Origin: Pyrodictium delaneyi
Lineage (GTDB): Archaea > Thermoproteota > Thermoprotei_A > Sulfolobales > Pyrodictiaceae
Direction: 5' to 3'
Assembly: GCF_001412615.1 (NCBI RefSeq)
Contig: NZ_CP013011.1
Coordinates: forward strand, 1,230,001-1,262,000
DNA length: 32,000 bases
Shown: positions 1-32,000 of the stretch, one piece after another
Layout: each line of letters starts with the position of its first letter
Position numbering within the stretch: position 1 is the first letter of the stretch
Program-made: the position numbers and the translations under genes
The notes under the pieces: generated by a model
Database searches by the model: none
What the model was told of the DNA's origin: nothing
What the model saw: the letters and a program-made list of their open reading frames with translations, nothing else

Positions 1-2185
1 CTATGTAGTTTATCGGGGTAGTATAGTCGCTCGCGTCGAAGAACGACGCGTACCCGTAGTGCGGTATAAACAGTGATGTCGCCGTCAGTGTTAGGCCTAG
101 CGACGGTATCCAGACATAGGTTATCGAGCCGTCGCTGGCTATGGTGTCGTCGCGTGTGCCGGAGTAGCCCGGCGCAACCTCCTCCGTGATGAATATCATC
201 TCTGTGAGGCCGTTACCGTCGGTATCGGCTAGGAAGAAGTATGGATCTAGACCGCCGGTGACACCCGGTACGAAGCGGTAGATTGCTATCTCGCCGCCGC
301 TGCCGCTGAACCTGTCTATCCTGACGTATATGCTCGCGGCGGCCGACTGGCTAGCCGATGTAACGTTGTACAGCCATCCACTATAGTAGTAGAACCCGAA
401 CGCGTCTGTATCGTTTAGAAGCTGGTCTATATAGCTGTAGTACACTCTTAGGCTGCCCTTCGGGACGTTAACGCTGACAAACTTCAACTTATACGGGAAC
501 TTGTTCACGAACACGTAGCCGGATGACCCGGAGGCCTCGGAGACCCACCACCTACCCCTGCCAGACCCGGTAGTGCCCGCAGCCGTCTCGCCTACCAGGC
601 TGCCGGAGTCCACTAGTGTAGCGTTGTACACCGTTACAGTGCCGCTGAGTATCTCGCCGACGCCGTCGCTGTAAGTCGTGTTGCTCGACACAAGCTCGAG
701 GTAGCTGACACTGTACTCGAAGTAGTAGTCCTGGCTGCTACTCGTATCGTTGTAGGCTACGAGGAGCCTGCAGGGGCTTTCAGCCGTCCCGGCTACTACG
801 TCGAGCCCAGTACTGGAGGCGTTGACGTATATTATCGAGGACGAGGGGCAGTACAACATGCCGTAGAGCTCGTAGTTAGGCGAGGGCACAGCCTTAAGCA
901 CTGCGTAGAGCCCGTAGTCGTAGTCAGCTATGTCTATGCCCCCGGCTAGTACGTCGAAGCTTGCGCCGTCGAGTACTAGCTCGAAGGACGGTTTCCTCGC
1001 AGCATTCATAGATGATAGCGTCATGTTGTATAGTACTTCCTCTATACGCTCAGCGGTAGCGCCGCCGCTACTCCAGCATAGCTTGATGAAGTTACCGCTA
1101 GCAGTCTCGCCGCTGGAGACGAATACTCTCCCAAACCAGCCGAGCCGGAGGCCCTCCAGCTCGTCGTCATCGTCGGTCGACGCGCCCGACGGGTACGCGA
1201 CGCTGCCAAAGTACGACGCCATACAGAATACGCGCTCGCCGTCGCCGAGCTCGATATACATGAGCATTGGCCGGGGCTGCAGGATAGGATCCGGCGCTAG
1301 CGCGTACGCAGACACCATGACTGATACTGGTATTAGGGGCTTGCTATAGTCGCCGCCAGCACCACCTACAATACTGGATCCGGCAACAACAACAGCATTC
1401 GACATGAACACCTTCGAGAGCTCAAGGTAGTCTATATACGGCATAAAGGCGCCCTCAACATAGCTATAAGTCCCCGAGACAGACTCGTCATCGTCACCGC
1501 TCGCACTCAGCGAATAGCCATAGTAGCACGCAGACTTCATAACGCCACTATAGAGTATAGACGTATTCGTGGTATCCGACGTGAGGTTAGTCGTCAACAC
1601 CACGTCAGGATTCTCGGTAAGATCAAGCAGAGTAGTGGCATTAGAGAACGTGAAGTAGGTGCCCTTAAGGCTCTGCGCCACAGCAGCCTCCTGTGCAAAC
1701 TGCGCTACAGTAGACGCGTACACAGGAGCATAGCCACCAGAAGCAGTAGCAACACCCAGAAGCTTACCACCGCCAATACGCACCTCAAACACGCCGCCAG
1801 GCGCCATAACCACCTCCGGACCCCTAGCAGACGCGTCCCGGACCAAGTCGACATCAACACTCACATTACCAACCACACAGCCCTCCAGACAACCACCAGG
1901 CCGGAACACAAGCACATCGCCAGAATCACTCTTCACAACAAGCACAGCAACACGCACATCCCCGGCCTCAAGATTCTCAACACGGTAGACAACAGGAGGC
2001 CCCGTATCAGTCAACGTAATATTAAGCCGAGGCACAGTAGCCCTAAGCTTCTCCCCCAGCCCGACAACCACCAAGTTAGCAACACTAGTAGAACTAAGCA
2101 CACTAGACACTACAAACGGCATCACAGCTACCAACAGGAAACTCAACACAATAAGCCCAGCAACAGCGTTAGACAAACCACGCAT
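1..2185 (-). CDS. Large secreted/cell-surface glycoprotein with an archaeal class III (type IV pilin-like) signal peptide. The 5' end is complete and the 3' end runs off the window (>728 aa).
   Basis: This ORF is absent from the supplied track because it has no stop inside the window. My manual minus-strand translation from the ATG (complement of 2183-2185) to position 1 is open. The N-terminus MRGLSNAVAGLIVLSFLLVAVMPFVV has a short basic n-region, a G|LS site and a hydrophobic helix. There are more than 10 N-x-S/T sequons (NITL, NVSV, NATT, NLTS, NTSI, NMTL, NASS, NDTS, NTTY, NATL, NVTS). Only one weak 139-aa antisense ORF lies on the + strand across these 2.2 kb. Confidence 0.7.
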   Translation of the reverse strand, partial: MRGLSNAVAGLIVLSFLLVAVMPFVVSSVLSSTSVANLVVVGLGEKLRATVPRLNITLTDTGPPVVYRVENLEAGDVRVAVLVVKSDSGDVLVFRPGGCLEGCVVGNVSVDVDLVRDASARGPEVVMAPGGVFEVRIGGGKLLGVATASGGYAPVYASTVAQFAQEAAVAQSLKGTYFTFSNATTLLDLTENPDVVLTTNLTSDTTNTSILYSGVMKSACYYGYSLSASGDDDESVSGTYSYVEGAFMPYIDYLELSKVFMSNAVVVAGSSIVGGAGGDYSKPLIPVSVMVSAYALAPDPILQPRPMLMYIELGDGERVFCMASYFGSVAYPSGASTDDDDELEGLRLGWFGRVFVSSGETASGNFIKLCWSSGGATAERIEEVLYNMTLSSMNAARKPSFELVLDGASFDVLAGGIDIADYDYGLYAVLKAVPSPNYELYGMLYCPSSSIIYVNASSTGLDVVAGTAESPCRLLVAYNDTSSSQDYYFEYSVSYLELVSSNTTYSDGVGEILSGTVTVYNATLVDSGSLVGETAAGTTGSGRGRWWVSEASGSSGYVFVNKFPYKLKFVSVNVPKGSLRVYYSYIDQLLNDTDAFGFYYYSGWLYNVTSASQSAAASIYVRIDRFSGSGGEIAIYRFVPGVTGGLDPYFFLADTDGNGLTEMIFITEEVAPGYSGTRDDTIASDGSITYVWIPSLGLTLTATSLFIPHYGYASFFDASDYTTPINYI

Positions 2186-2369
2186 ACCAGACACGCCCCA
2201 GAGTATAACAAGAAACTATACCACACCTATACACCTTATTATCACCAACCCCACACAAACAAAAACAAACACAAACACACACGCCGACAAAAACACCACC
2301 CCACCCACAGCAGCCCAAATAAACCCCAGCCCAACAACCACAAGCCAACAAACACGGAACACCAGAGAA

Positions 2370-2480
2370 GGGGCCGTCGTCTAGCTTGGTAGGATGCCAG
2401 CCTGGGGACGCACCCCGCCGCCCCCAGGGCGGGCGCCAGAGCGCTGGTGGTCCCGGGTTCAAATCCCGGCGGCCCCACCA
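2370..2480 (+). tRNA. tRNA-Pro (anticodon GGG) with a 34-nt intron (2408-2441) at the canonical 37/38 position; CCA is encoded.
   Basis: The cloverleaf was folded by hand.
- Acceptor stem: GGGGCCG (2370-2376) pairs with CGGCCCC (2470-2476), followed by discriminator A and CCA.
- D stem: GUCU/GGAU.
- Anticodon stem: CCAGC (2397-2401) pairs with GCUGG (2443-2447).
- Anticodon loop: CU-GGG-G, with G37 as expected for Pro.
- T arm: CCGGG-UUCAAAU-CCCGG.
- The intron contains CCCCAGG (2422-2428), complementary to the anticodon region CCUGGGG. This is typical of archaeal bulge-helix-bulge introns. Confidence 0.8.
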
Positions 2481-2819
2481 TTGCTAAACAATTAAACCCT
2501 AATCTCCTCCTCGTTCTCCCTGGCGTTTGTGTAGCTTCGGGCTCTTGCCGTCTCTCCTGTCTTGTTGTGGTTTTGCAGCGGCTTTGTGGTTGTGACTGGT
2601 TGTGCTGGAGAAGGAGGACTTCTTTCCCCGGGGCCCCGGGGAGCTGCCACCAGCTACCGCGGGGTGTATCGCGTCGTATCTGGCTCTGGGCGTGTGTCGG
2701 GTGCGCGTGGTCTTGGCGTGTTTTCTCGTGGCCTAGGGGGCTGGGGTGCCGAGGAGGCCGGGGCGAGGTGCAGCGTGCTGGGCTTGCTGGAGGCGTGGCC
2801 TGCGAGGCAGCTTGGCGTC

Positions 2820-3526
2820 ATGGCTGGCGTGGAAGCGGTGCCTAGGCCGAGTGGTAGGGGGTTTGCTGAGGCCTGTGGGCTTCTGGCGTTCGTCTACGGC
2901 GACGGCGTGGTGGAGGTGCGTGTGAAGAAGACTAGGGTGCTGGTGGTGGCTAGGGTCAATACGCCTAGGGTTGCGACGCTGTTCGCCGGGGCTCTACGGA
3001 TAATGGTGTTCGCTGGGAGGAGGAGTATGGGCTCTGCGTTCTGCTCTGATGGCCGGCCGGGGCTGAACATGTGCTTCAAGGCGCCGCTGGATCTTGACGC
3101 GCTGAGGAGCCTAGGGCTCGGCGGCATCGCTGAGGGCAAGGCCGGTGTGCGTAGCGACCTAATGCGGTGCCTGGAGTCCGGCTCCGGGGCGCTCTACAGC
3201 GTGGTGGCGGGCTCATCGACAGCGAGGGGCATGTGCGCTCAAAGGCGAGCATTATAGAGATAGGTATGAAGGATGCCGAACTCCTCACGGCCCTCTACGA
3301 GCGGCTCCGCGGCGAGGGCTTCAACGTGGCCGGGGTCAGGGTGCGCGGCGACGGGGTGGCTATGCTGAGGCTGTCGCTGAGCACTGCGGACGGGGACAGG
3401 GCCCGGAGGCTAGTCAACGCCATCTACGAGCCGGGCAAGAGGCTGCTGGCTGCGAGGATGCTGGTACCGAGCTGGCCCGGCGCGGCGGCCCCTACGAGGA
3501 GGCCGTCGAGGCAGTGCGGGCCATAG
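2820..3526 (+). pseudogene. I-DmoI-like double-motif LAGLIDADG homing endonuclease gene disrupted by a 1-nt frameshift at 3209-3212. A further frame change near 3450-3500 may extend it to 3738.
   Basis: Motif 1 is GLLAFVYGDGVV, starting from the in-frame ATG at 2820 of the 2562..3257 ORF. Motif 2 appears only when frame 1 (..ALYSVVAG) is joined to frame 2 (LIDSEGHV..), which gives VVAGLIDSEGHV about 108 aa downstream. The following segment, IEIGMKDAELLTALYERLRGEGFNVAGVRVRGDGVAMLRLSL, resembles the second I-DmoI lobe. Frame 2 is closed by stops at 3095, 3131 and 3152, so a frameshift is required. Confidence 0.6.
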
Positions 3527-3685
3527 CCCGGCGGCTAAGGGCGGCGATGTACAGGGAGAGGGCTGGCTGCAAGGAGTGCGCGGAGACGGTCAAGCACGAG
3601 GCCCTAGCCCTGGCCTCCACGGCCCGGTGGGCCGACGAGCAGGGGGAGGACCAGCCCCAGTCCTCCCCCTCCCACAAGCCACACC

Positions 3686-4309
3686 ATGCACAGCTCCGTG
3701 CGGGGTGCTGGGTCTATGCGTGCCCAGCTGCAGGCTAGCGAGGAGACCTGTAGCCTCGCAGTCCGGTTCCTCGACCCGCTCCCCGAGGCCGCGAGGCGGG
3801 CCCTCGAGAAGGGCGGGCTGGCCCGGCTACGGCTCCGCGGGAAGTGCTTCTCGGGTGTGCTCTACCTGGCGGGCCGCCTCGAGGGCGACGTGCTGGCTGC
3901 CGAGGTGTTCCCTGTCGGCGGCGAGTGCCGCCTAGGTGCCTCCACCAGCTGCACCGTCGAGGTAGAGGAGCTACGGGCCGTGGGCCTCGAGGAGCTGTGG
4001 CGGGGCACCCGCGGCCTCATCCCACCGGCAGTGGACACGCTGGAGCTCCTCGCCGAGGCGGGCGCGGCAGCCGCGGCCTACGCTGGGCTCTCCACGTGGC
4101 CGGCGTGCGACGAGCCCATGCTCTGGGAGGCGCGCGTGGACGGCGACTGCCTAGAGGTCGAGGGCCCCCTCCTATGCACGCCATACCTCCGGGCAGTGCT
4201 CGAGAAGCGCGGGGACGAAGAGGCCTCGAGGGAGGAGGACGAGTGGGTGACTATAGCCCAGGGTGTAGAGCTGAGGGTGTGTAGGGATGGTGTGATACGG
4301 ATCCGGTAG
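3686..4309 (+). CDS. Hypothetical protein (207 aa) with no motif I recognise.
   Basis: This is the longest and most protein-like of several overlapping ORFs in very GC-rich DNA. The alternative frames (3576..3935, 3844..4284) are R/G/P-rich junk. Confidence 0.4.
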   Translation: MHSSVRGAGSMRAQLQASEETCSLAVRFLDPLPEAARRALEKGGLARLRLRGKCFSGVLYLAGRLEGDVLAAEVFPVGGECRLGASTSCTVEVEELRAVGLEELWRGTRGLIPPAVDTLELLAEAGAAAAAYAGLSTWPACDEPMLWEARVDGDCLEVEGPLLCTPYLRAVLEKRGDEEASREEDEWVTIAQGVELRVCRDGVIRIR

Positions 4310-4495
4310 CTGTTTCTTGCTCCACTAAACGTAGACATGATACGTAGTATTACGGGGGAGGCTTGCCCGAGAGAATGGCAAGCCTGATTGCGTAGAGAGG
4401 TTTGTATTGGTTACCGGTTATTCACGGTACTACCTGGCTAATATCTTATCTTAGCCGCCATATTGACGCGTAGTTGACCAGGCTGGGTCTCAGTC

Positions 4496-5689
4496 TTGAC
4501 TATAGGGGGAACAGCTACGGAGAAGAATACAAACATAGAAAGAAGGCTTACAAATCTTGTGCGCGACAGAACTGCATTGAGGGCTCTCCTGCACGCGGTG
4601 AGTCGGGTCGAGGAACTTAACCACTCCGAGTTCCCGGTGGCCGTGGAAGCCGTGGGTCTAACTGGCTCAGCTCTACGCATAGAGGATGCTGGCGATATTG
4701 ATGTGGTGCTTGCTTGCCGCCATAGAGAGGAACGTATGAAGGAATGGTGGGAGTTCGACCAGATACTACGGAAGAGCGTACTTATGCTACTAGAGATGGC
4801 CTATGAGCTTAGCTACGAGACCGGCAGGGCCACGATGGAGGCCTTGACCAGGATATATAGAGCAGAGCTGCTAGAACTAGGGTTCAAGGAGAAATGGCTC
4901 AACAACTGGCTTCCTTTTCTCACCATATCCTGGCTACGCTATGTAGCTAGGCTCCCCGCCGTGCCCCGACTAAGGCCAGTAGGGCTCCTAGATAGGTTTG
5001 TCAGAAAGGGGTGGAGCGGGAAAAGACTCGAGATACATGTAGACCCACTTGACGAGGGCTGCAGGTCGTCAAGACTAGCTACCGGCGTACCCTACATCGT
5101 GCTGTGGAAGAGGGGCCAGGGCTTCGTAGAGCCTAGCAGAGAGGAGCTAGACCGTTTCCTACGAGCCGAGCATCAGAAACTAAAACACCTCGTAAAAGCC
5201 CTAATTGAGCGGGACGTTTCCACTCTTCCCACAGCCTACATGGATATCCTAGGAGCCCTAGAAGCAGAAGAGCCCGTCTGCCCACCCTTCACGCCGCAGG
5301 AATGGTGTACGGCCACGGCGAGGCTCTACAGCGAGGCCAAGCGCCTACTAATCCAGCGCTACAATTACCTCGTAGAACTAGCAAACACAGAACACTGTGA
5401 CACAAGAGAGCTTTCAGAGCTAAACAGGAAGCTGTCAGCTACACTCAAGGAGCTAGAAGCCCTAAGCTACATAGTAAACACGTTATCCAACAGCCGCGCA
5501 CTAGATAAAATAGTAGAGAACATAATATACGGCGCGAAGTCTAAGGCGTCCTTTGGGTCGTTTCTCCAAGAGCTAAAGAATTACCTTATACGCAATGGCT
5601 CTAGAATAGGAGTGAGACGCAAACACCTCCATAAACTCCTAGAAGACTTAACCAGTAAGGCAACTACCATCACATCACCTGGACGCTAG
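4496..5689 (+). CDS. Pol-beta superfamily nucleotidyltransferase domain protein with a roughly 320-aa alpha-helical C-terminal extension (397 aa).
   Basis: An N-terminal helix is followed by the minimal NTase signature GLTGSALRIEDAGDIDVVL, that is G57-S58 ... D67-x-D69, with the DID codons at 4694-4702. The remainder is helical or coiled-coil-like. The gene is visibly more AT-rich than its flanks. Confidence 0.7.
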   Translation: MTIGGTATEKNTNIERRLTNLVRDRTALRALLHAVSRVEELNHSEFPVAVEAVGLTGSALRIEDAGDIDVVLACRHREERMKEWWEFDQILRKSVLMLLEMAYELSYETGRATMEALTRIYRAELLELGFKEKWLNNWLPFLTISWLRYVARLPAVPRLRPVGLLDRFVRKGWSGKRLEIHVDPLDEGCRSSRLATGVPYIVLWKRGQGFVEPSREELDRFLRAEHQKLKHLVKALIERDVSTLPTAYMDILGALEAEEPVCPPFTPQEWCTATARLYSEAKRLLIQRYNYLVELANTEHCDTRELSELNRKLSATLKELEALSYIVNTLSNSRALDKIVENIIYGAKSKASFGSFLQELKNYLIRNGSRIGVRRKHLHKLLEDLTSKATTITSPGR

Positions 5690-5989
5690 GTTACTTGATA
5701 TACTGCTACATACTTATTAGTGAGCGGCTCCATTCTACATTTATGTCATCAACATTGAAGCCCAGGGTATGCATTGCTGCTGCACTCTAGTGTTTCAGTA
5801 TGAAATAGAAATTTATATATCTCAGGCCTTATAGCTTTGTGACGGATTCCCTTGCCGTGCACATGCTCCCCTATACTACACAATTAACTCCTATTATGCC
5901 CGCTCTGGGAAGCTCGTTAGGAATGTGGCGTTGTTCGCTGAATGCGCGGCTCCTGCGGTTATCGTGGGGTGGCGTGTCTATGCTAGAGG

Positions 5990-6745
5990 CTATGCCTGGG
6001 TTACGTGTATGGATATCTTTGCAAGGCATCCGTTATGGCTCCGCAGCTTCTTGAGGGTGTCTTCTACTCTGTGGTCGGTAGTTAGTAGTACTATTTCGCT
6101 GGCATTGCTCGTTATTTCTCTCTCTAGGGTGCAGAGGCTTAGCAGTACAGCTACGTCCTCTCTATCCTTTAGCTTGGATTGTTCTGCTAGCCGTGTGGCA
6201 GTTCGTGCTAGTGCTGTATAGTCTTCTCCTACACCGATTGTACAGCCCAGAGTGTTCTCCAAGTAGTGGTTCAGTACATGCTCTATGCTCGCTGCGAGGG
6301 AGTGTATGGGTCCCGTTGACGAGGCGGCGCGCAGCCAGAAGTAGAGGGTGTCAAGCAGCCCAATGGTGTGCCGTGTGTTATCTAACAGTACTAGCAGCTT
6401 CTCTAGGAGGAGGCCTGCGCTCTGTCTCGGAGAGGGTGCGGTGTGGATGGCCCGTAGGGCTGTGTAGAGTAGAACATCCTCCATGCCTTGCCGCGCCGCT
6501 TCGAGGAGCCTGAGTGCTTGCTGTATGCTCTGCCTGCGGCTATGACGGGGAAACAGTGTTAACACGGCTTGCTTAATGTTCCTATAGTTCTCTAGGAAGT
6601 ACCGTATGCTGTTCTGGAGCCGGTGCCGGAACACTTGGAGCACTGCACGGGTGACGATGCATCGGCCACCACTGGTAAGCTGGGCTAGATGGGGAAGGAG
6701 TGGTGCTCTGGCGTACACCCCTACGTCGAGGGCGTAGAGCTTCAA
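5990..6745 (-). CDS. PIN/NYN-like nuclease-fold protein with a large helical insert (251 aa).
   Basis: The N-terminal strand MKLYALDVGVY carries Asp7. The C-terminal part DREDVAVLLSLCTLEREITSNASEIVLLTTDHRVEDTLKKLR matches the PIN pattern D..hhhA.A....hhhT.D. The TTG start overlaps the upstream stop (TTGA at 6742-6745). Confidence 0.55.
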   Translation of the reverse strand: MKLYALDVGVYARAPLLPHLAQLTSGGRCIVTRAVLQVFRHRLQNSIRYFLENYRNIKQAVLTLFPRHSRRQSIQQALRLLEAARQGMEDVLLYTALRAIHTAPSPRQSAGLLLEKLLVLLDNTRHTIGLLDTLYFWLRAASSTGPIHSLAASIEHVLNHYLENTLGCTIGVGEDYTALARTATRLAEQSKLKDREDVAVLLSLCTLEREITSNASEIVLLTTDHRVEDTLKKLRSHNGCLAKISIHVTQA

Positions 6746-7359
6746 AGCATCTGGCTGGCCTCCTCTAGCCTCTGGAGCCCGGCGAGGTGCTCGGCTAGTA
6801 TCTCCTCGGCTACCCGGGGTAGCTGCTTGACTATGTCTAGGCGCCTCTGCCTCGCTAGTACGGCTAGTGCTGCTAGGAGGGCTACGGCTTTTCGCGAGAC
6901 ATGTATGTGCTCCACATGTTCTACGGAGGTGAGGTATAGTGTCTTGACCGCTGTCAGCGTCATTAGTATCGGCTCTATCTCGGCGAGTTCGCGGCCGCCA
7001 GTATAGCGTCTATAGACGTCCTCATACAGCTCGTCGACGCGTGCTGCGAAGAGCCTAGCCTGTTCCCGGACGTAGCTCTCGACATCGATATACTCGAGAA
7101 GGTGCTTAATGCTTTGGGTCTCCTCCCCCTGTGTGAGTTCCTCTATAATCTCCTCGGCTCTCCTGACAGCTTCCCAGCCGCTGCACGGCGTGGAGGACGT
7201 ATAGCTCTCCTCCAGGCGCTCTACTAGCCGGCGGGCTAGCTCTCGGAGCCGATGCTCCACCTCCTCCCGGATAATCTCCTCGTGCTCCTCCGGCTCCCCC
7301 AGCACGCTGCCTAGCAGGCTAGCGCCTAGCAGAGCCTCGGGCGCCGTGCTACTGCTCAA
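6742..7359 (-). CDS. Acidic, all-helical hypothetical protein (205 aa), the middle gene of the Panacea operon.
   Basis: This is an intact ORF that overlaps both neighbours (11 nt upstream, 4 nt downstream). It is rich in E, R and L. An alternative GTG start lies at 7305. Confidence 0.6.
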   Translation of the reverse strand: MSSSTAPEALLGASLLGSVLGEPEEHEEIIREEVEHRLRELARRLVERLEESYTSSTPCSGWEAVRRAEEIIEELTQGEETQSIKHLLEYIDVESYVREQARLFAARVDELYEDVYRRYTGGRELAEIEPILMTLTAVKTLYLTSVEHVEHIHVSRKAVALLAALAVLARQRRLDIVKQLPRVAEEILAEHLAGLQRLEEASQML

Positions 7360-7798
7360 GCTCTATCACCTCCCCCAGCCTCTTCCCCCGAACCTGTGGG
7401 AGGCTGTAGACATAGCGTATGAGTTCCTCGAGGCTGCGGCCCCGCCACCAGCTGGCAACCCTCTCCACAGCCAAGCGAGCATCATCATCGAGTGATAGAG
7501 CGGCGGGCCTCCGGGCCGCCCGGTACTCTATCTTGCGCACCGTAAGCGTCCAGACGTCGATAATCCTCTCTACGTCCACGAGGCCTTGCTCCTCCAACGC
7601 ATCGAGGACGTCGAGCACCTCCCGGGAGAACGGCCCATAGTGCCAGCGTAGCCAGTGGAAGAGAGGCTTCCGCCCCCTCCGCGCCAGCTCCAGGTCAACC
7701 AGAAACATCATCTTAACTATCTCTGTGCGCGATGCGGGCCTCCCCAGCACCTCTAGCAAGTAATGAACGGCTGCCTGACGCCTATCCAACCTTGGCAC
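7349..7798 (-). CDS. Panacea (DUF4065 / SocA-like) antitoxin-domain protein (149 aa).
   Basis: The pattern ...RTEIVKMMFLVDLELARRGRKPLFHWLRWHYGPFSREVLDVLDALEEQGLV... and the C-terminal part ...RVASWWRGRSLEELIRYVYSLPQ... match my memory of the DUF4065 consensus (KLxKLxYxxD...G.PLF...F.AW.YGP...v...). An AT-rich TATA-like stretch lies upstream at about 7830-7865. Confidence 0.7.
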   Translation of the reverse strand: MPRLDRRQAAVHYLLEVLGRPASRTEIVKMMFLVDLELARRGRKPLFHWLRWHYGPFSREVLDVLDALEEQGLVDVERIIDVWTLTVRKIEYRAARRPAALSLDDDARLAVERVASWWRGRSLEELIRYVYSLPQVRGKRLGEVIELEQ

Positions 7799-7974
7799 AA
7801 GCTTATCCCCACACGCCCTCCTGTACTACGGGTACTCATATAACAAGTCTTTTATTTATTCACCTATAACAGTCTAGCGGGCCGGTTTACACGGCACATA
7901 CTCCACACCACCCGAACATAGCTATGTGGGGCCTAGGACACGCATAGCGGTAATACTGCTCTGGTTATTGTATG

Positions 7975-9084
7975 TTAGTGTATGTTAGCGGCGTCGCTCT
8001 GGGCGGGGCTCTGCGCCTCTAGCCTGGTGTTGTGATTTCTGCTAGTACTGGTTTTGCTCCTGCTATTCTTGCTACTGCCTGTCCTCTGGGGGTTGAGGAG
8101 TAGTGTGGCTAGCTCGGTGCGTGCCTCGGGTCTGGGTGCTAGTTGTTCTGCGAGGCGGTGGGCTGGCTCGGTGCCTGGCTGGCGGTGTGCTATGATTGTG
8201 TGTAGGTTGTGTATGTGTGGGGCTGGGTGTGAGGCGACTAGGATTAGGCGGGTGTTCTTCTTCCTGGCTTCGAGGAGTAGCTGCTCCATGGGCGTGGCTG
8301 GGGCTGTGGTGTTGTGGGCTTCCTCGACGGCGAGGTATAGGAGGGGGTCTTGGCCTGGGCGGCGGTGTTGCTGGAGGTGGGCGGCGACGGCGTGGGCGTA
8401 GAGGCTGCGGCTGCGTGGCGGGAGCCCGCTGAGGTCGACGGCGTATACCCGGCTTGGCCTGGGCTCGGCTGGGTCGAGCTTCTTGCCGGGCCCGGACTTC
8501 AGGAACTCTAGGACTGGGCGGAGTGCCTGGAGCCTCCGCTGTAGCGCGTAGATGCTGTTCCTCACGTCGCGGGCAGGCACGCTCTCGGCTCTCTCCTCGA
8601 GGGCTCTTAGGACTGTGTGTATCCGCCGCCGGGTCGTGGAGAGGGTCTTGGCGAGCAGGATGTGCATGAGGGGGCTTAGCTGGTAGCTCTCGCCGAGCAC
8701 GGCTAGGAGGCTCTCGAGCGCCTCGGCGGCCTCGCGGGGGTCCGGGGCGCCTAGCAGGCTGGCTCGCAGCTCGCTGGGCTCGAGGGCCTCGTCGGCCGTG
8801 TCGGTGTGCTCGCCCTCCCAGTCGAGGATGACAACGGAGGCGCCTTGCCGGGCCAGGGCGCGTGCGAGGGCCTTCAGCGTGGTGGACTTGCCAGAGCCCG
8901 TGGCGCCGAGTATCCCCGTGTGGCCGAGGTCTACGGGGGCCCGGAGGACTGCGCGGCGGCGGCCGCCCGGCCCCAGCACGTAGCCGACGGGGGCGCCCCG
9001 GGCCCAGGGCTCCCGGGTGGAGAGTAGTGGCCAGCCCAGCCCCCGGGCATGGCCATGGACCATGGGAAGCTGCGGCCGCGGCAC
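7975..9084 (-). CDS. Compact HerA/FtsK-like (DUF87-type) P-loop ATPase (369 aa).
   Basis: Walker A is HTGILGATGSGKST (codons about 8884-8907). The Walker B-like motif is LLYLAVEEAH. The pattern VVILDWEGEH is typical of HerA/VirB4-like ATPases. The C-terminal tail is low-complexity and S/T/N-rich. The alternative-frame ORFs in this region are R/G/A junk. Confidence 0.75.
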   Translation of the reverse strand: MPRPQLPMVHGHARGLGWPLLSTREPWARGAPVGYVLGPGGRRRAVLRAPVDLGHTGILGATGSGKSTTLKALARALARQGASVVILDWEGEHTDTADEALEPSELRASLLGAPDPREAAEALESLLAVLGESYQLSPLMHILLAKTLSTTRRRIHTVLRALEERAESVPARDVRNSIYALQRRLQALRPVLEFLKSGPGKKLDPAEPRPSRVYAVDLSGLPPRSRSLYAHAVAAHLQQHRRPGQDPLLYLAVEEAHNTTAPATPMEQLLLEARKKNTRLILVASHPAPHIHNLHTIIAHRQPGTEPAHRLAEQLAPRPEARTELATLLLNPQRTGSSKNSRSKTSTSRNHNTRLEAQSPAQSDAANIH

Positions 9085-9825
9085 AGCTCCGGCACGTCGC
9101 CGGCCTCGGCTACGCGGCCCTCTAGGAGGCTGCAGAGGGCCGGCTCCGGCTGGCTGCAGCCTCCCTGGCCCCTGGTGAAGGCTTCCCGGGCCGGGGTACC
9201 CGGCTCCATCCTCAGACTGGAGCTGGGCGGCAGGGACTACTTTGTCGGCCTAGGAGCTCTCTCCCTGGTGTTCTACTCCAGGCTCCACCAGCTCTGCAGC
9301 GTAGAGCGCAGCGTCGGCTGCTTCGAGCACTGCCTACACCGGTGCAGGGCCGGGGCGAGCGACGGCGGCGCGCTCCTCGTCTACACGGTGGGGCCCCGCG
9401 GGGAGCCACGGGGGCTCGCCGTCTGCCCAGCATGCATAGCTCTGAGGGACAGCATACTGGGAGGCTTGTGGAGCTTCCGCGAGGCCTCGGAGCGGGCCTG
9501 GCGGCTACACCTCGAGGCCCGGGCGAGCTGCTCTAGCAGCTCCCAGGCCCTGGAGAGGCAGCCCTCTACCGCGAGCACCTCGCCGCAGACGACGCCGCAG
9601 CACATGCTCCCGCTCCGGCAAACCAGCATCCTGGCCTCTTCGTCGTCTACGCCGACCTCGCTTCGGAACGCCTCCTCCCACCTCTCGGCTAGGAGCTTCC
9701 CCAGCCCCTCGTTAGGGCTCAGCCCGCCCCCGGGTAGCAGAGTCCCCTGGGGGCCCCAGACCGGGGTAGCCGAAAACGTACCCCTATCCTCCGGTGGCAG
9801 GAGCCCGGGGCTGCTAGGGCTTTAG
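9049..9825 (+). other. GC-rich segment with unresolved coding assignment. It is either an intact 258-aa + ORF or the frameshifted remnants of a minus-strand gene upstream of the ATPase.
   Basis: The + ORF is protein-like only in its middle (LELGGRDYFVGLGALSLVFYSRL..CFEHCLHRC..CPACIAL) and S/T/P-rich junk at both ends. The minus strand is protein-like in three different frames in succession, for example GKLLAERWEEAFRSEVGVDDEEARMLVCRSG... and AVLEAADAALYAAELVEPGVEH. It carries in-frame TAG stops and has no usable start codon. Confidence 0.2.
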
Positions 9826-9967
9826 ATTCCAAGGCCTAAGCGACAAGGTATATTACGCACTTGCTGCTAAGAGGGTAACTATAAGGGTGCTGCGGTCTTG
9901 GCGTATGGTATTGCTGTAGTTTTGTCCCAGCTCTGTGTGAATGCTTGAGTTCATGAATCTTGTTCTC

Positions 9968-9981
9968 GGGGGGGGGGGGGG
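9968..9981 (+). repeat. Homopolymeric G14 tract ending 4 nt upstream of the ATG of ORF 9986..10396.
   Basis: Counted directly from the sequence: ...gttctc G(14) atga ATG... Confidence 0.95.
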
Positions 9982-9985
9982 ATGA

Positions 9986-10396
9986 ATGGATACACATCGG
10001 AGGGAAGAGCATAAGGGAGTCTGTTATAGTGGCGGTCTATACGAGCTGATGCACCGTTTTCAAGGCACAGCATTGGAGAGTATTGATGTGCCAGACGAGA
10101 TCATTCATGCCATACGTACTGCGTATACTGTTATAGAAGGCGATTGTGAACTGCTAGAGAAAATACTAGTACGTGTTAGGGAGGTAGCTAGAGGAATCAA
10201 CCCGGACGCGCACGACGCCTTTACCGCCCTGCTACAAGGGCTTCTCTCAGCCGCTGATAGCCATAGGATAAGCTTGATGTGGAATGAGGTCAATATTGAG
10301 ATAAAGGATGAGGAACAAAGCGGTAGGAGGCTCAGCGTTACTATCCGCGGCATACCTAAGGAGGCCTTAATTACTCTCAGGATCTATAACACTTAG
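9986..10396 (+). CDS. Small hypothetical protein, paralogue A (136 aa) of ORF 14091..14642.
   Basis: It shares colinear blocks with the other copy: (G)xCYSG, EGDC-L, LMWNEV-IE and RG-P. No family is recognised. A possible shorter form starts at ATG 10049. Confidence 0.55.
   Translation: MDTHRREEHKGVCYSGGLYELMHRFQGTALESIDVPDEIIHAIRTAYTVIEGDCELLEKILVRVREVARGINPDAHDAFTALLQGLLSAADSHRISLMWNEVNIEIKDEEQSGRRLSVTIRGIPKEALITLRIYNT
10020..10033 (+). promoter_or_regulatory. Conserved 14-mer TCTGTTATAGTGGC, copy 1 (the identical copy is at 14254-14267). It contains a TTATAG TATA-like core.
   Basis: The 14-nt match is exact in two otherwise strongly diverged paralogous loci, and both copies lie downstream of a poly-G tract. 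The promoter role is a hypothesis only. Confidence 0.3.
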
Positions 10397-10915
10397 AAGG
10401 AATCAATCGGGCACCGTGGTGGGTGAATAGCTGCGTCGCAATGGAGTCTCTCTAACAGGTTTAGTCTCATCAACGCTTGTCGAGCGGGCTTGTGGAGCTT
10501 CCGGACTGCAAGGCTATATGGGGGTTAATATAGGGGTTATGGAGAGTGATGCCATAATATGCCTAGGCTGGAGGTATTGTAGTCCTCACCATACCTTCAT
10601 ATTAGGCATCTCGTGACTTTCGTAATGCGCTACAGTGATGGCATGCCGGCAACTGCAATGGGGCAGTCTTGATTCATGGCTCCATAGTTCCTCCTGGCTC
10701 TGGTTTACATAGGGCTTGCGGGCTGTGTGAGATAGTAGAGATTTGTAGCTTAGACCTTCTAATAAATGTGTACATGTGTTACGTAGAGAAGTATTAAGAT
10801 ATAAGCTGAACAGCTTCATAAAGCCATGATAGTTGGATTAATGCCTCTAAGTTATGTTGTTTTTAGTAGCATGTTGATAACATTGTTGCGGTACCTAATG
10901 GAATTTCAGTAGAAG

Positions 10916-11704
10916 CTAGCATGTTTTTTTCTGTACTGCTATTGCAAGATAGCGCTGCAATTCACGGTAAGCCTTGGGGCAGTCGAAGCCTAGGCTCTTC
11001 CTATAGTGCTTACACCGTTTTCTACACTCGACGACGAAAGGAAGTATTAGTCTCCCATGTACGAAAAGTATTATCTTATGGTGCTCAGTATGTATCGTTA
11101 GCGGTAGTGTTTTCGAGATGCTTTTGAGGGCGAGCTGGATGCCTTCGCGGAGGTAGTCTGGTGGTATCCCGTACCCGGAGGCGATCTCGTCTAGGGCCTC
11201 TGTGATGCCGGTGCCGTCGCGTATGTGTGCTAGTATCGCGTCTTTTAGTAGTCTTAGTACGTGTATGGAGGCTTCGTCGAATTTGCAGATTGTTATGCTT
11301 GTTAGGTCTAGTCTCCGTTTCTCGGCCTCGAGGCCTAGGAGGTATAGGAATCCGAGTAGCTCCTTGGCTGTGACTTGGAAGCCCCAGGCGTCGCTGATGC
11401 ATCTTGCTAGCGTGCCTGCGGTGATTAACCTGCTGGTGTAGAGTGCTATGCACCCCTTGGCGGATAGTGCTAGGCTCCCCTTGTTGGACTCTATGGGTAG
11501 GAGGACGCGCTTCTCTACTAGCTTCTTTGCCTTGCGGTAGACTGTTGCTGTGTTTATGTGTGCTAGGCGTGCTATGCGGTAGGGTGTCGCTGTGCCGGTT
11601 CTGAGGTACCAGAGTAGTATCCTCTTTTCGTTATCGTCCATTTCGGGTATTAGGCGTTGCCACAGCCTCTGTACCCTCTCTTCGAATGCATCGAGGGTTT
11701 GCAT
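10916..11704 (-). CDS. Winged-helix (TrmB/MarR-like) transcription regulator with a Cys-rich C-terminus.
   Basis: The N-terminal wHTH pattern is EKRILLWYLRTGTATPYRIARLAHINTATVYRKAKKLVEKRVLL. The C-terminus ECRKRCKHY..FDCPKAY...KKTC has 4-5 Cys. I prefer the ATG at 11704, preceded by AGGAGGTGG, over the track start at 11728. The gene is divergent from the cytochrome operon. Confidence 0.75.
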   Translation of the reverse strand: MQTLDAFEERVQRLWQRLIPEMDDNEKRILLWYLRTGTATPYRIARLAHINTATVYRKAKKLVEKRVLLPIESNKGSLALSAKGCIALYTSRLITAGTLARCISDAWGFQVTAKELLGFLYLLGLEAEKRRLDLTSITICKFDEASIHVLRLLKDAILAHIRDGTGITEALDEIASGYGIPPDYLREGIQLALKSISKTLPLTIHTEHHKIILFVHGRLILPFVVECRKRCKHYRKSLGFDCPKAYRELQRYLAIAVQKKTC

Positions 11705-11771
11705 ATTCCACCTCCTATCGCTACCCAATTGTCTTAAGTAAATGCCTAATTAATACTTGTTGATAATAGAG

Positions 11772-11794
11772 TCTTCTCAAAAGCCTTGAGAATA
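11772..11794. promoter_or_regulatory. Palindrome TTCTCAA-N5-TTGAGAA in the divergent regulator/cytochrome intergenic region; a candidate operator.
   Basis: Perfect 7-bp inverted arms lie at 11774-11780 and 11786-11792, inside the AT-rich 186-bp divergent promoter region. Confidence 0.3.
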
Positions 11795-11890
11795 TGTTCT
11801 TGGCGAGCATAGTCAATATTTGCTAACATTCTAGATAATAAAATGAATTAGATTCGATGGTGGTGATGGCTACCAACCTGGAGTCCGGCG

Positions 11891-12925
11891 ATGGTGTCTA
11901 GGAGGGAATTCGTAAAGAAGACCATGCTAGTCGTCCTAGGAGGCCTAGCAGTATCGCGCCTAACACCCCTAGCCCGTGCAGCCGGGGAGGCCGCGGGGCA
12001 GGAGGCTCCATCACTCCCATGGCCCTACGTAGAGCTGGACCCGGAGGAGACCCGGAAGCTAGGCCACCTAGGGTACTACATGTTCGAGTGCGCGGGCGGA
12101 GCCTTCTGGGCGATAACAGTCCAGCTCAAGGAGAAGATAGGCTACCCGTGGACCCTCCTACCCATACCATCGCGTGAGGAGGTCATGAAGGCCCTGGAGG
12201 AGGGGAGGCACATCCCCGGCCTCATGCAGTATGGCTACGGCGGCGCCGTGGGCTGGGCGAGCCTATGCGGCTCGCTGAACGGCGCCCTCATGGCGATAAA
12301 CATGGTGCTCGGCGAGAAGGCGGAGTGGGACAAGATAGGGAAGCTCTTGATGAGGTACTATGAGACTACGCCTCTGCCGACTGAGAAGAGCAACGAGTAC
12401 GCGGTTAAGGGGGAGTTCTACGTCAAGAAGCTCAAGAGCGACAAGTGGCTCCCGCAGAGCGTGAGCGGCTCAGTACTATGCCACGTATCCGTGAGCAAGT
12501 GGTGCCGGGTCTCCGGCTACGCGAGCGGCTCCAAGGAGAGGGCGGAGCGCTGCGCCCGCCTAACCGGGGACATAGCGGCTAGGGCGGTCGAGCTGCTAAA
12601 CGCCTACAAGCGTGGCAGACTCGAGGAGGTAGCAGCTTCGCTCACACTGTCACCCACTACTGCTAGCTGCCGTGTCTGCCACTATAAGGGCAAGGACTAT
12701 GAGATAGGGCAGTTCACGCGCGGCTACATGCAGTGCGAGAGCTGCCACACCGACATGAGGCCCCACGCTCACACCTTCGTAGACATAGCTAGGCCTAGCA
12801 GCGAGCCCGCGGAAGAGGCTGGCTCGTCTAAGGGGCTCCTCGCAGCCGGCGCAGCAGCTGGCGCAGCCATAGGAGTGGTAGCTGGTGCACTAGCATCCTC
12901 GAAGAACAAGGAGGAGCGGCAGTAG
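11891..12925 (+). CDS. Tat-signal, membrane-anchored dihaem c-type cytochrome fused to a C_GCAxxG_C_C-type redox domain (split-Soret-cytochrome-like architecture).
   Basis: - The twin-arginine motif is MVSRREFVKK followed by a hydrophobic stretch and ARA.
- The N-terminal domain blocks YMFECAGGAFWAI, SLCGSLNGALMAINMVLG and LCHVSVSKWC...RC fit the C_GCAxxG_C_C family.
- There are two CxxCH haem-c motifs: CRVCH (12668-12682) and CESCH.
- The C-terminal Ala/Gly-rich TM helix is followed by KNKEERQ. Confidence 0.8.
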   Translation: MVSRREFVKKTMLVVLGGLAVSRLTPLARAAGEAAGQEAPSLPWPYVELDPEETRKLGHLGYYMFECAGGAFWAITVQLKEKIGYPWTLLPIPSREEVMKALEEGRHIPGLMQYGYGGAVGWASLCGSLNGALMAINMVLGEKAEWDKIGKLLMRYYETTPLPTEKSNEYAVKGEFYVKKLKSDKWLPQSVSGSVLCHVSVSKWCRVSGYASGSKERAERCARLTGDIAARAVELLNAYKRGRLEEVAASLTLSPTTASCRVCHYKGKDYEIGQFTRGYMQCESCHTDMRPHAHTFVDIARPSSEPAEEAGSSKGLLAAGAAAGAAIGVVAGALASSKNKEERQ

Positions 12926-12960
12926 CGAGCCTAGCTGAGCCATGTTGACGGCGTAGGGGG

Positions 12961-13968
12961 GTGGTTAGTGGTTTGTCGGCGCGCTCCAGCCTCGGGAGCC
13001 TCATAGGGAGCCTAATAGGTACACTCGTACTGCTCGGCTTAGGCTGGCTACTCGTCTACAAGTACGCCATAGAGGTGCTACTCCGGGACGGTGCTGTGAA
13101 GCTCCAGGAGATAAGCAGTATAAACCTGTCCAGCACCCTGTGGTGGCGCAGCTTCATAGCCGTAGCCTTCGACGTACTCATAATAGTGATAGCTGTCATC
13201 GGCACGTGGTGGGTGCTAGCGAACTTCATCGTAGAAGCGCGCGAAGCCGGTAAGTGGAGGAGGTACTACAGGAGCGAGGAGGCGAAGAAGGACAAGTGGG
13301 TGCAGAGGCTCTCCCTCTGGCAGCGCCTCCAGCACCTATGGATGATAATAACGTTCACAGTATGTGCTGTGACGGGTATGGCTGCGCACCTGGACGTGCT
13401 GGCGCCCAGGCAGACACTACTCACGATACATGTATACTCGGGTATAGCCATGGGGCTACTAGCTATCATACACTTCGCACAGTATACGACGATGGCGCTG
13501 ATAGCTAAGGCCCGCGGGGAGAGCCTACGCGAGAAGTTCCCGATGCTAGAGATCTATAGTAGGAAGTTCATACGCGGCGTGGTAAAGACCCTGCTGAGGC
13601 CCTTCAACCCGAGGATGAAGCCGGAGCCCTTCGGCAAGTATGATCCAGAGCAGCTCTTCGAGTACTGGGGCATCTACTGGGGTATGGCGGTACTAGGGAT
13701 ACCAGGTGTAGCGATACTGTTATACGGCCCCGATGTGCTCGGCGGAGTCCTCTGGGTCATGCACTTCAAAGAGGCGATACTAGCTATAACATTCATACTA
13801 ATGGTACATATAGCATACACGCACTTTAGGCCGAAGATATTCCCAATGGATCCAACATTCATCCATGGCAAGATGCCGGTGAAGCGGGCTAAGGAAGAAC
13901 ACCCCGAATGGATACGTGAGCTAACGGGTTCGAGTGACCCAGCACTTACAGCCGATGATAGCAAGTAA
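12961..13968 (+). CDS. Membrane dihaem cytochrome b (Ni/Fe-hydrogenase / formate dehydrogenase gamma-type b subunit family).
   Basis: It is multi-TM with paired His in the helices: QHLWMIITFTVCAVTGMAAH, IHVYSGIAMGLLAIIHF and MHFKEAILAITFILMVHIAYTHF. It lies 35 nt downstream of the cytochrome c gene on the same strand. Confidence 0.75.
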   Translation: MVSGLSARSSLGSLIGSLIGTLVLLGLGWLLVYKYAIEVLLRDGAVKLQEISSINLSSTLWWRSFIAVAFDVLIIVIAVIGTWWVLANFIVEAREAGKWRRYYRSEEAKKDKWVQRLSLWQRLQHLWMIITFTVCAVTGMAAHLDVLAPRQTLLTIHVYSGIAMGLLAIIHFAQYTTMALIAKARGESLREKFPMLEIYSRKFIRGVVKTLLRPFNPRMKPEPFGKYDPEQLFEYWGIYWGMAVLGIPGVAILLYGPDVLGGVLWVMHFKEAILAITFILMVHIAYTHFRPKIFPMDPTFIHGKMPVKRAKEEHPEWIRELTGSSDPALTADDSK

Positions 13969-14090
13969 GAATAGTACATAGTCCCGTACAAGGCTGAAAT
14001 ATTTTAATATTTTTATTATATATGTTTATGCTAAAATGTATGTTTGCTTAGAGTTTTGGGTTTGATTAAAGTTGGGTTCTAGTAAGCTGT

Positions 14091-14642
14091 GTGTGGGGTA
14101 CTAGATATTTGGGGGACCTTGAGGAGAGTATTTCACTGGCTACGGAATATCGTACACGGGCTTATGGCATTGTCGGGAAATGGTGTCTGCTATGGCCAGT
14201 ACGCCAACTAAAATCCGTAGCACACAGAGTGCTCCCGGGGGGGGGGGGGGGGCTCTGTTATAGTGGCTGCTTGGCGACGTTGCTTCAACACTACGGGATT
14301 TCAGATATTCTTAGCAGAGGGCGCTTCGATTTAGGCTTCATAACACTAGGTATAGTCAATGTCTATGTTGAGGGTGATTGTAAACTCTTCCGGAAATTTA
14401 TGAAGCGTATCAAAGAACGTCTAAATATGTTAAACGTTATCTCGCTAGAGACCGTTTTTGAAGTATTTATGAGTGATGCGAAACGGTGTGTTGTACGTCT
14501 TATGTGGAATGAAGTCATTATAGAAGTGGAGGAAGCCTATTCTAGCTCCCGCTTTCAAATGATAGCCCGTGGTGTTCCCTTGGATGTACTGCTTGTGATT
14601 AAAGATGAATGTGTACGGCATTTGGCCATGAAGGCTAGCTAG
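14091..14642 (+). CDS. Small hypothetical protein, paralogue B (183 aa) of ORF 9986..10396; the poly-G tract lies inside the ORF.
   Basis: It shows the same colinear blocks as paralogue A (LCYSG, EGDCKL, LMWNEVIIE, RGVP). The G16 tract is read as P-GGGGG. The N-terminal 49 aa have no counterpart in paralogue A, so the true start may be the TTG at 14280. Confidence 0.5.
   Translation: MWGTRYLGDLEESISLATEYRTRAYGIVGKWCLLWPVRQLKSVAHRVLPGGGGGLCYSGCLATLLQHYGISDILSRGRFDLGFITLGIVNVYVEGDCKLFRKFMKRIKERLNMLNVISLETVFEVFMSDAKRCVVRLMWNEVIIEVEEAYSSSRFQMIARGVPLDVLLVIKDECVRHLAMKAS
14237..14252 (+). repeat. Homopolymeric G16 tract, followed 1 nt later by the conserved 14-mer TCTGTTATAGTGGC (14254-14267).
   Basis: Counted directly from the sequence: ...gctccc G(16) c TCTGTTATAGTGGC... 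Confidence 0.95.
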
Positions 14643-14850
14643 ATGCTTCCTCTAGCCTTGATATGCAAGACATGGAGCGTTTCGCTCTTTAGGGTCCCCC
14701 GGCCGTCTCGGATTGCATGGCTGAGGAACTAAAAATAGGCCTATATGCTTTGGAACCAAGGGTGAGGCTACCCTGGTCAAAAGGAAGCGTGGGAGGAGAG
14801 AGGAGGAGAGTAAGAAGGAGATACCTCTTCCGAATCAAGAAGAGGGTACC

Positions 14851-15117
14851 ATGCTATGTGTAGTGGTTAGGCTCCTCGGTGCAGACCACCTACTCATTAG
14901 GTGTCAGGATGGTGTCGAGAGGAAGGCGCGTATCCCGGGGAGCCTCCGGCGCCGCATGTGGATGCGGGAGGGCGACATAGTGCTCGCGGCTCCCTGGGAC
15001 TTCAAGCCGGATCGTGCTGACGTTGTATACCGGTACTCCCGGGAGGAGCTCCGTAAACTAGTGGAGAAAGGTATTGTGCCGCAGGAGCTGCTAGAGCTAG
15101 CAGAGGAGCTAGCCTAA
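14851..15117 (+). CDS. eif1a: Translation initiation factor aIF-1A (S1/OB fold). The true start is probably upstream, near 14773.
   Basis: LLIRCQDGVERKARIPGSLRRRMWMREGDIVLAAPWDFKPDRADVVYRY is the eIF1A core. The in-frame upstream extension (KRKRGRREEESKKEIPLPNQEEGT) looks like the usual basic/acidic N-tail, but it contains no ATG, GTG or TTG. Confidence 0.85.
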   Translation: MLCVVVRLLGADHLLIRCQDGVERKARIPGSLRRRMWMREGDIVLAAPWDFKPDRADVVYRYSREELRKLVEKGIVPQELLELAEELA

Positions 15118-15346
15118 ACGCCGGTGTATAGGTGTCAGGGCGCGAGAGATCAGCTACCTCAGTTTTTACGTTGCCAGGCCTTATGTCTAGGCTCCTTTCC
15201 TGCCAGCAGGAGCTTTGGATACCTAGTTGCTTTCTGGCCTCATTTACGGCTACTGGGGCTCCCCGGCCTCCCCGGTGTTATAGCCGCCCCAGCAGGGTGG
15301 CTAGAGCCGCCGGCTGAGCATAAAACCGGGCCCGTGGTGTGTAGCG

Positions 15347-16558
15347 TTGGCTCTACGGCGTGGCGCGGCTACGGCCTTGGCCGCCATTATCGCAGCTGTC
15401 TTCCTGGCTAGTGTGGCTGCGGGTCTCTCCCGGCTGGCGCTCGCCAAGTATCTGCGCGACGATCTCGGCGCGTCTGCGCTGCTGGTCTCGAGCCTTACTA
15501 GCTGGTTTATGGGTGCGCGGGCGTTCTTGTCAGTATTCTCCGGCTTTGCTGCCGATGCTTCCCCGGCTGCTCGGAGGCTGTTCCTCTTCCTGCCCCTAGT
15601 ACTGATAGCCGTCATCGTCTACGTTATCCCCTCCCTGGGGTCGCCCTCGGCCATAATACTGCTCAACGCGGTGTGGGGGTTCCTGAGCGGTGCTCTGTGG
15701 CCGGTCACCCAGACAGTGGCGGCGGTGCTCGCGGCTCCCTGGAGTTCCACGATCATGTCGGTGTACTTTGCCTCGGGGAGCCTCGGCGTCTCAGCGGGGC
15801 AGTATCTCTATGGCTTGTTGCCTCTCAGCAACCAGGACGCGGTCCGGCTATCAGCCGGGCTCTTCGCGGCCTCGGCGGCCGTTATGGCTTACGCGTCCCG
15901 CGTTGCTCCCCCGGCCGGTCCTCGGGCGGGGAGAAAGGGGCCTGGCCGGAGCCGGCTACCAGACGTGCTGAGTGATGGGCTAGCTGTGTGGATACTCTTC
16001 TCGGCCCTCGCTGCCGGTTACCTCTCTGGCCTCCTCAAAGAGTTCCTCTACATCTACCTCGGCGAGGTCTACGGGCTAGACCGCCAGGCTCTAGCATCGT
16101 CGCTCGCCCTAGCAGGCGTGGTCTCGTTCGTTGCTGGGCTCGCCGTCGGCCCCCTAGCGGACCGTGTAGGGGTGGCCCCGGTGCTCGCAGCAGTACTAGC
16201 CATGGGGCTCGTGGGTAGCCTAGCTCTAGGCCTCTCCCCGAGCTTCCCTGGGGCTCTCCTGGGGCTCGCCCTGGCGATGACGGCTGCCCGGAGCAGCCTG
16301 CCGCTCACCAGGAACGCGGCGGCCTTCACAGCGGGCCTCCAGGCCACCCTCGTAGGCGCCTCGAACGCGTTCTCGAACATAGGCCACATGGTGAGCCCAA
16401 TCATAGCAGGACGGCTCTACGACACGCTCCACGGCCAGACCCTGGCCGGGCTCCGGGGCGAGGCTACGCCGTTCCTAACAGCTGCGGTGCTGCTCGCAGT
16501 CACGCTAGCCCTATACCCGGCGAGCGCTAGGCGGCGGCATGGCGGGGAGAAGAGCTAG
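15347..16558 (+). CDS. MFS-type transporter (403 aa).
   Basis: There are about 12 hydrophobic segments in two halves separated by a basic loop (PPAGPRAGRKGPGRSR), which is typical MFS topology. The other ORFs in this region are alternative-frame artefacts of the GC-rich DNA. Confidence 0.75.
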   Translation: MALRRGAATALAAIIAAVFLASVAAGLSRLALAKYLRDDLGASALLVSSLTSWFMGARAFLSVFSGFAADASPAARRLFLFLPLVLIAVIVYVIPSLGSPSAIILLNAVWGFLSGALWPVTQTVAAVLAAPWSSTIMSVYFASGSLGVSAGQYLYGLLPLSNQDAVRLSAGLFAASAAVMAYASRVAPPAGPRAGRKGPGRSRLPDVLSDGLAVWILFSALAAGYLSGLLKEFLYIYLGEVYGLDRQALASSLALAGVVSFVAGLAVGPLADRVGVAPVLAAVLAMGLVGSLALGLSPSFPGALLGLALAMTAARSSLPLTRNAAAFTAGLQATLVGASNAFSNIGHMVSPIIAGRLYDTLHGQTLAGLRGEATPFLTAAVLLAVTLALYPASARRRHGGEKS

Positions 16559-16729
16559 AAACCGGCTATAGGGGACCGGGACTAGATGCCTGATCAGCCT
16601 GGCGGTCTGGCCGATATTGCTAGGCGGTAGAAGTTATACCTGAGCATACGCACCTTGTTAGAAGGCGTAGTCTACTCGGGGTACAGCTGTTCGGGGTGTT
16701 GACTGCTGGGTGGCCGGCGCTATAAACGG

Positions 16730-17491
16730 TTGAAGGATAAGGATCTCTTCGAGACTGTGGAGGAGGTCTGGGACCGGCAGACGCTTCTCGCAGCCTACGA
16801 GGTCATGAGGCGGCTCCGGCTAGATCGGTTCGCGGGCGTGCTGAGCGCGGGTAAGGAGGCCCGGGTCTACCGGGCGATCGGGAGGGATGGCCGCGAATAC
16901 GCTGTCAAGATATACCTCACTGTGACGGCGGAGTTCCGGAAGAGTATACAGAAGTACCTGCTCGGCGACCCCCGATTCGAGAACGTAGACACGAGCAACA
17001 CTAAGAAGTTATTCTTCGCCTGGGCTAGGAAGGAGTTCCGCAACCTTAAGAGGATGTATGAGGCCGGCGTCCGGGTACCTCAGCCCTACCTAGTCTACCA
17101 GAACATCATAGTCATGGAGTTTATTGGCCGCGATGGGCTCCGGGCGCCGACGCTCCACGAGATAAGGCACGAGATCGAGCCGGATGAGGCCGAGCAGCTG
17201 GCCTGGGAAGCCCTAGAGCAGTACACACGGATATACTGCTGCGCTAGACTCGTTCATGCCGACTACAGCGAGTATAATTTAATGTATATCGACGGTAAAC
17301 TCTATGTCATCGATGTAGCGCAAGCGGTGGCTCTGAAGCATCCTAATGCTGAGGACTTTCTTCGCCACGACGTGGAGAACATATACAGGTTCTTCGCTAA
17401 GCAGCTAGGAGTGGAGCTGCCCGAACCAGAGGAGTTGCTAGAGCGGGTGAAAGCATGCAGGATACAGTGCCCCGAGAAGAGAAGCGAGTAG
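16730..17491 (+). CDS. rio1: RIO1-type serine protein kinase.
   Basis: The RIO signatures are LSAGKEARVY, YAVKIY, LVHADYSEYNLMY and VIDVAQAV. Confidence 0.9.
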   Translation: MKDKDLFETVEEVWDRQTLLAAYEVMRRLRLDRFAGVLSAGKEARVYRAIGRDGREYAVKIYLTVTAEFRKSIQKYLLGDPRFENVDTSNTKKLFFAWARKEFRNLKRMYEAGVRVPQPYLVYQNIIVMEFIGRDGLRAPTLHEIRHEIEPDEAEQLAWEALEQYTRIYCCARLVHADYSEYNLMYIDGKLYVIDVAQAVALKHPNAEDFLRHDVENIYRFFAKQLGVELPEPEELLERVKACRIQCPEKRSE

Positions 17492-18081
17492 AGCAGAAGG
17501 CTGCTGTGCCGGGCCTGCTAAGGCTCTACGCTAAGCTGCCCCCAGAGCGGGTAGGCGTACTCATAGGCGAGGGAGGTAAGGTCAAGACCGAGATAATGAA
17601 GCGGACCCGCACCAAGATAACTGTGGACAGCACCACGGGCATGGTGATAATCGAGCCGGAGTCCCCGGACGTACCACCCTTCATGGTGATGAAGGCCCAG
17701 GAGATAGTGAAGGCCATAGCCTACGGGTTTAGCCCGGAGAGGGCGATGAGGCTACTCGATGACGACCAGATACTAGTAGTAGTGGACCTCAAGCAGTACG
17801 TGGGAGACGCGCCTAACCACCTCCAGAGAGTGAAGGGCAGGATTATAGGCGAGAAGGGGAAGGCCCGGAAGACCATAGAGGAGATGACTGGCACATACAT
17901 CTCGATATACGATAACTACGTCGCCATAATAGGTGACTTCGAGACAGCAAACATAGCAAAGCAAGCAATAGAAATGCTCATCCAGGGCCGACAACACAGC
18001 ACAGTCTACAGGTTCCTGGAGCGTACAATGTTCAAGGTACGCAGAAGCCGCATGACCCAGCTCTGGGAGCAGCCCTTCTAG
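17455..18081 (+). CDS. Two-KH-domain RNA-binding protein (archaeal Dim2/Pno1-like), the usual RIO1 neighbour.
   Basis: Two GxxG KH motifs are present: VGVLIGEGGKVK and GRIIGEKGKARKTIEE. The ORF overlaps the end of rio1 by 37 nt, so the start is uncertain. Confidence 0.85.
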   Translation: MQDTVPREEKRVEQKAAVPGLLRLYAKLPPERVGVLIGEGGKVKTEIMKRTRTKITVDSTTGMVIIEPESPDVPPFMVMKAQEIVKAIAYGFSPERAMRLLDDDQILVVVDLKQYVGDAPNHLQRVKGRIIGEKGKARKTIEEMTGTYISIYDNYVAIIGDFETANIAKQAIEMLIQGRQHSTVYRFLERTMFKVRRSRMTQLWEQPF

Positions 18082-18413
18082 ACCAACTTATGCCCTCTTC
18101 TCCGCCCTCTAGGGGCTGTGAAGAGGGCCAGGAAAGCCGACCCCAGGGATGGGGTGTCTCCTGAAGACTGAGCCCCCATACCAGAACAATATACTATGAA
18201 GGTTTGCTAGTTTTCTAAGATACGTGCCTGGACGGGATTGCTTCGCGCCAATAGCGAGGATAACGGCCGTCTAGTTGAACCTTCATATGATGTTCCATAT
18301 GCTGTATAGACTTAGAGGATATGAGGGGAGCTGAGGCAGAGGAGGAGGGGATAACCGAGAAGAAACCGTATGATAGAAAAATGAGCTAGTATATGGACCA
18401 GTAGGTCTTCGCT

Positions 18414-18590
18414 CTACGTTTTAGCTGTTGAAGCTACAAGTCTTCTTAGCGGGAACAATAGTATGTATAGCAGGTACGCGACGCCTATCATCAACGCTGT
18501 TATGAACACTAGAGTTATTGCTATTACACCGGGCTCTATCGCTATCCTATTGACTACTTCGTTTAAGTTGAAGTACTTGGCTATACCCAT
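18414..18590 (-). CDS. Unlisted 58-aa single-TM protein immediately downstream of cydA'; a possible small oxidase subunit.
   Basis: My manual translation is MGIAKYFNLNEVVNRIAIEPGVIAITLVFITALMIGVAYLLYILLFPLRRLVASTAKT. The ATG lies 17 nt after the cydA' stop and is preceded by GGAG. It falls below the 60-aa cutoff of the track. Confidence 0.45.
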   Translation of the reverse strand: MGIAKYFNLNEVVNRIAIEPGVIAITLVFITALMIGVAYLLYILLFPLRRLVASTAKT

Positions 18591-18607
18591 CTCCGAGAGT
18601 ATCGTTG

Positions 18608-19756
18608 CTACCTTGTCGCCCCCTCGAGGAGTACAATGGAGTTAACGGCACTGACTACTGCTGGTAGAGCCTCAGCAGGTATGCTGATGCCGAAACTCTG
18701 CAGCGCGTCTATAGGCACATTTCCTGCTAACACATCGGGCCAGACTGCTATGAAGAACGGGTACTGGCTGAACGCGTTAACGTATTCACCTGCAGCGATA
18801 GTGGCTAGTGCTGCTAGGCCGCCGTAGAGTAGTAGCTTGGCCCTGCTGGTGTCGAGGCTGCCCTTCGTTAGGGCTGGTAGCGCGTAGGCTAGAGCTGCGA
18901 ACTGTACAGCAAGTAGCATCATCTTTAGCAGGAAGAGCCAAGACACGCTGTAGTAGGCCTTGCCGTTGCCAACATTCCAGCCGAGGTCGGCAAACACGTT
19001 GTTAAACTTGTAGGGTATGTTTTGCAGGGAGATAGCGTACCAGAGGCCTAGCAACACCATAGCCACTAGCCCGGCTATGGCTGGCTTAGCGAGCATAGTT
19101 GCTACGCGTAGCGCTATCCTCCGCTCCTCTTCGCTCTCGGCGCGGAAGAATGCCTTGTATGCGTAGGCGCCGGCAACGGCCATGAACGTGGCGGTGAACG
19201 CTGCTACTATGCTCTTTAGGTAGAGTGGTAGGAATGTCGGGTTCTTTGCTAGTGCAGCGCCTACGTCTAAGTACAGCTTGCCCTCAGCGGGGTCGTAGCC
19301 TAGGCCTGCAGGTATGTTGAGAAAGGCGAAGACTACGCGGAACCCTAGGGGTATTAGCAGTGCTGATACGCCTAGCAGTAGGCCTATCAGGTTGTGTACT
19401 GGGCGGCTCCAGCGGCCCCAGCCATACCAATATGCTGTTATAGAGAAGAAGTGTAGCGCTATGGCTAGTATCGAGAGCCCGAATGGTATCAGTGTTATGT
19501 TGCCGGCTACGCCGAGGAAGCCCGGGTAGTAGCTCAGCAGGAATACCGTGAACGCTGTACCGAAGACACCGGCTACGCCATACGTGGCGGCGTAGAACCT
19601 CATCAACGTCCTAGCGACGTCCTCGAACTCGCGTTCTCCCCGCTCTGCTCTCATCTTAAAGTAGGGCACGAGCCACGCTAGCCCTATACCGAGGTTCACC
19701 ATTACCACGTGTATCCCAAATGTAAAAGCGAGGAATAGCGGCGCTAGACCAACCAT
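18608..19756 (-). CDS. Cytochrome bd-type oxidase second subunit of the CydA-paralogue kind (CydA') rather than CydB.
   Basis: The N-terminus FGIHVVMVNLGIGLAWLVPYFKMRAERGEREFEDVARTLMRFYAATYGVAGVFGTAFTVF aligns by eye with the CydA N-terminus in this same window (IEVHWAILQYVIGLPFMAFIALLLYLRSRDEDWKRLAHTLTKGLIIVFAVGAATGTASEF). Confidence 0.7.
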   Translation of the reverse strand: MVGLAPLFLAFTFGIHVVMVNLGIGLAWLVPYFKMRAERGEREFEDVARTLMRFYAATYGVAGVFGTAFTVFLLSYYPGFLGVAGNITLIPFGLSILAIALHFFSITAYWYGWGRWSRPVHNLIGLLLGVSALLIPLGFRVVFAFLNIPAGLGYDPAEGKLYLDVGAALAKNPTFLPLYLKSIVAAFTATFMAVAGAYAYKAFFRAESEEERRIALRVATMLAKPAIAGLVAMVLLGLWYAISLQNIPYKFNNVFADLGWNVGNGKAYYSVSWLFLLKMMLLAVQFAALAYALPALTKGSLDTSRAKLLLYGGLAALATIAAGEYVNAFSQYPFFIAVWPDVLAGNVPIDALQSFGISIPAEALPAVVSAVNSIVLLEGATR

Positions 19757-19852
19757 ATCCTAGGCCACCTCGCCTCCTTAACCCTCATACACGGTGCATG
19801 TGATGCATGAATGTACGTGGAACGTGTAGGAGCTCTACATAGGTCAAAAACC

Positions 19853-21636
19853 CTACATGGTCTTCGGGGGCTTGCCTGGCAGCCATATGAACCGGTAAAC
19901 GGCATACGTCAAAGCTGCCAGCAGTACTATGAAGTACAGCGATACTAGCACTAGCTGCCCTGTTGACGGCGGGTTAAAGCTACGGGCAACATCAACAGTC
20001 ATCACGCCGTATATGGTCCAGGGCTTCCGCCCTACCTCCCTCACAACCCAGCCCAGTGTGCTGACCACCTGCGCAGCTACAGCGGCGACAAGCGCTAGCC
20101 TCAGCAGCTGCCGGGGATACTTCTCCCGTAGCCCTAGCGTGTTTAGTACCCGGTCGGCTAGGCTCCAGTCACGGCGGAGAGCAACCAGCCCCATCAGGAG
20201 CCCGTAGAGACCTATCAGCATAGCTAGGCTGATCTTCGTGTAGTAGACGTAATGGAGCATTATCGGTGGCCTGCAATCCTCTACCGGCGGCGTGCCTGCG
20301 AGCCCGCATTTACAGTAGTCGCTTGGTATTGCGTCGTAGCTTGGCAACTGTGCTTCCGTAGAGCCGTAGGCTATGAAGGCCATTAGCTTCTCTATGCCGA
20401 GCGTCCGGGAGAGGCTGAATATGTGCTCGCTAGTACCCTCCATAGCGGCGAGCTTCTCTGGGTTCCACTGGGCTACTGCGACGCCCATCTCGTGACCGCT
20501 CACTATGCCCTGGAAAGCTATCACGATGGCTGCGAACATGGCGGTGAACTTGAACGCCTTCTCGACGTACCTACGGTAGCCTGGGTCAGTGTTCTCGGGC
20601 ATCCTTAGGAGCCTCATAGTGTAGCCGGCCATAGCGGTGAAGCCAGCCACTGTCAATGCGGAGCCTATGGTGTGGACTATGCTGGCCGGGTACACGGGGC
20701 TCTTGAAGGTCACGCTCATGTAGCCGATCTTCTTCACAGTAGTCATCAGCATATAGTCTAGCACGTTCTTCACTGGTACAGCTAGTAGAGCCTGAACAGG
20801 GTTCTCCGCGCCGGCCAGCGTGGCCTCTGGTAGACCCAGTTTCTCTGCAAGTGCCCTAACTTGATCCATAGTAAGCCCACTAGCCGCCTCGACATCGATG
20901 AACCCGCCTTTAGCGAGTATACTGTCCTTTAGCGCTACACCAGTCCACGCCTCTCTGACGAGCTGCTGTACTATCCTAACCGGGATAGCTACTACCACAG
21001 AGTCTCCAGCGTCCTCGAGCACCTCTACGCCGGCTGCCTGGAGCTTAGGCACGTCTAGGAGCGCTGCAATATCCTTGGGCATGTAGACAGTTATCTTCGG
21101 GTAGCCTTGCTCGTAGAGGTAAGTACCGTCGGGCTTGTAGGCTGGCATGATGCCGGTCGGGGCAACAATGTAGCTATTGACGCTGATAATCATAGCAGCG
21201 CTGTACCAGGCGCCAAGGAAGCCTAGGAACGCTACAAGTGCTAGCGCCTTCGGGGGCAGACGCTTCCATCCATACCACAGCATATAGATGAATACTACCT
21301 CCATGATGAAGGCGAAGATCTCCATGTATAGCGGGAAGTAGATGTAGCGGCCAGCAGCCTCGGTGAGATTCGGCCAGAGCAGCACTAGGCCAAACTCGCT
21401 AGCAGTACCCGTAGCAGCACCTACAGCGAATACTATGATAAGCCCTTGGTTAGTGTATGTGCTAACCTCTTCCAGTCTTCGTCACGGCTTCGTAGATACA
21501 ACAGTAGTGCTATAAACGCCATGAACGGCAAACCAATGACGTACTGTAGTATTGCCCAATGAACTTCTATGCCGATGAACGATAGGATTCTTTCGCCAGC
21601 AGCGGGGTAAGATGCCCAAGTAGCTACCGGGTTCAT
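19853..21636 (-). pseudogene. cydA: Cytochrome bd-type oxidase subunit I (CydA), split by a 1-nt frameshift at about 21437-21447 into 67-aa and 510-aa ORFs.
   Basis: ORF 21636->21433 ends ..AHTLTKGLS*. The next frame reads ..QGLIIVFAVGAATGTASEFGLVLLWPN.. before the GTG called at 21385. The joined sequence TLTKGLIIVFAVGAATGTASEFG parallels E. coli CydA ..[22 protein letters not shown].. as I recall it. Downstream landmarks are IVHTIGSALTVAGF and GHEMGVAVAQWNPEKLAAMEG. Confidence 0.8.
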
Positions 21637-21999
21637 AGTCCTCTGGCACCTCTTGCCCGGAACACGATATTACATAAGTAAAGTACAGATTAGAAAGCAC
21701 TGTCTATCGCTTTTAACCCGTGTACCGTTTACATATGTTGTCATCACCTGCGAGTTTTAAGTATAACTGTAATAGTATCAAACGAAATATAATAGAAACT
21801 AATTCGGTAAAAATATGCTGTTAGATAACAAGGATACATCAAATGTGGATGTCAATAGCAGACAGATGATTTAGTAGAGATAGGGTTCAGAATGCAGTAT
21901 TATAGAGAACGAAATTCTCCCGTCAAGAGAAATGGTATGAAAATACTTGATATAGGCCAAGAAAATAATTGAACGCAATGAATTCCGGCACTATGGAGT

Positions 22000-24231
<2,232 letters not shown>

Positions 24232-24248
24232 TTATATAGTCATGGTCT

Positions 24249-24596
24249 ATGGAGTATGGGTGTAGTATTAAGTCTCCTGGAGAGGCTGGCGTCCTCTTGG
24301 GGCTCTCTGGCGTGGAGGACTACGTGTACGAGACGTGTCTAGGTCTGCGTGAGGCACTCTACGTCACGGCTAGGCTGCTATGCCAGCTAGCCCGGCAGCT
24401 AGGCTTCTGCGAGCTAGCAGACGGCGGCGAGCCCCCGCTAGAGGACGCAGCCATCCTAGTCGAGGAAGCTGGCCTAGACCCGCCGGCGCCGATGCCGAGC
24501 CTAGTCTCGAGCTGTAGCGGCGTGCTAGACGTGCTAGCCCTCCTAGGCCGCGCTGCAAACATTATCGGGGTCGAGCCACTAGCCCGCCCGCTATAG
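24249..24596 (+). CDS. Hypothetical protein (115 aa).
   Basis: This is an ORF with reasonable composition, divergent from cdc48. It has no motifs, and the DNA is GC-rich, so it could be spurious. Confidence 0.35.
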   Translation: MEYGCSIKSPGEAGVLLGLSGVEDYVYETCLGLREALYVTARLLCQLARQLGFCELADGGEPPLEDAAILVEEAGLDPPAPMPSLVSSCSGVLDVLALLGRAANIIGVEPLARPL

Positions 24597-24666
24597 AGGA
24601 TGACTCGGCTGCCGAACCTTCTTTCTAGTAGACTCCCCGGCCTCTAGAGGGCCCTGGGGCTGGGTC

Positions 24667-25923
24667 TTGGCTAGGACTCCCTGTCTACTCTACGCTGTAT
24701 CCCCTCTACACAGCCGGGAGTTCCTGGAGAGACTCCGTAGAAGCATAGCTGATACGTACCAGGGGATAGAGCTCAGGGACGTCGGCGTTGCCACAGATCC
24801 CGAGGAGGCTGCGCGCCGTCTAAAGGGCTGCCCCTCGGCAGCCATAGTTGTCTCGACCGGGGGCACTGAGCACATAGTGCTAGGCGCTCTCGAGGCCCTC
24901 CAGGCACCCGCGCTGCTGGTAGCCCACCCTTACGCTAACAGCCTCCCCGCGCTCATGGAGGTATACCCGCTGGCCCGGCGTATGGGCGCCTCTGCGGTCT
25001 TCCTCCCTAGCCTAGACCCTGGCGACGAGCGTGCCCGCCAGAAGCTGGTACAGGGCCTGGCGGGGCTCCGTGCCGCCACGAGGCTCCGGGGCTCCCGGCT
25101 CGGGATATTCGGCCGGCCTAGTCCCTGGCTGGTCTACAGCAGGGTCGAGCCGGAGAGGCTCCGTGAGAGGCTCGGCGTAGAGCTAGTCGAGATACCCCTA
25201 GAGGAGCTCTACAGCATGTACGAGCGCGTCGAGGCCGACCCAGGGCTCTTGGAGGAGATACTTCGGGGCGCGAGCCGGGTAGAGGTGCCGCGTGGCGAGG
25301 TCTCCAAGGCCCTTAAGCTCTACGCGGCGCTCCGCCGCCTAGTAGAGGAGTACCGGCTCGACGCCTTCACGATCGAGTGCTTCAGCATCATCGGCCGGCT
25401 CCGTGTCACAGCGTGCCTAGCCCTCTCTCTGTTCAACGACAGCGGGCTAGTAGCGGGCTGCGAGGGCGATGTACCGGCGACGCTTGCGATGATGCTAGCC
25501 TCCTGGGCCTCCGGCAGACCTGGCTTTATGGCTAACCCCTCCATCATAGACTGGGACCGGGTGATGATAGCCCACTGCACGGCGGCCCGGGGCCTGGGCG
25601 TCGGTTATCGGCTGCGTACACACTTCGAGAGCGGTATGAGCGTAGGCCTGGCAGTGACGATCCCGAGGGGCCAGACAGTGACGCTGGCACGGGTAGACCC
25701 TGGGCTTACCCGGCTACGTGTCGCTCGTGGTACTGTGGAGGAGGGTGAGCCCCGTAGCGAGCTACACTGCCGGACACAGATATGGGTCAGACTAGAGGGT
25801 GGTGACGCGGAGAAGCTGTTACGGGATAGCATGGGTAATCACTACATACTAGTCCCAGGCGACTGGGTGGAAGCGCTGACAACAGCGGCTGAGATGCTCG
25901 GGCTCAGGGTAGATAGGCTGTAG
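24667..25923 (+). CDS. L-fucose/L-arabinose isomerase-family-like protein (418 aa).
   Basis: The central block AFTIECFSIIGRLRVTACLALSLFNDSGLVAGCEGDVPATLAMML resembles the GCEGD region of FucI/AraA-like isomerases. The assignment is by pattern only. Confidence 0.6.
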   Translation: MARTPCLLYAVSPLHSREFLERLRRSIADTYQGIELRDVGVATDPEEAARRLKGCPSAAIVVSTGGTEHIVLGALEALQAPALLVAHPYANSLPALMEVYPLARRMGASAVFLPSLDPGDERARQKLVQGLAGLRAATRLRGSRLGIFGRPSPWLVYSRVEPERLRERLGVELVEIPLEELYSMYERVEADPGLLEEILRGASRVEVPRGEVSKALKLYAALRRLVEEYRLDAFTIECFSIIGRLRVTACLALSLFNDSGLVAGCEGDVPATLAMMLASWASGRPGFMANPSIIDWDRVMIAHCTAARGLGVGYRLRTHFESGMSVGLAVTIPRGQTVTLARVDPGLTRLRVARGTVEEGEPRSELHCRTQIWVRLEGGDAEKLLRDSMGNHYILVPGDWVEALTTAAEMLGLRVDRL

Positions 25924-26009
25924 CAGCAGCCGGGCGGCTCCCGCTATAGGGCTACTCGCTCTGCAGCGAACCCCTCGGGGGCACACCTTGCCCCGTTTAA
26001 CCCCCGCCT

Positions 26010-27377
26010 ATGACTTATACAGTATGGTGTAGGAGTCTCTTGGCCCACAAGCGTAGAGTAGTAATAATGGGCGCAGGTGGCCGCGACTTCCACGTGTTCA
26101 ACACCATATTCCGCGACAACCCCAGCTACGAGGTAGTCGCGTTCACGGCGGCCCAGATACCCGGGATAGAGTGGCGCCGCTACCCCCCAAGCTTAGCCGG
26201 TCACCGGTACCCCGACGGTATACCGATCTACCCCGAGCGCCTCCTCCCAGAGATAGTACGGGACCAGGCTGTAGACGAGGTAGTGCTCGCCTACAGCGAC
26301 CTAACCTACGAGGAGCTAGGCCACCTTATGAGTATGGCCCTCTCTACCGGCGCGAGCTTCCGCATAATAGGGCCCCGCGAGACCATGATTCCGAGCTACA
26401 AGCCCGTGATAGCTGTCACAGCTGTGAAGACAGGGGCAGGTAAGAGCTCTCTTTCCCGGGCCCTCGTCCGGGAGATCAAGTTGCGTCAGCTAGCTCCTGT
26501 AGTGGTACGGCACCCGATGGCCTACGGCGACCTCGAGGCTAGGAAGCTCATAGTAGTAATGGCGCCGGAGGATCTCACCAAGTACCCCTTGACGATCGAG
26601 GAGAGGGAGGAGTTCGAGCCATACCTCGACCTAGAGACCCCGCTCTTAGCCGGCGTAGACTACGGCCTGGTTGTGCGGGAGGCAGAGCGGCTCGGTGACG
26701 TGATAATCTGGGACGGTGGGAACAACGACTGGCCCTTCATAAGACCGGACCTCTGGGTGGTAGTAGCTGATGCCCTCCGCCCCGGCATGGAGAACTCGAC
26801 CTTCCCCGGCGAAGTCAACGTGAGAATGGCGGAGATAGCGGTAATAACAAAGGCTAGCGAGGCGGGCGAGGAGAACGTGAAGCGGGTCCGCGAGAACCTC
26901 CTAAAGATAAACCCGCAGCTAGAGATAGCAGTAGCAGACCTAGAGGTCAGCGTAGACCGCCCCGAGCTAGTAGAGGGCAAAAGGGTGGTAGTCGTAGAGG
27001 ATTCGCCCACAGTCACCCACGGTGGTGCACCATATGCTGCAGGCTATGTAGCGGCGAAGAAGCTAGGCGCTGAAGTAGTTGACCCGAGGCCCTATGCAGT
27101 GGGCGCGATCAAGGAGATGTACCAGCAGTACCCCCATATGGGCCCCGTAGTACCTTCAACAGGGTACACTAGGGAGCAACTTCAGAGCCTAGAGGAGACC
27201 CTCAACAGAGTGCCAGCAGACACAGTGATCGTGGCGAGCCCTGCCCGGATAGAAGAGATGATAAACATAAACAAGCCTGTAGCACGGGTAAGCTACGAGA
27301 TAAAGGTGTTAGAAGGTCCGACACCGAGGGACATGGTTGATAGACTTCTAGAACGCCACCCAGTTCCCGAAGTCTAG
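26010..27377 (+). CDS. cpgS: Cyclic 2,3-diphosphoglycerate synthetase-like P-loop protein (COG2403-type).
   Basis: VVIMGAGGRDFHVFNTIFRDNPSYEVVAFTAAQIPGIEWRRYPPSLAGHRYPDGIPIY, followed by the P-loop AVKTGAGKSS, matches my memory of the cDPGS family N-terminus (MGAAGRDFHNFN...). The start may instead be the TTG at 26040. Confidence 0.75.
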   Translation: MTYTVWCRSLLAHKRRVVIMGAGGRDFHVFNTIFRDNPSYEVVAFTAAQIPGIEWRRYPPSLAGHRYPDGIPIYPERLLPEIVRDQAVDEVVLAYSDLTYEELGHLMSMALSTGASFRIIGPRETMIPSYKPVIAVTAVKTGAGKSSLSRALVREIKLRQLAPVVVRHPMAYGDLEARKLIVVMAPEDLTKYPLTIEEREEFEPYLDLETPLLAGVDYGLVVREAERLGDVIIWDGGNNDWPFIRPDLWVVVADALRPGMENSTFPGEVNVRMAEIAVITKASEAGEENVKRVRENLLKINPQLEIAVADLEVSVDRPELVEGKRVVVVEDSPTVTHGGAPYAAGYVAAKKLGAEVVDPRPYAVGAIKEMYQQYPHMGPVVPSTGYTREQLQSLEETLNRVPADTVIVASPARIEEMININKPVARVSYEIKVLEGPTPRDMVDRLLERHPVPEV

Positions 27378-27503
27378 GCCTTCTAGGCCTGTCTCCGCTA
27401 CCCTTTTACTGCCCGAGATGGCTGCGAAAACCGGCACATACTCCACATTCTAATACCCTTAAATAGTGCAGGAGCCCGCGTAACAGCTATTGGCGGGAAT
27501 GCC

Positions 27504-27845
27504 TTGACCCAGGGAGCTGATGTCATTAATAGGTTTCTAAAGACTGTTGCCGAGGTCGAAGAATCAATCAAACGCATAGAGGGCGAGCTAGACAAGGATA
27601 CTGCTGCACTCTTATCAAAGGCTGATGAGGCTGCCCGTAAGCTTACCAGCGACACAGAGAAGATGATCGAGGAGTTCCGGAGCAAGCTTAACGAGGAACT
27701 TAAGAAGGAGCTAGAGAAGCTCGAAGAGGAGTTCAAGAAGAGAGAGGAGTACGAGGTATCGAGGCTTAAGGAGCAGATAGAACGTAATAGGAGCCAGGCC
27801 CTTGAGGCCGCCGTCAGTGTACTAGTGAAGGTGATACGTGGTTGA
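27504..27845 (+). CDS. atpH: A-type ATP synthase subunit H (coiled-coil peripheral stalk protein).
   Basis: This is a 113-aa protein rich in charged residues and coiled-coil. It lies directly upstream of subunit C and overlaps it by 4 nt. A TATA-like cttaaatag sits at about 27455. Confidence 0.65.
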   Translation: MTQGADVINRFLKTVAEVEESIKRIEGELDKDTAALLSKADEAARKLTSDTEKMIEEFRSKLNEELKKELEKLEEEFKKREEYEVSRLKEQIERNRSQALEAAVSVLVKVIRG

Positions 27846-28855
27846 AGCTGACCTATGACATGCTTGGCGCAGAGTACCTCTACACGAAGGCTGCAGTAAT
27901 CAAGGCGCAGAGCTACGAGGACGACCTGAGAGCCCTCCTAGCCCAGTACACTGGGGACGAAGCTACACTAGAGCTCTTTCGGGCAACAAAGCTAGCTAGG
28001 TTTATCCCAACCGACATGAAGGTCGTAGAGCCCAGTATAATCGAGAAAGCAGCGTTCAAGTACTATGTTGGCGTTCTAGAGGCTATCCGTGGCAGGACAC
28101 CAGGCATAGCTTTCAAGATCTATGAGGCCTACCGTGCAGCCATTATAGCGCGTGACATAGAGCTGATAATAAGGATGAAGAACGTAGAAGGCAAGATAGC
28201 TGGTGCCGAGGAGCTAATCTATCCAGAGGCCGAGGAGGTTGCTAGGGCACGTAGGCTAGCAGAGGAGGATGTAGACCCTGCACGCATACTATCAGCAGCG
28301 GGTATGAACAAGGCAGCTGAAATAATTAAGAAGAGCCGTAGCATTGACTTGCTGAGCGCTGCAATAGACATTGAAATACTTAACTTCTTCAATGAGGCAA
28401 AGAAGGTGGCCAAGACAGACACTGGTAGAGACATACTAGGAGCCAGGCAGGATATGTTTGCAGCACGGACAGCGGTAACGCTTGCGACAATTCAGCTGGA
28501 CAGGGAAGTTCTGGCGATGCACGAGGCTGTACTTGAAACACATAGGCTGCCTAAGCGGAAGCTTCTAGAAGCCATAGAGACGAGAGACGTTGAGACTCTG
28601 GAGAGGATACTAATTGGGGCTACTGGCGGCAAGATCGCCGAGGGACTCACGGCTCTAGATACCTTCATATCAAGCATCCGTAAAGAGAACCGGAAACGGG
28701 CTAAAAGTATATTCGTGAGAGAGATTCTCTCGCTAGATGTTATAGCAGGGCTTCTCGAGTTGCTACTTCTCGACGCCGAGGACGCCATAATAATAGCCCT
28801 ATCGGGCTACAGTAAGCAGCCCAAGAGTATTGTGGCAGAGCTAGTATCATTCTAA
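27842..28855 (+). CDS. atpC: A-type ATP synthase subunit C (the d-like central subunit).
   Basis: This is a 337-aa helical protein. The N-terminal pattern EYLYTKAAVIKAQSY..L..LL resembles the archaeal AtpC start (YxYxxARxRxxxSxLL). Its operon context with H also supports the call. Confidence 0.65.
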   Translation: MKLTYDMLGAEYLYTKAAVIKAQSYEDDLRALLAQYTGDEATLELFRATKLARFIPTDMKVVEPSIIEKAAFKYYVGVLEAIRGRTPGIAFKIYEAYRAAIIARDIELIIRMKNVEGKIAGAEELIYPEAEEVARARRLAEEDVDPARILSAAGMNKAAEIIKKSRSIDLLSAAIDIEILNFFNEAKKVAKTDTGRDILGARQDMFAARTAVTLATIQLDREVLAMHEAVLETHRLPKRKLLEAIETRDVETLERILIGATGGKIAEGLTALDTFISSIRKENRKRAKSIFVREILSLDVIAGLLELLLLDAEDAIIIALSGYSKQPKSIVAELVSF

Positions 28856-28865
28856 GGGCGCTAAT

Positions 28866-28870
28866 GTTTT
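28866..28870 (+). terminator. T5 tract 11 nt after the atpC stop; a candidate archaeal oligo-T terminator.
   Basis: The sequence reads ..taagggcgctaatgTTTTTgattc. Archaeal RNA polymerase terminates at oligo-T tracts. Confidence 0.3.
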
Positions 28871-29159
28871 TGATTCTTAGTAGCAAGTTCCGCCCCGCAT
28901 ATAACTCTGCTTCTAACTGGCAAGGAATCAGTCCTGCCGTAACAGCGGTGTAACGTGGACAGTGTAGACGCGACACAGACCTCTTCGTCGACTAGCTCGA
29001 CTCTAGAGCCTGTGAAGTGGTAGAATGCTTGCTACTAGTCTAGAGTTCTAGCCGGGAGAGGGAATTGAGGAATAGTGTAGGGCTAGGTGGTTGAACAGTT
29101 ACCATACATTATATCGTCTAAAAACGGGGATTTAGTGATGTACGGATGATTAAGTCTCC

Positions 29160-31277
29160 TTATCGTTTCTCGATCTCCAACTTTACTAGCTCTGGCATTC
29201 TTACCGGGCTGTACGGCCTGCCACCGTCCATGTAGAACTTGCTGAACATCTCGTAGAAGTGCAGCCTCAGCGAGTGTGCATAGGCTACTAGCGCCTCTAG
29301 ACCTATTACTAGTAGGTTGCCCAGTATGTATGCTATAGCTCCTAGCACTGGTCCTGCTATGAAGGCTAGTATGGTGAAACCGAACATTAGGCCGCTGTGC
29401 GCCAGCATCAGGCCCATGATTCGCATAAACGATGCTGTATTACCTATCGCCATTAGCAGGACGTCGAATGCCTCCATTACACCGTTTACGATCCTCTCGC
29501 CGGTTGAGCCGTGGCCGAAGAGTATCGGCGATGCTAGTAGCACTAGCAGCCCTACAGTGACCATGAGCCTCACGAGTGTGCCTAGTGCAGTCTGTGGTGT
29601 CAGTGTAAGCCCAGCATCATAGAGTACTGAGCCTGCTCTCTCTATGGCGGTGCCGCCGCTGCCCACCATCCCTCCTATAACTATGGCTATCAGTATGCCG
29701 GTGAACACCAGGGACTTACCTATACCAGCTGCTAGTACCTCTTTGTCGCGCAGTAGTGCGCCATTAGCCACGGATATCCATGATGATAGTGCTAGTAGTA
29801 GAGAGCCTATCGCTAGCGACACGTATATCGCGTGGAATATGAGCAGCTTAGCTTCCTCTGCTAGTTCCTCGCCGCCATGGAGCCCTCCGGCAGCCATTTC
29901 CTTGACGAATGGATGGAGTGGGCTAGCTAGTGGCGGGTGGCCATGCCATATAGCGTCGAGCCAGCCAGCTACAGCCGGGTGTGGGCCGAAGAACTCGCCG
30001 GCGAAGAAGCCTACAGCCATCGCGGCAACGCCGAATATCATGACTAGTCTGCCTAGGTCCCGGTTGCCCATCTTCTTGTAGAAGAGGTAGTAGCCTGCTA
30101 GCAACAGCGCTAAGCCATGCCCTAGGTCAGGGAACATGAAGCCGTAGACGATGGGCAGTGTTACAGCTAGCAATGCTAGTGGTACGAACTCGCGGGGCCG
30201 TGGATGGCCAGCCATCTCTAAGAGGCTGGCAAAGGGTGTTAGCTTGGAGGGTATCGTGAAGTAGCTGGGTGGAAGCTCCTCCTCTCCGTGGCCGTGATGC
30301 CCCTCCATGGATGGTGTGGCCATTACGCCTACGTAGCCTGCGCCTAGTGATTCGAGGGTCCTCCTAAGTACTGGCTCCTTCTCGGGAGCCACGTAGCCGC
30401 TGACTACTGCTACTAGCTGTGTAAGCTTCGTTGCTTCTAGTAGGCTGAGAAGGCTCTTCGCAGCATCGATAACAGCTAGTGCTTCACGCAGCTTCGGCAG
30501 ATGCCTCTTCAACACTACTGGTAGCTCGTCGAGCTCCTTCCGCACCTTCTTTAGCGCCTCGGAAGGTATTCGCGGCATATCCTCTGGTATCTCTAGGGGC
30601 GTGGCACGGTTGCGTAGGGCGGTTTTGCCGACTTCTGCCTCCAGCCATGCAGGATAAGCTACCACCACTGTGTCCATGTTGGTCTCTATGCCGGAGACGT
30701 GTAGGCCTGCTATGGCGCCTACCGTTTCTAGGTCTCTTAGGAATGCTTGTGTACGGTCAGTCGGTACACGGTAGACCTTAGCCCGGATATAGCTACCCCT
30801 CTTGAGCGCCTCTATGTCTACGTCTATGAAGCTATAGGTCTCTAGTACAGCTAGGAGTGTTGCAAGCTCGGACTCCGGGCTCTTAAGCTGGGCTAGCCTC
30901 TCTACGAGCTTCTCTATGTCTTGTATCGCGGTAGTAAGCTGCTCTATTACCCTTGATAGCCCCATGTCTGTTGTCTTGCTGAGGCGTAGAACCTGCTCGG
31001 AGACGGCCTGCTCCTCTCCTAGCCCAGTTGACTCCGCCACCTTGAGCATTTCGCGTAGCCGCTGCTCGAGCGTGTCTAGCTCGTTCTTGATGTGCCTAAT
31101 CCTGGCAGAAAACTCGCTGCCAGCAGCATGCTGCTCGGGCTCAGGGTGGAAGCAGTTACACTCAGCGAGAGCCTTTAGGGCGTAGGCGAGCCGGTCTCTC
31201 GGTATAATTATGTATGTCTGGCTTGTTGACTGAGCTATTAGGGTAGCTGTGGCTGCCACAGCCAAGACACCTATCAC
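29160..31277 (-). CDS. atpI: A-type ATP synthase subunit I (the a-like membrane subunit).
   Basis: It is 705 aa, with a soluble coiled-coil N-half and a multi-TM C-half. The conserved motifs are ..TASFMRIMGLMLAHSGL.. and ..AHSLRLHFYEMFSKFY..GG.PY.P. Confidence 0.9.
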   Translation of the reverse strand: MIGVLAVAATATLIAQSTSQTYIIIPRDRLAYALKALAECNCFHPEPEQHAAGSEFSARIRHIKNELDTLEQRLREMLKVAESTGLGEEQAVSEQVLRLSKTTDMGLSRVIEQLTTAIQDIEKLVERLAQLKSPESELATLLAVLETYSFIDVDIEALKRGSYIRAKVYRVPTDRTQAFLRDLETVGAIAGLHVSGIETNMDTVVVAYPAWLEAEVGKTALRNRATPLEIPEDMPRIPSEALKKVRKELDELPVVLKRHLPKLREALAVIDAAKSLLSLLEATKLTQLVAVVSGYVAPEKEPVLRRTLESLGAGYVGVMATPSMEGHHGHGEEELPPSYFTIPSKLTPFASLLEMAGHPRPREFVPLALLAVTLPIVYGFMFPDLGHGLALLLAGYYLFYKKMGNRDLGRLVMIFGVAAMAVGFFAGEFFGPHPAVAGWLDAIWHGHPPLASPLHPFVKEMAAGGLHGGEELAEEAKLLIFHAIYVSLAIGSLLLALSSWISVANGALLRDKEVLAAGIGKSLVFTGILIAIVIGGMVGSGGTAIERAGSVLYDAGLTLTPQTALGTLVRLMVTVGLLVLLASPILFGHGSTGERIVNGVMEAFDVLLMAIGNTASFMRIMGLMLAHSGLMFGFTILAFIAGPVLGAIAYILGNLLVIGLEALVAYAHSLRLHFYEMFSKFYMDGGRPYSPVRMPELVKLEIEKR

Positions 31278-31324
31278 CGCTGCCGCTGTATACCTTCCCC
31301 TCTAGCGCGGGGTTTAGCACTACA

Positions 31325-31336
31325 ATATTTAAATAT
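31325..31336. promoter_or_regulatory. Perfect palindromic TATA-like element ATATTTAAATAT between the divergent atpI and atpF genes.
   Basis: This is the only AT-rich element in the 96-bp divergent intergenic region. It is symmetric, so it could serve both directions. Confidence 0.4.
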
Positions 31337-31373
31337 CATAGCTCTCTGCGGGTTGGCTTAGGAGAGCCTAGTC

Positions 31374-31682
31374 TTGGCGGCGAAGCATGTTGTCGTAATA
31401 GCTGATCCTTATACTGTCTATGCATTTCGCCTGCTAGGCGCGGAGGGCTATGCGGTAAGCTCTCCAGAAGAGGTAGCCAAGGTAATTGAGGAACTCGTTC
31501 CGCGCGAGGATATAGGTCTTGTTCTACTCTCTGCGGAGTATTACGATGAGGCACGTGAAGCTATAGAGAAGTTCCGGCGGGTGCATGGTGATGTCGTGGT
31601 CGCCCGGCTCCCTACGGTCCGTGAGCCCGGCAAGCCCATGGACGTACAAAAGGAGCTGCTAAAAGCCCTGGGCATGGGGTGA
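31374..31682 (+). CDS. atpF: A-type ATP synthase subunit F.
   Basis: VVVIADPYTVYAFRLLGAEGY...IGLVLLSAEYYDE... is the typical AtpF pattern, and the 102-aa size fits. Confidence 0.85.
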   Translation: MAAKHVVVIADPYTVYAFRLLGAEGYAVSSPEEVAKVIEELVPREDIGLVLLSAEYYDEAREAIEKFRRVHGDVVVARLPTVREPGKPMDVQKELLKALGMG

Positions 31683-31689
31683 CACAAGG

Positions 31690-32000
31690 GTGGCAGGGCC
31701 CACAACCATAAGGCTGCTTGGTGATCCGGAGAAGCTTGCTGATGAGATCACTAGGAAAGTTAGAGAAGATATAGAGGTTAAGGTGAATAGTGCGCTAGAG
31801 GCGGCAAAGAAGATAGTGGAGAGATCCTATGAGGAGAACCTTGCCAAGCTCGAGGACGAGCTAAAGAAGAGTGTGAGGAACGCCAGGGAGCAGCTCGAAT
31901 CTTATTCTGCTAAGCAGGAGGTAGAGCTTAGGAAGAGGCTTGCAAGGATACGTGCAGAAGCTGTCGAGGAGATTCTGGGGCAGGCGCTCCAGCAGCTCCG
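31690..32000 (+). CDS. atpE: A-type ATP synthase subunit E, N-terminal part (runs off the window).
   Basis: My manual translation from the GTG at 31690 is VAGPTTIRLLGDPEKLADEITRKVREDIEVKVNSALEAAKKIVERSYEENLAKLEDELKKSV... This is the coiled-coil typical of AtpE, 7 nt after the atpF stop. It is absent from the track because it has no stop in the window. Confidence 0.8.
   Translation, partial: MAGPTTIRLLGDPEKLADEITRKVREDIEVKVNSALEAAKKIVERSYEENLAKLEDELKKSVRNAREQLESYSAKQEVELRKRLARIRAEAVEEILGQALQQL

Follow-up and report, generated by a model that had tools for sequence, protein, structure and literature searches.

No known antitoxin domain is more promiscuous than Panacea, which may act as a neutraliser or as a sensor. 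In multidomain PanA antitoxins, it is the extra domain that neutralises, and the Panacea domain has been proposed to serve as sensor (PMC10440598). Crenarchaeal and hyperthermophile PanA proteins are listed as 'no_PanT' in the accessible part of Dataset S1 of Kurata 2022 (PMC8832971). PIN-like proteins, in turn, were defined by a Rossmannoid α/β/α core with 5 parallel strands (S1–S5) and helices H1–H5, whose near-invariant positions include an Asp downstream of S1 and an Asp or Glu downstream of S4 (Matelska 2017). Here, a three-gene unit (genes A, B and C) was analysed, located in a window of 32,000 nucleotides of Pyrodictium delaneyi DNA (NZ_CP013011.1, positions 1,230,001 to 1,262,000). The combination A-B-C is described neither in the PanA papers (PMC8832971, PMC10440598) nor in the other literature searched, as an earlier note made from the sequence of the window had presumed.

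The coordinates of genes and features are collected in Table 1. Adjacent genes share 11 nt in the case of A/B (7349–7359) and 4 nt, with a TTGA (...CAG ATG CTT TGA / TTG AAG CTC TAC), in that of B/C (6742–6745). The three minus-strand reading frames, sizes and overlaps given in the earlier note, including the TTGA, agreed exactly with the ORF list and the sequence, and every peptide cited there was found in the ORF translations. Its description of a single coupled three-gene unit with its own AT-rich upstream region was likewise borne out by the overlaps and by a conserved promoter/leader. GC content of the upstream spacer is 48%, compared to 60% in the genes, with 29% GC at 7830–7870. A leader of the form GGAGGG..GTGGGGATAAGCTT precedes the GTG of A and is kept in relatives, and box plus leader are kept in the related contigs L004, L005, L007 and L002. 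Since A, B and C are annotated as genes in 2 P. delaneyi strains, have homologues elsewhere in unchanged gene order, and are under purifying selection (dN/dS 0.10–0.34 where dS was unsaturated), the three reading frames were taken as real genes. A HerA-like gene upstream was considered as fourth component and rejected: L004 carries it in fragmentary form, L005 retains a remnant, and the other triad loci lack it.

Table 1 Features of the A-B-C locus (positions within the window)
Feature	Position	Strand	Remarks
Gene A (Pyrde_1251)	7349..7798	(-)	149 aa, GTG start
Gene B (Pyrde_1250)	6742..7359	(-)	205 aa, TTG start
Gene C (Pyrde_1249)	5990..6745	(-)	251 aa, TTG start
C Asp7 codon	6725..6727	(-)	directly after S1, motif LDVG
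C helical insert, residues 53-166	6248..6589	(-)	between S2-proximal helix and S3; DSSP of model
C Asp194-Arg-Glu196-Asp197 (D-x-E-D)	6155..6166	(-)	N-terminus of helix 195-211 preceding S4
C Asp224 codon, motif TTD	6074..6076	(-)	directly after S4
Promoter/leader region	7799..7974	(-)	176-bp spacer upstream of operon
TATA-like AT-rich box AATAAATAAAAG	7849-7860	(-)	inside 29% GC zone
Leader GGAGGGCGTGTGGGGATAAGCTT	7799-7821	(-)	abuts GTG start of A

Protein A (pI 9.4) is the best conserved of the three and consists of a stand-alone Panacea (SocA/DUF4065) domain. The DUF4065 assignment made earlier held as a match to PF13274 (E 2.3e-4, profile positions 2–107 of 113), but A's own score of 22.5 bits lies below the Pfam gathering cut-off of 25.7. 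All 6 of 6 orthologues match PF13274 and no other family (best E 2.6e-6), and relatives collected by tblastn (E 1e-12 to 1e-22) score 31.1–34.2 bits, over the cut-off. RefSeq names the protein 'SocA family protein', and UniProt and RefSeq both place it in SocA/Panacea. Judged by sequence, A belongs to Panacea (SocA/DUF4065) as a divergent member, its homology being established via the family. It also matches PADLOC model PDC-M19A (positions 4–115 of 294) and the C-terminal region of DarG. The PanA criterion of Kurata 2022 applies to A, which has a co-directional, closely spaced conserved partner in at least 2 species. Among IMG/VR viral contigs, no relatives of A were found.

As anticipated, the triad co-occurs in other genomes. 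A-B-C in the same order, overlapping or less than 30 nt apart, were found on five related contigs with differing flanks (L001–L004 and L007); L003 is a Pyrolobus MAG and L004 a close relative. The triads of L001 and L007 have spermidine synthase and TrmB genes as neighbours and a HicAB-like pair on their downstream side, and that of L002 adjoins DNA methyltransferases and HicA. Neighbours of the triad loci comprise RM methylases, the HicAB-like pair, AbiEi and STAND-type NTPases, and the triad is patchily spread, in variable islands. A second clade, A-B(-C), was found at 80 metagenome loci; its C is homologous to clade-1 C over the full length (hhalign 98.6%, E 1e-15). The locus collection was keyed on A, and the C alignments lack a conserved block of 7–10 columns. 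When a large collection of proteins was searched a third time, now using the C alignment, no further members were returned, and the C family is tiny and confined to few archaeal lineages. At two further loci, L010 and L011, a Panacea gene stands with a small helical gene and a gene of 231–260 aa, with LDT... and D-x-ED motifs present in the trio. This trio was rejected as a true triad, because its second and third genes compared with B and C gave hhalign E values of 0.02–0.4, and the loci were kept as analogues only.

Within clade 2, A and B are kept at every locus (dN/dS ~0.2–0.3), whereas C was intact in 19 of the 54 loci with enough sequence; 3 others have it in fragments, 4 retain a short remnant and 28 lack it. 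Loci with and without C are intermixed in the B tree, which indicates many independent losses of C. C behaves like a toxin gene, having repeatedly and independently decayed or disappeared next to A and B genes that persisted. In 8 clade-2 loci, A and B are fused as one ORF, by at least 2 unrelated types of junction (direct read-through and a Pro-rich linker), which suggests that A and B act as a unit. Since natural A-B fusions exist and C is the part that is lost, A and B together look like a two-gene antitoxin. In one lineage outside clade 2, represented by loci L005 and L006, several deletions have turned A into a pseudogene and C has disappeared, yet an intact B persists (80–82% identity in two alignments, dN/dS 0.28), for which reason B does not appear to be an A-dependent toxin.

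Protein B has a net charge of −15, a pI of 5.0 and no transmembrane segments, and was modelled as all-helical at moderate confidence (pLDDT 68). Pfam, NCBIfam and PADLOC gave no family match (PADLOC: none below E 0.01), and the family searches yielded neither an AbrB, RHH, PHD or MerR match nor a transcription-factor domain. Foldseek with the B model returned generic helical bundles only and no fold match, and the initial picture of a strongly acidic, helical middle protein that matches nothing was reproduced. B is the fastest-changing of the three genes, as expected of a neutraliser, and contains no conserved catalytic motif. Between clade-1 and clade-2 B (B1 and B2) there is no detectable similarity, and homology is not demonstrable; the net charge of B is −15/−16 in both clades, and the pI of C is 8.5–9.9 in both. 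That B is a PanT toxin with A as its antitoxin, and C a dispensable accessory nuclease, was considered highly improbable. PanT toxins vary enormously and many defy annotation (PMC8832971), fused toxin-antitoxin proteins such as CapRel are known (cited in PMC10440598), and all clade-2 loci keep A-B under purifying selection with C often absent; B, however, persists intact and constrained beside the decayed A pseudogene of L005/L006, is strongly acidic without a membrane segment, has neither a catalytic motif nor between-clade similarity, and it is C, not B, that carries invariant residues of catalytic type.

For C, a basic α/β protein (pI 9.5), a confident AF2 model was obtained (pLDDT 87.2, pTM 0.88). 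Its elements are S1 (residues 2–6), S2 (27–32), helices (33–166), S3 (169–172), helices at 176–189 and 195–211, S4 (217–222), a helix at 226–234 and S5 (244–248), so that, along the chain, 5 strands and helices follow one another in PIN-like sequential order. Invariant in the family (13 sequences, down to 18% identity) are D7, T32, D194, E196, D197 and D224. From alignment and model, D7 corresponds to the Asp downstream of S1 and D224 to the Asp/Glu downstream of S4, and D194, E196 and D197, at the N-terminus of the pre-S4 helix, occupy the third near-invariant catalytic position of PIN domains. PIN-like domains usually carry a fourth acidic residue, located behind S2 or within H2', which is not conserved in C; after S2, Thr32 is invariant, and an acidic residue at 37–40 is present in some members only. 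Helical material beyond the PIN-like core amounts to ~115 aa (residues 53–166 of the model), not the ~170 aa claimed before. This insert is basic (net +4) and sits, in topological terms, where FEN nucleases have their helical arch and VapC its H2' insert (PMC5499597).

Sequence searches with C were as follows. Pfam gave nothing significant for full-length or insert-deleted C (NYN at E 0.04–0.11 for one member), and core-only tests, in which insert-deleted chimeras of 9 C homologues were compared with Pfam, PDB and NCBIfam, gave one NYN match at E 0.04 and otherwise nothing. No match was obtained from NCBIfam or PADLOC (PADLOC: none below E 0.01), and hmmsearch of PDB sequences with the C-family profile produced chance matches only, e.g. 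spike and BTB proteins. When the C core was aligned by hhalign with VapC (3TND) and FitB (2H1O), singly and as mini-profile, the aligned segments were collinear and not significant (E 0.2–0.4). Foldseek of the full model against PDB and BFVD returned no match at E ≤ 0.001. Best fold matches were Rossmann-type methyltransferases and ArgRS (E 0.02–1), no PIN structure was within the top 50 of PDB, and a T4-type RNase H and two XRN models were among the top 20 of BFVD (E 0.44–2.6, not significant). The 115-aa insert probably blocks local alignment by Foldseek across the split core. The expanded PIN-like protein postulated for C was borne out in part: the order of strands and helices in the model, together with the invariant acidic residues, agrees with the PIN-like definition of Matelska 2017, but not one significant sequence or fold match to PIN was found, so that C is a putative member. 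Separately, PIN genes were absent from the collected loci, and a VapC scan of viral sequences gave one locus.

Three other readings of C (methyltransferase, HAD and Toprim) were dropped jointly: a Gly-rich SAM/nucleotide loop behind S1 is missing (residue 9 being G, S or N), as is a DxD there, the pre-S4 residues are acidic instead of Lys, and the D-x-E-D has no preceding strand. On the basis of the model, C is a candidate metal-dependent nuclease and candidate toxin/effector. C could instead be a non-toxic enzyme (an RNA-processing or repair nuclease, or a Rossmann-like protein), with A and B as regulators or adaptors, or all three could be mere co-transcribed island genes. Such a role outside toxin-antitoxin (TA) systems would agree with the missing PIN match, the methyltransferase- or ArgRS-like top folds and the tiny family in few archaeal lineages. 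It was nonetheless judged improbable, since the nucleotide-binding loop is missing, the conserved residues of C are acidic and at PIN positions, the islands are patchy, variable and near RM, HicA, AbiEi and STAND genes, repeated loss as seen for C is typical of costly effectors, and Panacea proteins are known TA antitoxins (PMC8832971, PMC10440598).

The reading we prefer, at a probability of roughly 0.5, is that of a three-part TA or abortive-defence cassette, with C as effector and A plus B as a split antitoxin of PanA type. The operon of these hyperthermophilic archaea would be transcribed as one translationally coupled message. C, which is basic, would be a metal-dependent nuclease whose PIN-like core holds Asp7, Asp194/Glu196/Asp197 and Asp224 and whose ~115-aa helical insert lies at the site of the FEN arch. 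A and B would jointly form the antitoxin, i.e. a multidomain PanA split across two genes, in which A (the Panacea domain) may be the conserved scaffold or sensor, and the acidic, fast-evolving B would bind and block the basic nuclease. Loss or triggering of A+B would then free C, leading to cleavage of RNA (or DNA) and growth stop. More tentatively, the cassette may stand for a new archaeal class of three-part immunity or addiction systems, made up of a Panacea sensor, a detachable, fast-evolving acidic neutraliser and, as effector, an unrecognised branch of PIN-like nucleases whose helical insert resembles an arch.

Besides the absent PIN match of C, its non-conserved fourth acidic residue, the moderate confidence of the B model and the B1–B2 homology that is not demonstrable, two points weigh against the preferred reading. 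First, A and B are under purifying selection also in loci lacking C, where they could serve an independent function; this measure is, however, blurred by history shared with loci that contain C. Second, B may not be the neutraliser, because stand-alone Panacea proteins can neutralise directly (PMC10440598). An ordinary PanAT pair, in which A neutralises C directly and B is a non-neutralising accessory (regulator, adaptor or chaperone), would agree with such direct neutralisation, with the third 'accessory' gene at some PanAT loci (PMC8832971) and with A being the most conserved member of the triad. We regard this arrangement as unlikely: the accessory genes of Kurata 2022 each accompany their pair in few of the genomes that have it (PMC8832971), whereas B is always present here and variation concerns C, B outlives both A and C in L005/L006, and the A-B fusions and the pairing of acidic B with basic C fit B as contact partner. 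The earlier note implied an antitoxin role for the Panacea protein alone, with the middle protein as an additional component of unknown kind; this was revised, as the fusions tie B tightly to A and C is the gene that is lost.

The module provides a natural experiment, in which one and the same Panacea protein has its putative neutraliser either separate or fused, and the effector either present or absent. If the cassette does stand for a new class, the split and fused A-B forms would be an evolutionary snapshot of the assembly of multidomain PanA proteins and would offer a handle on what Panacea senses. The cassette would, moreover, constitute a three-part switch that is thermostable, its hosts growing near 100 °C. 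If C is a nuclease, it would represent a new, strongly diverged, large-insert branch of the PIN-like superfamily. Practical impact is modest, because the family is rare and limited to few archaeal lineages.

Features shared with VapBC are the probable PIN-type acidic site of C in the model (an Asp behind each of S1 and S4, and acidic residues where H4 begins) and the position of the antitoxin gene(s) first in the operon. In contrast, C has 251 aa, compared to ~130 aa for VapC, and includes the large helical insert, lacks detectable sequence or Foldseek similarity to VapC/FitB, and has no conserved Glu after S2; a VapB-type antitoxin (AbrB/RHH/PHD/MerR) is absent, A being a Panacea protein. The large helical insertion after S2, in arch position, resembles FEN-like PIN members (T4 RNase H, XRN, flap endonucleases), but C has no H3TH/H2TH domain and lacks the extra acidic residues of FEN enzymes. 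TAC and paaR-paaA-parE systems likewise comprise 3 co-transcribed genes with a third protein that assists or controls the antitoxin. B, however, is all-helical and acidic, not SecB-like as in TAC, and the triad contains no pair of HigBA, MqsRA or HicAB type and no transcription-factor domain. PDC-M19 and DarTG also use Panacea-related domains in defence or antitoxin proteins. Of the triad, the Panacea-like part of A alone matches PDC-M19, B and C matching no PADLOC model; unlike in DarTG, A has no macrodomain and the locus no DarT.

The described systems closest to the module are PanAT pairs (PMC8832971, PMC10440598), which share with it the Panacea gene in first position, the tight co-directional operon with unrelated partner genes, and the patchy, island-like spread. 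It differs from them in having 3 obligatory genes in the ancestral state instead of 2, in partner families B and C that are new, in an A protein that in P. delaneyi falls below the Pfam cut-off, and in its hyperthermophilic archaeal hosts. What is presumed to be the neutralising module has a gene of its own here and is fused in some variants only, and these A-B fusions fit the idea, developed for PanAT, of a Panacea scaffold or sensor joined to a separate neutralising module (PMC10440598).

The three overlapping minus-strand reading frames recognised in the earlier note were confirmed in their coordinates and lengths, and Pyrde_1251, Pyrde_1250 and Pyrde_1249 were also found in a second P. delaneyi strain. 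A (the Panacea-domain protein) shares 11 nt with B (the acidic helical protein), which in turn shares the 4 nt TTGA with C (the candidate nuclease). The reading frame of A is limited upstream by an in-frame stop at 7826-7828, and the GTG at 7798 agrees with the orthologue starts. In the close Pyrodictium relative (L004), a 16-aa N-terminal extension of A is added by the gene caller from an upstream ATG (5773-5820); it is probably not real, since its frame is closed in the window by the TAG at 7826-7828 and the other orthologues begin at the MPRLD position. The AT-rich upstream region reported before was recovered as a 176-bp spacer 5' of the operon (48% GC), inside which a zone of 29% GC carries a TATA-like AATAAATAAAAG. 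Relatives whose A is only 67-78% identical keep both this box and the leader GGAGGG..GTGGGGATAAGCTT that precedes the start codon. Where dS was unsaturated, dN/dS values of 0.10-0.34 indicated purifying selection on A, B and C.

Coordinates of the operon genes and the adjoining ATPase gene in the window
Feature	Position	Strand	Description
A (Pyrde_1251)	7349..7798	-	149 aa, GTG start
B (Pyrde_1250)	6742..7359	-	205 aa, TTG start
C (Pyrde_1249)	5990..6745	-	251 aa, TTG start
HerA/DUF87-type P-loop ATPase	7975-9084	-	369 aa, directly upstream of operon

In Pfam, A was matched by PF13274 (SocA_Panacea) alone, at E 2.3e-4 and over nearly the whole profile, with a score of 22.5 bits that lies below the cut-off of 25.7. 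The same family was the only one matched by its orthologues (6/6), and more distant relatives (tblastn 1e-12 to 1e-22) scored 31-34 bits, above the cut-off. RefSeq names A 'SocA family protein'; further matches were to PADLOC PDC-M19A and to the C-terminal part of the DarG models that PADLOC and NCBIfam each maintain. On these profile matches, A is a divergent but genuine stand-alone Panacea protein, as first assigned. B had no match in Pfam, NCBIfam or PADLOC, and no transmembrane segment was found in it. Its predicted structure is all-helical at moderate confidence (pLDDT 68), Foldseek with this model returned generic helical bundles only, and the protein is strongly acidic (net charge -15, pI 5.0), so that its description as acidic, helical and unmatched stands.

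C is basic (pI 9.5) and matched no family in Pfam, NCBIfam or PADLOC. Its AlphaFold model was confident from only six sequences (pLDDT 87.2, pTM 0.88). Its strands are S1 (2-6), S2 (27-32), S3 (169-172), S4 (217-222) and S5 (244-248); two short helices lie between S1 and S2, a long helical stretch (33-166) between S2 and S3, two helices, the second at 195-211, between S3 and S4, and one helix between S4 and S5. This modelled order corresponds to that of a PIN-like core with about 115 helical residues added after S2, the position of the VapC H2' insert and of the FEN helical arch (PMC5499597). Across 13 aligned family members, with identities as low as 18%, D7, V8, T32, L134, S153, D194, E196, D197 and D224 were invariant; D7 directly follows S1, D194/E196/D197 start the helix before S4 and D224 lies after S4, and exactly these three positions are almost always invariant in PIN-like nucleases according to Matelska et al. 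(PMC5499597). C does not conserve the fourth acidic residue that usually follows S2. In the clade-1 family (the window triad and its close relatives) and its nearer relatives, two cysteines are invariant, C29 (6659-6661) at the start of S2 and C168 (6242-6244) immediately ahead of S3; the more distant clade 2 lacks them. A disulfide or metal site at these residues could stabilise the sheet in hyperthermophiles.

PIN membership of C passes no statistical test among those run. The one family to appear in Pfam searches with 13 full-length members and nine insert-deleted chimeras was NYN, at E 0.04-0.11 in a single member; NCBIfam and profile searches of PDB sequences with the C family gave no match, and E values of 0.2-0.4 were obtained when verified VapC and FitB were compared by hhalign. 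Using Foldseek, Rossmann-type methyltransferases (E 0.2-1) were obtained from the PDB, with no PIN structure among the top 50 matches; from BFVD, ArgRS was obtained at E 0.019, and three FEN-like models, one T4-type RNase H and two XRN, were in the top 20 at non-significant scores. The split core of C probably defeats local structure alignment. A PIN-like nuclease is the best structural reading and a fairly probable one, with membership unestablished: the element order and the three acidic catalytic-type positions fit such a nuclease, whereas no significant Pfam, NCBIfam, PDB, hhalign or Foldseek match accompanies them.

The triad family is rare. Among clusters of 5.8 billion proteins, C gave only six and B only three, and an exhaustive HMMER search with the C profile over 1.84 billion representatives yielded ten proteins. 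Co-occurrence in other genomes was borne out, A-B-C being found in the same order and strand in a Thermoproteota MAG (L001/L007), L002, a Pyrolobus MAG (L003) and L004, with flanks that vary (spermidine synthase, TrmB and a HicAB-like pair in one case, DNA methyltransferases and HicA in another). The window cassette is embedded in about 11 kb (1-11700) of ORFs without Pfam match and with GC swinging 0.46-0.69, which points to an island that is either variable or integrated. Genes with recognisable housekeeping roles (C_GCAxxG, cytochrome b, MFS, RIO kinase) begin at about 11.9 kb, and no tRNA gene was detected anywhere in the window. At 8000-10000 (GC 0.67-0.68), many long ORFs overlap on both strands, e.g. 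9049-9825(+) against the HerA-like gene, and most are probably compositional artefacts. The ATPase (DUF87, E 4e-16; NCBIfam CedD, positions 222-461/527; PADLOC mad8) looks shortened relative to HerA/CedD; with its orthologue fragmentary in L004 and reduced to a C-terminal remnant in L005/L006, it was rejected as a module part and regarded as a decaying neighbour. Three loci have a DUF7387 + HicA pair at a distance of 1-4 kb from the triad (L007 10730-11177, L001 6248-6695, L002 1100-1547), and L007 holds a second, unrelated Panacea gene (177 aa, 12195-12728) adjoining a CxxCxxCC protein, which points to a clustering of TA-type modules.

In two independent assemblies (L005/L006), the operon promoter and leader are intact, A has suffered 2-, 58-, 5- and 1-nt deletions, the 58-nt one taking out the RWHYGPFS core, and C is absent, with a radical SAM gene in its place downstream. 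B is intact there, 80-82% identical to window B (two alignments) and at dN/dS 0.28; it is thus tolerated and apparently maintained beside a ruined A. That B might be the toxin and C an accessory is improbable, given this B-only locus, the acidity of B and its lack of a conserved motif.

Clade 2 was gathered by scanning metagenome contigs with the A alignment and comprises 80 loci with A 34-43% identical to window A. Almost every one of these has B2 (199 aa, acidic helical, pI 4.7) after A, the two genes overlapping by 27 nt. B2 shares length and position with B, but no sequence similarity between the two was detectable (hhalign E 0.075). Part of the loci continue with C2 (228 aa), a full-length homologue of C by hhalign (98.6%, E 1e-15) that retains LDVG, D-R-E-D and TTDH. 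In the 54 loci where B is followed by 720 bp or more, C was intact in 19, split by frameshifts in three, a short N-terminal remnant in four and absent in 28. Loci with and without C are thoroughly intermixed in the B2 tree; C has therefore disappeared from an ancestral triad on many independent occasions, with A and B left intact; median dN/dS of A and B2 is 0.19-0.29. In eight loci A and B2 are fused in one reading frame, by at least two unrelated junctions, a read-through (...KEAWLGKPLLGMVREAAIAV) and a Pro-rich linker (...EEAKKRQPEELPPGTEGPVAAA).

A third fusion type, at about 4290-4340 of L085/L086, arises by a frameshift within the end of A (…LLTYNIQPRGGEGGMAGE…), the translated B leader taking the place of the A C-terminus; a recent mutation is one possible cause, an assembly error common to both contigs another. 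A protein of about 1060 aa with an N-terminal P-loop of nSTAND3/AAA type is encoded convergently to the clade-2 cassette (L016, L026, L032, L038, L039 and others; also L081, L082 and L033), about 200 bp past B in most C-less loci and past C in some C-containing ones, with a second copy upstream in L085/L086; a functional link to A-B is possible. More distant Panacea genes in a Nitrososphaerota MAG (L010 3958-5567) and a Thermoproteota MAG (L011 5938-7464), 30-33% identical to A and above the Pfam cut-off, are followed by a helical ORF of about 130 aa and one of 231-260 aa with N-terminal LDTYYY and a D-x-E-D motif whose relative position matches that in C. By hhalign, these ORFs showed no significant homology to B and C (E 0.02-0.4). 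An AbiEi-like gene adjoins the L010 genes, and a 1081-aa Eco57I-type methylase with DUF365 those of L011.

The cassette is read, at a probability of about 0.5, as a TA or abortive defence system in which C would be the effector and A and B would jointly be the antitoxin, as a multidomain PanA divided over two genes with B as fast-evolving neutraliser. Its toxicity, binding and nuclease steps are ones that we infer; that it is no TA system at all appears quite unlikely. C is placed as effector because of its catalytic-type invariant residues, its basic charge and its repeated loss, as toxin genes are repeatedly lost. The joint role of A and B is suggested by translational coupling, by fusions in some lineages, by the acidity of B opposite basic C and by the constant retention of B with A in clade 2, where loci were found through A. 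Neutralisation of C by A alone, B being accessory, is a less likely arrangement, though not a negligible one. The earlier tripartite TA/defence proposal is upheld in part: its Panacea call and the triad's conservation hold, its PIN call is plausible yet unproven, and its roles are better described as A + B against C. In multidomain PanA proteins the appended domain (PAD1, Phd-C, ZBD) neutralises, and Panacea was proposed as a sensor (Ernits et al., PMC10440598). That A and B recur both split and fused, and the way in which C is lost, are useful for the open question of the role of Panacea.

A full-text literature search gave no description of this triad, in line with the earlier claim that it is undescribed. 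Identity with VapBC was rejected (no VapB, C of twice the size, no detectable similarity), as was identity with TAC, for want of a SecB-like protein, and with PADLOC PDC-M19, which the Panacea part alone matches. The closest known system is PanAT, in which three-gene architectures are allowed, each accessory third gene occurring in a small share of genomes with a given pair (Kurata et al., PMC8832971); among the available entries of their Dataset S1, crenarchaeal PanAs are listed without PanT and Pyrodictium is not listed. The triad is a PanA-type module, new in its putative split antitoxin and candidate effector family.

Follow-up and report, generated by a model that had tools for sequence, protein, structure and literature searches.

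Two long poly-G tracts stand at the 5' ends of a pair of orphan paralogs in Pyrodictium delaneyi, and they are a real, conserved and hypervariable feature that makes this a candidate archaeal phase-variation locus and merits experimental follow-up. The tracts lie in a 32-kb stretch of DNA (hereafter the window, the whole stretch that we analyzed), one before the start codon of paralog A and one inside paralog B. They hold a conserved position, are polymorphic in length and, in silico, set the reading frame of B; a 14-mer shared by the two genes is coding. On balance we lean toward the view that the tracts form a slippage-prone switch of the archaeal contingency type. We infer that length changes would alter expression and that selection would maintain the tract.

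Positions 9968-9981, + strand: G14 homopolymer tract of paralog A, directly upstream of A, its position kept in all relatives.
Positions 14237-14252, + strand: G16 homopolymer tract of paralog B, at the 5' edge of B's conserved domain; G12 in strain Hulk.

In the mechanism that we propose, the two coding-strand tracts form a slippage-prone pair at the 5' ends of the paralogs. A's tract would predate the divergence of P. delaneyi from P. abyssi and have stayed in place, its length drifting among 10, 14, 33 and 47, and slippage there would alter the leader beside the start codon. B would be translated only from makeshift upstream starts, its tract being read as a poly-Gly linker. Because tract length sets which of these starts is in frame, replication slippage, possibly together with transcriptional slippage, would switch B from one isoform to another or to OFF.

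The tracts are extreme outliers for this DNA. They are the only runs of at least 10 Gs in the window, where extrapolating the decay of run lengths predicts ~0.002 runs of 10 or more, and ten-base G matches occur 12 times against a mean of 0.2 in shuffles of the 32 kb. We extended the run census to ~74 kb comprising the window, a 20-kb P. abyssi locus and two metagenomic loci (window, L010, L002 and L008). Here the G or C runs elsewhere reach at most 6; the exceptions are tracts of 10, 14, 14, 16 and 47, and all five belong to one gene family. Across these ~74 kb, the tracts are over-represented relative to both composition and the run-length spectrum. The two in the window mark the 5' ends of its only two family members and exceed the ~8-nt minimum for slippage, B's inside an open reading frame (ORF) and A's before a start codon.

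The gene family is small and restricted in its distribution. Searched with an HMM, a set of 1.8 billion representative proteins gave only 10 matches at E <= 0.001, nine of which are small proteins of this family; those family matches that carry a name or source come from Pyrodictium or from related hyperthermophile metagenomes. Pfam, PADLOC and a PDB fold search with the AF2 model revealed no known family or fold, and scans of genome and metagenome contigs found no further relatives. The A and B proteins are 28% identical, in agreement with the heavy divergence described in an earlier sequence-only reading of this DNA. Every aligned member with a complete N-terminus (10/10) carries C-[YF]-[SR]-G, with the Cys and the Gly present in all, and a further P. 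abyssi paralog, seen in a DNA scan only, has CFDG in place of the motif. In the AF2 model (pLDDT 74), the C-Y-S-G motif forms the first beta-strand.

Copy number and sequence both vary within the family. There are two copies in the window, three in the metagenomic locus L002 and five in P. abyssi, and a second metagenomic locus, L008, holds the remnant of two paralogs fused by deletion. Identity between the window and L002 is 93% in the flanking genes, 85% in the A region and ~60–70% in the B region. The dN/dS of A against close relatives is 0.42–0.52. The family evolves fast, though not free of constraint.

Positions 9847-9967, + strand: upstream region of A, conserved in the alignment and containing the best TATA-like element, GGTATATTAC.
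Positions 9982-9985, + strand: ATGA spacer separating A's tract from the start codon; in P. abyssi, too, the tract is followed by ATGA.
Positions 9986-10396, + strand: paralog A, a 136-aa orphan alpha/beta protein whose family occurs only in Pyrodictium-lineage sequences.

A's tract keeps its place across lineages while its length changes. In the window, G14 ends 4 nt before A's ATG (9986), a tract on which the sequence-only reading had laid no stress. Syntenic A loci were retrieved by exact-protein look-ups, and in every lineage a pure G run lies 0–4 nt before the start codon of the A ortholog. The run is G10 in five independent assemblies, G14 in L008 as in the window, G33 in one assembly where it lies close to a metagenome contig end, and a pure, uninterrupted G47 in the complete P. 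abyssi genome. G10 and G33 occur on identical flanks in the metagenomes. The P. abyssi ortholog shares 56% protein identity with A, and dS between the two is saturated.

Any effect of length at A would act outside the coding sequence. In P. delaneyi the ATGA spacer supplies a TGA in A's frame that closes upstream reading at every tract length, and in silico A's ORF stays the same at all lengths. Our alignment of the P. delaneyi-like lineages shows a conserved stretch of 120 nt upstream, and the TATA-like GGTATATTAC (9847-9856), ~110 nt before the tract, is conserved in three lineages. This conserved region with its TATA-like element suggests that A's tract is probably in the transcribed leader; if GGTATATTAC is used, the tract would fall within a 5' leader of roughly 100 nt. 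Tract length could from there affect the expression of A.

A fixed cis-regulatory element would account for some of the same features. At A, the tract could be a G-quadruplex, the target of an antisense C/U-rich small RNA, or a binding site for the ribosome or a protein, its length serving only to tune. Such an element fits a tract whose Gs lie in every case in the coding strand, right in front of the start codon, and it fits the long leader suggested by the conserved upstream region; a G-repeat of variable length in a leader, recognized by a small RNA, is also a known precedent (PMC8295292). Yet the tract-free paralogs evidently function without a tract, and an Rfam search around A's leader gave no match, neither a partner small RNA nor an Rfam family. 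These points, and the length of the shortest allele considered below, lead us to regard a fixed element as unlikely.

A quadruplex in particular would suit only part of the length range. Four G-runs of at least 2–3 Gs, the quadruplex motif, can be drawn from G14, G16, G33 and G47, whereas G10 fails. In models, runs of at least 15 Gs, which satisfy the motif, can fold into a three-tetrad quadruplex; putative quadruplex sequences in archaeal genomes have been the subject of surveys (PMC7565180, PMC12873603). The typical motif has spaced G-runs, whereas the Pyrodictium tracts are pure homopolymers of variable length. The intramolecular folding suggested in the sequence-only reading is possible for the longer alleles but fails for the G10 allele of five assemblies, and because that allele is too short, quadruplex formation cannot be the shared function of the tracts. 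Quadruplex folding energies calculated with ViennaRNA at 95 °C were judged uninformative, since the temperature is outside what the parameters were designed for.

Positions 13996-14048, + strand: AT-rich block tttaatatttttattatatatg upstream of B, a candidate TATA region and/or T-rich terminator of the preceding gene, judged from its composition in sequence.
Positions 14091-14236, + strand: 49-aa N-terminal extension from GTG 14091, in frame only at a tract length of 1 mod 3 (G16).
Positions 14180-14236, + strand: ATG-started leader MVSAMASTPTKIRSTQSAP, in frame with the domain at a tract length of 0 mod 3 (G12 in Hulk, G15).
Positions 14253-14642, + strand: conserved domain of B (LCYSG...EGDC...LMWNEV...RGVP), stop codon included; ortholog of P0006 (L009) and of the L002 pseudogene at 10643-11092.

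At B, the tract has overwritten the original start of the gene. G16 sits within B's only long ORF (14091-14642), on the + strand, and is read there just as the sequence-only reading had proposed, as ccG followed by five GGG codons (Pro-Gly5) and then L-C-Y-S-G. In a four-way alignment, the tract stands opposite GCAATGAGCGAGGGAGAGG, the ATG and five codons with which the tract-free L009 and L002 orthologs begin. B's tract has replaced this ancestral ATG and its five codons, and the 49-aa extension derives from former upstream noncoding DNA. The extension had been described as lacking a counterpart in A, and it is absent from every homolog that we aligned; full-length homologs start 5–12 residues before the Cys in all 10 of those aligned. 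The L009 ortholog, P0006, begins MSEGEVCYSG..., is intact and carries no tract. The L002 ortholog is a pseudogene: an in-frame TGA interrupts it, and at the site of CYSG it reads RYSG. Measured against the intact ortholog, B's conserved domain has a dN/dS of ~0.17.

We derived the frame classes at B from simulated tract lengths.

Tract length 1 mod 3 (e.g. G16): GTG 14091 in frame, 183-aa product.
Tract length 0 mod 3 (e.g. G12, Hulk): ATG 14180 in frame, product MVSAMASTPTKIRSTQSAP-Gly(n)-LCYSG.
Tract length 2 mod 3: no upstream start in frame, only a TTG start beyond the Cys motif.

Slippage would thus move B between initiation at GTG 14091, initiation at ATG 14180 and a state in which no start keeps the Cys motif. 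The junction peptides to be expected are ...SAPGGGG(G)LCYSG... and ...HRVLPGGGGGLCYSG.... According to the sequence-only reading, a slip of one base in either direction would truncate the protein; this is so for G17, which closes the frame, but not for G15, which brings ATG 14180 into frame. In Hulk, B is annotated as a 123-aa product from the TTG after the Cys motif.

Comparison with P. delaneyi strain Hulk reveals a length difference between close relatives. The Hulk assembly (Illumina MiSeq, 380x, 9 contigs) comes from a strain that has 99.77% similarity to Su06, the type strain (PMC5556600). Our loci L001 and L011 are Hulk contigs, and the exact A protein is encoded on Hulk contig NCQP01000008.1 (GCA_002194565.1). 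Over aligned stretches the window and Hulk are 99.88–99.90% identical, which makes the window P. delaneyi DNA, presumably of Su06; across 10.4 kb they are separated by 3 SNPs, one AGA-repeat indel and a 4-G indel in B's tract. The tract is G16 in the window and G12 in Hulk, in two assemblies made independently, with the caveat that homopolymer lengths in assemblies are error-prone. The expectation that the tract itself, with a variable length, would be the interesting part of this DNA is borne out by this difference between strains and by the range of 10 to 47 between lineages.

Hulk also differs from the window at A's tract. Homology between Hulk contig NCQP01000001.1 and the window breaks off precisely on the tract's first G (9968), and one of the nine Hulk contigs begins inside the tract. 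Past the breakpoint, Hulk has DNA that the window lacks: 8.25 kb of ORFan genes with one RHH (CopG-like) gene, a tRNA-Val gene and a TraG/VirD4-like gene. Either the strain has undergone an insertion or rearrangement of its own at the tract, or the tract has induced an error in the assembly. A 37-bp match in the Hulk-specific DNA, considered as an att site, proved to be a separate tRNA-Val gene, and a search for direct repeats (att sites) linking the window tRNA at 2370-2477 to the tract found none.

Such a junction invites a structural explanation, in which the tract is a fragile site or integration hot spot whose role lies in breakage, mobile-element capture and rearrangement rather than in regulation. 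The exact coincidence of the Hulk breakpoint with the first G, and the genes that lie beyond it, speak for this, as do the rearrangements upstream of A among lineages (a 7-kb island beside a tRNA, inverted segments) and the lost or fused paralogs of the B region. The breakpoint falls at the tract itself in one lineage only, however, and in four other lineages the ~330–450 nt upstream of the tract are collinear, where the contig reaches. Moreover, the Hulk junction retains a single G and the matching contig starts with G10, a pattern that a short-read misjoin or break at a homopolymer could produce. We therefore judge a purely structural role to be improbable, and return to the slippage-prone switch and the sequence that follows the tract.

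In B, the G16 is followed by C at 14253 and then by the 14-mer TCTGTTATAGTGGC, which recurs exactly in A. The sequence-only reading, which had noticed this repeat, saw in it selection at the level of the nucleic acid: possibly a TATA box with the core TTATAG, with the G tract in the BRE position and shorter proteins starting near ATG 10049 or TTG 14280, or else a protein-binding or recombination site. We find instead that the 14-mer is simply the conserved (V/L)-C-Y-S-G codons.

Positions 10020-10033, + strand: 14-mer TCTGTTATAGTGGC in A, the last two bases of a Val codon and the codons of Cys13-Tyr14-Ser15-Gly16.
Positions 14254-14267, + strand: 14-mer TCTGTTATAGTGGC in B, the last two bases of a Leu codon and Cys-Tyr-Ser-Gly codons.
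Equivalent in the P. abyssi A ortholog: CATGCTATAGCGGC (codons TGC TAT AGC GGC).
Equivalent in the intact B ortholog (L009): TCTGTTACAGTGGC, one synonymous base off.
Equivalent in the L002 B-lineage pseudogene: TCCGTTACAGTGGT.
Equivalent in a third paralog: CCTGCTATAGCGGT.

Differences among the homologs fall mostly at third codon positions, and the TTATAG core is therefore not conserved: it reads CTATAG in the P. abyssi A ortholog, TTACAG in the intact B ortholog and CTACAG in P0011. Conserved C-Y-S-G codons with synonymous variation in homologs are the very pattern that the sequence-only reading had named as evidence against its own proposal. Because the identity of the A and B 14-mers rests on one or a few synonymous sites, selection on the nucleic acid is unnecessary to explain it. 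Gene conversion of A's 5' end into B was rejected as a source of the shared 14-mer, as the intact B ortholog is already one base off and B is without A's 38-nt spacer.

The arrangement of tract and 14-mer is equally unlike that of a promoter. At A they lie 38 nt apart, at B a single nucleotide; the two thus do not make up a fixed composite element, and at the distance found in A the tract is not in the BRE position. The archaeal BRE consensus is purine-rich and contains adenines, which poly-G does not. Proteins started at ATG 10049 or TTG 14280 would lose beta-strand 1 and with it the conserved Cys. As for a binding or recombination site, the codons explain the 14-mer, and the recombination scars of relatives are located elsewhere in the genes. 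An exact 14-mer common to genes otherwise so divergent, and the A/T-rich composition of its core, are what the promoter, binding-site and recombination proposals have in their favor, and we consider all of them highly improbable.

The main rival to a switch is neutral runaway expansion. A G-rich, Shine-Dalgarno-like purine stretch at the ancestral gene's 5' end would have seeded a runaway G microsatellite under weak slippage repair; the tracts would be functionless and the P. delaneyi B a pseudogene. Candidate seeds exist, since the tract-free paralogs have a G-rich purine stretch at the tract site, GAGCGAGGGAGAGG in L009 and L002, and in a P. abyssi paralog without a tract GGAGAGGGA abuts the ATG. 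The B lineage is decaying elsewhere, as the L002 pseudogene and the L008 deletion fusion attest, and in P. delaneyi B may likewise be dead, having lost its start to a runaway microsatellite, a point that weighs directly against the switch. B's N-terminal extensions have no homolog, and the in-frame TGA insulates A's ORF, so that tract length need not matter to A. Microsatellites can persist for long periods through slippage dynamics alone, and the conserved position and purity of A's tract are therefore no proof of selection.

Several observations sit poorly with a purely neutral origin. No other G-rich seed in the ~74 kb has grown beyond 6. A's tract occupies one position across species between which dS is saturated, and it is uninterrupted even at 47 nt. 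B's conserved domain shows a dN/dS of ~0.17 against the intact ortholog, and two of the three frames at B are open with start codons. Neutral expansion is accordingly a serious possibility, though one that we doubt.

Speaking for the slippage-prone switch are the extreme-outlier runs, their positional conservation, the length difference between strains, the frame logic at B and the replacement of B's ancestral start. The family's traits also resemble those of contingency genes, with variable copy number, a pseudogene, a fusion and divergence far above that of the flanking genes. Against the switch weighs that our searches assign the proteins no function from which a selective rationale for switching could be drawn. 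A stronger version of the switch is tentative. It would hold that the locus has been under selection as a contingency locus throughout the divergence of P. delaneyi and P. abyssi, with tract length stochastically setting A expression and the B isoform or OFF state near 100 °C, and with the tract possibly doubling as a place where DNA breaks or mobile elements integrate.

That host-adapted bacteria switch genes stochastically through slipping homopolymers is textbook knowledge. In archaea, the examples of phase switching known to us are driven by insertion sequences. A limited literature search found no report of long poly-G tracts as switches in archaea, and one on homopolymers in Pyrodictium yielded nothing of relevance. 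Fitz-Gibbon et al. (2002, PNAS 99:984) reportedly described G:C mononucleotide runs of unstable length in Pyrobaculum aerophilum, a hyperthermophilic crenarchaeon, where the instability is said to be genome-wide and to represent a mutator phenotype. The Pyrodictium window differs in having two tracts, in one gene family, with one of them conserved across species.

The Pyrodictium locus shares much with bacterial poly-G phase variation, known from Neisseria lgt and pgtA and from Campylobacter genes (PMC2192423, PMC539331, PMC2831843). As in those contingency loci, a long poly-G in the 5' part of an ORF would set the frame (paralog B), closely related strains have tracts of different length, the family evolves fast, with changes of copy number and a tendency to form pseudogenes, and the tracts are gross outliers in the run-length distribution. 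The setting is different: a hyperthermophilic archaeon rather than a host-associated bacterium, and products that look like small cytosolic orphan proteins rather than surface or glycan enzymes. B would also depart from simple ON/OFF control: with two open frames out of three, it would alternate between isoforms as well as turn OFF. In the excerpts consulted from a 2010 survey of 18 archaeal genomes, over-representation concerned mainly poly(A)/poly(T), and poly(G)/poly(C) was not placed nearer gene 5' ends (PMC2831843).

For A, the closest described analog is the leader of Helicobacter pylori tlpB, in which the small RNA RepG reads a G-repeat of variable length (6–16) ahead of the start codon (PMC8295292). 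A's variable G-repeat (10–47) likewise lies upstream of the start codon and outside the ORF, and by analogy its length would tune output gradually, with no frame flip. A differs from tlpB in that its tract abuts the start codon, meets archaeal translation machinery and is only putatively transcribed.

If the stronger version of the switch is true, Archaea would have a clear case, at the level of sequence, of phase variation by simple repeats. A tract of 10 to 47 Gs at one gene across Pyrodictium species provides a concrete, testable locus for archaeal phase variation. It makes it possible to ask how a replisome and an RNA polymerase cope with long runs of G at ~100 °C, and to test whether archaeal translation responds to G tracts in the leader. 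There are practical consequences as well: A's tract breaks short-read assemblies, and at B gene callers split over the start, predicting a product of 183, 152 or 123 aa.

The match between the window and Hulk, a second Pyrodictium delaneyi strain (assembly GCA_002194565.1), ends precisely at window 9968, the first G of the tract that precedes paralogue A of the orphan family. On the Hulk side, the breakpoint lies on contig NCQP01000001.1, at position 7831 of stretch L011 and 2864 of stretch L012. Past it, Hulk carries 8.25 kb with ORFan genes and one CopG/RHH gene, whose final 5 codons fall inside the flank common to the window; tRNA-Val(CAC) and then a TraG/VirD4-like gene follow. Either a mobile element really inserted or DNA was rearranged at the tract, or the breakpoint reflects a misassembly.

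The window also has extra DNA upstream of paralogue A. Following an intron-containing tRNA gene, which Rfam recovered and ARAGORN did not detect, ~7 kb (2521-9517) have no counterpart in the related metagenomic lineage L002. This stretch includes ORFans and looks like the remnant of an element integrated at the tRNA. Features from the tRNA to paralogue B are:

Annotated features in the window
2370-2477, intron-containing tRNA gene (Rfam, 47.5 bits)
7349-7798, minus strand, Panacea-domain protein, within the ~7 kb of extra DNA
7975-9084, minus strand, HerA/FtsK-like ATPase, within the ~7 kb of extra DNA
9381-9629, minus strand, Cys-rich ORF of 82 aa without a Pfam match, in the 67% GC stretch
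11891-12925, C_GCAxxG_C_C putative redox protein gene, between paralogues A and B

Directly 5' of the conserved paralogue A leader, short pieces of window 9185-9516 (67% GC) match L002 and a second related lineage, L008, in inverted orientation; such matches indicate scars of an inversion or rearrangement.

Across 10.4 kb, Su06-like and Hulk DNA show only two indels, both in simple repeats: the G tract in paralogue B and a 3-bp AGA-repeat indel at window 17475, which is in frame and lies within the overlap of a RIO kinase and a KH-domain gene. The only three SNPs cluster within 10 nt (window 12874-12883), shortly before the C_GCAxxG_C_C gene ends.

Together with a cytochrome-b561-like membrane protein (a weak assignment), the C_GCAxxG_C_C gene occupies window 11891-13968, separating paralogue A from paralogue B, and synteny of this pair is kept in all relatives, including the more distant P. 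abyssi. Proteins of the orphan family have two conserved Cys and may be functionally linked to the pair.

The relatives possess a third paralogue that is missing from the window. This gene and the B-lineage copy are located as follows:

Orphan-family copies in the related lineages
L002, 9171-9608 and 10643-11092, third paralogue and B-lineage copy
L008, 10087-10399, third paralogue fused to the B-type copy

In L002 the paralogue B orthologue is a pseudogene, with an in-frame TGA and a Cys-to-Arg replacement, and in L008 two deletions have joined the third paralogue to a B-type copy. Two bases (TA) before the ATG of the third paralogue in L002 lies an A7 run (9162-9168), the longest A/T run of that locus and, besides the G tracts, a further 5'-end homopolymer in the orphan family.
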